Positions 1 through 43,280 of a stretch of 43,280 nucleotides of DNA are shown here, piece after piece. The notes below the pieces were generated by a model. The model saw only the letters and a list, made by a program, of their open reading frames with translations. It ran no database searches and was not told the origin of the DNA. Origin of the DNA: a virus; the IMG/VR virus record IMGVR_UViG_3300013001_000001, positions 1-43,280 of that record, one strand, 5' to 3'. Position 1 is the stretch's first letter. The number at the start of each line of letters is the position of its first letter. The translations under genes and the position numbers were made by a program.

Positions 1-123
1 GGCGCGCCACTCGGGCGTGTTCCAGCGGCCGATATCGAAGCACAGCCCGGAATCAATCAGCATGGGCCTGCGCCGGTACCGCGGCCAGATCCAGCTCGGC
101 GCCGTGGTCGCGCATGGCCTGAA
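1..123. repeat. Left copy of the 123-bp terminal direct repeat (identical to 43158..43280)
   Basis: Base-by-base identity checked by eye (offset 43157). The repeat lies inside coding sequence, so assembly overlap of a circular molecule is the best explanation. Confidence 0.95.
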
Positions 124-358
124 AGACCAGGGCGAGCTGGTCATCGTCCAGGACCGACTGCGCGGCCAGCATGAAATGGTTCGCCAGGCTCAGCTGCTTG
201 GCCTCGGGGCCACCCAGGTAGCGGCGGATCTTGCCCTGCTCGATGCCGACCAGGGAGGCGAGGACGCGAGAGCCGACCGCGAGCTGGTCCTTCACGCGGA
301 CCAGGTCATCGGCGACCGGCGGGCGGTACTGCATGACGCGGTACATAGGCGGCACCAA
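53..358 (-). CDS. Hypothetical HTH-type regulator (Aca-like or antitoxin-like), 97-101 aa; start ambiguous (GTG 358, ATG 346 or ATG 337)
   Basis: High-GC3 ORF. The HTH-like segment SRVLASLVGIEQGKIRRYLGG resembles the GLTGRAMRYYL segment of the Aca1-like protein at 4147..4689. Its stop overlaps the next gene's start (ATGCTGATTGA). Confidence 0.65.
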   Translation of the reverse strand: MVPPMYRVMQYRPPVADDLVRVKDQLAVGSRVLASLVGIEQGKIRRYLGGPEAKQLSLANHFMLAAQSVLDDDQLALVFQAMRDHGAELDLAAVPAQAHAD

Positions 359-382
359 AGAGAAGCCCCGCCGAAGCGGGGC
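354..382 (-). terminator. Rho-independent terminator after the 74-aa membrane-protein gene
   Basis: Minus strand GCCCCGC-TTCG-GCGGGGC (365..382) followed by TTCTCTTT. Confidence 0.7.
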
Positions 383-389
383 AGGTGGA

Positions 390-614
390 TCAGGACATGA
401 ACTTCAGCAGCACGGTGGTGAAGAGACCACCGGCGCCGAGCAAGCCGCCGGCCACCACGATGGGGTACCAGAGGGTCTCGTTCGAGATCTTGCGGGCCTC
501 GGCCATGGCCTTAGCGGCGGCGGCGTTCTGCGCGGCGGTCTCGGCGATGAGCTTCATCACCTCCGCGTGGCGGCGGTCGCTTTCGGTTTGGTTGAGGTCA
601 ACGGAGTCAGACAT
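390..614 (-). CDS. Small tail-anchored membrane protein, 74 aa (coiled-coil N-terminus, one C-terminal TM helix)
   Basis: ATG at 614 preceded by AAAGGA. Sequence MSDSVDLNQTESDRRHAEVMKLIAE...WYPIVVAGGLLGAGGLFTTVLLKFMS. Has its own promoter and terminator. Confidence 0.7.
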   Translation of the reverse strand: MSDSVDLNQTESDRRHAEVMKLIAETAAQNAAAAKAMAEARKISNETLWYPIVVAGGLLGAGGLFTTVLLKFMS

Positions 615-669
615 GGATTCGATCCTTTCGGAGTAAGGGACCGCGCGAGCTGCGCCGTCCATGGGAGGC

Positions 670-698
670 ATTATGATCGGTCTGCCCGACCCGTTCAA
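670..698 (-). promoter_or_regulatory. Sigma70-type promoter for the 74-aa gene
   Basis: Minus strand TTGAAC (698..693), 17-nt spacer, CATAAT (675..670). AT-richer than the surroundings. Confidence 0.65.
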
Positions 699-710
699 GT
701 CCCCGCAAGG

Positions 711-750
711 GTTTCTTTTAGGTTTCTTTTAGGAATACCCGGTATATACC
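711..750. repeat. Tandem 11-bp direct repeat (GTTTCTTTTAG x2, 711..732) plus 10-bp palindrome GGTATATACC (741..750), upstream of the promoter
   Basis: Read directly from the sequence. Lies just upstream of the -35 on the minus strand, so it is a candidate regulator binding site. Confidence 0.6.
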
Positions 751-783
751 AAGAGCACCTAAAGGGCATACAAAAGGCGTCCC

Positions 784-1122
784 CTACTTGCGCGGCGCCA
801 GCCGCACCTTGCCACACCGGCGGAAGAACAGGCCCTCCTGGGCAGCGCGCCGCTTGAACCGTTCGGCCTCGCGCGCGTGGAAGTCCACCCCCCGATGGTC
901 GACAGGCGGCAGGCCGAGGCGTTCGCGGAGCTTGGCGTTGTCGCGACAGAGGGAGGTGACGTGGCCCAGCAGCACCACGCGCGCCTGCTCCAGGTCTTCC
1001 ACCTGGTGGATCAGCCGGCCCAGCTCGATCAGCAGGCGGCCGTTCTGCGCGGCGTCCGAGTCAGGATCGAGCTGGTACCCGAAGTCGCCGAAGTCGAGAT
1101 AGTAGTCAGAGTCGTCTTCCAT
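784..1122 (-). CDS. Hypothetical protein, 112 aa (acidic N-terminus, coiled-coil, basic C-terminus)
   Basis: ATG at 1122 (MEDDSDYYLDFGDFGYQLDP...). High-GC3 ORF. The longer ORF up to 1368 has an implausible Arg/Ala/Cys-rich prefix. Confidence 0.65.
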   Translation of the reverse strand: MEDDSDYYLDFGDFGYQLDPDSDAAQNGRLLIELGRLIHQVEDLEQARVVLLGHVTSLCRDNAKLRERLGLPPVDHRGVDFHAREAERFKRRAAQEGLFFRRCGKVRLAPRK

Positions 1123-1154
1123 GATTGCGATTACAGAGCACTGGACAGACAACC

Positions 1155-1182
1155 AGTATAGCCGACGCGCCAGGTCAGTCGA
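1155..1182 (-). promoter_or_regulatory. Candidate sigma70 promoter for the 112-aa gene
   Basis: Minus strand TCGACT (1182..1177), 16 nt, TATACT (1160..1155), about 32 nt before the ATG. Confidence 0.4.
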
Positions 1183-1225
1183 GCACGCCCCGTCATCGAG
1201 AGGGCAAGCCCTTGTTCTGGCAGGG

Positions 1226-1243
1226 AAAACGCACATGATCCGG
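1226..1243. repeat. Left arm of the 18-bp perfect inverted repeat AAAACGCACATGATCCGG (partner 3253..3270)
   Basis: Exact reverse complement found 9 nt after the int stop codon. The core ACGCACATGA recurs at 3348 and 3365. Confidence 0.9.
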
Positions 1244-1318
1244 CAGGCAACTGGCCGTGGAATTATTACCCCCCGCGCAAGAGCCAGAGCGGCAATAAGG
1301 ATGCGCAAGCGCTGTCTA

Positions 1319-1357
1319 GCTTGCCTTTCTCTTCGCTGCGCTTCGAGAAAGGCAAGC
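1319..1357. repeat. Perfect 13-bp-stem hairpin or palindrome in the non-coding region upstream of int
   Basis: GCTTGCCTTTCTC (1319..1331), 13-nt loop, GAGAAAGGCAAGC (1345..1357). No U-tract on either strand. Confidence 0.8.
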
Positions 1358-1887
1358 CCTCCCGGCATTGCGCCAGGAAAGTCCGCCTTGCATCCAGCTT
1401 CGGTAGGCGCCGCAGCACCTTGCCCCCCTCACGCGCCTGGATGACACACCATTCGGCCTGCTGCGATTGCTGAGCCTACCCATGCAGGGCGCTCCCTCGG
1501 CGTTTTTAACGTGGTGCCGGTGTAATTCCCCTTGCCCACATGCAATAGCCCCTCGGACGCGACTCCGAGGAAGGCGTGGTGCGCGTCGCACGCTGGACCG
1601 TATGTGAGGTTCCCCGTTCGGTCCAACTACTGCGGCAAGGACAGCAACAATCTCTTGAGTCCAATCCGTCCAGCCACGCCAAAGGCGCCGAGGCAGTAGC
1701 GACGACGAAGCGAAGGTCTTAGAGGTGGGGCCTGGAAGGTCGATCATCGAGCGGACGCACGGAGGCTAGACAGAACCTTCCGGCATCGTCAGAATCTGAA
1801 CTTACAGGTCTCGTCATCCACGCCGGCAAGCAAGGACATCCTCGAGACCACAGGCAGTGAGAGTTGGTAGCTCTGCACTGCCCGGCT

Positions 1888-1911
1888 AAAGCCCGCCTTT
1901 CGGCGGGCTTT
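1888..1911. terminator. Orphan bidirectional-looking terminator hairpin
   Basis: AAAGCCCGCC-TTTC-GGCGGGCTTT. No convincing gene ends next to it. Confidence 0.5.
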
Positions 1912-2137
1912 GTCGTATCTGGGGTCGGAGATTACCGCCCGGTTACGGCACGTGGCAAGCATGGCGTGAAGAACCTGACGCATTGTTGCGCAGCGCCATG
2001 AGGGCGATTTTCACGTTCGGACAACCGATCTGGTGTCAATCCTGCGACGAACGCCCCGATGCCGGCGGCGGCCCGTCCGGCTATTTCCAGGGCAACTGGT
2101 AGAATTGGCACCAGGCCAGCACAGCCAGGTACCCGCC

Positions 2138-3244
2138 ATGATCTACCGCCGCAAGGACTCCAAATTCTGGTGGATGACGTACACCGATGCCTACGGCATC
2201 CCCGTCCGCCGCTCCACCCAAACCGAAGACCGCAAGGACGCCCGCGTGCTTTACCAGCAGGTGGTCGCCGAGGTCTGGCGGGAGAAGCACATGGGCGTCC
2301 AGGCGCCCCGCACCCTGGCCCAGGTTCTGCGGCCATACCTCTATCACGCCCGCCGGCATCAACGGAGCTTCGAGAGCACCCTCTACCGAGTGCAGACCCT
2401 GAAGCACTACTTTCCCGACGACACGGTGGTCAACCGGCTGACCGGCCAGGACATCCGCAGCTACAGCGCCAGGCGCCTGGAAGCGGGCGCGGCGCCGGCG
2501 ACGATCAACCGGGAGCTGTCTGCCCTTTCCGCGGCCATCAACTACTGCAACACCGAGCTGGACTGGCAGGTGCCGAACGTCATCACCGGCCGGCGCCTGC
2601 GCGAGCCGGACGGGCGCGTGCGCTGGCTGACCCGCGCCCAGGTCGAGGGCCTGTGCCGCAAGGCGGCCGAGCGCAAGACCGGCCAGCTCCTCGAGGACTT
2701 CATTCGGCTGGCGGTCCACACCGGCGGGCGCAAGAGCGAGCTGCTCGGCCTGGAGGTTAGCAGGATCGACCTGCAGAACAATCTGATCATCCTGGAGCAC
2801 ACCGACAACAAGAGCGACAAGCGCCGCTCGATCCCGCTGAACCACTCCGCCCAGGCCGCCATCCTTCGCCGGCTGGCCTACCGCGCCGCGAACTGCCCGG
2901 ACAGCCCCTGGTTGTTCTGCAAGCGCGACGGCGACCCGGTGAAGAGCATCCGAACGGCCTTCGAGAAGGCAGTCGACGAAGCCGGCATCCAGGACTTCAC
3001 CATCCACGACCTGCGCCACACCTGCGCGGCCTGGTTGGTGACCGCCGGCGTGCCGCTGATCGAGGTCCGCGACCTGCTCGGCCACGCCAGCATCGAGCAG
3101 ACGGAGATCTACGCGCACCTGGCCCCGTTCCGGGTTCGCCAGGCGGTCAGCCAGCTCGACCTCCTGCTGCCAGACAACGGTGAGCTGTGGCCCCCGAGGG
3201 TGATCAGCCTGGACGAAGCGCGGGGCAAAAAGCCTCACGCCTGA
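2138..3244 (+). CDS. int: Tyrosine recombinase / phage integrase, 368 aa
   Basis: C-terminal catalytic signature HDLRHTCAAWLVTAGVPLIEVRDLLGHASIEQTEIYAH. N-terminus MIYRRKDSKFWWMTY is typical of phage integrases. ATG 2138 chosen over the Arg-rich in-frame prefix starting at 2033. Confidence 0.92.
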   Translation: MIYRRKDSKFWWMTYTDAYGIPVRRSTQTEDRKDARVLYQQVVAEVWREKHMGVQAPRTLAQVLRPYLYHARRHQRSFESTLYRVQTLKHYFPDDTVVNRLTGQDIRSYSARRLEAGAAPATINRELSALSAAINYCNTELDWQVPNVITGRRLREPDGRVRWLTRAQVEGLCRKAAERKTGQLLEDFIRLAVHTGGRKSELLGLEVSRIDLQNNLIILEHTDNKSDKRRSIPLNHSAQAAILRRLAYRAANCPDSPWLFCKRDGDPVKSIRTAFEKAVDEAGIQDFTIHDLRHTCAAWLVTAGVPLIEVRDLLGHASIEQTEIYAHLAPFRVRQAVSQLDLLLPDNGELWPPRVISLDEARGKKPHA

Positions 3245-3252
3245 TTCACGTC

Positions 3253-3270
3253 CCGGATCATGTGCGTTTT
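3253..3270. repeat. Right arm of the 18-bp inverted repeat (CCGGATCATGTGCGTTTT)
   Basis: Exact reverse complement of 1226..1243. Confidence 0.9.
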
Positions 3271-3347
3271 GGCGTCCAGCGCCGACAGGCTGCGAGCGCC
3301 TCTGGCGCAGGGTATAGCGCCAGGCGCCGGCGGGAGGCGGAATTTAC

Positions 3348-3378
3348 ACGCACATGACACCCCATCATGTGCGTTTTT
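3348..3378 (+). terminator. Hairpin terminator downstream of int, built from the same motif
   Basis: ACGCACATGA (3348..3357), 7-nt loop, TCATGTGCGT (3365..3374), then TTTT. Confidence 0.65.
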
Positions 3379-3478
3379 GCGGATCCGCGCCGCCGCAGGG
3401 TTTCCGCCAGGTTGACCAGGGCGAACCGGGCGCTCAGCCACCCCTCCAGAATTTCACGGCAACAGCCGACCGATCGGA

Positions 3479-3589
3479 CCCGACGTGTGGATCGCCGGCG
3501 CACGATCATCCGCTAGCCCCGGAACATTGTTCCGGGCATGATGATCCCACCAGCCAGCCACGACGGCGAGGCGCCCCCGGAGCGACACG
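3479..3589 (+). promoter_or_regulatory. Copy A of the duplicated promoter/operator/5' leader
   Basis: Shares with 42546..42656 a 16-nt box CCCGACGTGTGGATCG and about 70 nt (roughly 90% identical) running to the ATG. Palindrome CCGGAACATTGTTCCGG (3519..3535) fills the 17-nt spacer between a weak -35 (TAGCCC) and CATGAT (3537..3542). GGAG RBS sits 7 nt before the ATG. Confidence 0.7.
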
Positions 3590-3838
3590 ATGAAAAAGCA
3601 AGCCACCTTCCCCACCCGCCAAGCCGCAAACGCGGCAGGCTTCCTGGCCCTGAGCCAGATCAAGCTCGAAGGCGAGCCGGTCACCTTCCGCAACGGCCAC
3701 CTGGTCACCAGCGACAGCCTGGTCCTGGCCACGGTCGCCACCGAGACCTTCAAGCTCGGCACCAACCTGGGCGCCCTTTTCCGCAAGGCGGACATCGACG
3801 CCGCCCAAGCCAGCCTCGACGAAGTCGCCGCCCTTTAA
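3590..3838 (+). CDS. Hypothetical 82-aa protein; candidate anti-defence (anti-CRISPR-like) gene by context
   Basis: Good RBS. First gene behind the operator-containing promoter and upstream of the Aca1-like gene. No family recognised. Confidence 0.6.
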   Translation: MKKQATFPTRQAANAAGFLALSQIKLEGEPVTFRNGHLVTSDSLVLATVATETFKLGTNLGALFRKADIDAAQASLDEVAAL

Positions 3839-3895
3839 GGGCGGCACCCTCCGCCGCCCCCGCCGGGGCGGCCACCCCATTCAGGAGCCAGAGCC

Positions 3896-4150
3896 ATGAC
3901 CGAATTCACCTTTAAGCACCAGCACGGCGACGAACAGACCGACCCGGAATACACCCTCCTGCAGGACGGCGTTCCTACCCGGATCAGCATCCAGGACAGC
4001 ACCAGCTACGGCGGCGGCTTCTCGGTCAACGTCGACCACCTCGACGACATCGACAATCCGCACATCGTCCACCTGCACCCTCACCTGAAGACGCTGGACC
4101 AGGCCAAAGAGATCGCCCTCGCCCACGCCCGCGCAGGCCTGCAGCCATGA
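3896..4150 (+). CDS. Hypothetical acidic, His-rich 84-aa protein; candidate anti-defence (anti-CRISPR-like) gene by context
   Basis: RBS CAGGAG. Stop overlaps the start of the Aca1-like gene (ATGA). No family recognised. Confidence 0.6.
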   Translation: MTEFTFKHQHGDEQTDPEYTLLQDGVPTRISIQDSTSYGGGFSVNVDHLDDIDNPHIVHLHPHLKTLDQAKEIALAHARAGLQP

Positions 4151-4689
4151 TGCCGAACGCGGAAACGCACTACCTGCCCGACCCGGAGTACCTCAAGCGG
4201 CTGATCGCGGACGCGGGCACCACCCCGCGTTTCGCCGCCGAGCGGATCGGGCTGACCGGGCGCGCCATGCGCTACTACCTCACGCCCCAGGTCGAGGGCG
4301 CCGATTACCGGGTGGCGCCCTACCCGGTCCAGTACACCCTCGAAACCCTGGCCTGCACCGAGCTATCCGCGCGCCATCTCGGCACGTACAAAAACCCCGA
4401 CGTGGTCCTGGAGCAGGTCACCAGCCTGGCCTACCTGCTGGAACAGCTGCACCTCCAGTACGCGACGCCCAGTGACGGCACCCCGGAGGGAATGATCAAG
4501 CGCGGACGCCGGATGCACGCGCTGGCCATGAGCGGGCGCCAGCTGATCAGCTACCTGCTCTGGCTGGGCTTCATGACCGGCGACGTTGGCCGCAACCTCG
4601 ATCAGCGCTTCTACCTGGCCCAAGGCCGAAAGGCAGACGATCCCGTCCACGCCGACGTCGCCGCCATCAAGGCGAAGTACAACCCCTGA
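4147..4689 (+). CDS. aca1: Aca1-like HTH regulator with an additional C-terminal domain of about 105 aa (180 aa total)
   Basis: LPDPEYLKRLIADAGTTPRFAAERIGLTGRAMRYYLTPQVEGADYRVAPYPVQYTLETLA aligns by eye, with about half the positions identical, to Aca1 of Pseudomonas phage JBD30 as I recall it. Confidence 0.6.
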   Translation: MMPNAETHYLPDPEYLKRLIADAGTTPRFAAERIGLTGRAMRYYLTPQVEGADYRVAPYPVQYTLETLACTELSARHLGTYKNPDVVLEQVTSLAYLLEQLHLQYATPSDGTPEGMIKRGRRMHALAMSGRQLISYLLWLGFMTGDVGRNLDQRFYLAQGRKADDPVHADVAAIKAKYNP

Positions 4690-4691
4690 CC

Positions 4692-5243
4692 CTACGGCGC
4701 CAGGCAGACCTCCCGCACCCACCGCTGCAGGCCGATCAGCGCGGTGCGGTCGCGGGCTGCTCCAGCTCGGGCAGCTTGAACGTCGCGTCCAGCAGCTCGA
4801 CTGAGTTCGACGGTGCCTCCATCATCCACGCCGGCGGCGCCGGCCGCGGCAGAGGTTCCGGGCACGTCGCCAGCACCTGGGGCGCAGCGCCCCGCGACCC
4901 GCAGCCGCTCACCAGCAGCAAGGCGAGCAGACAGCTCGCCGCTTTTCCGTTCTTCATCACGCAGCCTCGCGGTCATGGTTTCGTCGATCAGCGCCGCATG
5001 GCGCTGGGCCTGGGCGGCCTTGCCCTGGGCGACCAGGATGGCCTCGGCCGCCGCCCGGTTGATTTGGGCGATCAGGTCGGAGTGGTCCGCCTTCGCCTGC
5101 CGTAGGTCAGATTCTTTACCGGCGACCACCACCTGCCACCGATTACCCTGGATCCACCAGGCGAACGCGCCGCCGGCGATCGCGCCCACCACCAGGCTGG
5201 CCAGCACCAGGATCACGACCGGACGGACGCTGACCGGGTTCAT
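4692..5243 (-). CDS. i-spanin (Rz-like), 183 aa
   Basis: N-terminal TM helix (VVILVLASLVVGAIAGGAFAWWI) and a coiled-coil periplasmic domain. ATGA overlap with the endolysin stop. Contains an embedded lipoprotein ORF. Confidence 0.85.
   Translation of the reverse strand: MNPVSVRPVVILVLASLVVGAIAGGAFAWWIQGNRWQVVVAGKESDLRQAKADHSDLIAQINRAAAEAILVAQGKAAQAQRHAALIDETMTARLRDEERKSGELSARLAAGERLRVAGRCAPGAGDVPGTSAAAGAAGVDDGGTVELSRAAGRDVQAARAGAARDRTALIGLQRWVREVCLAP
4736..4957 (-). CDS. o-spanin (Rz1-like) lipoprotein, 73 aa, embedded in Rz in another frame
   Basis: Lipobox LLVSGC and a Pro-rich mature part. RBS GAGG before ATG 4957. Confidence 0.8.
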   Translation of the reverse strand: MKNGKAASCLLALLLVSGCGSRGAAPQVLATCPEPLPRPAPPAWMMEAPSNSVELLDATFKLPELEQPATAPR

Positions 5244-5887
5244 GCGAGCACCAGGACCTCGGCGGCTCGCTGGCGCAGGGCGATGCGGGCGGCCAGGCCG
5301 AGCTTGCCGGCGTTGATCCGGGCGGTCAGCTCCTCGAACCGATTCGCGTCCGCCAACTGATTGAGCCCGTTCCACCACCAGAACAGGCCAGCGGCCAGCG
5401 CACCAGGCTCAGGCTGTTCGAGCAATTCCGGGCGCGCCTGCAGGGGCAACACCAGCGCCGACCCCATGGCCGCATAGGCCGAACGCCCGGTCACCTGCAG
5501 GGGACCGCGCCCACGATAGCGCCAGCCATCCCCCGAAGCCTCCGGCCCGTTGCCCATGCGCCCGCCATAGGCGGCGTTCGCGATCGCCTCCGGCCGGCGC
5601 GCCAGCTGCAGCGCGCGGGCATTGGGTACCAGGGGCCGCGCCTTCGGATCCACGGCGAACCGGCTGGGCCAGGTGCCGGCCAGGCCCTGGGCGGAATAGT
5701 TGAGGTTCTCCACTACCCGGTTGAGGTGATCGCTCTCATGGCCGACCTGGGCCAGGAAGGCGGCGATCCGCACCGGCGAGGTGATCGCATAGCGCTGCAT
5801 GGCCAGGTTGAGCGCGGGCACCCACAGAGGGGCGACCGAGCGGGACCGCGGGAGGATCTGCACCAGCTGGTCCACGGTGATCGGCAT
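5240..5887 (-). CDS. Endolysin, glycoside hydrolase family 19 (chitinase-like)
   Basis: Motifs AAFLAQVGHESDHL, NLNYS, YRGRGPLQVTGRSAY and FWWWNGLNQLAD, as in Pseudomonas pyocin and phage GH19 lysins. Confidence 0.88.
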   Translation of the reverse strand: MPITVDQLVQILPRSRSVAPLWVPALNLAMQRYAITSPVRIAAFLAQVGHESDHLNRVVENLNYSAQGLAGTWPSRFAVDPKARPLVPNARALQLARRPEAIANAAYGGRMGNGPEASGDGWRYRGRGPLQVTGRSAYAAMGSALVLPLQARPELLEQPEPGALAAGLFWWWNGLNQLADANRFEELTARINAGKLGLAARIALRQRAAEVLVLA

Positions 5888-5902
5888 GGCTTTCTCCAGA
5901 CG

Positions 5903-5926
5903 AAAAAAAGCCCGCGCAAGCGGGCT
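5903..5926 (-). terminator. Rho-independent terminator immediately upstream of the endolysin RBS
   Basis: Minus strand AGCCCGC-TTGC-GCGGGCT followed by T7, then GGAGAAAGCC-ATG. Confidence 0.75.
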
Positions 5927-6106
5927 TGATGAGGGAGGGAATTGGTGGTGGGTGCCCGGACGGGCGAGAGGATGCGTCTAGCAAAATTGACCAGCAGTCG
6001 GCAGAACGATGGGGGCCAGCCCTAGCCGTCACGAAAAATACAGGTAGGCTTGACCCGCGCACCCACCTGTCCGGGTGCGCCCTTCAACCTTCAGGAGAGA
6101 CCATCG

Positions 6107-6568
6107 ATGTCCCAGCTTTCCGAGCACCAGCCAGGCAGCGAGCGCCATCTGGATGAGTACCGAGCGGAGCATCGTCCCGATTGGCAAGACATGGTCGACG
6201 GCGACATCCCACTCAACCCGCTGCAGCGAATCTGGTTCGACGCCACCCCGCTCGATCGGCGCGACCCCCAAGAGGTCCAGGACTGGTGGAAGCGGCCCTA
6301 CATCCAGACCTTCACCCTGGCGCAGCACCTGAACATGCTCCGCGAGAAGAACGCGAACGACGCCTACCTGGACGACCGGGTACGCGACTGCAAGGCGGCC
6401 TGGCACATGGCCTGGCCAGAGGGCACCCGGTATGAGGTGCGCGCCCTGGATGGCGCCGATGCCACCGGCTCGACCTGCTGGGGCATCACCGCGACCCTCG
6501 CGGACGCCATCCGCCTGGTGCGCGCCGGCCCGCGCGGGCTGAACCCCAAGGAACGCCCCTACTTCTGA
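6107..6568 (+). CDS. Hypothetical 153-aa protein; opposite-strand moron inside the late operon
   Basis: RBS CAGGAGAG 6 nt before ATG 6107. High-GC3 ORF. Its 3' end overlaps the convergent DUF1353 gene by 10 nt. Confidence 0.7.
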   Translation: MSQLSEHQPGSERHLDEYRAEHRPDWQDMVDGDIPLNPLQRIWFDATPLDRRDPQEVQDWWKRPYIQTFTLAQHLNMLREKNANDAYLDDRVRDCKAAWHMAWPEGTRYEVRALDGADATGSTCWGITATLADAIRLVRAGPRGLNPKERPYF

Positions 6569-7029
6569 GCGGCGCGGTACCGGGCGAAGCCGCCCAGGCG
6601 CACCCCGCACCAGAAGATGCTCGATCGCCAGGCGGCGGTCCCGTCGCCTAAGTGCAAGGCGCGGTAGTACAGGCCATCGGCCTGGCGCCGCGTCAGCTCC
6701 CCCCGCAGATACTCGTAGTCGTGCAGGATCGAGGCGCGCAGCCCGTACCCGGCAGTGAGCGCATAGAGCGCCAGCGCCACCAGGGCGACGACCAGGCCGA
6801 GCTGCTCAACCCAGCCCCAGCCGATCACCCAGGCAGCCAGGGCCACCAGCAGCGCATAGCGGCAGACCTCGCGCAGGATGCGGATAGAGGCGAGATCCGA
6901 CACGAAGCCCGCCGGCACCACGCGGGTGCCCAGGACCGGATCCAGGTAGACCAGCGGCTCCACCAGCTCGAACACCCACCGCGAGCGCTGCATCACCACC
7001 GCCCGCGATTGGAATTTGCCAGAGCTCAT
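6559..7029 (-). CDS. DUF1353-like membrane protein, 156 aa
   Basis: VPAGFVSDLASIR and ILHDYEYLRG motifs typical of DUF1353, with two central TM helices. Confidence 0.7.
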   Translation of the reverse strand: MSSGKFQSRAVVMQRSRWVFELVEPLVYLDPVLGTRVVPAGFVSDLASIRILREVCRYALLVALAAWVIGWGWVEQLGLVVALVALALYALTAGYGLRASILHDYEYLRGELTRRQADGLYYRALHLGDGTAAWRSSIFWCGVRLGGFARYRAAQK

Positions 7030-7032
7030 GGG

Positions 7033-7425
7033 TCAGCCTGCAGGCGGCCAGCCTTCCTCGAGCATGGCATCGGTGAAGGTTTCGGCGTCCAGGGCGTCCA
7101 GCAGCGCCGCCTCCCGGTCGAAACAGGCCTGCACATGCCGACGCACGGCCATGGCCATGCCGATGACCGTCTTGGCGTCCAGCGCGACGAAGCCGGCGGC
7201 GGTCTTGAAGTTGAGCTTATAGGCGGGGTCGATCATGGCCTGGACCGTCGCGCCGGTGATCAGCGCCTGCGATTCCCGGTCGGTGGGTACCGGCAGGCCT
7301 TGGATCGACGTCCCGCCGGTCTCGGCCTGCCAGCGCCGGTTGGCGATGCGGGCGCGCGTTTCCACCAGGGCGGCTAGCTCCTTCACCTCGGCGGTCACCA
7401 GCTGCGACAGGTCAATGTTCGACAT
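7033..7425 (-). CDS. Tail fibre assembly/chaperone-like protein, 130 aa
   Basis: Strong RBS GAGGAGG before ATG 7425. Lies directly downstream of the fibre genes. C-terminus resembles DUF4376-type fibre assembly proteins. Confidence 0.55.
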   Translation of the reverse strand: MSNIDLSQLVTAEVKELAALVETRARIANRRWQAETGGTSIQGLPVPTDRESQALITGATVQAMIDPAYKLNFKTAAGFVALDAKTVIGMAMAVRRHVQACFDREAALLDALDAETFTDAMLEEGWPPAG

Positions 7426-7738
7426 CGGGCGCCTCCTCTTCGGGCGGATCGAACGGGAGCGCCAGCAGGCCATCAGGCGGATCCAGCAGCGGCTCCGGGA
7501 AGGCGACGGCCTGGGAAGGGTTGCGGCCATGGGGCAGGATGAGCGTCAGCTCAAGCACTCCGCCGGCGCGGTGGATGTCGCCGGCGAGCCAGGCGGTGGC
7601 CACCGCGGTCGACGGCAGGCTGGCGCCCTCGGGAATGACCGAGAAGTCGAAGGCCTCGCCATTGATGGTCAGGACATCGCCCGCCTTCTGCACGACCAGG
7701 ACGCCCTCGGTACGCATGGGTGACAGGTTGATTATCAT
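7412..7738 (-). CDS. Hypothetical tail-fibre-associated protein, 108 aa
   Basis: TGATG coupling to the upstream fibre gene. Its stop overlaps the downstream start. Confidence 0.6.
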   Translation of the reverse strand: MIINLSPMRTEGVLVVQKAGDVLTINGEAFDFSVIPEGASLPSTAVATAWLAGDIHRAGGVLELTLILPHGRNPSQAVAFPEPLLDPPDGLLALPFDPPEEEAPDVEH

Positions 7739-8559
7739 CAGTAGTAGCACCGCCCGACAGCCAGGCACTGGATGTTGTGGTTCATCTGGTGCGCTTGATC
7801 GCTTTGGTTTTTGATGTAGATGCTGCCCATGTAGGTGGAGGCCTTGCCCTCGAAGCCCATGGTGTAGTCATAGGCCCAGCCACTCATGTTCTGCAGGAAC
7901 CCGCACCAGTTCGAGTCGGCGAAAGCCGCAGGGAAGGTCCAGGTGTAGCCTGGAGAAAGCCCCTTGGGATTGGCCGCGATTGATTCCGTGGTGATCGTCC
8001 GCCAGCAGATCTGCCAGCCGCCAGCGAGCCGCACCCAGGTCCCGTTCGCGTTCGCACCGACCTCGACGATGGCAGTACCCGCCGATGAGACCTGCCCCAG
8101 CACTGGCAGCCGAGCAAACGCCAGGACCCCGGATACGATGTCCGCGGCCGTGGCCGCACGCCCAGCAGTTACCCGGCCATAGAGATCCGTGGCCACCACC
8201 CCCCAGGTGCCCTCGGGCATGCCCGTCTTGGGTAGGTCGGCCGCCTGCAGGATTCGGCCATTCGTGACCCGCCCCTTGGCATCGACTGTGAGCACCGCGT
8301 AGGTACCCGCAGTGACGCCGGTACCAGCCAGCGTCAGCGGGATGGCGATATTGCTGGACCCATCGAAGTCGACCGAGCCGCTGCCGTCTCCGTTGAGGCC
8401 GATGGAGCGCGGCGTGGTCAGCTTGGCCGCGCTGCCAGTGATCGACTTGATATCGGTGTTCGCGCCCGATGCGGCCTTGCCAGCCAGGCCGGTGCGCAGG
8501 GCCTTGATGTCGGCGGCAAGGGCCTGGGCAAGCGCGGTGATGCGCGATTCCAGGCTCAT
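7738..8559 (-). CDS. Tail fibre protein, 273 aa
   Basis: Fibre repeats GTYAVLTVDAKGRVTNG and DLYGRVTAG. N-terminus is paralogous to the neighbouring fibre gene. Confidence 0.8.
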   Translation of the reverse strand: MSLESRITALAQALAADIKALRTGLAGKAASGANTDIKSITGSAAKLTTPRSIGLNGDGSGSVDFDGSSNIAIPLTLAGTGVTAGTYAVLTVDAKGRVTNGRILQAADLPKTGMPEGTWGVVATDLYGRVTAGRAATAADIVSGVLAFARLPVLGQVSSAGTAIVEVGANANGTWVRLAGGWQICWRTITTESIAANPKGLSPGYTWTFPAAFADSNWCGFLQNMSGWAYDYTMGFEGKASTYMGSIYIKNQSDQAHQMNHNIQCLAVGRCYY

Positions 8560-8562
8560 GGC

Positions 8563-9057
8563 TTACCCCCGGGCGGTGGTGTAGTCGGCGACGAAGTCGT
8601 GCTCAGGATCCCCGACGCCGATGTTGGCGCAGGCCTGCACCTTCTGCGCGGCGGTCAGGGTCTGCGCAGCATCGAAGCGCACCCGGTTACCCAGGGCGGT
8701 AGCGATGGTGGCGGCATAGTTCGGATCGTTGCCGAGGGCCTTCGCCAGCTCGCCGAAGGTATCCAGGGCGGCGGTGGCGCCGTTGGTGAGCTCGGTGCGC
8801 AGGGAGTTGATCGAGGCGAGGATCGAGTCGTAGATCTTGTCGGCGGACCAGGTGACCGTGGTCACCCCATCGCCGGCGGTATCGTCGATCTTGGCGCCGG
8901 TGTTGCCGACCATGCCGAACAGCTCGTTCAAGGCGGCCACCAGGTTGCCCTTGGCGGTGGTCTTGAGGGTGGTCAGATCACCATCGTTGGTGCGCAGCGC
9001 TTTGACGTCGGCGCCGATCTGTTGGGCCAGGGCGATGACGCGGGCTTCGAGAGACAT
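8563..9057 (-). CDS. Tail fibre protein (second, N-terminally paralogous), 164 aa
   Basis: MSLEARVIALAQQIGADVKALRT compared with MSLESRITALAQALAADIKALRT in the next gene. Confidence 0.7.
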   Translation of the reverse strand: MSLEARVIALAQQIGADVKALRTNDGDLTTLKTTAKGNLVAALNELFGMVGNTGAKIDDTAGDGVTTVTWSADKIYDSILASINSLRTELTNGATAALDTFGELAKALGNDPNYAATIATALGNRVRFDAAQTLTAAQKVQACANIGVGDPEHDFVADYTTARG

Positions 9058-9063
9058 AGGGGC

Positions 9064-9303
9064 TTACTCCTTGGCGAGGATGTAGTAGGCGAGCGGGTCA
9101 GGGATGAAGGTGTCGCGGACGAACAGCCCGCCATCGCTGCCGACGGTCAGGCGGTTATCAGGGTCGGTGCTGACCTCGGCGGCGCCGGCGCCGCGTGGAC
9201 CAGGCTCGGAAAGGGCGACGACCGCGGGCGCGACGTCGGGCTCGATGACGACGGCGAAGCCGCCCTCCATCAGCATCACAGGCGGCAGGTCGGACTCGAT
9301 CAC
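9064..9303 (-). CDS. Hypothetical tail-module protein, 79 aa
   Basis: Tightly packed ORF in the tail module with high GC3. Confidence 0.55.
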   Translation of the reverse strand: MIESDLPPVMLMEGGFAVVIEPDVAPAVVALSEPGPRGAGAAEVSTDPDNRLTVGSDGGLFVRDTFIPDPLAYYILAKE

Positions 9304-9866
9304 GGCACCACCTCCGCATCGCCCTCGAACCAGCGCACCACGGTCCCATCCGGGAAGGTGAGGTCGATCCGGTAGGGCGCGGTGGACCAGGGCAGATCCG
9401 CCGAGGCCTCGATGCGCCGGCGCAGCGTTCCAGGGCCGAGCACCTGCAGGCCCTGGTTGTCGGCGTCCAGCTGCAGGAGCGTCTTGCCGGTGCGAGCATC
9501 GAAGACGCGCAGCACCCCGGTCACGCCGGCGAGATCCACCGGCGGCAGGTAGACCAGGCGCCCGCCCCGGGGCCGCATGCCGGTGGCATCGATCGCGTTG
9601 ATTTCCAGGGTGTCGACGTCGACCACCCGGGCCGAGTGCGGGCGGCCAGAGCGCACCTCGCGGTTGAGATCCGGCAGGCCATCGACCCCGGAAAACCAGA
9701 CCGGCCAGGTGCCGGCCAGGCCATGCCCGGGCACCTTGATCCGCACCGGCGCCGATGGCTCGATGGACTCAATGGGCTTGTAGACGCGGGACGGCTGCAT
9801 GAGGCGCAGCGTCTCGTTGAGGGTCACCCCCCGAATAACGCGCAGGGGTAGGCGGGCCGGCTGCAT
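9300..9866 (-). CDS. Hypothetical tail-tip/baseplate protein, 188 aa
   Basis: ORF in the tail module. Its stop overlaps the downstream start. Confidence 0.6.
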   Translation of the reverse strand: MQPARLPLRVIRGVTLNETLRLMQPSRVYKPIESIEPSAPVRIKVPGHGLAGTWPVWFSGVDGLPDLNREVRSGRPHSARVVDVDTLEINAIDATGMRPRGGRLVYLPPVDLAGVTGVLRVFDARTGKTLLQLDADNQGLQVLGPGTLRRRIEASADLPWSTAPYRIDLTFPDGTVVRWFEGDAEVVP

Positions 9867-9890
9867 GGCTGGCTTCTCCAGGGTGAGGGT

Positions 9891-11567
9891 TTAGACGAAG
9901 CCGACGAAGCCCTTCTCGCTGGTGGCGAGCTCGTCAGTGATCCGGTTGTAGGCGACCTGCAGGGGCGGGAGCACGGCAGGCTTGGCGTACTGCTTCACCT
10001 CGCCGCCGACCTTGTCGAAGTAGAAAAAGCGCCCAGCGCGGATGCTGGTGAGGACGTAGTCCCCCTCGTACCTTTTGACGATCAGCTGCCCAATGTTCAG
10101 CGACAGTAGCCGCAGGCTGTATTGCAGCCCAACACTGTCCTTGAAACTGGAGTAGTTCGCGTTTGAAGCGGGCAGATACAGATGGCTCGCGTAGGACCCC
10201 CGTGAGCTGCCCTCACCGCCCGATGCCGAGTGCAGCAGCACGCCATCCATGAAGGCCTTCTGCTCCCACTGAACAGCGTTCGAGGTGGAGAGATGGCCAA
10301 CCATAGTGCCAGTCCAGTCATAGTCGATGGTATCGGTGAACTGCGCGTGTCCGGTGTATTTGATCGAGGTAGAAGCACCAGGAGCACTGACGCGCATCTC
10401 AGAGGTGACAGACAGAGACCCGGAGCCACCCCCGGACCACCTAGCACCGCCCTGCTTGGTCACCTCGAACGCCCAGTTCGGCGCGTATTGCACCCACTCC
10501 GTATCTTCCGAGTGGTCCCCACCCGAAGGCCCTGACATGGTGAAGATTTCGGCGAAGTCCACGTCGAAGCGGATGGGGACCGGCTTATCCTCCGCGTCAT
10601 AGAAGTAGCCGCATGCCGCGTTCCGAACCTGGTAGGTCAGCCGATGGCTACCGCCCACAGTGAACAGGACGGACATGCCTGGCGCATTGCCCACGCCGGT
10701 CAGGGTGCCATAGGAGGTGTACCCCGCCCGCATGGTCTCCGTTTCCACGGTGGTTTCGCCACCCGTAGAGAAGGCTTGTACCCAGCCATGGTCGTAGTTA
10801 TCCGAGTAAGTCTGGGTGCTGGACCATTCCAAGTTGATCTCGGTCAGGTGCGCCTTATGGGTGCGCTTGCCGGTTTCGTCATCCACCTCGGTGGAGATCA
10901 CCAGCTCGAACCACCGCGCCCCGGGGCGCAGCTTTGTAGGCCCGCCGTCCGGGTCATAGATATACCCCAGGTACTGGTCTTTAGCCCCGCTCGACAGCAG
11001 CACCCGCGAGCCATCCCGAGTGGTGTCGGAGATATCCAGCTGACCCACATAGCCCCATTCCGCCTTCACGGTTTCAGTGAGCGGAATCTCCTCATGCCTC
11101 CATTGGTCACGCACGTCCTCCTCCGGCGAGCGCCGCAGGACGGGCTGCGGCGACAGGCGAAGCCTACGGGAGGATTCGCCCCCGAAGATGCCCACCATGA
11201 ACACCTGCTCGCCGTCGCTATAAAGCCACTTCGGCAGAGTGGGAATGGACTGTTCCCATTCCGAGCGCAGATGCACATGCATCTGGGCATAGTCGAACAG
11301 CACATCCGGCCGCCACTCGATGCCACGCTTCTTGTCTTCAGCCTGCTGCTCAGGCGTGCGCTCGACGGGCTTCGCCCTGGGATCGCGGAACCACTGGCAG
11401 CCCTTCGCCGTGAGCACGTCACCGGCGGGATAGGGGACAAACTGCCCATTGGGCAGCCAGATGGAAAGCTCATATTCGCCAGGCCGAGCCTGCACCTTCC
11501 CATGCCACGGCACGCCGAACAGAAACTCATCCCCGGGCGTCCAGTCATGCAGAGCGCTATCGAACAT
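9891..11567 (-). CDS. Tail-tip structural protein, 558 aa
   Basis: Long high-GC3 ORF in the tail module. ATGA-type junction with the upstream gene. Confidence 0.7.
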   Translation of the reverse strand: MFDSALHDWTPGDEFLFGVPWHGKVQARPGEYELSIWLPNGQFVPYPAGDVLTAKGCQWFRDPRAKPVERTPEQQAEDKKRGIEWRPDVLFDYAQMHVHLRSEWEQSIPTLPKWLYSDGEQVFMVGIFGGESSRRLRLSPQPVLRRSPEEDVRDQWRHEEIPLTETVKAEWGYVGQLDISDTTRDGSRVLLSSGAKDQYLGYIYDPDGGPTKLRPGARWFELVISTEVDDETGKRTHKAHLTEINLEWSSTQTYSDNYDHGWVQAFSTGGETTVETETMRAGYTSYGTLTGVGNAPGMSVLFTVGGSHRLTYQVRNAACGYFYDAEDKPVPIRFDVDFAEIFTMSGPSGGDHSEDTEWVQYAPNWAFEVTKQGGARWSGGGSGSLSVTSEMRVSAPGASTSIKYTGHAQFTDTIDYDWTGTMVGHLSTSNAVQWEQKAFMDGVLLHSASGGEGSSRGSYASHLYLPASNANYSSFKDSVGLQYSLRLLSLNIGQLIVKRYEGDYVLTSIRAGRFFYFDKVGGEVKQYAKPAVLPPLQVAYNRITDELATSEKGFVGFV

Positions 11568-11926
11568 CAGCCCTCCTCCTTTTTCTTCGGTATGGGCGCC
11601 TTGAACTGCAGCACCACCGGCGACTGATTCGCGTCGCGCATGGTGATGCTCTTCAGCGCCTTCACTTCCACCGACAGCACGAAGTCGTTGGAGTAGAGCC
11701 GAGAGACTTCCTCGTAGTAGGTGCGAGACGTCGACTTCGATCCGTCCTCATTGGTGATCTCGGTTTCAGTCAGCGGCGAGGCGATACCCGCGGTACCCGC
11801 AGCCTCTGGCTCGGTAAAGCTGCTTGTGCCCCGCTGCCCGGCCAGGCCGCCGCGGGCTTCAACGGTTGCCAGCGCCTGCCGGACGCGGGTCTGGATCAGC
11901 GCGTTTAGGTCATCGACCAGGCTCAT
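11567..11926 (-). CDS. Hypothetical tail-module protein, 119 aa
   Basis: Translationally coupled on both sides within the tail module. Confidence 0.6.
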   Translation of the reverse strand: MSLVDDLNALIQTRVRQALATVEARGGLAGQRGTSSFTEPEAAGTAGIASPLTETEITNEDGSKSTSRTYYEEVSRLYSNDFVLSVEVKALKSITMRDANQSPVVLQFKAPIPKKKEEG

Positions 11927-14304
11927 GGGATCGCCTCCAGGGTGAGCAGGTCGCCCCGGGTGGCCACCTCAAAGCGGGCCGACGCCGTGGGCTTCATTTC
12001 ATCGGTATAGGCCGCAGCGATATCCGGGGCAGTGACCTGGAAGCGCCGCGGGAAGGTGCCGCCACCGCTGGTGGTCATGGCGGCGGATTCTTCGGTAACC
12101 GTGGTGGTGGTGGTGTTGCCGTTGCCATCGGTCGAGGTGGTGGTGGTCGTTTCGTGCCCGAAAGAATCGACGTTCGAGGACGACGTCGAGCCCTTGGTAT
12201 TCGGGTCGCCGCCAGGCGCCGTGACCGAGGTGGAGTTGGTCCGGGTGCCATGCACCACGCTGGAGTAGTTGCCGGCATAGCCATCCACGTCATCGCGATA
12301 GGCAGAGCTGGGCGTGCCCTTCTCGGCCAGCTGCGTGGCGAGCGGCTTCGTGGAGCTGAACGGCGGCAGGCCGGTCACGTCCGGCTTCGCCGGCTGGGCA
12401 TAGGCGCTGGAGCGATCGCCGTAGCCCGCCGAGATGGCCACCGCCACCTTCACGGTATCGGCGCCGTTCTCCAGATCCCACTCGAAGTCCAGGGCGGCCA
12501 CCTTGCCCTGGGCAGTGCAGCCAGAGGCCTGCGCCCACACGGTGTGCGACAGATCCAGATCCGCCGCCGGCACCGGCGTGGTGAACAGCGCGCGCGTGCC
12601 GCGGTGGGTGCTGGCGATCTTGGTGGCGGCCAGCGCGTAGGCGGTGGCGAGCAGGTTCGCGCGCAGCGCCGTATCGTCCTTGTCCAGGATCTCGTCCCCG
12701 ACTTCATCGCGCCGGCCCCAGCCCGTCGACAGCACCGGCGGCAAGCCGCCCTTGGCGTAGGCGGAGGAATCCGCCGCTTGATCCATCGCCTCCCAGGCCG
12801 AGGTATCGAACTCGGATTCAGCCGAGTAGGTATCGCGCAGGATCTGCTCGCCCAGGGCGGCGATCGACGCCGAGTTCTGGACGGTGATGGTGTACGTCTC
12901 GGTGACCGACTGACCGATGCGGCGCACGACCTTGGAGCTCATGCTGAGCGCGAAAGGATCGTTGGTGTAGGGATTGATCCAGGCCCCCTGCGCACCCGGG
13001 CAGAGGTCAGGCAGCGGCGCCGACGCCGGCAGGGTCTGGAAGGTCAGCGCCTGCAGCGCCCAGCCGGTACCGGCCAGCGCCTCCTTGATCATCGAGACGG
13101 TCGGCAGATCCGAGGTCTTGAGCCGCCACTGGCAGAAGCCGCCTGCAGGATGGCCCCAGTTGTAGGAGGCCGAGCGCTGGCGCAGGCGGGTGTAGCGGTA
13201 TTCGACGGTAAGGACGACCTGGTTGTAGAGCGATTCGGTCGACATGATATCGATCGAGAAAGAGTCGTCCACGATGGTATCGGCGCCGAAGTACAGATCC
13301 GGCGTGGCCTTGGGCTGCCAGGGCACCAGGCGAACCTGGCCGTCCACGGTCATATCCAGGGCGGCGGCCACCGATTCCATGCGTTGCTGGGCATAGTCCC
13401 AATGGCTCTCGATGGCGCCAGAGATCGCCTCCTCCCACCGGCCCCCGATCAGGGTGGCGATCGCCGGGACCTCCATCGCCTCCAGGGTGGCCTTCAGGGT
13501 ATCGGCGCAGGTCAGGTGCAGGACGCCGGCATGCGGATCCCACTCGGGCGTGGCCACGACCCCGCCGAAGCGCTTGACCTCCTTCACCCGGCCATCCGCG
13601 TCCGTGTGCTGGCTGTAGATCGCCACAGAGCGGCCCAGCCAGGCGATCGGCAGCAGCGTCGACTCCAGGGGCACCAGGGACACCTCGGCGATGCGCGCAG
13701 CGCCCTCGGCCGCGGTGACGGTCACACGGCCCACCAGGCGCGCGGAGAGATCCACCTGACCGATCACCACGCGCAAGGACCAGCGCACGCTGGCGCCGAC
13801 CTGAACGGGCACGCCGGCGCCCGGGCTGGTGCCAGGCGCAGGGTTGGTCGGATCCACGCTGCCAGGGTTGCCCGGGTTGGTGGGCGTGCCGGGATTTGTG
13901 GGCGTTCCGGGATCGGTCGGCGTTCCAGGGTCGGTCGGCGTGCCGGGATCCGTAGGCGTGCCCGGATCCACCGGCGCGCCACCAGACAGGCTGCCGCCCA
14001 TGATGGGGCCGCTATTGATCGGGCCTCCATTGAGGACGGGCGAGCCGGTGCTGGTACCAGAGCCCGAACCTGAGCCGCCGCCCGAATTACCACCTGGTGG
14101 CGTTTGCTCAGCGGCCTCGGCGTAGCCAGGGGCATTGATCGGCCCGGCGTTGATCGGGCCGCCGTTGAGGACCGGCGAGCCGGTGCTGGTACCAGATCCC
14201 GAGCCCGAGCCGCTGCCGGCATTACCACCAGGTGGCGTTTGCTCGATCGCCTCGGCGTCGCCGGCCGCATTGATCGGCCTGGCGTTGATCGGGAAGCGAT
14301 TCAC
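11923..14304 (-). CDS. Large tail-tip / host-specificity-type protein, 793 aa, with a repetitive Gly/Pro-rich N-terminus (GTG start)
   Basis: Longest ORF after the tape measure. N-terminal 45-aa tandem repeats and (DPGTPT)n collagen-like hexapeptides. Confidence 0.75.
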   Translation of the reverse strand: MNRFPINARPINAAGDAEAIEQTPPGGNAGSGSGSGSGTSTGSPVLNGGPINAGPINAPGYAEAAEQTPPGGNSGGGSGSGSGTSTGSPVLNGGPINSGPIMGGSLSGGAPVDPGTPTDPGTPTDPGTPTDPGTPTNPGTPTNPGNPGSVDPTNPAPGTSPGAGVPVQVGASVRWSLRVVIGQVDLSARLVGRVTVTAAEGAARIAEVSLVPLESTLLPIAWLGRSVAIYSQHTDADGRVKEVKRFGGVVATPEWDPHAGVLHLTCADTLKATLEAMEVPAIATLIGGRWEEAISGAIESHWDYAQQRMESVAAALDMTVDGQVRLVPWQPKATPDLYFGADTIVDDSFSIDIMSTESLYNQVVLTVEYRYTRLRQRSASYNWGHPAGGFCQWRLKTSDLPTVSMIKEALAGTGWALQALTFQTLPASAPLPDLCPGAQGAWINPYTNDPFALSMSSKVVRRIGQSVTETYTITVQNSASIAALGEQILRDTYSAESEFDTSAWEAMDQAADSSAYAKGGLPPVLSTGWGRRDEVGDEILDKDDTALRANLLATAYALAATKIASTHRGTRALFTTPVPAADLDLSHTVWAQASGCTAQGKVAALDFEWDLENGADTVKVAVAISAGYGDRSSAYAQPAKPDVTGLPPFSSTKPLATQLAEKGTPSSAYRDDVDGYAGNYSSVVHGTRTNSTSVTAPGGDPNTKGSTSSSNVDSFGHETTTTTSTDGNGNTTTTTVTEESAAMTTSGGGTFPRRFQVTAPDIAAAYTDEMKPTASARFEVATRGDLLTLEAIP
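13860..13975. repeat. 18-bp tandem repeats encoding (D/N)PGTPT x5-6
   Basis: Units GGCGTGCCGGGATCNGTN read directly. Protein PVDPGTPTDPGTPTDPGTPTDPGTPTNPGTPTNPGNPG. Confidence 0.85.
13993..14292. repeat. 135-bp tandem duplication (about 2.2 copies) at the 5' end of the 793-aa gene
   Basis: TTGATCGGGCC recurs at 14015, 14150 and 14285. Protein PINxxPINAxGxAEAxEQTPPGGNxGxGSGSGSGTSTGSPVLNGG occurs twice. Confidence 0.85.
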
Positions 14305-14309
14305 CGCTG

Positions 14310-15077
14310 CTACACCACCCGCTCAAGGGGCTCGACGGAAACGGCGAGGAACCCGCTCGCTACGTTTTCCAGGACCACGCGGTAAAGCCCGTTGGTAGCC
14401 AGAGGCACAGCCCACTGACCGTTGATCTGCTTCACGCCGGAACCGGGTACGAAGACCACCTGCAGGTAGGACGGGAAGTCGAAAACCAGCCGAGGTGCAG
14501 AGCCTACGTTCTCCAGCAGGATGGTCATTTTGCGCCAAGCGCCCAGCCCATAGTCGGTGATTCTGATCACGGCGCCGTAGACGTTGAGGGCTTCACTCGC
14601 CTCGGTGCGCCACTGGAGCACGCCCCCGGTCGCCCGCCACCGAGCGTCCTCCAGGTCGAGCTGGTCCAGCAGGTTAACGCCCGTACCCATAAAGGCGCCG
14701 GAAGCGTCCAGCGCATAGCCAGTCAGCGCGTTCATCGTAGCGATGTCCCCGGCGGTCAGCGCCTGATACACCAGGGTACCCACCGGCCAATCGCGCGCGT
14801 CTCCTTCGCCGTTGTTAGCTTCGCTCCCCCGCATCGCGTAGATCTGATCGCCTTTGTAGGCGTAGACCGTGATCACCTCCCAGGCGCCGGTCTTCGGGTC
14901 AGCCAGGGTCAGGGTCATCGAGAGGGTAGGAAGCGTCAGCGTGTCGAGATCCGGCAGATTGTTTGCCTTGAGCTTTTCCATGACCGCCGCCGGGATCGAG
15001 ATGTAGTTGTCCGCTGCTGCGCAGGCAGCGGCCAGGGTGAAGGTCAGGTTGTTGAGTAACAGCTTTTTTGCGGCCAT
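14310..15077 (-). CDS. Minor tail protein, 255 aa
   Basis: High-GC3 ORF two genes downstream of the tape measure. Confidence 0.65.
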   Translation of the reverse strand: MAAKKLLLNNLTFTLAAACAAADNYISIPAAVMEKLKANNLPDLDTLTLPTLSMTLTLADPKTGAWEVITVYAYKGDQIYAMRGSEANNGEGDARDWPVGTLVYQALTAGDIATMNALTGYALDASGAFMGTGVNLLDQLDLEDARWRATGGVLQWRTEASEALNVYGAVIRITDYGLGAWRKMTILLENVGSAPRLVFDFPSYLQVVFVPGSGVKQINGQWAVPLATNGLYRVVLENVASGFLAVSVEPLERVV

Positions 15078-15080
15078 GGG

Positions 15081-15590
15081 TCATGCCTCTTCGGCTTCAA
15101 TCGTCCAGTCATAGGTGGCGGCCTCGAAGTCGAGCCCGACGGTGGGGTCATCCAGGTACACCTGCAGCAGCGGCAGCCAATACACCTGGTAGAGCGAACC
15201 GCCCTCAATCGCCTCCAGGGTCACGGACTCCACGCCCTCGGTGACCTGCAGGGGCCACCAGCGATCGCCGACCAGGCCCATGCCCCAGGGCGCCACATCC
15301 CGCCGGCGGTTGCTGGGCAGCGCGAAGACCTGGGAACTGGCGGACGACATCGAGCGCGGGTGGACGCACGCAAGCTCGATCGGCTGCGAGTAGTCCAGCG
15401 ACGCCAGGGCCAGGGGCAGCCAGCCGCTGCCGCTGATGGTGGTGCGCAGCTTCGACCAGTGCGTGCGCTTCTTGCCGGCGCCGTTGGACATGCGCAGCAG
15501 GGTCGAGCCGCCCAGGGGCTCGTACTCCTGGCGCTGCAGGCCGGCATGGGTGGGCAGCGGGATGCCGCCGATGATCAACGGCGCTCTCAT
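15081..15590 (-). CDS. Minor tail protein, 169 aa
   Basis: ORF whose start overlaps the tape-measure stop. Confidence 0.65.
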   Translation of the reverse strand: MRAPLIIGGIPLPTHAGLQRQEYEPLGGSTLLRMSNGAGKKRTHWSKLRTTISGSGWLPLALASLDYSQPIELACVHPRSMSSASSQVFALPSNRRRDVAPWGMGLVGDRWWPLQVTEGVESVTLEAIEGGSLYQVYWLPLLQVYLDDPTVGLDFEAATYDWTIEAEEA

Positions 15591-17680
15591 CCTGCCCGCC
15601 CCCGCCGCTTGGTAGCGCCCTTCTGCAGGGCGGTGATTCGGAAGTGCTTCTCCAGGCCCTCGACCACGCTGGCCGCGCCAGTCAGGGGCACATCGCCGTA
15701 GCCCGGGATAGCCAGGTTGACCGGCCGCCCCGAGGCGCCGGTGGCCACGTCGGCAGCCGACGCCAGGCCCCCCTCGGCGAAGCGCGGCATCTGCATGCCG
15801 TTGAGCCGCTGCAGGGCGCCGACGCCGTAGTGCTTCACGGCGGCAGCGTTGAGGACGAACTCGCCGTCCGACAGGCGCGCCAGGATGGAGTCGGAGGTGC
15901 CGGTACCCGGGCCACGGACGTGGCCGCCGCCGGCGAAGCCCGGGGCCGACTTGCCGGCCGGCGCCGCGGCGGTGCCGGTGTCGGAGACGGCCAGGGTTAC
16001 CGGGATCTGGAACTGCGTCTTCAGCTGCTCGGCCAGGGTTTTCAGCTGCGCCTGGACGGCGGCCAGCTTGGTGTCGTCCAGGATCACGTCGACCTTGACC
16101 GCCTTCACCGCGGCCAGGTCTGCCTTCAGCTTGTCGATCTGCGCCTGGTAGTTGGTGACCTTCTGCTGCAGGGCGCCCTGGGCGTTCTGGTTGGCCGAGA
16201 CCTCGATCTGCTGCAGCTCCTTGATAAAGCCCTGCAGGCCGAACGTGGACCCGCCGGCGGCCTTCAGACGCTGCAGCACCTCATAGGCCTGCTCGGCGAG
16301 ATCCGAAGTCGCCTGGACGTCGCCCTTGGCGGCGGCAGCCCGGGCCTTCACCTTGAGATCCGCAGCCGCCGAATAGGTGGAGGCTTCCTCCTGGGGGCCA
16401 GCGGCGGCGAACTCCTTGAGGCGATCGCGATACTTCTTGTAGACCTCCAGCTGCTGCTCCTTCAGCGCCTTGATCTTGTTGGTGGCCTCGTTCTCCAGGG
16501 AGGTCTGCTTGCTGATCGCTTCCTGCAGGCCCTGGGCGACCGCCGTCTGCGCGGTGCGGACCTTGGACAGGTTGTCCTGGGTCACCTTGGCGTAGCTGGC
16601 CACCGATTGCTTGGAGCGCTCGTAGGAGGCGTTCAGCTGCGTCTGGACGTCGACCACCTTCGCGCCGGCGGCGGCGTACTCGCCGTTCCAGAGCTTCACC
16701 AGGCGATCAACCGTCTTGCGGTATTCCTCGATCGGATCGTTGATCGAGCCGGCGAAGGCCTCGCGGGCACCGGCCAGGTCGCCCCGGGCCAGGGCGGCGA
16801 CGCCGGCGGCCAGCGCGCCGAGGGACTTGCCCGCGGCCTGGAACATGCCGGAGATGGCGACGCCCACGCTGGTGACCACCTTCAGGCCAGAGCCCAGCAC
16901 GCTGGTCTGCTCGGCGGCGGTGCCGGTCTGCTTGCCGTAGTCCACCAGCAGGCCGGTCAGTTCGCGGATGGTCGGCGCCAGGGCGATGGCGACCCGCTGC
17001 TGGTAGTTGTCCGACACGGCGCCCAGGGTGGTGATCGAGGCGGTGAGATCCCGCGAGCCCTGCACGGCATCGCCGGACAGGATGAGGCCCATCTCCTGCG
17101 CCTGGCGCGACAGCAGGGCGAAGCCCTCGCCGTTGTTGCGCAGCAGGGGCAGCAGCCGCGAGGCGTCGTTGGCGATCGCCTCCAGGTAGAACGTCATTTC
17201 CGACTGGCTGAGATTGGCCTTCTCCAGGCTGGAGACGTAGAGCTGCAGGGCCTCGGGGCCGGAGAGGTTGCGGAATTCAGCCGCGGTCACCCCCACCTGG
17301 GGCGCGATGTTGGTGAAAAAGTCCTTCAGCTCGCCGCCGCCGGTGTTGATGAAGTCCCCGACCTTGTCCTGTACATCCTTGAAGATATCGCCGAGCTTCT
17401 CCTGCTCGATGCCGACCGAGCGCGCCCCGAACGCCAGGCCCTGAAACTCCTGGACGGTGGTGTTCGAGACCTGCGCCATCTGGTTCATTTCCAGCAGCGT
17501 GCGACTGGTCCCGTCCAGGAAGCCCTTGAAGGCGCCGACCGACAGCGCGCCGGCGATCGAGGCCCCCACGCGCGCCGCCTTGGTGTTCATATCGCCGAGC
17601 TGCTTATTGACCTCGTCGAAAGCCTTTTTGGTGGCGTTCTTGGCCCCGATGATGAACTCAGTCTTCGGATTCGACGGCAT
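15587..17680 (-). CDS. Tail tape measure protein, 697 aa
   Basis: Ala/Gln/Lys-rich coiled-coil protein directly after the G/GT chaperone pair. TAATG junction with the frameshift product. Confidence 0.88.
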   Translation of the reverse strand: MPSNPKTEFIIGAKNATKKAFDEVNKQLGDMNTKAARVGASIAGALSVGAFKGFLDGTSRTLLEMNQMAQVSNTTVQEFQGLAFGARSVGIEQEKLGDIFKDVQDKVGDFINTGGGELKDFFTNIAPQVGVTAAEFRNLSGPEALQLYVSSLEKANLSQSEMTFYLEAIANDASRLLPLLRNNGEGFALLSRQAQEMGLILSGDAVQGSRDLTASITTLGAVSDNYQQRVAIALAPTIRELTGLLVDYGKQTGTAAEQTSVLGSGLKVVTSVGVAISGMFQAAGKSLGALAAGVAALARGDLAGAREAFAGSINDPIEEYRKTVDRLVKLWNGEYAAAGAKVVDVQTQLNASYERSKQSVASYAKVTQDNLSKVRTAQTAVAQGLQEAISKQTSLENEATNKIKALKEQQLEVYKKYRDRLKEFAAAGPQEEASTYSAAADLKVKARAAAAKGDVQATSDLAEQAYEVLQRLKAAGGSTFGLQGFIKELQQIEVSANQNAQGALQQKVTNYQAQIDKLKADLAAVKAVKVDVILDDTKLAAVQAQLKTLAEQLKTQFQIPVTLAVSDTGTAAAPAGKSAPGFAGGGHVRGPGTGTSDSILARLSDGEFVLNAAAVKHYGVGALQRLNGMQMPRFAEGGLASAADVATGASGRPVNLAIPGYGDVPLTGAASVVEGLEKHFRITALQKGATKRRGRAG

Positions 17681-18218
17681 TAGCTCAGACTCTTCAGAAT
17701 GCGTTTGTAGTCAGCAGGCGCCGCCTGGGACGCGCGCAGCAGCAACAGCTGCAGGCGGTGATCCTCGCGGCGCTGCCGGTCGATCTGTTCCAGGAAGGCC
17801 TCGATCTGGCCGAGGGTGTAATCGCCGACCGCCGCCGGCGGGTGCCCGGCGCCGATCAGCTGCTGGGCGACGCCCGCCCACCCAAGGCTTCTGCCAGCGC
17901 TGGGAGGGCCTGAGCGAAAAAACCCGTGTTCGCCCGAATGGCCAGGCAGAAGACCTGGAGCAGCACAGCCAGAGGCATGCGCCAGGCCTGCCAGCGGTTG
18001 AGGCTGGTGCAGCAGACCACCGCCCGCTGCAGCGCGCGGGCGTTGCGCGCAGCGAAGGCATTGAGCGCGTCCAGGTCGGTGCCGAGCAGGGTGACCACCT
18101 GCCCGGCCACGGCGCCGTAGACCTCGAAGTCCTTGAGGCGCACCGGCCGCAGCTCGACGCGCAGCCGGCCGACCAGGACGTGCTCCGGTTGCGGGAACAG
18201 CACGCCGAGGTCACTCAT
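17680..18218 (-). CDS. Tail assembly chaperone, -1 frameshift fusion product (gpGT analogue), about 179 aa
   Basis: After a -1 slip at G GGT TTT, the frame reads ...GFFRSGPPSAGRSLGWAGVAQQLIGAGHPPAAVGDYTLGQIEAFLEQIDRQRREDHRLQLLLLRASQAAPADYKRILKSLS* and ends at the tape-measure ATG. Confidence 0.7.
17856..18218 (-). CDS. Tail assembly chaperone (lambda gpG analogue), 120 aa
   Basis: Lies between the major tail and tape measure genes. Contains the slippery heptamer near its 3' end. Confidence 0.8.
   Translation of the reverse strand: MSDLGVLFPQPEHVLVGRLRVELRPVRLKDFEVYGAVAGQVVTLLGTDLDALNAFAARNARALQRAVVCCTSLNRWQAWRMPLAVLLQVFCLAIRANTGFFAQALPALAEALGGRASPSS
17919..17925 (-). promoter_or_regulatory. 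Programmed -1 ribosomal frameshift slippery site GGGTTTT
   Basis: X XXY YYZ heptamer in the zero frame of the chaperone gene. The -1 frame stays open for 81 codons down to 17680. Confidence 0.7.
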
Positions 18219-18955
18219 GCGGCAGCGCGCTCTTTCTCAATGCGGAAGTACGCGGACTTGCCGACGCCGCCCCGGGTGGTGTCCTTGAGGGATTCGGCCG
18301 TCACATCCAGCGCGGCGAAGTCATCGCCGATCCAGTTGAGGTCCTGCGCGGCGCCGATCTTCACCCGGTGGATGCGGATATTGGCGCGCTTGCCGGTACC
18401 GGCTTCGTTCATGCCCTCGAAGAACATCTCGTACACCTGGCCCGAATCGGTCAGGGCTTCGATGACGTCGACGCCGGCGCCCTGGTAGGCGATGGTCAGC
18501 TCGGTGTCTGCAGGCAGCGCCGAGTCTTCCGGGATCAGGATCCCGCCGCCGGTGGCCACATACGCGCCGTCATCGGCCTTCAGCTCGCTCGCGCCGTTCT
18601 TCACGGTGGTGATGGTCAGCGGCATGCGGTCGAGCACGATCAGGCCGCCAGGCGCTGCCTTGTGCTTCTCACCGGCCACCGCCTCGGGCTTGAGGTAGGT
18701 GCTGGTGGCGTACAGGACCTTCACCAGGTTGGAGACGGACAGCTCGTTCCAGGACATGGCGATCTCGACCGACTCGATGCGGCGGACAGAGTCGTACTTG
18801 CCGCCGCCCGGCGAGGTGTGGTCCGCCAGGGATATCTCGTTCTCGTTGATGTTGAAGGACAGCTGCTCACAGTTGCCGATGCGGGCGAACGGCGCGCTGC
18901 TGCCGTAGGCGCGAAGGGATACGTTGCCCGATCCAAGCCAGGTCTCGATTGCCAT
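18215..18955 (-). CDS. Major tail (tube) protein, 246 aa
   Basis: Position equivalent to lambda V, between the tail terminator and the chaperones. Strong RBS AGGAGA. Confidence 0.8.
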   Translation of the reverse strand: MAIETWLGSGNVSLRAYGSSAPFARIGNCEQLSFNINENEISLADHTSPGGGKYDSVRRIESVEIAMSWNELSVSNLVKVLYATSTYLKPEAVAGEKHKAAPGGLIVLDRMPLTITTVKNGASELKADDGAYVATGGGILIPEDSALPADTELTIAYQGAGVDVIEALTDSGQVYEMFFEGMNEAGTGKRANIRIHRVKIGAAQDLNWIGDDFAALDVTAESLKDTTRGGVGKSAYFRIEKERAAA

Positions 18956-18976
18956 GCGGAAGGTCTCCTGCAGATG

Positions 18977-18999
18977 AAAAAAACCCGCGGGGCGCGGGT
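18977..18999 (-). terminator. Rho-independent terminator between the tail-terminator and major-tail genes
   Basis: Minus strand ACCCGCG-CCC-CGCGGGT followed by T7. Confidence 0.75.
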
Positions 19000-19004
19000 C
19001 GGGG

Positions 19005-19436
19005 TCAGTAGTTCTCGGAGTAGTTGAGCGACACAGCGCTCACCAGGCGCCAGGTGGTGGAGCCATCCACCCCAGGCGGCAGGTAGGCCGCCTCCTCCTC
19101 GTTGCGCCAGCCCGGGAAGGCACGCTGCGGCTGGGGCTTGCCCAGGCCGAAGGACCGCAGCAGATCGTGGTGGCACAGCTCCAGGTCGCGGCGTTCGGCG
19201 GTACCGGCGAAGACGACCTCGATCTCGTACTCGCGCACCCGCTTGGCGCTGGGGCCAGCCATGGTGTCGATCCGGTCCAGGTTGAGCCGCACCAGGGCAT
19301 AGGGCTTGCGGGCATCCTTGGGCACCTTGCGGGCGTCCTCGTAGATGCCGAACAGCTGGGTGTGGAAGCCGGCGGACGGCACGATGCCCTCCAGGGCTTC
19401 CACCAGGGAGGCAGTCAGGTCGGTGCCTTTGGTCAT
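19005..19436 (-). CDS. Tail terminator protein (gpU-like), 143 aa
   Basis: Gene order Z-U-V as in lambda; size and composition fit. Confidence 0.6.
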   Translation of the reverse strand: MTKGTDLTASLVEALEGIVPSAGFHTQLFGIYEDARKVPKDARKPYALVRLNLDRIDTMAGPSAKRVREYEIEVVFAGTAERRDLELCHHDLLRSFGLGKPQPQRAFPGWRNEEEAAYLPPGVDGSTTWRLVSAVSLNYSENY

Positions 19437-19984
19437 GCGCTCTTAACCTCCGCCTCGATCTGCTTGCGGAATTCCTGCTGCAGGTAGGCGTTAACCCAGC
19501 GGATGAGCTGGTCGTTGGTCATCTGGCGGAAGAAGTACGCCAGGCTGGGGCCGAGGGCGGTGCGCGGCTGGGTGGCCGATGCGCGGGCGCCCCGGGTGCG
19601 CAGGGCGAGCTTGCGAGCAGACGCCGGGTTGACGAAGCCGGCGGCCAGCTTGCGGCCCTGCAGGGACCGCACGAAGATCCGCGCCCGGGTAGGCGCCACC
19701 ACGCTGTAGTTCCAGCCGGCCCAGGACGGGATCGGGACGCCGGCCGAAGACGGGATGATGCGCGCAGCGCTGGAGCGCTTACCGGCCCGGCGGATCGAGA
19801 AGCCGCGGCGCAGCGCCTTACGGTCGACGAACAGCCGCTGCAGGGGCTTCACATACTTCAGCTGGCGGGTCCCCACGGCGGTGCGGTTGACGGTCTTTTT
19901 CATCACCGGATCGATCGAGCGACCCACCGACTCCAGGTGCTTCTGGACCTGCTCCACGCCGACCAGGCTGACGTTGACCTGCAT
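19433..19984 (-). CDS. Minor tail / tail completion protein (gpZ-like), 183 aa
   Basis: N-terminus VGVEQVQKHLESVGRSIDPVMKKTVNRTA resembles lambda Z GLEQAVENLSRISKTAVPGAAAMAINRVA. Basic central region. Confidence 0.6.
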   Translation of the reverse strand: MQVNVSLVGVEQVQKHLESVGRSIDPVMKKTVNRTAVGTRQLKYVKPLQRLFVDRKALRRGFSIRRAGKRSSAARIIPSSAGVPIPSWAGWNYSVVAPTRARIFVRSLQGRKLAAGFVNPASARKLALRTRGARASATQPRTALGPSLAYFFRQMTNDQLIRWVNAYLQQEFRKQIEAEVKSA

Positions 19985-20535
19985 CAGAGCGCCTCCAGCC
20001 AGACGCTGCGGACCACGCCATCGTCGCTGTCCTGGGCGAAGCCCATCACCCGGTACCGGGCGCCGGCGACGCGCAGCTGGTCGTCGACCTCGATCGGGCC
20101 GGTTTCCACCAGGGCGAGCTGGGCGCGGGTGCGGTGCTCGACCACCTGCTGCAGGTCATCAAGTAGCGGCGCGGAATACTCCAGGTATACCCGGCACGGG
20201 CGCTCGACGCCGGCCATGGGCTCGAACCAGGCCGGCAGCCCCACCAGCTCATCGGCGGTCATGACGAACTCGCCCTGGTTGCCCAGGGGCCGCACCTCCA
20301 GCAGATGGAACAGCCGGTCGTTGCGCACCAGGCGCAGGTAGCGCGACGCGGCCAGGCGGTCGACCTCCCGGGCACGGATGTCGGCCTTGGTGGGCATGCG
20401 CAGGCCTGTCTGCGCGGATCCTTCGGCGGCGTCCTTCACGCGGACATCCACCCACACCCGGCCGTGCTCGAGCACGGACAGATCCGGGCGCAGCTCCTGG
20501 ATCATGGCGCGGCTGGTGAGGCGCCCGGCCCTCAT
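19984..20535 (-). CDS. Head-tail adaptor / head closure protein, 183 aa
   Basis: The MRAGRLTSRAMIQEL start is typical of head-closure proteins. Position after the connector gene. Confidence 0.6.
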   Translation of the reverse strand: MRAGRLTSRAMIQELRPDLSVLEHGRVWVDVRVKDAAEGSAQTGLRMPTKADIRAREVDRLAASRYLRLVRNDRLFHLLEVRPLGNQGEFVMTADELVGLPAWFEPMAGVERPCRVYLEYSAPLLDDLQQVVEHRTRAQLALVETGPIEVDDQLRVAGARYRVMGFAQDSDDGVVRSVWLEAL

Positions 20536-21026
20536 ACCCCCAGCCCCCGGCGGTAGGGTGCGAGGAACGTCCTGGAGCCCAGCGGCAGGGCCACCACGGA
20601 CACGCCGATGATGGAGTCCTCGCGGTTGTTGTAGAGATGCCCCAGGGTCAGCAGGCAGGCGGTCTGGATGGCGGCATTGATCACCATGCCGTGCTCGACC
20701 GCGGCCAGCCGCGCCAGCTCCTCCAGGAACTGGTCCTCCAGATCCACCAGGCGCCGGCGGTGTTGATCCACCAGCGCGGGGCTGGGCATGTACATGGAGC
20801 CGCTGCCAGCACGCAGCCGCTCCTCGTATTTGGCGACCAGCGCCCGGCGGCGCTCGTCGATGTCGGCCTGGGCCAGAGCCATGGCCGCGGCGTCGGAGTA
20901 GAAGCGGCGCTGCAGGAACGCAACCGCCGCCTCCTCCGCCGCATCGAGGTAGGCCTGGACCAGTTCCCGATCGTCATCCTCCGCGCGCAGATGATCCATG
21001 GCGAGCTGGATAGCGATAACGGACAT
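20532..21026 (-). CDS. Head-tail connector (gp6-like) protein, 164 aa
   Basis: ATG 21026 with RBS GAGGAGA. DHLRAEDDDRELVQAYLDAAEEAAVAFL is typical of the gp6-like connector family. Confidence 0.65.
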   Translation of the reverse strand: MSVIAIQLAMDHLRAEDDDRELVQAYLDAAEEAAVAFLQRRFYSDAAAMALAQADIDERRRALVAKYEERLRAGSGSMYMPSPALVDQHRRRLVDLEDQFLEELARLAAVEHGMVINAAIQTACLLTLGHLYNNREDSIIGVSVVALPLGSRTFLAPYRRGLGV

Positions 21027-21051
21027 GGCGGGTCTCCTCGGCGGACCAGGG

Positions 21052-21348
21052 TTAGCTCGATTTTTTGGTTCGAGCCGTGGTGGTGCGGGGCTGCTTGGCG
21101 GCCACTTCCTGCGCCGCGGCTTGCCCGGGGCTGACGATGGCGCTGGTATCGAGGCCGGCGGTGCGTTCGGTATCGAGCGCCCAGCCATGCTCACCCAGCT
21201 CCACCAGCGGATCGGATGGGCCATCGTCATCGACGGCGTAGCCCTTCTCCTTCAGCTCCTTGCCGTGCGGATCCGTGGTCTTGAAGACCTGGCCCTCGCG
21301 CAGGACCTGGCCACCCAGGTAAAGCACCTTGGTCGTTTTCAGTTTCAT
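21052..21348 (-). CDS. Hypothetical head-module protein, 98 aa
   Basis: ATG 21348 with RBS GGAGAT. Lies between the capsid and connector genes. Confidence 0.6.
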   Translation of the reverse strand: MKLKTTKVLYLGGQVLREGQVFKTTDPHGKELKEKGYAVDDDGPSDPLVELGEHGWALDTERTAGLDTSAIVSPGQAAAQEVAAKQPRTTTARTKKSS

Positions 21349-21389
21349 GGTGATCTCCAGGGGCCGCCCCGGGGGGCGGCCAGGGTGGG

Positions 21390-22616
21390 TTAGGCGCCAG
21401 CGCCAGCAGCAGCGCCGGTGAACTCGCCGTAGACGAAGGCCTCGGGGCGGTACACGAACAGCGCCAGCCGCTCTTCGCAGCGGACGGAGATCATGTTGTC
21501 CTCGAAGTCGGTGGCGTTCTCGGTCGAGATCACCACGTTGGCCTGCTCGCGATCGAAGATCTGCGCGGCGCTGTTGAAGGCGCCGGTCAGGAACTTGCCC
21601 TCGAAGGCGGGCGCATCGGTGGGCACCACCGGCAGACCCCACAGGGTGGGGCCAGCGAGCTGCAGCGGGTTTGCCAGGATGTAGTTGCCGTTGGCGTCCT
21701 TGGTCAGCTCGATGCGCGCCCAGTCGATCATGTGCAGCACATGACCGGACGCCGGCAGGCGAGCGATCTGCGTCTGCAGCATGGCCAGGCGCAGATCGTC
21801 GATGCCGCTGCGGCGCTCGACGTCGAACGCGGCCTTGAAGTCCACCGCCTGCGGAACGATGCCGTGCAGGTGCTGGCCAGTGCCATCGCCGAACAGTATC
21901 TCGTCCTCCTCGACCGACTTGAGGCCGAAGCGCATCTCGGTGTCGATCTGCGACATCAGCGCCGGCATATCGTCCAGGACCTGCTTGGAGGCCTTGAACA
22001 TATGCGCCAGCGTGGAGACGGCGGTCATCTTGGTGGTGAACTTGATGTCGCTGTAAGGCTTCTTGGTGCCTTCCGGGACCACCGCGGCGCGGTTGGTGAA
22101 GCCGGACTGCTGGACCAGCCAGAGCGCGGGCTTGTCGGTGGTACCCGGGGCCAGCAGATCGCGAACGAACAGCCGGCGCTTGGGCAGCACGTCAATGCCC
22201 GGCAGGCGCTGGGGCTCGATCACGCCCTCGGGCAGATCAGGCGACAGCAGCGCAGCCTGGACAGGGATGGAGATCCGGCGGCCACCTTCGATGGAGGCAG
22301 CGAACTCCTTCAGGGCCTGGCTTTTGATCACCTGGGCGCCAGGGGTCTCGCGCAGCGACTGAGGGGCACGGCCAGGCAGCGCCACCAGCTCCTGCTCGAC
22401 TTCGCCCAGGCGAGCCTTCAGCTGGCGCTCGGCTTCGGTCAGGGTGTTGAAGGTGAGCGCGAGCTCATCCACCTTGGCCTTGGTTTCCTCCGACAGCTCG
22501 CCGGCGCGGCGGGCCTCCTTGAGGGCGGAATCCGCCTCTTTGGTGAATTTCTCCGAGGCCTGGGTCAGCTCGGCGGTGACCTTCTTGAGCAGGTCGGCAT
22601 TGGATAGATCGGTCAT
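21390..22616 (-). CDS. Major capsid protein, HK97 fold, with N-terminal delta (scaffold) domain, 408 aa
   Basis: Coiled-coil N-terminal region of about 100 aa followed by a typical HK97-family body. Follows the ClpP-like protease. A GC hairpin lies after the stop. Confidence 0.9.
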   Translation of the reverse strand: MTDLSNADLLKKVTAELTQASEKFTKEADSALKEARRAGELSEETKAKVDELALTFNTLTEAERQLKARLGEVEQELVALPGRAPQSLRETPGAQVIKSQALKEFAASIEGGRRISIPVQAALLSPDLPEGVIEPQRLPGIDVLPKRRLFVRDLLAPGTTDKPALWLVQQSGFTNRAAVVPEGTKKPYSDIKFTTKMTAVSTLAHMFKASKQVLDDMPALMSQIDTEMRFGLKSVEEDEILFGDGTGQHLHGIVPQAVDFKAAFDVERRSGIDDLRLAMLQTQIARLPASGHVLHMIDWARIELTKDANGNYILANPLQLAGPTLWGLPVVPTDAPAFEGKFLTGAFNSAAQIFDREQANVVISTENATDFEDNMISVRCEERLALFVYRPEAFVYGEFTGAAAGAGA

Positions 22617-22618
22617 GG

Positions 22619-23494
22619 TTAAGCTCCGAAACGAGAGGATGCCGATTGCAGCGCCGCGAGGGCCTGCTGGAGTTCGGCGAAGGCGGCCTGTTCGGCCATC
22701 GAATCGGCAGCGCTGGGCGTACCGGCGCCGGTAGCGCTAGGCGTACCGGACTTGATCTCTGCGATGAGGGCGCGGCGCTCGCTGCGGGGCATGCCCGCGC
22801 GGGCCAGGACCACGTCCAGGCGGCGGGCGGCGATCTGCGGGCCGCGGGCCTGGGTGGACTCGGTGATCTGTTCGGACGGCAGCAGGCCATCGGCCAGGCC
22901 TGCCTCGATGGCGGCGGAGCCGCCCAGCCAGGTCTCGGCGTCCATCAGCGTCTGGACCGCCGCGATGTCCTGCCCGGTATGGGCGGCGTAGATGTCCGCC
23001 ATGGCCTGGTCGAAGGGTTCGAGGCTATCGGCCATGGCATGCAGGTCCAGGCGGTTACCTTGGGCCAGCACCCAGCAGTTGTGGATCATGAAGAACGCGG
23101 AGCGCCCGATCTCGATCCGGTCGCCGGCCATGGCGACGATGGACGCCGCCGAGGCGGCCAGGCCGAGGACCTTGATGGTGACGTGGCCCTCGTACTCGCG
23201 CAGGACGTTGTACATGGCCAGGCCCTCGAACATATCGCCGCCGGGGCTGTTGATGTTCACGGTCACGTCTTCGCCGCCCATGCCGCGCAGGGCGCCGGCG
23301 ATGCGCTTGGCGGTGGCGCCCTCGCCCGTCCAGTAGTCGATGCCGATGGGGTCGAAAATCGAGATGGTGCGGTCGTCGGCGGCGGCGGCCTGAATCTCCG
23401 GCTGCCAGCGCTCCAGGGCCAGAGGCAGCAGCTCGGCGCTTACTTTCACGCAGGGGCGTGCCGCCGGCGCGGCCGGAAGGGTGCGGATGGTCAT
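22619..23494 (-). CDS. Head maturation protease, ClpP/S14-like, 291 aa
   Basis: Motifs NINSPGGDMFEG, GLAASAASIVAMAG and FFMIHN. Confidence 0.88.
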   Translation of the reverse strand: MTIRTLPAAPAARPCVKVSAELLPLALERWQPEIQAAAADDRTISIFDPIGIDYWTGEGATAKRIAGALRGMGGEDVTVNINSPGGDMFEGLAMYNVLREYEGHVTIKVLGLAASAASIVAMAGDRIEIGRSAFFMIHNCWVLAQGNRLDLHAMADSLEPFDQAMADIYAAHTGQDIAAVQTLMDAETWLGGSAAIEAGLADGLLPSEQITESTQARGPQIAARRLDVVLARAGMPRSERRALIAEIKSGTPSATGAGTPSAADSMAEQAAFAELQQALAALQSASSRFGA

Positions 23495-23509
23495 GGTGGA
23501 CTCCAGGAG

Positions 23510-24919
23510 TTAAGCGGCTTGCTGTTGCCGATCGAGGGACATGAGGGTGTGAGCCATGGCGGGGCCTTCAGCGTGGCCCGCCTCCAGCGCCTGGGAGGCC
23601 TGGTCGACCGCCATGCGCAAGCGCTCCAGGTCGCCCGCCTCGATGGCCGCCTTGACGATGACGGACCAGGCCGAGGCCTGCGGGGCGATGCCCAGCTGAT
23701 CCAGCGGCACCAGGGCGGACTGGACGGTGTAGGTGTCGCCACCTGGGATCGGCGGCAGGTTCTCCAACCGGCGTACCTCGTTGCGAGACATCCAGCCGTT
23801 CTGCAGGGCGGTGTTGTAGTAGGCCGAGCGGCCGGTGGAGTCGGCGCGCAGCAGGCCTTCTACGGCGAATTCGGCGAACACATCCTCGTCCTCGATGCCG
23901 ATCAGGCAGCGGGAGATCTCCTGCTCGATGTTCACCAGCAGCGGGCGCAGAGAGTTGGTCAGAAAGTGCAGGTTCTGCGCCTCGACCGAGGATGCCCACG
24001 ACGACTGCTTGTCCATGTGGCCGACCATGAAAGGCGGCACGCGGAACCACCGGCACATCTCCTCGACGGCGAAGCTGCGGGTCTCCAGCATCTGCGCCGA
24101 CTCGGGGTCGATGGTGATGCCCTGATACTTCAGGCCCGCCTCCAGCACCATGGTCTTGCCGGCGTTGCGCGAGCCCTGGAAGGCTTCCATGCTCTTGCGC
24201 AGTTTGGCCCGCTGCGCCTCGGTGAGGGTGCCTGCGCCCTGCCCGGCGCCGCCCTCCACTGTGAGGAAGCCAGAGGCCTGCAGGCCCTGGGCGAAGAACT
24301 TGGCCGCCGCCTCCTCCGCCGACATCGCATGACCGATGATCTCGCGGCCGGTGCCGATGGGCTTGAGCCCGGAGATCCCGTCCAGGCCGAAGCCGCGGAT
24401 GTGCATGATGTTCTTGGTGGGAATGACCCGGTCGGTACCCGAGGACAGATCGGTGTACTTGAGCTGGCCCGTCTCGGTACGTTCGACCCGGATGTGCTGC
24501 GGCAGCAGCGGGACCAGGGAGATGATCCGGCCGCCGATCATTCGCTTCTCGACGTAGGCGTTACCGCGCAGGCAGATCGAGGCGACCACCATCAGCATGA
24601 AGCGCTGCGGGGTCATTTCCGGGTTCGGCTGCCGGCACAGCAGCTGGTACAGCGGGTGATCCTTCGCCGTCTGGCGGCTGCCATCGGGCATGCGCTGGTA
24701 CAGGCGCAGCGGCAGCGTGGAGATCGTCTCCGACAGCAGCCGCACGCACGCCCACACGGTGGAGAGCTGCAGGGCGCTATCGACCGTGACGTTCTGTCCA
24801 GACTTGGACGTGACCGCAAACCACTCCTGCCAGAACTCTCCGCTGGTGAGGCCGATAGGGACACCCAGCCAGTCAAGGAGCTTGGCTTTAACGCGGCCAG
24901 GCTTTCTGCTTCGGGCCAT
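23510..24919 (-). CDS. Portal protein, HK97 family, 469 aa
   Basis: Size, position between TerL and the protease, and overall sequence character of HK97-type portals. Confidence 0.85.
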   Translation of the reverse strand: MARSRKPGRVKAKLLDWLGVPIGLTSGEFWQEWFAVTSKSGQNVTVDSALQLSTVWACVRLLSETISTLPLRLYQRMPDGSRQTAKDHPLYQLLCRQPNPEMTPQRFMLMVVASICLRGNAYVEKRMIGGRIISLVPLLPQHIRVERTETGQLKYTDLSSGTDRVIPTKNIMHIRGFGLDGISGLKPIGTGREIIGHAMSAEEAAAKFFAQGLQASGFLTVEGGAGQGAGTLTEAQRAKLRKSMEAFQGSRNAGKTMVLEAGLKYQGITIDPESAQMLETRSFAVEEMCRWFRVPPFMVGHMDKQSSWASSVEAQNLHFLTNSLRPLLVNIEQEISRCLIGIEDEDVFAEFAVEGLLRADSTGRSAYYNTALQNGWMSRNEVRRLENLPPIPGGDTYTVQSALVPLDQLGIAPQASAWSVIVKAAIEAGDLERLRMAVDQASQALEAGHAEGPAMAHTLMSLDRQQQAA

Positions 24920-26673
24920 CAGACACCCACCATGATCGGATCATCGAAGAAACCGTCCACGTCGCCCTGATCGCTGAGATCGGTGGCAGCGCCGACAGAC
25001 ATGGCCAGCGCGACCACGCCGTCGATGCGGCCGGTGGCTTTGCGCTTGGCGAAAATGCGGTTGTCCTTCTGGTCGGCTTCGAGCACGGCGCTCGCGGCGT
25101 TCCAGCGCAGACAGGGATTGGCGAGCACCTGTAGCTCGGCCGTGGTGATCAGTTCCTCCAGCAGCTCGATCGAGCGCGGCATCCAGAGGCCGGATTGCTG
25201 GGATTGGGCATAGCCCTGGCCGTGCGGGAACAGCAGGACCTGGATGCCCTGGGCGTCCATTTCCGGGATGAAATACTTGATCCGGTACGGGTCGAAGGCG
25301 ACGCCGGCCAGGTTGAACATGGCCGCGAGCTCACCCAGGCGCTGGGCCACGACGCCGTAGTCCACGGCCTGGCCCGCCGGGGCATGGACGAAGCCCTTGC
25401 GCCGCCAGGCGTCATAGGGGACCCGGTCAGTGCGCTCGCGATCGAGCAGCGTGTCGCCCGGGGTCCAGAACTCGACGAAGGCCCGCTTCTGCCGCGGGAA
25501 GTAGAGCGCCAGCGCGGTAAGGTCGCGGGTACCGGAGAGATCGAGGCCGCCATAGCAGGTCTCGCCGGCGAGGTCTTCCAGGGCGAACTGCGCTTCGCAC
25601 TTCGTCCAGGTCGCCTGCGCGATCCAGGGCGTGGCCGCGTCCACCCATTCGCAGAAGTTGAGCCGCCGAACGATCGACTCCTTGCCCGGCATGCCCCGCG
25701 CCTGCTGCACCTGCTCGCGCAGGTACTTCATGCCGAAGGTATGGCCCAGCGAAGGGTTGGCCTTGCCCCAGCAGCTCTCGTCCTTGAAGGGGTCATCCCC
25801 CTCATCCAGCGAGCAGATGAAGGCGAAGAACGAATCGTCTTCGAGGCTTCCTTTAGATACCTTTTTGCCATACTCGTGGTACTCGTAGCAGACCGAGGTG
25901 CGGTCATGCCCCGAGTTGGTGATCATCAGGATCAGCGCCTGCCGGCGGCCCTTGGTGCCCGCCCGCATCATCTCCACGACGAAGTTCGTCTTGTGCTCAT
26001 GCACCTCGTCGATCAGCGAGCAGTGCGGGCGCGGACCCGACTGGCCATCGTCCGAGCTGATCGGCTTGAAGAACGACCCCGTCTGCAGGAATGCGAGGTT
26101 CCAGACGTTGAGCCCGGTGCCCGACTTGCTCAGGCGCTTCGAGAGGGCCGGCGACTGGTCCACCATCGCCACCGCATCCCGGAACAGGATCATCGCCTGG
26201 TCTTTTTTGGTGGCCGCGGCATAGACCTCCGCTCGCGGCTCCTGGTCGGCGGTAAGGCAGTACAGCCCGATGCCGGCCGCCAGGGGCGACTTGCCAGAGC
26301 CCTTGCCCGACTCCACGTAGGCCATCCGAAACCGGCGGTACCCATCCGGCGCCTTCCAGCCGAAGATCGAGCCGACCACGAAGGCCTGCCAGGGCAGCAG
26401 CTTGAAGGGGACGTTCTCGAAGTCGCCGCCGTTGAGGCGCAGCACCTGCTCGAAGTAGTCGATAGCGCGGTTGGCCGCCGCCAGGTCCCAGGACAGGCCC
26501 CGGGCAGGCCCCTTATCCAGGTCGCGAAGGTGACGGGCACAGGCCGCCCGGATGTCCGGTCCAGCAAGGACCTTTCCGCTGCTAACGTCCAGGGCATAGG
26601 CGGTTGCCGGATCAGCCGAAGAATTTGTCGACCGGGTCTTTTTCGCCATTCTCAGCCGCGTTGACCCGGGCAC
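24919..26673 (-). CDS. terL: Terminase large subunit; start GTG 26673 or ATG 26649
   Basis: Walker A-like VESGKGSGKSPLAAG. Position after the P27-family TerS. Both candidate starts overlap the terS 3' end. Confidence 0.88.
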   Translation of the reverse strand: MPGSTRLRMAKKTRSTNSSADPATAYALDVSSGKVLAGPDIRAACARHLRDLDKGPARGLSWDLAAANRAIDYFEQVLRLNGGDFENVPFKLLPWQAFVVGSIFGWKAPDGYRRFRMAYVESGKGSGKSPLAAGIGLYCLTADQEPRAEVYAAATKKDQAMILFRDAVAMVDQSPALSKRLSKSGTGLNVWNLAFLQTGSFFKPISSDDGQSGPRPHCSLIDEVHEHKTNFVVEMMRAGTKGRRQALILMITNSGHDRTSVCYEYHEYGKKVSKGSLEDDSFFAFICSLDEGDDPFKDESCWGKANPSLGHTFGMKYLREQVQQARGMPGKESIVRRLNFCEWVDAATPWIAQATWTKCEAQFALEDLAGETCYGGLDLSGTRDLTALALYFPRQKRAFVEFWTPGDTLLDRERTDRVPYDAWRRKGFVHAPAGQAVDYGVVAQRLGELAAMFNLAGVAFDPYRIKYFIPEMDAQGIQVLLFPHGQGYAQSQQSGLWMPRSIELLEELITTAELQVLANPCLRWNAASAVLEADQKDNRIFAKRKATGRIDGVVALAMSVGAATDLSDQGDVDGFFDDPIMVGV

Positions 26674-27091
26674 GCGCGGCCGGCGACATGCCGAACTCGC
26701 TGGCGTACCGAACCATATCCGCGGCGGCCTTGTTGGCAGCGCCCACCAGCGGGTTCTGAATCGGGTTGTTGTTGGAGGTCTTGATCATCAGCGCGTAGTT
26801 GACCGGATCCCGCTCGGCCATCTTCGCCAGGGCGCGCTCGGCCTGCGCCCAGCGGCCATAGGCCTGGCAGTACGCGGCCAGCACGGCGCGATCCAGCTCG
26901 GTCATCAGGCCGACCTGGTACAGGGTGTCGATCACCCGCCCCCATTCCACCTTCGCGTCATCCGACAGGAAGGTCGGCGGCGCAGGGCGGGACAGGTCCG
27001 GGCGGGCTTCCTTGGCATTCATCGGGCGCTTGCCCGGGTTCCCCTTGACCAGCTTCAGCGCGGTCGGGGTCGGTTTACGGCCAGAGGGCAT
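26612..27091 (-). CDS. terS: Terminase small subunit, P27 family, 159 aa
   Basis: MPSGRKPTPTALKLVKGNPGKRP...LSDDAKVEWGRV...AAYCQAYGRW is the P27-family signature. Confidence 0.85.
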   Translation of the reverse strand: MPSGRKPTPTALKLVKGNPGKRPMNAKEARPDLSRPAPPTFLSDDAKVEWGRVIDTLYQVGLMTELDRAVLAAYCQAYGRWAQAERALAKMAERDPVNYALMIKTSNNNPIQNPLVGAANKAAADMVRYASEFGMSPAARARVNAAENGEKDPVDKFFG

Positions 27092-27110
27092 GGGAGGTCC
27101 TACTGAGGCG

Positions 27111-28484
27111 TTAAGCCTCGACTGCGGCAGGCAGACGCGGCTCAGCGGCCACCTGCTCGAATAGCGCGCTATCGGATGCGCGAACGGCTTTCTCGCCGGT
27201 GAAGTCCTGCCAGCGCCGGATGATCACGTCGACGAAGCGCGGATCCAGCTCCATCAGGCGAGCCTGGCGGCCCAGCATTTCGCAGGAGATGAGGGTCGAG
27301 CCGGATCCGCCGAACAGGTCCAGCACCAGGTCGCCCTCGCGGGTGGAGTTGCGCAGCAGGCGCGACACCAGTTCCACCGGCTTCATCGTGGGGTGGTCCG
27401 CGGAGCGCTTCGGCTTCTCGACGCGGATGATGGTGCTCTGCAGGGGCGCGGCCTTGAGGTTGGTACCGGACAGGACGATGGCCTCGCCGCCGATGCGTGC
27501 TGTTATGGTGCCATCATCGTTCTGCGTGAAGACCGAGCCGCCCAGCTCCAGGACGGTGGTCTGCTTGCGCCCGCCGTACCAGCGGTGCCGCGCGCCAGGC
27601 TTCCAGCCGTACAGGATCGGCTCATGCTGCCACTGGTAGTCCGAGCGCCCCAGCACCAGGCTGTTCTTGGCCCACACCAGGCACCCGCTGATCTTGAAGC
27701 CGGCCGCCTTGAAGGCAGCGCGGAAGTTCAGGCCCTCGGTGTCGGCATGGGCGACGTACACCGGCGCGCCAGGCTTGAGCACGTCCATGGCGGCCAGGAA
27801 AGCGTCCTCGAGGAACGTCCTGAAGGCTTCATCGCGCATGGAGTCGTTCTTGATCTTGCCGGCGAGCTTGGACTCATAGTTCACGTTGTACGGCGGGTCG
27901 GTCCAGCAGGCATCAGCCAGGTGGCCCTCCAGCAGCGCGCGCACCTGCTCGGGCTGGGTGGAGTCGCCGCAGTACACCCGATGCACGCCCAGCAGCCAGA
28001 GCTCGCCCGGTTGCGCCACCGGATCCTCAACCTCCGGTACCGCGTCCGGGTCGGTCAGGCCGCCCTTGGATTCTTCGGTTGCGAACAGCGCGGACATCTC
28101 GTCTTCGGAGAAGCCCACCAGGTCCAGGTCGAAGCCCAGCTCGGCGAGCGAATCCAGTTCGAGGCGCAGCATCTCCTCATCCCACCCGGCATTCAGGGCG
28201 AGCTTGTTGTCGGCGATGACGTAGGCGCGCTTCTGCGCTTCGGTCAGCCCGACCAGGGTGATGGTGGGGCCTTCCTCCAGGCCGAGCAGATCCGCGGCCA
28301 GCACCCGGCCATGGCCTGCGATGATGCCGCCCTCCTCGTCGATCAGCACCGGGTTCGTCCAGCCGAACTCCTTGATGCTTGCTGCGATCTGCTGCACCTG
28401 CGCGGGGCTGTGGGTGCGGCTATTGCGGGCGTAGGGGATCAGCGCCGCCAGCCTGCGATATTCGATTGAGAGCTTAGAAGCCAC
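27111..28484 (-). CDS. ParB-like nuclease domain fused to a DNA methyltransferase (N6-A/N4-C type), 457 aa, GTG start
   Basis: N-terminal ParB/Srx-like LIPYARNSRTHS...GHGRVLAA. MTase motif IV TDPPYNVNY. C-terminal AdoMet motif LVLDLFGGSGST. Confidence 0.85.
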   Translation of the reverse strand: MASKLSIEYRRLAALIPYARNSRTHSPAQVQQIAASIKEFGWTNPVLIDEEGGIIAGHGRVLAADLLGLEEGPTITLVGLTEAQKRAYVIADNKLALNAGWDEEMLRLELDSLAELGFDLDLVGFSEDEMSALFATEESKGGLTDPDAVPEVEDPVAQPGELWLLGVHRVYCGDSTQPEQVRALLEGHLADACWTDPPYNVNYESKLAGKIKNDSMRDEAFRTFLEDAFLAAMDVLKPGAPVYVAHADTEGLNFRAAFKAAGFKISGCLVWAKNSLVLGRSDYQWQHEPILYGWKPGARHRWYGGRKQTTVLELGGSVFTQNDDGTITARIGGEAIVLSGTNLKAAPLQSTIIRVEKPKRSADHPTMKPVELVSRLLRNSTREGDLVLDLFGGSGSTLISCEMLGRQARLMELDPRFVDVIIRRWQDFTGEKAVRASDSALFEQVAAEPRLPAAVEA

Positions 28485-28488
28485 GAAG

Positions 28489-28657
28489 TTATAACCCCCG
28501 GTCGGTTTTTCGCGGTCGTGCGAAAAAACCGGGGGCGGCGTTCGGGGCCTCCAGAGTCAGAACTCTGTCCCCACCCCCCCCGGTGCCGAAAATCTGTCGG
28601 TTTCGGACTTTTTGTTGAGAATCGTTCCCGCGCCGGAACGCCGTCAGGATCCCGTCC
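28489..28657. other. Intergenic region between the HNH and methylase genes with an imperfect long hairpin (28495..28535) and a C8 run (28574..28581); candidate cos/packaging region
   Basis: In HNH + P27 TerS + HK97-type modules cos usually lies near the HNH/terS genes. Structure seen directly; the function is inferred. Confidence 0.3.
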
Positions 28658-28993
28658 CTATCGCCAGTGGTGCCCAGGCGACAGCGGGTTGCCGTCCTCG
28701 TCGCAGCCATACTCCCCCGACTTCTCGATGCGTTGCTTCACCGAGTCGTGGCAGGGCTTGCAGAGGACCTGCCAGTTGCGCTGGTCCCAAAACAGCTCAC
28801 GGCAGCCACGGTGCGGACGGATGTGGTCGACCACGAAGCGCGGGTTGGTGATGGGATCGAAGGCATTGAGGCGACCACCACGCTGGCACTCGACGCACAG
28901 CGGGTGACGCTGCAGGAACGCCAGGCGCGCAGCCTTCCAGCGCTCGTCGTACAGCTCGTTGCGCCGGCGGGACTGCGGAGGCAGGGCAGCCAT
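28658..28993 (-). CDS. HNH endonuclease (terminase-associated), 111 aa
   Basis: CVECQRGG...VDHIRPH...NWQVLCKPCH is an HNH / zinc-finger motif. Confidence 0.88.
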   Translation of the reverse strand: MAALPPQSRRRNELYDERWKAARLAFLQRHPLCVECQRGGRLNAFDPITNPRFVVDHIRPHRGCRELFWDQRNWQVLCKPCHDSVKQRIEKSGEYGCDEDGNPLSPGHHWR

Positions 28994-29184
28994 CAGCGAG
29001 GCCGAGCGTCGTGCTCAAGGATGGCGAGCGTCATGCCGATGTTCGCCAGCTCGTTCTCGGCCAGCAGTTCCAGGGCGCGCAGGCGGAGACGTTCCACCTC
29101 CTGCTGCTCGACCGGCCCCATCATGGACACCAGGCCACGCAAGCCGATGTACACCGGGTCGGTGCTCAGTTTGGTTTCAGTCAT
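28993..29184 (-). CDS. Hypothetical 63-aa protein
   Basis: Compact ORF, ATGA-coupled to the HNH gene. Confidence 0.55.
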   Translation of the reverse strand: MTETKLSTDPVYIGLRGLVSMMGPVEQQEVERLRLRALELLAENELANIGMTLAILEHDARPR

Positions 29185-29193
29185 AGCAAGACC

Positions 29194-29532
29194 TCAGCGA
29201 AGACCAGGCGAGACACGCACGTCGCGGCGACGATCACCCAGGCGACGGTTGCGGCCCCGGATGATGGAGTCCACCCGGTGGTAGACGTAGCTGGCGAAGA
29301 ACAGGGCCTGGCCGCCGACGATGGCGCTGGCCAGGCTGGTGTTGTTGAGCCGCCAGGGTTCGAGCACCCACAGCGCCACATACCCGATGGCCATGATCGT
29401 GCAGCCCACCATGGTATGGATCACCTCCACCCGGTCATCGACGCGGACGTCGCGGGCGGTGGCGCAGAACCAGATGCAGCGGCCCACGGCCACGGCATAC
29501 CCAAGCACGGCGAGGATCGAGACGTAGAGCAT
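29194..29532 (-). CDS. Membrane protein, 112 aa (3-4 TM helices); candidate holin/antiholin partner
   Basis: Hydrophobic helices with a highly basic C-terminal tail (RGRNRRLGDRRRDVR). Second gene of the late operon. Confidence 0.55.
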   Translation of the reverse strand: MLYVSILAVLGYAVAVGRCIWFCATARDVRVDDRVEVIHTMVGCTIMAIGYVALWVLEPWRLNNTSLASAIVGGQALFFASYVYHRVDSIIRGRNRRLGDRRRDVRVSPGLR

Positions 29533-29831
29533 TACGGTTGCCCCGGCAGGAAACGCTCGTACAGGTCCTTAATCCGCCGCTCCAGCACGCCAAGCACCGG
29601 ATAGGCGAAGAACCCCGAGGTGAGGATGAGCGCCGATCGCCAGGTAGCGTCATGCGGAGCCAGGTCGCCAGTGACCTTGCCCACGAAGAACGCGGCGAGC
29701 AGCTTTGAGACGAAGAACCCGATGGTGAACTTCGCCTTGACCGGCCCGGGATAGCCCAGGCTGCACAGGCCACCCAGCGCACCGATAAGCCCAGGCAGCG
29801 CCCAAGCGAGCAGAGTCTCGATAGGGTCCAA
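29532..29831 (-). CDS. Putative holin, 99 aa (3 TM helices), TTG start
   Basis: First late gene after the Q-position gene. Three hydrophobic helices and a charged C-terminus (ERRIKDLYERF). GAGG lies 8 nt before the TTG. Confidence 0.55.
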   Translation of the reverse strand: MDPIETLLAWALPGLIGALGGLCSLGYPGPVKAKFTIGFFVSKLLAAFFVGKVTGDLAPHDATWRSALILTSGFFAYPVLGVLERRIKDLYERFLPGQP

Positions 29832-29915
29832 GGGCAGGCCTCGCTGAAGGGACCGGGCCTGGGTGCAGAGAAAGACCCGCGCACGTACCAGGGCGGGCTG
29901 CCAGGCGGCGGCAGA

Positions 29916-29944
29916 AACGAAAAACCCCGGCCGAAGCCAGGGTT
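29916..29944 (-). terminator. Rho-independent terminator just downstream of the candidate late promoter (tR'-like)
   Basis: Minus strand AACCCTGGC-TTCG-GCCGGGGTT followed by TTTTCGTTT. Confidence 0.7.
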
Positions 29945-29952
29945 CTGAAGGA

Positions 29953-30001
29953 GTTGCGCACGTTGCGCACGATAGAAAAAGACTGGCTTTTTACTCGCCA
30001 A
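29953..30001 (-). promoter_or_regulatory. Candidate late promoter (TTGGCG-N18-TTCTAT) followed by a 9-bp tandem repeat CGTGCGCAA x2
   Basis: AT-rich tract right after the Q-position gene. Tandem repeat at 29953..29970. The promoter match is weak. Confidence 0.35.
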
Positions 30002-30004
30002 AAA

Positions 30005-30688
30005 TCAAGCGGCACCTTCCTGACGGTCAATTACGGCCCGAACTGGCTGCAGCGCACGCGCCTCCAGCTCATCCGCCTTCGCCAGGTACAGGTCCCAAAT
30101 CTCGGCCCAATCGCGCTGCCAGTGGGAGACGTCCAGGGCGATCCCGGACCAGTCGGCCACCAGGCCGGCAATGCGGCCAGGCCACCACTCCTCGGCGCCG
30201 CGGCATTGCCCCCTCCAGGAGTAGAGCGCGGCCAGGCAGACCCACCAGGCGGTCTCCTTGCGGTGGCGGTGGATGTTGGGCAGATCCGTCGAGAAGAACA
30301 GGAAGCTATGCGCCCGATTCTGGTCGAGCGGCTTAGGCTCCGGGTGGTGCAGGAAGTGGCCGAGGTGCTGCAGGGGCGGCGCCAGGGTCGAGATGGCGTA
30401 CATCACCTTGCCGGCGGCGTGCATGTGGGCGGCCCGGTTGAGGCTGGTGACGCGGGACCGACCGCGCGTCTCAGTGGCCCGGATCAGCTCCATGGCCACC
30501 AGGAACTCGGCGGCGTCCTCGGCCGCGGCGCCTGAGTAGGCCGCAGGGAACCGGCGGAGGCGGCTGCGGGTGCTGGGGCCAGACTTGCGCAACTGGCGGC
30601 GCGCCTCGGCGATCGCTTCGGCGATCTGGCAGGCGCTGGGATCGTAATAGGCGTCATGCCACGCCTGACGGGCACTGATCAACTTCAT
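30005..30688 (-). CDS. Hypothetical 227-aa protein in the position of the late-gene antiterminator Q
   Basis: Last gene of the early-right operon. It is followed by a promoter-like tract plus a terminator and then the late genes. No sequence family recognised. Confidence 0.4.
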   Translation of the reverse strand: MKLISARQAWHDAYYDPSACQIAEAIAEARRQLRKSGPSTRSRLRRFPAAYSGAAAEDAAEFLVAMELIRATETRGRSRVTSLNRAAHMHAAGKVMYAISTLAPPLQHLGHFLHHPEPKPLDQNRAHSFLFFSTDLPNIHRHRKETAWWVCLAALYSWRGQCRGAEEWWPGRIAGLVADWSGIALDVSHWQRDWAEIWDLYLAKADELEARALQPVRAVIDRQEGAA

Positions 30689-31164
30689 CGCTTGGACGTC
30701 TCCAGCAGCAGGCCAGCGCGCGCGATCAGGATTGCATCAGCCAGCGCCTGGCCCTTGGTTTTCAAGTCCAGCTCCCGGAGGCCCGGGTAGAGCTGGATGG
30801 CACGCGATCGGGAGGCGTCCTTGTCCGTGCCCATCAGACCCGCGTGCTTCTTCCACGTTTGAGGCAGCACCAGGGTGTAGGGAATTCCCAAGCCAGAGAG
30901 CACGCCCTCGACCAGGCCGGCGCTGTGGCCGAAGCTGAACATCGAGTTGGGGCTTTGCTTGGGCATCGAGCCCACCAGCTCCAGGTAGGCGTGCCGTTCG
31001 CCCGTTGGGGCATGGGTCAGCACGAAAGCGGCCACTGCGGCGCCGTTTACGCGGTTTTTGGACCCTACCCGCAGCGTAGGCATGGGCAGATGGGCGATCA
31101 GCGCGCCAGCGCGATCCAGGACCGCTATGCAGCCCGTCAGGCCCGGATCGATGCCGAAAATCAC
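30685..31164 (-). CDS. RuvC-like Holliday junction resolvase, 159 aa (GTG start)
   Basis: MIFGIDPGLTGCIAVLD catalytic start. Later acidic residues E (YLELV) and D (ALADA). Confidence 0.8.
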   Translation of the reverse strand: MIFGIDPGLTGCIAVLDRAGALIAHLPMPTLRVGSKNRVNGAAVAAFVLTHAPTGERHAYLELVGSMPKQSPNSMFSFGHSAGLVEGVLSGLGIPYTLVLPQTWKKHAGLMGTDKDASRSRAIQLYPGLRELDLKTKGQALADAILIARAGLLLETSKR

Positions 31165-31322
31165 ACGCCCCTCCAGATCAGGGTCAGCAGCGCGATCAGC
31201 AGGGCGCCCCAGTAGCAGATGATCGGGGCGGGATCGAGCCAGTCCTTGCGGACCCGGATCATGACCTCGCCCAGCACCAGGCCGATCAGCATGATGATCG
31301 CGGCCAGCAGCAGCCCGTTCAA
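31161..31322 (-). CDS. Possible small two-TM membrane protein, about 53 aa (TTG start)
   Basis: LNGLLLAAIIMLIGLVLGEVMIRVRKDWLDPAPIICYWGALLIALLTLIWRGV. Coupled on both sides (GTTTGA and GTGTGA). Below the ORF-track threshold. Confidence 0.4.
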   Translation of the reverse strand: MNGLLLAAIIMLIGLVLGEVMIRVRKDWLDPAPIICYWGALLIALLTLIWRGV

Positions 31323-31591
31323 ACGACCACCCCCTGGAACTCGACGACCTCCTGCGGCTCGCCAGGCGGCTGCAACGGCATCAGCTCGGACGGCAGGTAG
31401 GGGACCATTTCCATGGACCCGTCCTGGTGGCACATCCAGAGGTCGGATTGGGCCATGTACATCCCCTGCTTGAACTGCGCGATGCCGCCGACCGGGATGA
31501 AGCACTCGACGATGACCTGCGAGCCGCGCGGGATGCCGATCTTGTCGACCAGGGTGAGGGCGGGATCGCCCGGGAAGAAACGGTCGTCCAT
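31319..31591 (-). CDS. Hypothetical 90-aa protein
   Basis: High-GC3 ORF in the nin-like region. Confidence 0.6.
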   Translation of the reverse strand: MDDRFFPGDPALTLVDKIGIPRGSQVIVECFIPVGGIAQFKQGMYMAQSDLWMCHQDGSMEMVPYLPSELMPLQPPGEPQEVVEFQGVVV

Positions 31592-31601
31592 AGCGGCGCC
31601 C

Positions 31602-31907
31602 TCAGTGGTCAGAGATTCGAGTGATATGCCCGCAGTGCTGGCACTTGGTGCGGCTCCTTTCGGATAGCCTTTTTACCTCCTCCGTATACCTTTTATGCAT
31701 ACGGAGGTAATGCGACTCCTGCTGCGCCACCTGCAGCAGCGCCCATATCGGGTTGAGCTTTTCGCCGCAGTCACCGCAGACCACCTCCCCATGGCGCTCA
31801 TCGACGTGGAACACATCGTGCCGGCAGGACCGGGGCTCCGGGTGCTTGCGGATGACCGATCGCTCGGCCTCCGGGCGCGGCGAGAAGTGCAGGATCTTGT
31901 CCGTCAT
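31602..31907 (-). CDS. Zinc-ribbon-like hypothetical protein, 101 aa
   Basis: CRHD...CGDCG...CQHCGH cysteine pairs. Confidence 0.6.
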   Translation of the reverse strand: MTDKILHFSPRPEAERSVIRKHPEPRSCRHDVFHVDERHGEVVCGDCGEKLNPIWALLQVAQQESHYLRMHKRYTEEVKRLSERSRTKCQHCGHITRISDH

Positions 31908-32410
31908 GCGTAGGGCTCCGAGGGCATGAGTTCGGCCATGGCGGCGACGTCATCGGGCGACAGGCGCGGCCAGTAGGTGTCGGCGAGATAGGCGGAGAGG
32001 CCGCGGTAGAACGCGGAGAAGTCGCCCTCCTCCATCTCGTCGAAGGCGAGGGTTCGAGGCACCCGGCGGATCAGTACACCCCAGCCCTGGAGGTCCAGCC
32101 GTTCCTCGTCGCAGTGCAGGCCAGAGTCGGCCTGCAGGCGCTTGATGCAGTCGTGGGAGCCGAGGCTTTCAAACCCCGGCACCTGGGCCTGGACCAGCTG
32201 GCCCAGGCGGTGGATCCGGCGCCACTGGCGCAGGTTGCGCGGCTTGGATATCTCCGCGCGAACGTCATCGTTGTGCTGCAGGTGGCGCGCCGCGAGCAGC
32301 ACCTGGTCGACGTCCGAACGCGGTACCAGGCCGAGGCAGATCTCGCCCGTCTCCAGATCGGAGACCTGGCGGACCCGCAGGTACACGCGATTGCGCGCGT
32401 TCCTACCCAT
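31904..32410 (-). CDS. DUF1367-like nin-region protein, 168 aa
   Basis: KPRNLRQWRRIH and RTLAFDEMEEGDFSAFY resemble the PRNPAFHRK and SLAFGSMSQEEFEQLY motifs of DUF1367. Confidence 0.55.
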   Translation of the reverse strand: MGRNARNRVYLRVRQVSDLETGEICLGLVPRSDVDQVLLAARHLQHNDDVRAEISKPRNLRQWRRIHRLGQLVQAQVPGFESLGSHDCIKRLQADSGLHCDEERLDLQGWGVLIRRVPRTLAFDEMEEGDFSAFYRGLSAYLADTYWPRLSPDDVAAMAELMPSEPYA

Positions 32411-32609
32411 CGGAGGACTCCACCTCGGGCGGGACCATGGCCGCCTGGATCTCGGCCAGCAGGCGCTCGGCCTGGCGCTGGCGATTGAGCCGATACCCCG
32501 GAGCGCCCATCAGGTCAGGATTCAAGCCAGTCCCGTTAACGAAGCCCATGTCGATGGCGCGCTCCAGGGCTTGCTGAACCAGGGCGTTGAGGTCTTGCTG
32601 GTGGATCAT
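32403..32609 (-). CDS. Hypothetical 68-aa protein
   Basis: Compact ORF overlapping both neighbours. Confidence 0.55.
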   Translation of the reverse strand: MIHQQDLNALVQQALERAIDMGFVNGTGLNPDLMGAPGYRLNRQRQAERLLAEIQAAMVPPEVESSDG

Positions 32610-33328
32610 TGTCGGACTCCGGTCAAACGTTGCCGAATCTCCGCCAGAGCACCCACCGCGAGCTCGCGATTGGGCGCCTTCCGCGGGCGGGCGGGAGGTT
32701 CGATTTTGGGCAGTGGGCGCAGCGGATCACCCTGAGAGAAGCGATAGCAGGCGAGCACGTAGGCCCGCGCGAACCGCTCGCGAGCCTCCTTGGCGTCTCC
32801 TTGCAGGAAAGTGCTTAGCCCGACCTCGTAGGCCGCATGGAAGACCGTGGTATGGCTCCAGCAGTGGTCAGCGTAGGGATGCGCGCGGTGGTAGGCCTCG
32901 ACGAAGGCCTTGGCCGTAGGCTTGAGCCCCAGCCCCAGCTCCTCTGGCCTGGGAAGGCATCGCAGGGCGAAGACCTCGGCGGTACAGACCCAAGGCTCAC
33001 CCTTGCGGCGGCAGCGTTCGATGCCGACGCGCATCTGCTCGATCGACTCGATGCCGAGGTCGAGCAGGGCCTGCAACCATTGCCGCTTGGCCGCCCCCTC
33101 GACCTCCGAATCGGGCCAAGCGCTTCGCCAAGCAGGGAAGACGCCCTTCAGCTCCGCGAACAGGGTGTCGATGATGCGGCGCGTAGCCGGGTCCACGCCT
33201 TGGCTTTCGTCGGGGGGCGGGTCATCGACATGCCGATTTGTGCGCTGGTGGGCAGAGCGCACGGGCGGCGGATCACCGGCCCGGAAGGAATCGAGCAGAT
33301 CCAGCGATAGCGTCGCGACCTTGTCCAT
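32606..33328 (-). CDS. Replication protein, lambda-P-like (helicase loader), 240 aa
   Basis: IIDTLFAELKGVFPAWRSAW...AAKRQWLQALLDLGIESIEQMRVGIERCRR aligns with lambda P IINGVFSQLLATFPASLANR...EIRRQWVLAFRENGITTMEQVNAGMRVARR. The C-terminus NRELAVGALAEIRQRL matches NRAQALAKIAEIKAKF. Confidence 0.8.
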   Translation of the reverse strand: MDKVATLSLDLLDSFRAGDPPPVRSAHQRTNRHVDDPPPDESQGVDPATRRIIDTLFAELKGVFPAWRSAWPDSEVEGAAKRQWLQALLDLGIESIEQMRVGIERCRRKGEPWVCTAEVFALRCLPRPEELGLGLKPTAKAFVEAYHRAHPYADHCWSHTTVFHAAYEVGLSTFLQGDAKEARERFARAYVLACYRFSQGDPLRPLPKIEPPARPRKAPNRELAVGALAEIRQRLTGVRQ

Positions 33329-34182
33329 CACAGCCCCCCTTTCGACCAGTCGTCATCGGCGCTGGCCGCGGGCCGCTTGCCCCGGCCAATGGGCACCACC
33401 GCATCGGTGCGGTGATCCTTGAGCACCCAGCGCACCAGGGCGGAGACGTGCTCCTTCTCGGTGAGCAAGGTGCCCCTGGGTTCGTGATGCAGGATGAACC
33501 TGCGGATGCGATCGGGCGTGAAGGCATCGGCCGGGACGCCGGCGAACTTGGCGTAGCTGCGCAGCAGGGTCTTGTCGGGTACCCACTCCAGGGACAGACG
33601 CACCGGGAGATCACCAGACGATTCGTCGGACGGCCCTGGCGAAGCACCCGATCCGGGTCTATCGCACGCGCCCGCGCCCGCAGTGTGTGAGGCTTTTACT
33701 TCTGTATCTGTATCTGGGGCGGTCGGTTGCGTTCGCTTGCGGTCGGATGCGGTCGGTTGCGGTCGCGGGCCATTCGAGGCCTTCCCCGCTTCCCGGGCTT
33801 CCCGTTCGCGCTGGCGTCTATCCCGCGACCTTTCGGGCGAACCGTCCTCTTTAACCGGCTGGCGCTTGGCCCACCCCAGGACCAGGAGCCCATCGAGCAG
33901 ACGCCCCTTCTGCATGGCCGCCAGGATCGCCTCCACCTGCTCGTCCGTAAGGTCCAGAAGGGATGCGCAGTCCTCCACCACGAAACCATGTGCTACCCCG
34001 CGTTCGGGTGCGTTCGGTTGCGGTCGGTTGCGGTCGCCTGCGGTCGAGTTCTTGGAAGCGCAGCACAATAGGTAGATGAAGACCGTCTGGACCTGGCAGA
34101 TAGAGCACCCGGAGTCACGCGCCACCGTGCGGAATTTGGGGTCGGACGGAAACTCATGCCAGAGACGAAACCAGTGGGACAT
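33328..34182 (-). CDS. Replication initiator (lambda-O-position) protein, 284 aa, containing iterons
   Basis: Lies directly upstream of the P-like gene. Two internal clusters of 10-bp repeats sit in a low-complexity linker. Confidence 0.65.
   Translation of the reverse strand: MSHWFRLWHEFPSDPKFRTVARDSGCSICQVQTVFIYLLCCASKNSTAGDRNRPQPNAPERGVAHGFVVEDCASLLDLTDEQVEAILAAMQKGRLLDGLLVLGWAKRQPVKEDGSPERSRDRRQREREAREAGKASNGPRPQPTASDRKRTQPTAPDTDTEVKASHTAGAGACDRPGSGASPGPSDESSGDLPVRLSLEWVPDKTLLRSYAKFAGVPADAFTPDRIRRFILHHEPRGTLLTEKEHVSALVRWVLKDHRTDAVVPIGRGKRPAASADDDWSKGGL
33719..33768. repeat. Iteron cluster 1: five 10-bp units (GCGGTCGGTT-like), candidate origin
   Basis: GC GGTCGGTT / GC GTTCGCTT / GC GGTCGGAT / GC GGTCGGTT / GC GGTCGCGG. 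Preceded by the AT-richer tract CTTTTACTTCTGTATCTGTATCTGG. Confidence 0.65.
34000..34049. repeat. Iteron cluster 2: five 10-bp units in the same orientation
   Basis: GCGTTCGGGT / GCGTTCGGTT / GCGGTCGGTT / GCGGTCGCCT / GCGGTCGAGT. Confidence 0.65.
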
Positions 34183-34187
34183 GGGGA

Positions 34188-34364
34188 CTACCTCGCAGCA
34201 GGACGCCGCGCACAGCAGATGGACAGGACCAGGCCGACCGACCAGGCGCAGCGAGGCGCCAGATGCAGAGGCACCCGGATGGCGAACAAGTGAGAGATGC
34301 AGAGCAATAGCGGCAGGAAGCCCACATGCAGCCAGACGGCTGGGTTAGCGTGCTCTGGTAGCAT
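34188..34364 (-). CDS. Possible small hydrophobic protein, 58 aa, between the cro-like and O-like genes
   Basis: MLPEHANPAVWLHVGFLPLLLCISHLFAIRVPLHLAPRCAWSVGLVLSICCARRPAAR. Ends 5 nt before the O-like ATG. Below the ORF-track threshold. Confidence 0.35.
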   Translation of the reverse strand: MLPEHANPAVWLHVGFLPLLLCISHLFAIRVPLHLAPRCAWSVGLVLSICCARRPAAR

Positions 34365-34405
34365 TGTGCCGGCCCTGCTGCTAGGCCCCGCGCGCCAGAG
34401 GCGGC

Positions 34406-34732
34406 TTACGCCACCGACTGGCCAGGTGGGTCCGACGCACCGGGACCGGCAACCATGCCAGCAGCAGCCGCGGTCGCGGCGCCGAGGGTGCGATGGAAGT
34501 TCGAGACAGCCAGCAGCAGATCCTGCGCAGCTTGCATGAGGTCGGGATGGTCGAGGTGAATAGCGGCAGGCCCTTCGGCCCGGAGCTTTCCCGCGGTCAG
34601 CTTCTCGAGCTGGTGCTGGCGCAATTCAGGAATCGTCTCGCCCCAAGCGAAGACAGCCGCCTTGCTGATACTCAAGGCGCTGGCCAGCGCAGAGACCGAT
34701 CCGAAATGTTCAATTGCCTGAGAGCGCGTCAC
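34406..34732 (-). CDS. Cro/YdaS-family HTH regulator, 108 aa (GTG start)
   Basis: AIEHFGSVSALASALSISKAAVFAWGETIP is the Cro/YdaS signature. RBS AGGGGA. Divergent from the cI-like gene. Confidence 0.8.
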   Translation of the reverse strand: MTRSQAIEHFGSVSALASALSISKAAVFAWGETIPELRQHQLEKLTAGKLRAEGPAAIHLDHPDLMQAAQDLLLAVSNFHRTLGAATAAAAGMVAGPGASDPPGQSVA

Positions 34733-34826
34733 TTTGACTTCCCCTGATAAAAATCCAGTTCAGTCAAGCACGCTAGATTATGACGGTCAACCGATCTTAA
34801 TCGACGGTTTAGTAGATTCGTCCACT
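34733..34826. promoter_or_regulatory. Divergent immunity switch region (OR/PR/PRM analogue)
   Basis: 94-bp AT-richer spacer between the divergent cro-like and cI-like genes. Minus-strand TCGATT-N16-CATAAT. Repeated GACGGT and TTGACT/AGTCAA elements. Confidence 0.55.
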
Positions 34827-35537
34827 ATGAAAATCACCGACCGGATTCAGCTGTTACTGGTAAATCGGGGCATTAGGCCCAGGGATGTCAAACCGAATCT
34901 TGCAAGAGTTTGTGGAATCAGCAAGCAGGCAGTTTGGCAATGGTTTTCTGGCGACACGGAGAATATCCGAAGTGAATACATAGTTGCCATTGCGAAAGAG
35001 TGGGGAACGACGACTGACTGGCTGCTCACCGGGTACGGGGCCAGAGGCCCAGGCGTACCTGCCGAAAAGCGCACCACCTCGGTCCCGCCCAACCTGGGGC
35101 ACCAGTTCACCACCATCGAGCTCTTCGACTCAGCCGAAGCCATCAGCCCCGACGCGAGCCTGGCCCCCGACTTCGCCGAAACCGTGCAGTCGATGACCGT
35201 AAGCCCGAAGTGGCTGGGCGGCCTGGGCATCACGTTTACAAACAGTGACAACCTCGCGGTTGTGCTCAAGCCGGCCGAGTCACCCAGCGATCACCTCGAC
35301 GGCGCCGACCTCCTCCTGGTCGACCGCGGCGTCAAGGAATGGAAGGTGGACGGGGCCTACATCATCACCCTGGAGGGCCACACCTTCGTGCGCCGCCTGC
35401 AGCGGCTGCCCGGCCAGGTGCTGCTGGTCATTCCCGACGATCCGGCATACCAGGCCTATCCACTTGATACCCAGGCGCAAAAGTCTTTAGCAATACATGC
35501 CAAAGTATTAATAAGTTGGAAGTCCAATAAACACTAA
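34827..35537 (+). CDS. cI-like repressor: N-terminal HTH and C-terminal S24 (LexA/CI-type) domain, 236 aa
   Basis: HTH LARVCGISKQAVWQWFSG. C-terminus TFVRRLQRLPGQVLLVIPDDPAYQAYPL aligns with lambda CI [24 protein letters not shown]. Visibly lower GC than the rest of the genome. Confidence 0.8.
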   Translation: MKITDRIQLLLVNRGIRPRDVKPNLARVCGISKQAVWQWFSGDTENIRSEYIVAIAKEWGTTTDWLLTGYGARGPGVPAEKRTTSVPPNLGHQFTTIELFDSAEAISPDASLAPDFAETVQSMTVSPKWLGGLGITFTNSDNLAVVLKPAESPSDHLDGADLLLVDRGVKEWKVDGAYIITLEGHTFVRRLQRLPGQVLLVIPDDPAYQAYPLDTQAQKSLAIHAKVLISWKSNKH

Positions 35538-35560
35538 AAGAATGCATCTGGAATCAATTA

Positions 35561-35585
35561 AACCGGGCAATTGCCCGGTTTTTTA
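35561..35585 (+). terminator. Rho-independent terminator after the cI-like gene
   Basis: AACCGGGCAATTGCCCGGTT followed by TTTT. Confidence 0.85.
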
Positions 35586-35755
35586 TTGGACAAAAAATGG
35601 CACTTAGCCAGTAGCGCGCTTGACCAGGTAGACCTTAAAGGGCTGCTTATGAGATCAAATTGATTGCATAGCAGTTAAGGCAAGTTGACTATTTACAAAG
35701 CGTTGCTTGTCCGCTAAACATCCCCTGCCGACATCAAACCAGGCATCCAGGGGCG
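35586..35755 (+). promoter_or_regulatory. Early-left promoter/operator region (PL/OL analogue)
   Basis: AT-richer 170 bp with TTGACC (35620) and TTGACT (35685) hexamers and the palindrome ATCAAATTGAT (35653..35663). Exact promoter not resolved. Confidence 0.4.
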
Positions 35756-36124
35756 ATGAGCAACTTCCTCGAGTCAACCAAAGGTCAAGCATGGCTCCAG
35801 CAGAGCATCGAGCAGCTAATGCGCGGCGAGCCCGTCACGATCCAAGCCGGCCGGCGCCGGAAGGGGATCGAGCTGTGCCAGTTCTGGCTGGAGGTCGACG
35901 TGGCCTTTAGCGAAGTGCCCGACGAAGGCTACCAACTCACCCAGGCCCGCATTCGGGGCCGCCTCCCCAAGCACCTGATCCGCCAGGACCAGGAGATTGC
36001 CCGCGAAACCGCCCGCCGCCTCCTTGAGGAACTTGCCCCTGCAGCTGAACAGCAGGAGCAGATCGAGGACGACGTCGATGCAGCCCAAGCCGCCTGGGAC
36101 CAGCACCAGGCCCGCCGACACTAG
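35756..36124 (+). CDS. Hypothetical 122-aa protein, first early-left gene
   Basis: High-GC3 ORF directly upstream of the recombination genes, with an acidic C-terminus. Confidence 0.65.
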   Translation: MSNFLESTKGQAWLQQSIEQLMRGEPVTIQAGRRRKGIELCQFWLEVDVAFSEVPDEGYQLTQARIRGRLPKHLIRQDQEIARETARRLLEELAPAAEQQEQIEDDVDAAQAAWDQHQARRH

Positions 36125-36133
36125 GTACCCCGC

Positions 36134-37042
36134 ATGACCGACAACACTCCCGCCCTGCAGGAACTGCAGAGCCTGCCGCAGCACCAGACCGACACCAGCG
36201 CCCTGGTCCTCGACGGCAACAGCCTCGATCGCATGATGGGCCTGGCGCAGATCATGTCCGGCGGCGTCTCCACCATTCCCAAGCACCTGCAGGGCAACCA
36301 GGCCGACTGCCTGGCGGTGATCATGCAGAGCATGCAGTGGCGGATGAACCCCTTCGCCGTGGCGCAGAAGACGCACTTGGTGAACGGCACGCTGGGGTAC
36401 GAAGCCCAGCTGGTGAACGCGGTCATCACCTCGCTGGCCCCGACCGAGGGCCGCCTGGCCTTCGAGTGGTACGGGCCTTGGGAGAAGGTGATCGGCAAGT
36501 TCACGATCAAAAAGAACGACAAGGGCGAGTACCGCGTCCCGGGCTGGGCGCTGGCCGATGAGGATGGCTGCGGCGTGCGGGTATGGGCCACCCTCAAGGG
36601 CGAGAGCGAACCCCGCGTCCTGGAGCTGCTGCTGGCCCAGGCCCGCACCCGCAACAGCACCCTGTGGGCGGACGACCCCAAGCAACAGCTGGCCTACCTC
36701 GCAATCAAGCGCTGGTCCCGCCTCTACACCCCCGACGTGATCCTGGGCGTCTACACCCCCGACGAACTGGACCAGCCCCAGCCCCGCGAGAAAGACATCA
36801 CCCCACCCAAGTCGCGGCCCAAGCGCGGCGCCGACGTGGCCGCAGCAGCCGCCCAAGAGCACCAGGGCGAGACCGATCCGACCGAGGCGATCGCAGAGCT
36901 TGAGCGCGTCGCCCAGGAGGGCGGTGAGGAACCGTTCAAGGCGGCCTGGCTCGCCCTGGGCGAGGACACGAAAGCGGCCGTGGGCATCAAGGAACGCGAC
37001 CGGATCCACGACCTCGCCCGCGAAGCGGGGTATCGCAAGTGA
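36134..37042 (+). CDS. recT: RecT/Redbeta-family single-strand annealing protein, 302 aa
   Basis: CLAVIMQSMQWRMNPFAVAQKTHLVNGTLGYEAQLVNAV and WADDPKQQLAYLAIKRWSRLYTPDV are RecT-type motifs. Followed by a YqaJ exonuclease. Confidence 0.8.
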   Translation: MTDNTPALQELQSLPQHQTDTSALVLDGNSLDRMMGLAQIMSGGVSTIPKHLQGNQADCLAVIMQSMQWRMNPFAVAQKTHLVNGTLGYEAQLVNAVITSLAPTEGRLAFEWYGPWEKVIGKFTIKKNDKGEYRVPGWALADEDGCGVRVWATLKGESEPRVLELLLAQARTRNSTLWADDPKQQLAYLAIKRWSRLYTPDVILGVYTPDELDQPQPREKDITPPKSRPKRGADVAAAAAQEHQGETDPTEAIAELERVAQEGGEEPFKAAWLALGEDTKAAVGIKERDRIHDLAREAGYRK

Positions 37043-37707
37043 CAGAGCTGGGCGTCGACCTTTCGCAGAGATCCGAAGGCTGGCGCCAGCAGCGGGCCGG
37101 CAAGATCACCGCCAGCCGATTCATCGACGTCATGGCCGTGGGCAAAAAGGGCCAGCCTCTCCAGGGCCGCCAGACCTACATGATGGAGCTGGCCACCGAG
37201 CGCCTCGCCGGCGAGCCCCGCCCCGAGACCTACAGCCGCAGCATGGAGTGGGGCAAGGAGGTCGAGCCTTTCGCCTTCGAGGCCTACCAGCTCAAGACGG
37301 GCCTCTTCGTCACCGCCGCGGAATTCATCCGGCACCCCAAGTACCGCTTCATCGGCGCCAGCCCGGACGGGCTCATCGGCGACGACGGCGGGCTGGAGAT
37401 GAAATGCCCGTTCAACCCGGCCGTCCACGCGCAGACCCTGCTCGAAGGGATGCCAGAGGAACACACCGCCCAGGTCCAGGGCTGCATGTTCGTGACCGGC
37501 CGCGACTGGTGGGACTTCGTGAGTTACGACCCGCGCCAGGCCCCCGAGTACCGCCTCCACGTCCAGCGGATCCCCCGCGACGACAGCTACATCGACCGCC
37601 TGGCCTTCGAGCTGGGCAAGTTCGAGGCGGAGCTGCGCGACCTGGTCAAGCAGATCCGCGCCCGCCACCGCGCAAGGCATAAAAAGTATGCACAAAAGAG
37701 ACACTGA
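37039..37707 (+). CDS. YqaJ-like (lambda-Exo-fold) recombination exonuclease, 222 aa
   Basis: GKITASRFIDVMA, IGASPDGLIGDDGGLEMKCP and HTAQVQGCMFVTG match the YqaJ PD-(D/E)XK pattern. Confidence 0.85.
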   Translation: MTELGVDLSQRSEGWRQQRAGKITASRFIDVMAVGKKGQPLQGRQTYMMELATERLAGEPRPETYSRSMEWGKEVEPFAFEAYQLKTGLFVTAAEFIRHPKYRFIGASPDGLIGDDGGLEMKCPFNPAVHAQTLLEGMPEEHTAQVQGCMFVTGRDWWDFVSYDPRQAPEYRLHVQRIPRDDSYIDRLAFELGKFEAELRDLVKQIRARHRARHKKYAQKRH

Positions 37708-37726
37708 GTATCTACAAAGGATTGCC

Positions 37727-38092
37727 ATGGAATACCGCGAGGAAATACTCGACATCTTCAGCAGCCTCATCGAGGCGGGCATACAACTGGCACCCCCGGT
37801 ATATCCAGAGGATGCCCAATTGACACCCGACGAACGCCTGGTCGCCGAGATCCGCGAGCTGGGCATGGGTACCTACTTCGACGTTCGCATGCTCGAGGAC
37901 GGGACCATCATCGGCATCGGGCGCCTGCTCTTCACCACCGCCATCTACATGGATATGGACCGCTGCGGCTTCGGCGCCCGGTACTGCTTCGAGGACCAGG
38001 CCCTGGCCCTCACCGAGTACGCCAAGCTCAAGAGCGGCGACGACCAGCCCACCGGGTGGGTCGCCACCCGCCAGCCCCGGAGGTTCGCATGA
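37727..38092 (+). CDS. Hypothetical 121-aa protein (alternative start ATG 37688)
   Basis: ATG 37727 has RBS AAAGGA and avoids overlap with the exonuclease gene. Confidence 0.6.
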   Translation: MEYREEILDIFSSLIEAGIQLAPPVYPEDAQLTPDERLVAEIRELGMGTYFDVRMLEDGTIIGIGRLLFTTAIYMDMDRCGFGARYCFEDQALALTEYAKLKSGDDQPTGWVATRQPRRFA

Positions 38093-38316
38093 GCCGGGAC
38101 CTGCTGATGTACACCATCTACCAGGGCGTAACAGACCGCCCCGGCCCCTTCGTTGTGCGCCAGTGGCTGGTGACGAACTGCCCGGTACCGCTGGCCACCG
38201 GCATCGTCTTCGACGCCCCCGACCTCGAAGCCGCCCGCAAGCACATCCCCCTCGGCCTGGCGCGACTGCCACCCGATCAATGCGACGACCCCACCATCGT
38301 TGAAACCTGGTTCTAA
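38089..38316 (+). CDS. Hypothetical 75-aa protein
   Basis: RBS GGAGG. ATGA coupling. MSRDLLMYTIYQGVTDRPGPFVVRQW is a small conserved phage-protein type. Confidence 0.6.
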   Translation: MSRDLLMYTIYQGVTDRPGPFVVRQWLVTNCPVPLATGIVFDAPDLEAARKHIPLGLARLPPDQCDDPTIVETWF

Positions 38317-38332
38317 CCCCGGAGAAACCACC

Positions 38333-38776
38333 ATGGGCTTACTCAGCAACCTGCTCGGAAAGAACGGCAGCCAGGCGCGTCAGGCGCTGGGCAACCTGGA
38401 AAACAAGGACCTCATGCAGGCCATCGTCTACGGCTGCTACTACGTTGCTGCAGCGGACGGCGAGCTGGAGCCGGCCGAGGTCGAGAAGGTCGACCGCCTC
38501 CTGCAGAACAACCCGAAGCTGCAGGGCTTCGGCGCCGAGCTGCACTCCTGCGTCGAGAAGGCCCGCGCCGACTTCGAGCAGGGCGGCGCCCGCGTCATCC
38601 GCATGAACGCGCTGCGTGAGCTGGCCGACGTCAAGCACAGCCAGGACCAGGCCGAGACCGTCCTGGTGATGATGCTGACCACCGCCGAGGCCGATGGCGA
38701 GATCGAGCCCGCCGAGATGGAAGCCCTGGAGCGCGCCGCGCAGACCCTGGGCCTGAGCCTGAAACAGTACCTGTGA
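38333..38776 (+). CDS. TerB-family (tellurite-resistance TerB-like) protein, 147 aa
   Basis: NKDLMQAIVYGCYYVAAADGELEPAEVEKV and TTAEADGEIEPAEMEALERAAQTLGL form the two ADGxxxxxE repeats of TerB. RBS GGAGAA. Confidence 0.75.
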   Translation: MGLLSNLLGKNGSQARQALGNLENKDLMQAIVYGCYYVAAADGELEPAEVEKVDRLLQNNPKLQGFGAELHSCVEKARADFEQGGARVIRMNALRELADVKHSQDQAETVLVMMLTTAEADGEIEPAEMEALERAAQTLGLSLKQYL

Positions 38777-38946
38777 AGGCGCTCATCGACCGCTTTCGCC
38801 TGGCGGCTGTCCTGGTTGCCGCCTTCGCCGTGGTGCTTGTCGACAGCGTCAGCCGAGTGCTGTCGATGTGCGCCGACCTGGTTTTTATCGCCATCGTTCT
38901 GGCCCTCGTTTGGGGGCCACTGACTCGCAAGGACCGCAAGCCATGA
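38773..38946 (+). CDS. Possible small two-TM membrane protein, 57 aa (GTG start)
   Basis: MKALIDRFRLAAVLVAAFAVVLVDSVSRVLSMCADLVFIAIVLALVWGPLTRKDRKP. GTGA coupling to terB and ATGA coupling to the next gene. Below the ORF-track threshold. Confidence 0.5.
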   Translation: MKALIDRFRLAAVLVAAFAVVLVDSVSRVLSMCADLVFIAIVLALVWGPLTRKDRKP

Positions 38947-39266
38947 AACGCAAACCGAAGAACAAGCCCTGCCGCATCGTCGAGATCCGCCAGCACCGCG
39001 ACACCCTGGAAGAGAGCCTCGCCACCAGCACCACCATCGAGGCGAGCATCCAGAGCCTGTGCAAGTACATCAACTGGACGTTCAACGAAGCCGGCGTCTT
39101 CATGGCGCCAGTCACCCCCGACCGGATCCACATCATCCCGAAGGGATACGACATCCGCTGCGGGTGGGACGCCGAGCTGATCAAGATCGACGGCATAGGC
39201 CTGTGGGGCGTGGCCAACGGATACATCCCCACCGAGGCCGAACTCATGGAGCACTTCCTCGCATGA
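38943..39266 (+). CDS. Hypothetical 107-aa protein
   Basis: Translationally coupled ORF (MKRKPKNKPCRIVEIRQHRD...). Confidence 0.6.
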   Translation: MKRKPKNKPCRIVEIRQHRDTLEESLATSTTIEASIQSLCKYINWTFNEAGVFMAPVTPDRIHIIPKGYDIRCGWDAELIKIDGIGLWGVANGYIPTEAELMEHFLA

Positions 39267-39958
39267 CGAAAGACGAACTAGCCGCCCGCCTTAACGGCAG
39301 GGACCGCCCCCTGCGAATTCCCCCGGACCTGCTCATGCAGGCGCGCCGCGACCGCCTGGTGATCGCCTACGGCGAGAGCGACGACCTGCTCGAATTCGAG
39401 GGCGCGATCACCGATGAGATCGGCTGCTACGGCGGCGGGTACGCCCTGCTGGACGACCGCGGCCTGCTGCCCAGCCGCGACTCCATCGACGACGACGACG
39501 ATGACGCCCTGCGCGACTACCTGGTGCGCAAGCCCGACTGCTGGAAGGTGACCGCCCAGTGGTGCGAGACCGGCCCGGCCTGGCAGCTGAGCACGGACAT
39601 CCCGAACGCCACCTTCATCATCAACGATCCCGATGAGGACGAACCCTTCTGCAGGGGCCTGGTTTTCTGCCTAGACGACCTGGACACCCTCTCCCTGCCC
39701 TTCGCCGATGGCAAGCGCCGGCCAGAGACCAGCAGCAGCACCAGCCACCGGGCCGACGATAGCGCCCAGGAGTACCTGTTCAACCCGTTGCACCCAGCGA
39801 GCCCGATCTACCAGGGCAACCTGCAGGACGACGACACGCCGCGGCGATCGCACGACCCGAGCCCGAGCGAGGACAGGTCCAGCAGTCATGACTCGGGCGG
39901 CTCCAGCAGCAGCGACACGACGTCCAGCGACAGCGGATCCAGCGGAGGCACCGACTGA
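39263..39958 (+). CDS. Hypothetical strongly acidic 231-aa protein with a Ser/Asp-rich disordered tail
   Basis: D/E-rich throughout (DSIDDDDDDALRDY, INDPDEDEP). C-terminus SSSHDSGGSSSSDTTSSDSGSSGGTD. Confidence 0.65.
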   Translation: MTKDELAARLNGRDRPLRIPPDLLMQARRDRLVIAYGESDDLLEFEGAITDEIGCYGGGYALLDDRGLLPSRDSIDDDDDDALRDYLVRKPDCWKVTAQWCETGPAWQLSTDIPNATFIINDPDEDEPFCRGLVFCLDDLDTLSLPFADGKRRPETSSSTSHRADDSAQEYLFNPLHPASPIYQGNLQDDDTPRRSHDPSPSEDRSSSHDSGGSSSSDTTSSDSGSSGGTD

Positions 39959-40212
39959 TGCTGAGCCCCGACACCCGCGAGCGCCTGATCGACCAGCTGA
40001 ACCGGAGCTACCTGGCGATGCCGATGTGGGCCAGGACCGCCCTCAAGCACGCCCTGGGCGCGCCCACGAACAATCCCACCACCGGCCGGCCCTTCGAGAC
40101 CTTCCGCGAAGTGCTCGAGCAATCGCACGACGACACGCTCGAGCAGATCCGCCAGGACTTCGAGGACAACGGCGACCTGCTCCCGGAGGCCGCCGATGTT
40201 CCACGTTCCTGA
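39958..40212 (+). CDS. Hypothetical 84-aa protein
   Basis: TGATG-coupled ORF. Confidence 0.55.
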   Translation: MLSPDTRERLIDQLNRSYLAMPMWARTALKHALGAPTNNPTTGRPFETFREVLEQSHDDTLEQIRQDFEDNGDLLPEAADVPRS

Positions 40213-40552
40213 GCGCCACCGCGTGACCACCGGCGTGCTGCGATCGACGCCGGACTACGGCAACAACGGTTGCTTCAGGCTGACGCTGCGGGTCGGGGGC
40301 AAGCCCAAGCTGGTCCAGGTCATCGCCAGCGACGACGACGGCTGGGAGCACGTCAGCGTGGTTTGGTCGGGCGGCATGCCCAGCTGGGAGATGATGTGCG
40401 CGGTCAAGGAGCTGTTTTGGGATCCAGAGGACTGCGTGGTCCAGTTCCACCCGCCGCGCAGCGAGCACGTCAACGTCCACCCCACCTGCCTGCACCTCTG
40501 GCGCCCGACCACGGCGCCCATCGAATGCCCGCCGAAGTGGATGATCGGCTGA
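40196..40552 (+). CDS. Conserved phage protein, 118 aa
   Basis: WEHVSVVWSGGMPSWEMMCAVKELFWDPEDCVVQFHPP...HLW is a motif seen in many phage early regions. Function unknown. Confidence 0.6.
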   Translation: MFHVPERHRVTTGVLRSTPDYGNNGCFRLTLRVGGKPKLVQVIASDDDGWEHVSVVWSGGMPSWEMMCAVKELFWDPEDCVVQFHPPRSEHVNVHPTCLHLWRPTTAPIECPPKWMIG

Positions 40553-40553
40553 C

Positions 40554-41405
40554 GTGGACCCCTTCCGCGTCACCGGCAACACCGCGGTCAGTTTCAGCGG
40601 CGGTCGCACCAGCGGGATGATGGCCCGCCTGGTCCAGCAGGCGAACCAGGCCGACGCCCCCATCAGGTACCTGTTCGCGAACACCGGCAAGGAGATGGAG
40701 CAGACGCTGCAGTTCGTCGATCGCTGCGCCCGCGAGTGGGGCCTGGACGTGACCTGGCTGGAGTACACCCGCGATGAGCCAGGCTTCAGGGTGGTCGACC
40801 TGGCCAGCGCCAGCCGCAACGGCGAACCCTTCGAGACGTTGATCCAGGCCCGCAAGTACCTGCCGAACCCGGTCACGCGCTTCTGCACGGTCGAGCTGAA
40901 GATCCGCACCATGCACCGCTACCTCAAGTCCCTCGGCTGGGCGGACAACGACGGCGAGTGGGACAGCATCGTCGGGATCCGCGCCGATGAGCACCGCCGG
41001 GTGGCCAAGATCCGCGCCAGGGGCACCAGCACCGAAACCCCACGCGAGCACATGCGCCTGCCGCTGGCCGATGCGGGCCTGACCGTGGCCGACGTCGGCG
41101 CCTTCTGGCGCGCCCAGCCCTTCGACCTGGAGCTGCCCAGCCACAACGGCAAGACCCTGCTGGGCAACTGCGACCTCTGCTTTTTGAAGGGGCGCCAGCA
41201 GGTGTACAGCATCATCGAGACAGACCGCCGGCGAGCGGACTGGTGGGCCGCCCAGGAGCAGGCGATCACCAAAGGGGGCGACGCCGCCCTGTTCCGCTTC
41301 GACCGGCCCAGCTACACGCAGATGCGCGAATACGCCGGGCGCCAGATTCAGCTGTTCGAGGACGACGACCTGGACGACAGCATCGACTGCTTCTGCGGCG
41401 ACTGA
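40554..41405 (+). CDS. PAPS-reductase/PP-loop ATP-pyrophosphatase family protein, 283 aa (GTG start)
   Basis: PP-loop SFSGGRTSGMM. CTVELKIRTM. C-terminal Cys clusters CDLCFLKG and DCFCGD. Confidence 0.75.
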   Translation: MDPFRVTGNTAVSFSGGRTSGMMARLVQQANQADAPIRYLFANTGKEMEQTLQFVDRCAREWGLDVTWLEYTRDEPGFRVVDLASASRNGEPFETLIQARKYLPNPVTRFCTVELKIRTMHRYLKSLGWADNDGEWDSIVGIRADEHRRVAKIRARGTSTETPREHMRLPLADAGLTVADVGAFWRAQPFDLELPSHNGKTLLGNCDLCFLKGRQQVYSIIETDRRRADWWAAQEQAITKGGDAALFRFDRPSYTQMREYAGRQIQLFEDDDLDDSIDCFCGD

Positions 41406-41454
41406 GTAACCCCAGCCACGGACGGCACCCCTACCCCTCATGGCATCAAAAATA

Positions 41455-41516
41455 TATACTGCGTAAGCATTGCGTATGCACGCAGGATTGATAATGTGTG
41501 CCCCGCGTACACACTA
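41455..41516 (+). promoter_or_regulatory. parA promoter/operator candidate with clustered TGCGTA-type repeats
   Basis: CTGCGTA, TGCGTA, inverted CACGCAG and CGCGTA within 50 bp. TTGATA (41488..41493)-N17-ACACTA. AT-rich tract upstream. Confidence 0.45.
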
Positions 41517-41538
41517 AAGGCGCCAGGAGGTGCCAGCC

Positions 41539-42213
41539 ATGATCACCCTCGTAGGGAACCCCAAGGGCGGAGTCGGCAAGTCGACTATCGCCGTGAACAT
41601 CGCCTCGGCCCGCGCCATGATCCCCGGCCGCCGGGTCCTCCTGGTCGACGGCGACGACCCCGAGCAGCGCAGCTCGGCCGACGCGATCCTCTTCCGCATG
41701 CAGGCCGAGGGCTTCCCCGGCATTGCCAGCGCCAACTGGTTCAACGGCGATGAGCTGCGCACCCAGGTCCAGCACCAGCGCGCCCTCTTCGACGACATCA
41801 TCATCGATGCCGGCGGCGACGACGGCGGCGCCCTCCGCGCCGGCATGATGATCTGCGACAAGATGGTCGTGCCCTACGCCCCGAAGGCCTTCGAGACCCG
41901 CGCCCTGCGCAAGCTGCAGAGCCTGATCGACCTTTGCAACGAAGCCCGCCGCGAGATGAAGCGCCAGCCCATCGAGGTCCTGGCCTTCCTCAACCGCGCC
42001 AAGCCGGGCGTGAACAACACCATCAACCTGCAGGGGCAGAGCGTCATCGAGCACTTCCCCCTGCTCAAGCTGATCGAGCCCAAGCTGGTCCACCGGGAGG
42101 CCTTCTCGGACGCCGCCGCGATGGGCATCAGCGTGTTCGAGCACAAGCCCCGCGACGCGAAAGCGTGCGACGAATTGAAGGCGCTCCTCGCCGCCATCTA
42201 CGGAGACCAATGA
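41539..42213 (+). CDS. parA: ParA/Soj-family partition ATPase, 224 aa
   Basis: Deviant Walker A GNPKGGVGKST and LLVDGDD. RBS AGGAGG 8 nt before ATG 41539. Confidence 0.85.
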   Translation: MITLVGNPKGGVGKSTIAVNIASARAMIPGRRVLLVDGDDPEQRSSADAILFRMQAEGFPGIASANWFNGDELRTQVQHQRALFDDIIIDAGGDDGGALRAGMMICDKMVVPYAPKAFETRALRKLQSLIDLCNEARREMKRQPIEVLAFLNRAKPGVNNTINLQGQSVIEHFPLLKLIEPKLVHREAFSDAAAMGISVFEHKPRDAKACDELKALLAAIYGDQ

Positions 42214-42214
42214 C

Positions 42215-42472
42215 ATGCCCAAGCCCAGCCTGCTCGCCCCCACCGCACCCGACGCCGAATCCGCATTCATCGCCGGCGGCAGATCCAGCCCGAAGCCCGC
42301 CGCCCAGGTCGAGGCCGCGCCCAAGGGCAAGCCCAAGATGAAGCCGGTCCCGCTGAAGCTCGAGGAAGACCTGATCGAGCGCATCGACGCGGCAGCCGCC
42401 AAGCGCATGCTCAGCCGCACCGCCTTTCTGCGCCAGGCTGCCCTGGCGCAGCTTGAAGACATGGGCATGTAA
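42215..42472 (+). CDS. Ribbon-helix-helix (ParG/CopG-like) partner protein, 85 aa
   Basis: Disordered basic N-terminus, then KPVPLKLEEDLIERIDAAAAKRMLSRTAFLRQAALAQL, an RHH fold pattern. Confidence 0.7.
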   Translation: MPKPSLLAPTAPDAESAFIAGGRSSPKPAAQVEAAPKGKPKMKPVPLKLEEDLIERIDAAAAKRMLSRTAFLRQAALAQLEDMGM

Positions 42473-42490
42473 AAAGGCATACCCAGGACA

Positions 42491-42530
42491 CCCCCGGTAC
42501 ATACCCAAGGCATACCGGGGGCATCCTTTT
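42491..42530 (+). terminator. Rho-independent terminator after the parA/RHH operon
   Basis: CCCCCGGTA (42491..42499), 13-nt loop, TACCGGGGG (42513..42521), then CATCCTTTT. Confidence 0.65.
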
Positions 42531-42545
42531 GGCTCACCGCTGGCA

Positions 42546-42656
42546 CCCGACGTGTGGATCGGGCAAGCGCGCTTATTCCGTGGATACGGAACATTGTTCC
42601 GGGCATGATGCTCCCACAGCCAGCCACAACGGCGAGGCGAAACCCGGAGCGACACC
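42546..42656 (+). promoter_or_regulatory. Copy B of the duplicated promoter/operator/5' leader
   Basis: Same 16-nt box CCCGACGTGTGGATCG. -35 TGGATA (42581..42586). 17-nt spacer containing CGGAACATTGTTCCG. -10 CATGAT (42604..42609). Leader about 90% identical to copy A up to the ATG. Confidence 0.7.
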
Positions 42657-42971
42657 ATGAGCCAGACCATCGAAATGACCTTCCCGGTTGAAGGCCTGCA
42701 GGACCAGAAAGCCACCTTCAGCATCCAGCCAGACGGCGCGGTCCTGGTCACCTTCCCCGGCCTCTTCATGAGCCTGCACGCGCCGGGCAGCGCCCTGCAA
42801 TTCACCACCCGCCGCACCAAAGGCGCCAGCGCCGAGTCGATGACGGTCGCCTACGCCCAGGACGAGAAGCTCACCAGCGGATGGGTGATCACCCTGAGCA
42901 AGGCAGCCGGCCAAGCCCTGCAGGACCGCCTCTGGAACCACCTGGCCACCCTGAACGAAGCCGCCGAATAG
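42657..42971 (+). CDS. Hypothetical 104-aa protein driven by the duplicated promoter; candidate anti-defence gene by context
   Basis: GGAG RBS within the conserved leader. A single-gene unit between two terminators. No family recognised. Confidence 0.6.
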   Translation: MSQTIEMTFPVEGLQDQKATFSIQPDGAVLVTFPGLFMSLHAPGSALQFTTRRTKGASAESMTVAYAQDEKLTSGWVITLSKAAGQALQDRLWNHLATLNEAAE

Positions 42972-42980
42972 GCAGCAAAG

Positions 42981-43015
42981 AGGCGCACCAGGTAGACACC
43001 GGGTGCGCCTTTTTT
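42981..43015. terminator. Terminator between the convergent 104-aa (+) and 64-aa (-) genes
   Basis: AGGCGCACC (42981..42989), 12-nt loop, GGTGCGCCT (43002..43010), then T6 on the plus strand. Confidence 0.8.
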
Positions 43016-43025
43016 ACATACCGCG

Positions 43026-43220
43026 TCAGTCCTCCCGCAGCACCAGGCGGAGCGTGCGCAGCGCCTCGGCCTGGCCGTCCTGCCAGTCGATCGCCGCGAC
43101 CGAGGCCTGCGGGTGCGGGCATTCATCGCCCAGGCCGATCAGCTCCGCGACGAAGCCGGCGCGCCACTCGGGCGTGTTCCAGCGGCCGATATCGAAGCAC
43201 AGCCCGGAATCAATCAGCAT
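43026..43220 (-). CDS. Hypothetical 64-aa protein, translationally coupled to the HTH gene across the circular junction
   Basis: Its ATG (43218..43220, equal to nt 61..63) overlaps the stop of 53..358 in ATGCTGATTGA. High GC3. Confidence 0.6.
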   Translation of the reverse strand: MLIDSGLCFDIGRWNTPEWRAGFVAELIGLGDECPHPQASVAAIDWQDGQAEALRTLRLVLRED

Positions 43221-43280
43221 GGGCCTGCGCCGGTACCGCGGCCAGATCCAGCTCGGCGCCGTGGTCGCGCATGGCCTGAA
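43158..43280. repeat. Right copy of the 123-bp terminal direct repeat
   Basis: Identical to nt 1..123. Confidence 0.95.

Follow-up and report, generated by a model that had tools for sequence, protein, structure and literature searches.

A long Aca1-family repressor and a candidate anti-defence regulon in a temperate siphovirus-type phage genome

The window analysed here, the whole 43,280-nt IMG/VR record IMGVR_UViG_3300013001_000001, is a circular phage genome of ~43 kb with a G+C content of 66% that encodes int, terminase, portal, capsid and tape-measure proteins. The phage is temperate and siphovirus-type, and carries partition genes (ParA and RHH). Its host is probably a pseudomonad, as the endolysin (~61% identity) points to these bacteria; the terminase has relatives in enterobacterial phages and is uninformative on the host. 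Between int and the lysis genes lies a short operon of ORF1, ORF2 and ORF3, the last of which has a stop codon that abuts a convergent spanin gene (Table 1). Two small co-directional ORFs upstream of an aca gene, the second of them joined to it by an ATGA overlap and all located on a phage genome, constitute the layout of acr–aca operons. A preliminary description, made from the sequence alone, had proposed a candidate acr–aca1 operon closed by an Aca1-like gene with a palindrome and an extension, and every sequence-level part of that proposal passed: the three ORFs are present with the positions and sizes described (82, 84 and 180 aa), the 84-aa product is acidic as reported and neither it nor the 82-aa product, both said to be of unrecognized family, matches any family. 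The two small ORFs had also been called tightly packed, which does not hold: ORF1 and ORF2 are 57 nt apart, with two strong hairpins between them.

Table 1. Features of the two operons, with positions in the window.
Feature	Position	Strand	Description
Upstream box of P1	3478..3494	+	ACCCGACGTGTGGATCG; centre ~63 nt upstream of the putative transcription start
Promoter P1 (putative)	3514..3542	+	-35 TAGCCC (3514-3519), 17-nt spacer, -10 CATGAT (3537-3542)
Aca1 operator of P1	3518-3536	+	Perfect 19-bp palindrome CCCGGAACATTGTTCCGGG; core CGGAACATTGTTCCG at 3520-3534, inside the P1 spacer; contains GGAACATTGTTCC at 3521-3533
Aca1 5'-UTR RNA motif of P1	3553..3572	+	GCCAGCCACGACGGCGAGGC; hairpin GCC.GCC.....GGC..GGC
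ORF1	3590..3838	+	82 aa, near-neutral orphan; accessory cargo, candidate anti-defence protein
Two G+C-rich hairpins, ORF1-ORF2 gap	3827..3872	+	3827-3845 (ORF1 stop in loop) and 3853-3872
ORF2	3896..4150	+	84 aa, acidic, His-rich; core partner of the long Aca1
ORF3	4147-4689	+	180 aa; ATGA overlap with ORF2; last gene of the P1 operon
ORF3 N-terminal domain, residues 1-70	4147..4356	+	Aca1-family HTH repressor domain
ORF3 C-terminal domain, residues 71-180	4357..4689	+	Orphan helical extension, pI 9.0
P2 cassette, second whole control copy	42545..42656	+	Box 42545-42561; putative -35 TGGATA 42581-42586
P2 operator	42587-42601	+	CGGAACATTGTTCCG, perfect motif match; putative -10 CATGAT 42604-42609
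P2 RNA motif	42619-42638	+	GCCAGCCACAACGGCGAGGC; 20/20 identical to the JBD30 leader
ORF104	42657..42971	+	104-aa acidic orphan behind P2; accessory cargo, candidate anti-defence protein
Intrinsic terminator closing the P2 operon	42982..43015	+	GGCGCACC...GGTGCGCC then TTTTTT, read from sequence

Upstream of ORF1 we identified a control cassette (P1) of box, operator and leader RNA motif, and the 43 kb hold exactly two such cassettes. The operator has the 6+1+6 geometry of IR2, the Aca1 operator of Pseudomonas phage JBD30 (GGCACAATGTGCC; PMC8633003), from which it differs by one base per half-site (GGAACA-N-TGTTCC here versus GGCACA-N-TGTGCC in JBD30). Its 15-nt core occurs exactly twice in the genome, with zero mismatches, and in relatives the arms are conserved, with variation confined to the central base (T/A). 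The palindrome that had been described as filling a 17-nt promoter spacer is real and does so to within 1 nt; it is longer than stated, a perfect 19-mer. A consensus sigma-70 scan called no promoter at P1, where the hexamers are weak, and for this reason we treat them as putative. So placed, the operator would lie between -35 and -10, as in JBD30, in 13 IMG/VR loci that have the same operator variant in their promoters and in one further locus, L003. The promoter layout is the same in a divergent metagenomic clade, L026/L027 (TAGATA-17-TATTAT around GGCACAATGTGCC).

The RNA motif of P1 is identical to the JBD30 acrIF1 leader at 19 of 20 positions, and its pattern has two perfect matches in the window against 0.09 expected. 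The Aca1 RNA motif, reported in 2026, comprises two 3-bp stems with at most two unpaired bases between them, located just after the transcription start and ending ~20 nt before the start codon (PMC13551039). The P1 leader hairpin fits this description and is predicted alike in the window, JBD30 and the sister phage L001; Rfam contains no relevant family at the locus. The upstream box is present in exactly two perfect copies in the window, compared with 0.24 expected at up to three mismatches, and is conserved in L001, L024 and L025; five matches to it in IMG/VR have no operator nearby and are chance.

The second cassette, P2, was recognized as a paralogous copy by blastn of L001 against the window. 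On the circular genome ~4.2 kb, including int and an accessory block, separate the two operators, and P2 is absent from the 16 kb of sequence of another sister phage, L024. The ORF104 protein has no match in PDB, PHROG, Pfam or PADLOC, and is 62% identical in amino acids to its L001 copy (dN/dS 1.09). Downstream of that copy L001 has an additional 137-aa orphan that is without counterpart in the window and without match in the family scans (Pfam, NCBIfam, PHROGs and the PADLOC scan set).

By homology, contact residues, operator and leader RNA motif, the HTH domain of ORF3 is a member of the Aca1 family. Residues 3–70 match the Aca1 chains 7vjn, 7c0g and 7fa3 (phmmer versus PDB, E 9e-14 to 2e-13) and the protein matches PHROG 3865 (phrog_3865; E 1.7e-17), the sole match to ORF3 in the Pfam, NCBIfam, PHROG and PADLOC scans. 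The N-terminal profile match that had been named as a check is thus significant. The likeness to Aca1, put at about half of the positions by eye against a correct JBD30 sequence, is borne out by ~50% identity to phage Aca1 genes: 128 phage records in GenBank match ORF3 at this level (tblastn), 127 of them from Pseudomonas phages, and all end at residue ~69. In JBD30 Aca1, R44, R47, Y48 and R59 contact bases, and S42, Y49 and R33 are also DNA contacts (PMC8633003). Alignments show the four base-contacting residues conserved in ORF3 as R39, R42, Y43 and R55; Y49 and R33 are kept as Y44 and R28, and the substitutions are S42 to T37, V45 to A40, Q32 to P27 and R22 to K17. The dN/dS ratio of the domain is 0.12. 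We rejected the reading of ORF3 as a phage immunity repressor: the gene is the last in an operon of small genes that is preceded by an Aca1 operator and RNA motif, and is without a divergent repressor arrangement.

Members of the Aca1 family are small single-domain proteins of <100 aa, and ORF3 departs from this form. It is more than twice the normal length, as had been noted (180 aa versus 79 aa in JBD30), and combines the HTH domain with a separate conserved orphan domain in one polypeptide, which is the architecture of Acr–Aca fusions. The extension is real and conserved, and amounts to 110 residues rather than the ~105 first given. A stop-loss or assembly artefact was rejected, as independent assemblies keep the ORF; among these, the tail differs by 14 synonymous and 25 non-synonymous changes, and both other frames contain stops. 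The tail is intact in L001/L002 (83% amino acid identity, dN/dS 0.52) and in L024 (97% identity). It is recognizably conserved in L026/L027, of which the 173- and 182-aa proteins have just 36–37% overall identity to ORF3 and tails that are homologous at ~19–22% identity; E89, L94-A95-Y96 and D110-G111 are common to all three. An exhaustive phmmer search of 1.84 billion representative proteins found no credible homologue of the tail and never the tail as a stand-alone protein; apart from itself, it matched only P0007, a 554-aa repeat protein (E 1.8e-4) that we judged uninformative, its own EF-hand and DUF1542 matches being all sub-threshold. There was no match in Pfam, or in PDB with either single sequence or profile, and thus no similarity to any solved Acr or known inhibitor domain there. 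Among 64 IMG/VR Aca1 loci, 60 have at most 16 residues after the Aca1 domain; unrelated extra domains occur in the Aca1 genes of L032 (C-terminal, 120 aa) and P0003 (N-terminal, 120 aa). AlphaFold2 predicts an all-helical tail with long helices at 84–105 and 113–143, at low confidence (pLDDT 43.7), as for ORF2 below, because the alignments are too shallow.

ORF2 is the prime inhibitor candidate of the locus. The protein has a pI of 5.2 (13 D+E versus 5 K+R). In each of the six lineages in which it was found (the window, L001/L002, L024, L025, L026 and L027), its gene is coupled through ATGA to that of a long Aca1, and these lineages span two operator types, 58–66% G+C and 36–49% protein identity; in the divergent clade ORF2 retains 48–49% identity. 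Its homologues are absent from all 12 short-Aca1 loci with the same operator and from 64 further IMG/VR Aca1 loci. The dN/dS of ORF2 is 1.15, and changes are concentrated at residues ~45–66. No family match was found in Pfam, PHROG, NCBIfam, PADLOC, PDB or GenBank phages (tblastn), and Pfam, NCBIfam, PADLOC and PDB gave no match to a toxin family, such as would mark a type II toxin. The low-confidence AlphaFold2 model (pLDDT 58.8) has several strands and a C-terminal helix, and Foldseek returned nothing for it from PDB or BFVD at E <= 0.001. The family profile weakly resembles Src-family SH2 domains (E 0.005; hhalign 69% probability, residues 14–60), and the phosphotyrosine-binding Arg of SH2 is an invariant Gln in the ORF2 family; we regard this weak resemblance as a lead, no more. 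L025 pairs a 95% identical ORF2 with a 45% identical long Aca1, and L024 pairs the 97%-identical tail with a 75% identical ORF2. Near-identical ORF2 proteins thus occur with very different tails, and a near-identical tail with a different ORF2, so that there is no allele-specific co-variation.

ORF1, which has GGAG 7 nt upstream and a GC3 of 0.88, has homologues in sister phages only (98% identity, dN/dS 0.22) and no match in Pfam, PHROG, NCBIfam, PADLOC, PDB or phage genomes (tblastn). L024 is without it, and P1 there leads directly into ORF2. More generally, the sister phages are ~91–93% identical and vary in the presence of ORF1, ORF104 and the 137-aa gene. On the best reading, then, ORF2 and the long Aca1 are the core module, and ORF1 and the P2 operon are exchangeable cargo.

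A word-indexed search of 5.8 billion proteins with ORF1, ORF2 and ORF3 returned sister-phage copies only, and megablast of the locus against GenBank phages gave no match. GTDB representative genomes contained neither protein nor lineage-specific operator/-10 string, and no prophage copy. Scans of viral contigs with full-length ORF3 and an ORF2 profile, and of metagenome contigs with the box and operator pattern, found nothing, the window included; those collections therefore do not contain the window. An Aca1 is encoded downstream of the same operator variant in 12 of the 13 IMG/VR loci and in L003, and the Aca1s of the 12 loci are short (67–105 aa). Elsewhere the same cassette has AcrIF11 (E 1e-87) and an AcrIF2 homologue (E 3e-8) as cargo. 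None of ORF1, ORF2 and ORF104 is an Acr homologue by comparison with PDB, which contains many Acr structures, Pfam, PHROGs, NCBIfam and GenBank phages, and neither these proteins nor the tail match known Acr or anti-defence families by sequence. Of the genes predicted to be controlled by Aca1 or Aca2, less than half have an assigned function (PMC13551039), and guilt by association is therefore no proof of anti-CRISPR activity.

Directly observed are the homology of ORF3, the operator and RNA motif, a duplicated cassette, a conserved tail and the linkage of ORF2 to the long Aca1. Promoter function of the hexamers, repression, binding to RNA and any anti-defence role of the tail, ORF1, ORF2 or ORF104 are what we infer. 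The locus is probably an Aca1-controlled anti-defence regulon, with anti-CRISPR as its most plausible function, built around ORF2 and the long Aca1. By analogy with JBD30, P1 and P2 would fire on phage entry, and ORF1 and ORF2 from P1 and ORF104 from P2 would be made at once. Translation of ORF3, coupled to that of ORF2 through the ATGA overlap, would yield the Aca1-family HTH protein, a dimer of which would bind the spacer palindromes of both P1 and P2. The protein probably also binds the conserved 5' hairpin of both mRNAs, and DNA and RNA binding together would shut the operons once inhibitor suffices, again as in JBD30. There is precedent for a single Aca that regulates several operons (PMC13551039). 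The cargo appears to behave like arms-race genes: all are orphans, ORF1, ORF104 and the 137-aa gene vary in presence, and ORF2 and ORF104 have dN/dS values of ~1.1 versus that of the HTH domain; values near 1 could instead reflect relaxed constraint.

The role of the tail is where explanations diverge. It is possible, if somewhat unlikely, that ORF3 is a bifunctional Acr–Aca fusion in which the HTH represses and the C-terminal 110 residues inhibit a host defence. Such fusions of an HTH with a second, unrelated domain are documented (PMC9410906, PMC10901769, PMC9638941 and PMC13530269), and the L032 and P0003 genes illustrate that other Aca1s can have unrelated extra domains. The tail evolves faster than the HTH and has only ~20% identity between clades, as an arms-race surface would. 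However, it resembles no solved Acr, it never occurs alone among the representative proteins, whereas the inhibitor domains of certain known fusions do, and a fusion leaves the strict pairing with ORF2 unexplained. AcrIIA1, AcrIIA13-15, AcrIF24 and AcrIE10 likewise combine an HTH autorepressor and a second domain in one polypeptide, but the HTH of ORF3 is of the Aca1 family and its second domain resembles none of theirs; a literature search found no report of an Aca1 fusion. In an unlikely alternative, the tail would serve to bind or sense ORF2 as its partner, and repression of P1 and P2 would answer to the amount of free inhibitor, a feedback akin to the conditional cooperativity of toxin–antitoxin systems. 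It draws on the coupling in six of six lineages, on the absence of ORF2 homologues from short-Aca1 loci and on L025, in which the partner after an allele swap is still a long Aca1. In the antitoxins HigA2 and MqsA, an HTH is accompanied by a toxin-binding domain. These same proteins are the nearest structural relatives of Aca1 (PMC8633003). The lack of allele-specific co-variation (the window versus L025, and L024) speaks against a sensor, and the linkage may be mere co-inheritance of a compact module. More doubtful still is the specific form in which the long Aca1 is an inhibitor-sensing repressor that binds ORF2 through its C-terminal domain and so tunes transcription and translation of both operons, which would be off when ORF2 is in excess and on while the host target soaks it up.

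Equally doubtful is a tail that acts in oligomerization, giving a higher-order repressor with tighter or cooperative repression or with DNA looping between P1 and P2. The long helices, predicted at low confidence, and the two identical operators are consistent with it, and the extra C-terminal domain of Aca2 serves dimerization (PMC9410906). Yet L024 has the near-identical tail and no P2, the short contigs of L026 and L027 each have a single operator, canonical Aca1 dimerizes without a tail (PMC8633003), and the ORF2 linkage is again left unexplained. We consider it very improbable that ORF2 and ORF3 are instead a toxin–antitoxin or addiction module, toxin first as in higBA and mqsRA and autoregulated through the palindrome, with no role in anti-defence. 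Like HigBA and MqsRA, the locus has a small first gene that is translationally coupled to a second, of which the product has an HTH and an additional domain, and its promoter contains a palindromic operator; HigA2 and MqsA are similar in fold to Aca1 (PMC8633003), and a phage with partition genes may need stabilization. But the first gene here is acidic, fast-evolving and without toxin signature, and its dN/dS is unlike that of a conserved enzyme toxin. The unrelated ORF1 can lie between promoter and ORF2, a further operon, with one gene only, is under the same cassette at P2, the operator and leader RNA motif are of the type common to proven acr operons, and the family is extremely rare.

The regulon that we favour has close counterparts. 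The JBD30 acrIF1–aca1 operon (7C0G, 7VJM/7VJN, 7FA3) shares the homologous HTH, operator geometry, spacer placement and near-identical 5'-UTR hairpin, and its regulator is likewise the last gene in an operon of small proteins. It differs in its half-site (GGCAC; GGAAC here), in an upstream second inverted repeat where the window has its lineage-specific box, and in its location in a Mu-like head module; the window has weak promoter hexamers, a longer regulator and orphan cargo. The preliminary description considered a position outside such a module unusual, which does not hold, as MPK9 (OP868670) has acrIF7–aca1 inside its lysis cassette. In that ~44-kb non-Mu phage a short rightward acr–aca1 unit similarly runs opposite to the lysis genes among which it is inserted, with the aca1 stop abutting a convergent endolysin gene instead of a spanin gene; its Acr is a known one, AcrIF7, and its Aca1 is short (72 aa). 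Multi-operon Aca regulons (Feussner et al. 2026, PMC13551039; Aca11/Aca13, PMC12282945) also have several operator and RNA-motif cassettes per aca gene and separate operons of unannotated small genes, but their operons are adjacent, whereas here they are ~4.2 kb apart and the second is missing from one sister phage.

No anti-CRISPR regulator is better studied than Aca1, which is also the principal guide to new anti-CRISPRs through gene neighbourhood. Under its textbook DNA and RNA control the locus and its relatives place up to four orphan candidate inhibitors (ORF1, ORF2, ORF104 and the sister-phage 137-aa protein), and would illustrate clearly, in a natural setting, how a single Aca1 can govern two operons that lie apart and have cargo swapped among closely related phages. 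The long Aca1s form a previously unreported sub-family with a conserved extra domain, always together with one particular small protein. If the tail is an inhibitor, ORF3 would be the first Acr–Aca fusion of the Aca1 type. If the tail senses ORF2, the inhibitor itself would exert feedback control on anti-CRISPR output, a regulatory logic that would be new to anti-CRISPR loci, and ORF2 would define a new family of inhibitors that may have a minimal SH2-like fold. Should experiments support none of this, the locus would simply join the hundreds of unannotated Aca1 operons predicted to date.

The two hairpins between ORF1 and ORF2 are more stable than expected (MFE -38.2 kcal/mol, z = -3.0), and neither has a U-tract. 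They may function in attenuation, in RNA stability or as an internal RNA site. L001 has conserved stems and a changed loop; in L025 the first hairpin is kept and the second is not.

On its genes and control region, the locus belongs to the Aca1-regulated operon class. Third-position G+C in ORF1, ORF2 and ORF3, the three genes of the operon, is 0.87–0.91, the level of real genes in this genome (66% G+C), and the three ORFs, the ATGA coupling of ORF2 to ORF3 and the acidic nature of ORF2 in the preliminary description are borne out by the coordinates, overlap and pI (Table). The resemblance of ORF3 to Aca1 of Pseudomonas phage JBD30, proposed there with an Aca1 sequence that proved correct, is equally firm: residues 3–70 match JBD30 Aca1 structures 7vjn, 7c0g and 7fa3 (E = 9e-14 to 2e-13) and PHROG 3865 (E = 1.7e-17). 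The residues that contact bases in the Aca1–IR2 crystal structure (R44, R47, Y48 and R59; PMC8633003) align with R39, R42, Y43 and R55 of ORF3, and all are kept. A tblastn search of GenBank phages returned 128 records (127 from Pseudomonas phages) that match ORF3 at ~50% identity, with every alignment stopping at residue 68–78. Small single-domain size is an Aca1-family trait that ORF3 does not share.

The control region before ORF1 (P1) reads as a complete Aca1 cassette. Its palindrome is a perfect 19-mer, CCCGGAACATTGTTCCGGG, at 3518–3536; the core, GGAACA-T-TGTTCC, has the 6+1+6 layout of the JBD30 operators IR2 (GGCACAATGTGCC) and IR1 (GGCACACTGTGCC) (PMC8633003) and differs at one position per half-site. 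An RNA motif, GCCAGCCACGACGGCGAGGC, lies 16 nt past the palindrome (3553–3572), is identical to the JBD30 acrIF1 leader at 19 of 20 positions and has the predicted hairpin GCC.GCC.....GGC..GGC in common with it. This element fits the published description of the Aca1 RNA motif, in which two 3-bp stems have at most 2 unpaired bases between them and which is located right after the transcription start, ending ~20 nt short of the start codon; the motif is bound by Aca1 of JBD30 with a KD of ~61 nM (Feussner et al. 2026, PMC13551039). We read the P1 promoter as TAGCCC (3514–3519), a 17-nt spacer and CATGAT (3537–3542); the hexamers are weak, and a consensus scan called no promoter at P1. Because the 17-nt-spacer layout recurs in a second cassette, P2 (TGGATA-17-CATGAT), and in a divergent clade (TAGATA-17-TATTAT), the preliminary placement of the palindrome within the promoter spacer holds to within 1 nt for the inferred hexamers.

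The operator variant also occurs outside the window: in IMG/VR, 13 contigs contain GGAACANTGTTCC followed by GCCAGCCAC, and 12 of these have an Aca1 of 67–105 aa downstream. Most of these loci have a good promoter with the palindrome as its spacer (for example, TTGCAA-17-TATAGT), and their cargo, that is, the small non-regulator genes, includes AcrIF11 (PDB 6kyf, E = 1e-87), an AcrIF2 homologue (E = 3e-8) and proteins that we take, by eye, to be AcrIE4-like and AcrIF7-like. As far as sequence analysis reaches, the reading of the locus as an acr–aca1-type operon is supported.

Comparison of a sister phage with the window revealed that ~115 nt of the control region are present twice in the window. 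The upstream box, operator and RNA motif each occur in exactly two perfect copies in the 43-kb window, and the RNA motif of P2 is identical to that of JBD30 at 20/20 positions. Positions 1–120 of the window repeat 43160–43280 (~120 nt), and the sister contigs are permuted with respect to it. The window is therefore a complete circular assembly of ~43.16 kb, in which P2 lies ~4.2 kb upstream of P1. It is predicted that a single Aca commonly controls additional operons (PMC13551039).

Table. Positions of the operon genes, the second cassette and other annotated features in the window.
Feature	Position	Strand	Description
Integrase	2033–3244		
ORF1	3590–3838	+	82 aa
ORF2	3896–4150	+	84 aa, acidic, pI 5.2
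ORF3	4147–4689	+	180 aa; ATGA overlap with ORF2
Orphan ORF	6050–6568	+	172 aa; strand opposite to flanking lysis and tail-fibre genes
ParB-like N-terminal domain–DNA methyltransferase fusion	27111–28484	-	457 aa; phrog_498, E 8e-168; phrog_620, E 2.5e-54
DUF7694-like ORF	40196–40552		
PAPS reductase-like gene	40554–41405		phrog_424, E 9e-52
ParA	41530–42213		
RHH/CopG protein	42215–42472		
P2 cassette	42545–42656	+	upstream box ACCCGACGTGTGGATCG, operator, -10, RNA motif
ORF104	42657–42971	+	104 aa, acidic orphan, under P2; canonical terminator follows

The C-terminal extension of Aca1 in the preliminary description is real. The 110-residue tail is intact and kept across independent assemblies, being 83% identical in the sister phages L001 and L002 and 97% identical in a third, L024; its dN/dS is 0.52, and the other two frames contain stops. 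An exhaustive phmmer search of 1.84 billion representative proteins recovered, besides ORF3, only a weak and uninformative match to one repeat protein, and neither the single sequence nor a tail-family profile matched the PDB. The poor AlphaFold2 model (pLDDT 43.7) suggests that the tail is helical. In 60 of 64 further IMG/VR Aca1 loci, the protein ends within 16 residues of the Aca1 domain, and the exceptions have unrelated tails. One IMG/VR locus (L032, 424–1343) has an AcrIF2-like gene and then an Aca1 of 188 aa, whose C-terminal tail of 120 aa gave no PDB match; another (L003, 1–1000), with a canonical leader (TTGACA-17-TATACT, operator and RNA motif), encodes behind a 110-aa orphan a 191-aa Aca1 (P0003) with an N-terminal extension of ~120 residues. 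These loci indicate that Aca1 domains occasionally gain extra domains, and we assign the ORF3 tail to a family separate from both extensions.

We regard the conserved pairing of ORF2 with a long Aca1 as the main new result of these comparisons. ORF2 and a long Aca1 are directly coupled in 6/6 lineages, which makes the two genes the core of the module, with ORF1 and P2 as accessories; no ORF2 homologue was found at the short-Aca1 loci examined (12 same-operator and further IMG/VR Aca1 loci). A 1.7-kb contig, L025, has ORF1, a 95%-identical ORF2 and then a long Aca1 of 45% identity, which is truncated at residue 100, where the contig stops, runs 30 residues beyond the domain and in that part aligns with the first tail helix of the window protein. 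A search with this Aca1 found two metagenomic contigs (L026 and L027; 58–59% G+C) that have the JBD30-type operator GGCACAATGTGCC and a variant RNA motif. Both encode an 84-aa ORF2 homologue (48–49% identity) with an ATGA overlap to an Aca1 of 173 or 182 aa, the tails of which align with the window tail at ~20% identity and keep E89, L94-A95-Y96 and D110-G111. Alleles are mixed: L024 combines a tail of 97% identity with an ORF2 of 75%, and L025 an ORF2 of 95% with an Aca1 of 45%; with alleles recombining so freely, the pairing is at the family level, not the allele level.

Residues 15–61 of a six-sequence ORF2 profile weakly matched SH2 domains of the Src family (Fyn, E = 0.005); against the Fyn SH2, hhalign gave a probability of 69%, and a Fyn SH2 entry stands far down the Foldseek list for a low-confidence ORF2 model (pLDDT 58.8). 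The ORF2 family has an invariant glutamine, Q33, in place of the phosphotyrosine-binding arginine of SH2 domains. We treat an SH2-like ORF2 as a lead, not a finding.

Several roles can be considered for the tail, here in falling order of probability. It may be an inhibitor domain, making ORF3 an Acr–Aca fusion like AcrIIA1, AcrIIA15, AcrIF24 and AcrIE10; we hold this as a tentative possibility. A tail that binds ORF2, and so makes repression sensitive to free inhibitor, is favoured by the strictness of the pairing and by the resemblance of the Aca1 fold to antitoxins (PMC8633003); the lack of co-variation between alleles weakens this idea, and we consider it doubtful. That the tail is an oligomerisation domain seems to us quite improbable; as L024 has the tail but lacks P2, looping between P1 and P2 is unlikely. 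A true toxin–antitoxin module of ORF2 and ORF3 would have to accommodate an ORF2 that is acidic, in no toxin family and fast-evolving, behind a leader and operator that match proven acr operons; this is very improbable indeed.

Searches with ORF1, ORF2, ORF104 and a 137-aa protein of L001 gave no match in Pfam, NCBIfam, PHROGs or PADLOC, or among PDB sequences or GenBank phages, and by the same sequence searches none of the window cargo is a known Acr. In a search of 5.8 billion proteins, the cargo proteins were found in the sister phages only. The sister genomes are ~91–93% identical in DNA and their cargo nonetheless differs: the 137-aa gene is an addition to the P2 operon of L001, and L024 is without ORF1, its P1 leading straight into ORF2, and also without the entire P2 cassette (16 kb of L024 covered). 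The comparison of the window with L001 gives a dN/dS of 1.15 for ORF2, 1.09 for ORF104, 0.22 for ORF1 and 0.12 for the Aca1 domain. This orphan, variable, fast-evolving pattern fits anti-defence cargo, without proving it; unannotated Aca1 cargo is common (PMC13551039).

The P1 leader of L024 after the RNA motif (7960–8003; GAAACCCGGAGC...) is P2-type, not P1-type, when compared with window 42619–42656, which suggests that cargo is exchanged through recombination in the leader common to both operons. Between ORF1 and ORF2 there are two hairpins of very high stability (3827–3872; -38 kcal/mol, z = -3), with GCCGCC/GGCGGC stems that resemble the Aca1 RNA motif without its bulge. The first encloses the ORF1 stop codon and is the only one present in L025. 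Within the operon, these hairpins may serve as an attenuator or as a further Aca1 RNA site.

The window also encodes a GH19-type endolysin, a spanin convergent with ORF3, tail fibres, tape measure, HK97-type capsid, portal, terminase, RecT and exonuclease, and we classify the phage as temperate and siphovirus-type. The host is probably a pseudomonad, given the 66% G+C, an endolysin ~61% identical to Pseudomonas-phage endolysins and Aca1 matches almost exclusively in Pseudomonas phages. A location near lysis genes, previously described as unusual, is not exceptional: the window operon adjoins the lysis genes, and in MPK9 acrIF7–aca1 lies inside the lysis cassette.

Between the integrase stop (3244) and P1, a direct repeat, ATCATGTGCGTTTT(T)GCG, occurs at 3257–3274 and 3364–3381, and an inverted pair, ACGCACATGA/TCATGTGCGT, at about 3347–3374; the repeats in 3257–3381 are candidates for attP or for arm sites of the integrase. 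In ENA, the sister contig L002 starts at a position aligned with window ~3342. Directly upstream of P2 is an accessory block (40196–42472). Its ParA and RHH genes suggest that this integrase-encoding phage also has a partition system, and PAPS reductases are listed among the candidate anti-defence genes near Aca operons (PMC13551039). The ParB–methyltransferase fusion may be an anti-restriction methylase. The 172-aa ORF, which has no Pfam match and is kept in the sister phages (there called as 153 aa), is a candidate moron. In L024, a RelB/YafQ toxin–antitoxin pair (10804–11500, equivalent to window ~6570) separates the 153-aa ORF from the tail-fibre chaperone; it is missing from the window and L001, which marks a second place where cargo varies within the lineage.

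Follow-up and report, generated by a model that had tools for sequence, protein, structure and literature searches.

A probable two-locus Aca1 regulon in an integrase-carrying temperate phage

The 43,280-nt viral sequence analysed here (the window) carries two copies of one regulatory cassette, A and B, placed in front of different small genes, together with one gene for an Aca1-like repressor in the operon behind copy A. Both copies have the make-up of complete, canonical acr-aca1-type regulatory regions, and we consider it probable that the Aca1-like protein of operon A controls both promoters, acting in trans on module B (copy B with its gene and terminator). Control of two loci by one Aca repressor is rare and already described, the concept and RNA binding by Aca proteins having been published in 2026. 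The phage offers a clean natural test case for such regulation by Aca1, with a single repressor gene, an operator and leader that occur in two identical copies, and related phages in which the second module is absent.

Genome map and the two cassettes

A first-pass annotation of this DNA had placed the second locus elsewhere in the genome, which proved wrong. The window ends repeat each other (1-123 = 43158-43280, 100% identity), so the genome is either circular, at 43,157 bp, or terminally redundant. On such a map copies A and B are separated by 4.09 kb (~4.1 kb) across the junction, not by 39 kb, and are neighbouring loci on either side of the integrase gene and an attP-like site (Table 1).

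Pairwise alignment and a segment-by-segment count reproduced the similarity that had been described. The shared 16-nt box is identical throughout (16/16; 3479-3494 vs 42546-42561), and its extended form (3469-3494 vs 42536-42561) aligns at 23/26 positions. The following 25 nt are an unrelated spacer, 54% identical against a background of 52%. Identity then rises to 90.1% (64/71 alignment columns; 3520-3589 vs 42587-42656), in agreement with the earlier estimate of about 90% over some 70 nt up to the ATG, and includes an exact run of 24 nt. The downstream coding sequences are indeed unrelated, the first 90 nt of both being 56% identical, which equals background. The background was defined by 2000 random 70-nt pairs drawn from the window (mean 51.6%, sd 3.5, maximum 64%). 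That this similarity reflects chance or low complexity has a negligible probability: the high G+C content of the genome is all that favours it, whereas the 24-nt exact run, the 90% identity over 70 nt where random pairs reach at most 64%, palindrome shuffling controls and a second phage that also has both copies already refute it.

GGAACATTGTTCC occurs at two places in the window only, even when 2 mismatches are allowed, with 0.37 matches expected by chance. With nhmmer, a profile made from 38 other cassettes and leaving out the window recovers 42577-42661 (E 1e-9) and 3516-3594 (E 6.6e-6); neither this profile nor a palindrome search finds any further cassette in the window. When both loci were compared by blastn with 50,697 sequenced phages, nothing matched, and Rfam 15 gave no family at the gathering threshold in the window.

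The attP-like core between the integrase gene and copy A is a perfect 10-bp inverted repeat, read from the sequence and conserved in sister phages; ATCATGTGCGTTTT has extra copies at 3257-3274 and 1222-1239 (chance expectation 0.05). This core may well function as attP. Since the copies flank the integrase gene and the attP-like site, integration would put both near opposite prophage ends, where they probably lie in a lysogen. A scan of genome contigs for operator plus −10 yielded 7 chance matches in unrelated taxa and no integrated prophage by which to fix attL and attR. ARAGORN detected neither a tRNA nor an attB-like fragment, and PHROGs and Pfam were uninformative for the minus-strand genes between the copies. 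We also considered copies A and B as attL/attR-like prophage ends themselves and rejected this, because the element would then exclude the integrase, and the repeats have diverged and look like promoters.

Table 1. Coordinates of the two loci and of the elements between them, in window positions
Feature	Position	Strand	Remarks
Copy B upstream box	42536..42561	+	16-nt core CCCGACGTGTGGATCG at 42546-42561; conserved in sister phage
Copy B locus-specific spacer	42562..42586	+	weak candidate −35 TGGATA at 42581-42586
Copy B Aca1-type operator, CGGAACATTGTTCCG	42587..42601	+	core GGAAC-ATT-GTTCC at 42588-42600
Copy B candidate −10, CATGAT	42604..42609	+	aligned with TATGAT, TATAAT, TATAGT of related cassettes
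Copy B 5'UTR hairpin, GCC-A-GCC-ACAAC-GGC-GA-GGC (Aca1 RNA motif)	42619..42638	+	exact 20-mer match
Copy B RBS, GGAG	42646..42649	+	7 nt before ATG; read from sequence
104-aa cargo gene	42657..42971	+	GC3 0.89
Intrinsic terminator 3' of the 104-aa gene	42977..43014	+	hairpin −25.7 kcal/mol, z −6.5, then U6
Module B (cassette, gene and terminator)	42531..43024	+	variable slot, from the RHH-gene terminator to the minus-strand 64-aa gene
Copy A cassette	3469..3589	+	box 3479-3494; candidate −35 TAGCCC 3514-3519; operator CCGGAACATTGTTCCGG 3519-3535 (core 3521-3533); −10 CATGAT 3537-3542; hairpin 3553-3572; RBS 3579-3582
82-aa gene, first gene of operon A, candidate Acr	3590..3838	+	
84-aa gene, directly upstream of aca1, candidate Acr	3896..4150	+	
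180-aa regulator	4147..4689	+	residues 1-70 Aca1 HTH domain; 76-180 lineage-specific helical extension
Tyrosine integrase, between both cassettes	2033..3244	+	Pfam Phage_integrase E 3.8e-34; PHROG 1 E 1.8e-70
attP-like core: ACGCACATGA, 7-nt spacer, TCATGTGCGT	3348..3374	.	between integrase gene and copy A

Promoters, leaders and the Aca1-like regulator

Each copy would comprise a weak sigma-70 promoter with a poor −35, a 17-nt spacer filled by the Aca1 operator and the −10 CATGAT, followed by a short leader in which the conserved hairpin comes first and GGAG-N7-ATG second. A sigma-70 consensus scan called no promoter at copy A or copy B, because both −35 hexamers are weak. We assigned the −35 of copy B by its 17-nt spacing to CATGAT and its register with TTGACG of related cassettes, in which the −10 hexamers lie 9-10 nt upstream of the hairpin. 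The RBS of copy B is homologous to the AAGGAG-N7-ATG arrangement in related leaders.

Both operators have the core GGAAC-ATT-GTTCC, with the same 5-3-5 geometry as JBD30 IR2 (GGCAC-AAT-GTGCC), and both sit inside the −35/−10 spacer, overlapping the core promoter; the palindrome has these two sites in the window and no third. The half-site differs from that of IR2 at the third position alone (C to A), which according to the structural paper on the JBD30 complex is one of two cytosines that may contribute less to specific recognition. GGAAC-N3-GTTCC is the commonest operator type, found at ~22 (roughly half) of 43 sampled Aca1 loci, where it lies 27-32 nt upstream of the hairpin. An exchange of Aca1 Val45 for Ala as the cause of GGAAC specificity was rejected, as both residues are found with GGAAC operators. 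A search of IMG/VR for the exact 17-nt palindrome returned 2 unrelated chance contexts. Further upstream, the box of copy B resembles the CCGACGAACGG box, which precedes 26 of 68 acr-aca1 cassettes at phased positions (CCGACG at −51, −62 and −73 relative to the hairpin); a literature search for the box sequence gave nothing relevant.

The 20-mer of the hairpin occurs exactly in 46 IMG/VR contigs, and Aca1 is encoded downstream in all 43 that have enough downstream DNA, as it is in 19/19 metagenome cassettes likewise long enough; a first metagenome scan with a 24-nt lineage-specific pattern had given no matches. Both hairpins end 17-18 nt before the ATG and show the conserved build of a 3-bp lower stem, a bulge and a 3-bp upper stem, which is the minimum-free-energy structure in 4/4 leaders folded. 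The stems are almost invariant in the sample, with 1 compensatory change among 24 variants, and with covariation nearly absent the RNA structure therefore rests mainly on published work: Aca1 binds this 20-nt 5'UTR hairpin in vitro, and a translational effect of the binding was not observed (Feussner et al. 2026, PMC13551039). The suspicion that conservation of the leader hints at a role at the RNA level thus gains substance, since the conserved leader holds the exact hairpin with published Aca1 binding; the Aca1-like protein may additionally bind it on both mRNAs. As a search tool, the hairpin scan is a very specific finder of acr loci (43/43 viral, 19/19 metagenome), and it also flags rare cargo modules without aca that guilt-by-association with aca genes misses.

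The regulator encoded in operon A matches, over residues 3-70 of its 180 aa, the Aca1 structures PDB 7vjn, 7c0g and 7fa3 at E ~1e-13 (best 9e-14). A tblastn search aligned residues 1-69 only with Aca1 from 127 Pseudomonas phages, at ~51% identity, and the residues that touch bases in the JBD30 complex (R44, R47, Y48 and R59) are retained. The element that bears the two operators therefore also encodes an Aca1-family HTH repressor. Outside the lineage no homologue of its C-terminal part turned up, PHROGs and Pfam were uninformative, and the AF2 model of the protein (pLDDT 44) is unusable; this unusual 105-aa extension, which might alter dimerisation or DNA binding, counts against our preferred explanation. 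Copy A has aca1 further down its own operon. Copy B has none: behind it come a single gene and then a terminator, so that it represents a family-type regulatory region outside an acr-aca operon. The proposal of one Aca1-like regulator for both loci is supported computationally by the Aca1 match, the retained base-contacting residues, the same operator at both loci and the lack of a third site. We rejected the RHH protein encoded upstream of copy B as the regulator of module B, since it pairs with ParA and a terminator separates its gene from copy B.

This arrangement resembles JBD30 acrIF1-aca1 and the acr-aca1 operons of Mu-like Pseudomonas phages in the regulator family, in the operator geometry and its place between −35 and −10, in a start site that would fall just before the conserved hairpin, and in an AAGGAG-like RBS-N7-ATG. 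The 20-nt hairpin itself is the same, save one loop base in copy A. In contrast to those operons, the half-site is GGAAC instead of GGCAC, there is no recognisable upstream IR1 and a CCCGACG box stands one helical turn further upstream, the −35 is weak, three extra G separate operator and −10, the regulator has 180 aa with its C-terminal extension instead of 79 aa, and a second cassette occurs without an aca gene. The phage also differs from Mu-like phages in being integrase-carrying, lambdoid-like and temperate.

Module B and its cargo

A sister phage (L056) retains both copies, each with its own locus-specific spacer, the B-type spacer included. Between the two phages cassette B is 87% identical (core 91.5%), while its 104-aa ORF is at 76% nucleotide and 62% protein identity. 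A third phage (L140) has neither module B nor the 82-aa gene. Homology among the three breaks off at ~42530 and resumes at ~43025; the slot is filled with unrelated DNA in L140 and holds an additional 137-aa gene in L056. The module is bracketed by terminators on both sides, the strong hairpin after the 104-aa gene having escaped a consensus-scan rule because its loop is too long. Module B is thus, like phage morons, an autonomous 494-bp unit of promoter, one gene and intrinsic terminator, variably present among related phages, in a slot that holds different content. Unlike generic morons, its promoter is a copy of the phage's own Aca1-controlled region, which ties it to an existing repressor circuit. 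The idea that the cassette acts as a portable expression platform also holds, in that the same promoter and leader precede dozens of different first genes in other phages, and module B is present in two phages of the lineage and absent from a third.

The 104-aa gene had been taken for an orphan. It is not a complete one: its family has 8 members, including distant relatives on Pseudomonas Rep_3 plasmids, which always lie 50-70 nt after a RelB-ParE/YafQ pair and not beside aca genes. An AF2 model (pLDDT 83) predicts a PH/PTB-like beta-sandwich with a C-terminal helix, and the fold matches to PH/PTB domains are weak. Matches of the 104-aa profile to large repeat proteins (TPR, Calx-beta, Ig-like arrays) are spurious, since their scores are summed over many repeats. 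The 82-, 84- and 104-aa proteins had no match among PDB sequences, no relatives in protein-pattern searches of IMG/VR and no similarity in sequence or fold to characterised Acrs; the 82- and 84-aa proteins had no homologue in sequenced phages.

In single pairwise comparisons with the sister phage, the 104-aa gene has a dN/dS of 1.09 and the 84-aa gene one of 1.15, as against 0-0.22 for ParA, RHH, integrase, lysis genes and the 82-aa gene; dN of the 104-aa gene is ten times that of its neighbours. All three phages carry the 84-aa gene, the other two in versions 71-75% identical to that of the window. Together with the 82-aa gene it precedes aca1 in operon A, as small genes under Aca control do, and the 104-aa gene has an Aca1-type promoter with no adjacent aca gene. 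From this setting all three cargo proteins may have an anti-defence role.

Proposed circuit and competing explanations

In the circuit we favour, copy A would drive the operon for the 82-aa, the 84-aa and the Aca1-like 180-aa proteins, and copy B the 104-aa gene as a single-gene transcription unit with an insulating terminator at either end. Both promoters would be active once the DNA has entered; expression of operon A would then build up the Aca1-like protein, whose dimer would occupy the operator in both promoters and so repress operon A in cis and, in trans, module B. Module B would be a portable moron that phages acquire or lose in one piece, and its fast-evolving cargo would most likely act in host interaction or anti-defence. 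Feussner et al. (Nucleic Acids Res 2026, PMC13551039) predicted more than one operon per Aca, with experiments for Aca14, Aca11 and Aca13; for Aca1, regulation in trans was predicted only. The window fits their multi-operon pattern: one Aca1 homologue, the only Aca family on the contig, and two full sets of DNA and RNA motifs before separate transcription units, one alone encoding the Aca, with small uncharacterised cargo genes. Whereas their examples are adjacent or neighbouring operons, here 4.1 kb, with at least four minus-strand genes, the integrase gene and the attP-like site, lies between the units.

Copy B might alternatively be a duplicated promoter, constitutive or otherwise regulated, whose operator and hairpin are inherited baggage outside Aca1 control. 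Module B does lack an aca gene, and every external cassette with enough downstream DNA (43/43 viral, 19/19 metagenome) has its own aca1 downstream, which makes control in trans atypical, as is the regulator's C-terminal extension. We nevertheless regard this as improbable: between phages, copy B has kept its operator and hairpin just as well as copy A has, while spacer and cargo have diverged; the match to the family profile is stronger for copy B (E 1e-9) than for copy A (6.6e-6); and an identical operator beside its cognate repressor in one cell would be bound unless something prevented it. Slightly less credit goes to the cassettes being mainly recombination substrates for swapping cargo between phages or loci, with regulation secondary. 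Differing cargo behind the same cassette in dozens of phages, the presence/absence polymorphism of module B and of the 82-aa gene, and an L140 leader fused to the 84-aa gene within the RBS region would all suit such a role. However, A/B identity within the genome is no higher than between genomes, so there is no sign of gene conversion; module B extends beyond the cassette, its limits being the flanking terminator and the stop codon of the neighbouring gene; and position-specific conservation of operator, −10 and hairpin stems with free loop and bulge fits function, not plain homology. A role in recombination is in any case compatible with control of both promoters by the Aca1-like protein and not an alternative to it.

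The 104-aa protein could be a maintenance or stability factor of the element, tied to partition or toxin-antitoxin modules, to which the Aca1-type promoter merely gives early, self-limiting expression. The gene directly follows the ParA-RHH partition pair in the phage, its plasmid relatives invariably trail a toxin-antitoxin-type pair as described above, and the protein is without similarity to known Acrs. Against this, a gene-wide dN/dS of 1.09 and a dN so far above that of the neighbours are not what one would normally expect of a housekeeping maintenance factor; L140 does without the gene, which shows it to be dispensable; a terminator insulates it from parA-RHH transcription; and it is wired to the regulatory system that drives anti-CRISPR genes elsewhere. 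We therefore consider a maintenance role unlikely, while giving it real weight.

A broader combined reading, which we put forward as speculative and rather doubtful as a whole, is that an extended Aca1 runs a two-promoter regulon near opposite prophage ends, that the fast-evolving 104-aa PH-like protein, with its distant Pseudomonas plasmid relatives, and the 84-aa protein both represent new inhibitors of CRISPR or of other defences, and that acr-aca1 promoters have a third element, so far undescribed, in the phased CCGACG box, to which a further factor binds. Three small ORFan genes emerge from the analysis as anti-defence candidates, and two of these have dN/dS ~1.1 amid a neighbourhood conserved at 93-99%.

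Two cassettes across the genome junction

Exact pairwise alignment of the two cassette copies, A ahead of the operon that encodes the 180-aa Aca1-like protein and B ahead of the 104-aa gene, bears out almost verbatim the similarity described in the first-pass annotation. The 16-nt box CCCGACGTGTGGATCG is the same in both (23/26 in a segment-by-segment count that includes 10 nt on its 5' side), identity over the next 25 nt falls to background (54%), and the final 70 nt, ending one base before the ATG, agree in 64 of 71 alignment columns (90.1%); 2000 random 70-nt pairs from the window gave a mean of 51.6% (s.d. 3.5, maximum 64%). With two mismatches permitted, the palindrome GGAACATTGTTCC has only two sites in the window (0.37 matches expected by chance). 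The coding sequences 3' of the copies (82 aa versus 104 aa) are unrelated, as had been claimed. The second locus is likewise real, but its supposed position elsewhere in the genome is not: the window ends in a 100% identical terminal direct repeat of 123 nt, so the genome either forms a 43,157-bp circle or is terminally redundant, and measured across this junction the copies lie 4.09 kb apart.

Between them lie the 104-aa gene, several small minus-strand genes, a tyrosine integrase gene and a 234-bp non-coding stretch. The latter contains a perfect inverted repeat in a region kept in the sister phage L056 and in a third relative, L140, with further copies of ATCATGTGCGTTTT nearby (0.05 expected by chance). 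This repeat is the likely attP core and the extra copies are likely integrase-binding sites; because attP, next to the integrase gene, would sit between the cassettes, integration would place these near opposite prophage ends. Among the minus-strand genes, a 101-aa and 64-aa pair directly downstream of module B (cassette B, the 104-aa gene and its terminator) has overlapping stop and start codons (ATGCTGA). The first of the pair matches PHROG 20491 (unknown function), and the arrangement resembles a toxin–antitoxin pair, without family support.

Coordinates of features in the window
Feature	Position	Remark
Cassette copy A	3469-3589	plus strand
Cassette copy B	42536-42656	plus strand
16-nt box, A; B	3479-3494; 42546-42561	
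CCGACGtgtGG, A; B	3480-3490; 42547-42557	
Profile match, A	3516-3594	E 6.6e-6
Profile match, B	42577-42661	E 1e-9
Aca1-like gene	4147-4689	180 aa
Its C-terminal extension	4372-4689	~105 aa
Module B	42531-43024	
104-aa gene	42657-42971	
Terminal direct repeat	1-123; 43158-43280	
101-aa/64-aa gene pair	43026-43220 and 53-358	minus strand, across junction
Tyrosine integrase	2033-3244	between the cassettes
Inverted repeat	3348-3374	10 bp, 7-nt spacer: ACGCACATGA-CACCCCA-TCATGTGCGT; within the non-coding stretch just downstream of the integrase gene
ATCATGTGCGTTTT copies	3257-3274; 1222-1239 (minus strand)	
PAPS-reductase, ParA and RHH genes	40554-42530	upstream of module B
CATACC repeats in hairpin	42473-42530	three repeats
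GCGGTCGGTT clusters	33709-33776; 33990-34057	281 nt apart
Periodic and tandem repeats	13853-14270	
793-aa gene	11923-14304	minus strand

Operator, upstream box and leader

The window operator, GGAAC-ATT-GTTCC, shares the 5-3-5 geometry of the Aca1 operator IR2 of Pseudomonas phage JBD30 (GGCAC-AAT-GTGCC), the sole difference being the third position. In the JBD30 IR2 crystal structure, R47 and R44 contact the two G residues, V45 and Y48 serve to recognise the A and R59 the last C:G pair, and the third-position C makes a single hydrogen bond, with Y48. The 180-aa protein, encoded by the third gene after copy A, matches solved Aca1 structures over residues 3-70 (E about 1e-13) and keeps R44, R47, Y48 and R59, with Ala in place of V45; identity to the Aca1 of 127 sequenced Pseudomonas phages is ~51%, over the N-terminal part only. 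Its C-terminal extension is predicted to be helical and was found in this phage lineage only; another relative, P0005 (191 aa), has a 120-aa extension at the N-terminus instead, and such extended proteins may be Acr–Aca fusions or sensor domains. Among 43 Aca1 loci, GGAAC-N3-GTTCC is the commonest operator (roughly half, about 22), lying 27-32 nt upstream of the leader hairpin, and 31-32 nt upstream in the window. CATGAT is in register with the relatives' −10 hexamers TATGAT, TATAAT and TATAGT, 9-10 nt 5' of the hairpin; a consensus promoter scan called no promoter at either copy, and the −35 hexamers are poor.

Farther upstream, a CCGACGAACGG-like box (at most 2 mismatches) occurs in 26 of 68 distinct acr-aca1 cassettes versus 3.4% of control windows (loci L012, L014, L019, L032, L036, L044, L079, L084, L108 and others). 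Relative to the hairpin, copies in forward orientation are placed at −51/−52 or at −59 to −63 and those in reverse at −55, −65 and −75; those of the window, CCGACGtgtGG, lie at −72/−73, another ~11-nt step out. Judging from these phased positions, the 16-nt box probably represents, in diverged form, an upstream element that recurs across the family on one face of the helix; a literature search turned up no description of this element. IR1, present upstream in about 40% of acr-aca1 promoters (PMC13551039), is not recognisable at the window copies.

The leader segment GCCAGCCACNACGGCGAGGC is carried by 46 IMG/VR contigs, all with a common layout: an optional upstream inverted repeat, −35, operator (GGCAC, GGAAC or related type), −10, CAT, the 20-mer, AAGGAG-like-N7-ATG, and then differing first genes. 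A search for where the cassette recurs and what cargo follows, as proposed in the first-pass annotation, returned different genes behind one layout; several resemble known acr genes, among them acrIF1 (MKFIKYLST) and acrIF3 (MSSTISDRI). Aca1 is encoded 180-1180 nt downstream in 43 of these contigs, the sequence running out in the other three. It also lies downstream in 19/19 loci from an independent scan of metagenome contigs for the GGAAC operator plus hairpin skeleton. An nhmmer profile of 38 distinct cassettes, the window left out, matched the window at the two copies and nowhere else. Taken together, leader search, operator type and profile matches mark both copies, at the level of sequence, as canonical acr-aca1 regulatory regions. 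Over about 116 loci, the profile found just one other contig with two cassettes, 415 nt apart in one operon, and a second cassette without aca is therefore rare in this sample. In that contig (L022/L091, IMGVR_UViG_3300027365_000021; matches at L091 5268-5355 and 5683-5743) the second cassette is partial, running from operator through leader without −35, and both genes that flank it belong to the same acr-aca1 operon.

Folding gives the 20-mer the structure GCC-A-GCC-loop-GGC-GA-GGC, which has the minimum free energy in each of the four leaders (two each from the window and L056). It exactly matches the motif of Feussner et al. (Nucleic Acids Res 2026, PMC13551039), in which an inverted repeat about 20 nt long immediately follows the transcription start site (TSS) and stops ~20 nt short of the start codon, at most 2 unpaired bases separating its 3-bp lower stem from its 3-bp upper stem; for Aca1 and leader RNA an apparent KD of about 61 nM was obtained by EMSA, its physiological effect being unknown (PMC13551039). 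Across 24 distinct hairpin variants, the stems are almost invariant and the loop and bulge variable, with one compensatory change only; this sample is compatible with the hairpin, short of independent proof. Rfam 15 gave no family matches.

Module B and its cargo

Module B is preceded by a hairpin and U-rich tract at the end of the parA–RHH pair, and the 104-aa ORF is followed by a strong intrinsic terminator (−25.7 kcal/mol, z −6.5, then U6). The sister phage (L056/L057, 44.3 kb), found via the sole close homologue of the 104-aa protein, is syntenic and has both cassettes; the two phages share the A-type spacer and likewise the B-type spacer, so the duplication predates their split. In L140, found via the Aca1-fusion cluster, cassette A is joined directly to the 84-aa gene, the 82-aa gene is absent, and unrelated DNA lies where module B sits in the window; homology among the three phages is lost at about 42530 and regained at about 43025. 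The sequence organisation of copy B is that of an insulated and portable module. Just upstream of it are a PAPS-reductase (DndC/SspD-like) gene, ParA and an 85-aa RHH protein; the CATACC repeats after the RHH gene lie inside the terminator-like hairpin, which may serve both for termination and as a partition site.

The 104-aa protein has no sequence match in Pfam, PHROG or PDB, and its family (99-106 aa) comprises a single close homologue at 62% identity plus six remote ones at 23-25%. Its AF2 model (pLDDT 83) shows a sandwich of seven strands followed by a helix at the C-terminus, for which a fold search gave weak PH/PTB-like matches only. The 82-aa and 84-aa proteins have no homologue in PDB, sequenced phages or IMG/VR searches. 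Between the window and L056, cassette B is 87% identical (core 91.5%) versus 76% for its ORF at the nucleotide level, which suggests, from one pairwise comparison, a gene engaged in an arms race while the regulatory region that drives it is constrained.

Protein identity and dN/dS, window versus L056 (single pairwise comparison)
Gene	Protein identity	dN/dS
ParA	98.7%	0
RHH	96.5%	0.15
Integrase	95.1%	0.17
82 aa	97.6%	0.22
Rz-like (183 aa)	97.3%	0.17
Endolysin	95.3%	0.11
104 aa	61.5%	1.09
84 aa	71.4%	1.15
Aca1 homologue, whole 180 aa	87.8%	
Aca1 HTH part (1-75)		0.12
Aca1 C-terminal extension (76-180)		0.5

Proposed regulation and other repeats

We envision that on phage entry promoters A and B would both be active, and that the Aca1-like protein from operon A would occupy the operators of both, autorepressing its own operon in cis and repressing module B in trans; it may bind both leader RNAs as well. 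This two-promoter Aca1 model is the one best supported by the computed evidence, namely regulator, operator and leader homology, only two genomic sites, conservation, modularity and elevated dN/dS; we infer the TSS, repression, the ability of the 180-aa protein itself to bind RNA, and an anti-defence role of the cargo. The model has weak points in the poor −35 hexamers, where the consensus scan called no promoter, and in the C-terminal extension, the structure model of the extended Aca1 being unusable. The model is also weakened by some distant 104-aa relatives on Pseudomonas Rep_3 plasmids (L059-L064), always 50-70 nt after a RelB-ParE/YafQ pair, a toxin–antitoxin association. L140 lacks the 104-aa gene, yet has a RelB–YafQ pair inserted among its late genes (12553-13249).

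That Pseudomonas phages conserve the acr promoter while swapping its cargo has long been known. Aca1-leader RNA binding and a prediction of further operons under Aca proteins were published in September 2026, with trans regulation tested for Aca11, Aca13 and Aca14, not Aca1 (PMC13551039). Compared with published Aca multi-operon cases, the unusual details are an aca-less monocistronic module, the integrase and putative attP between module and aca operon, a C-terminally extended Aca1 and fast-evolving ORFan cargo. For specialists, the locus is an unsurprising test case and a source of candidate inhibitors.

Other repeats occur in the window. A 284-aa gene on the minus strand, whose L056 counterpart adjoins a lambda P-like gene, contains two clusters with four tandem 10-nt repeats apiece (consensus about GCGGTCGGTT); these resemble the iterons of an origin set within the gene for its replication initiator. 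The 793-aa gene has five copies of an 18-nt periodic repeat as well as a tandem duplication of 135 nt (83% identity), and this segment is probably repetitive tail-fibre or collagen-like sequence.
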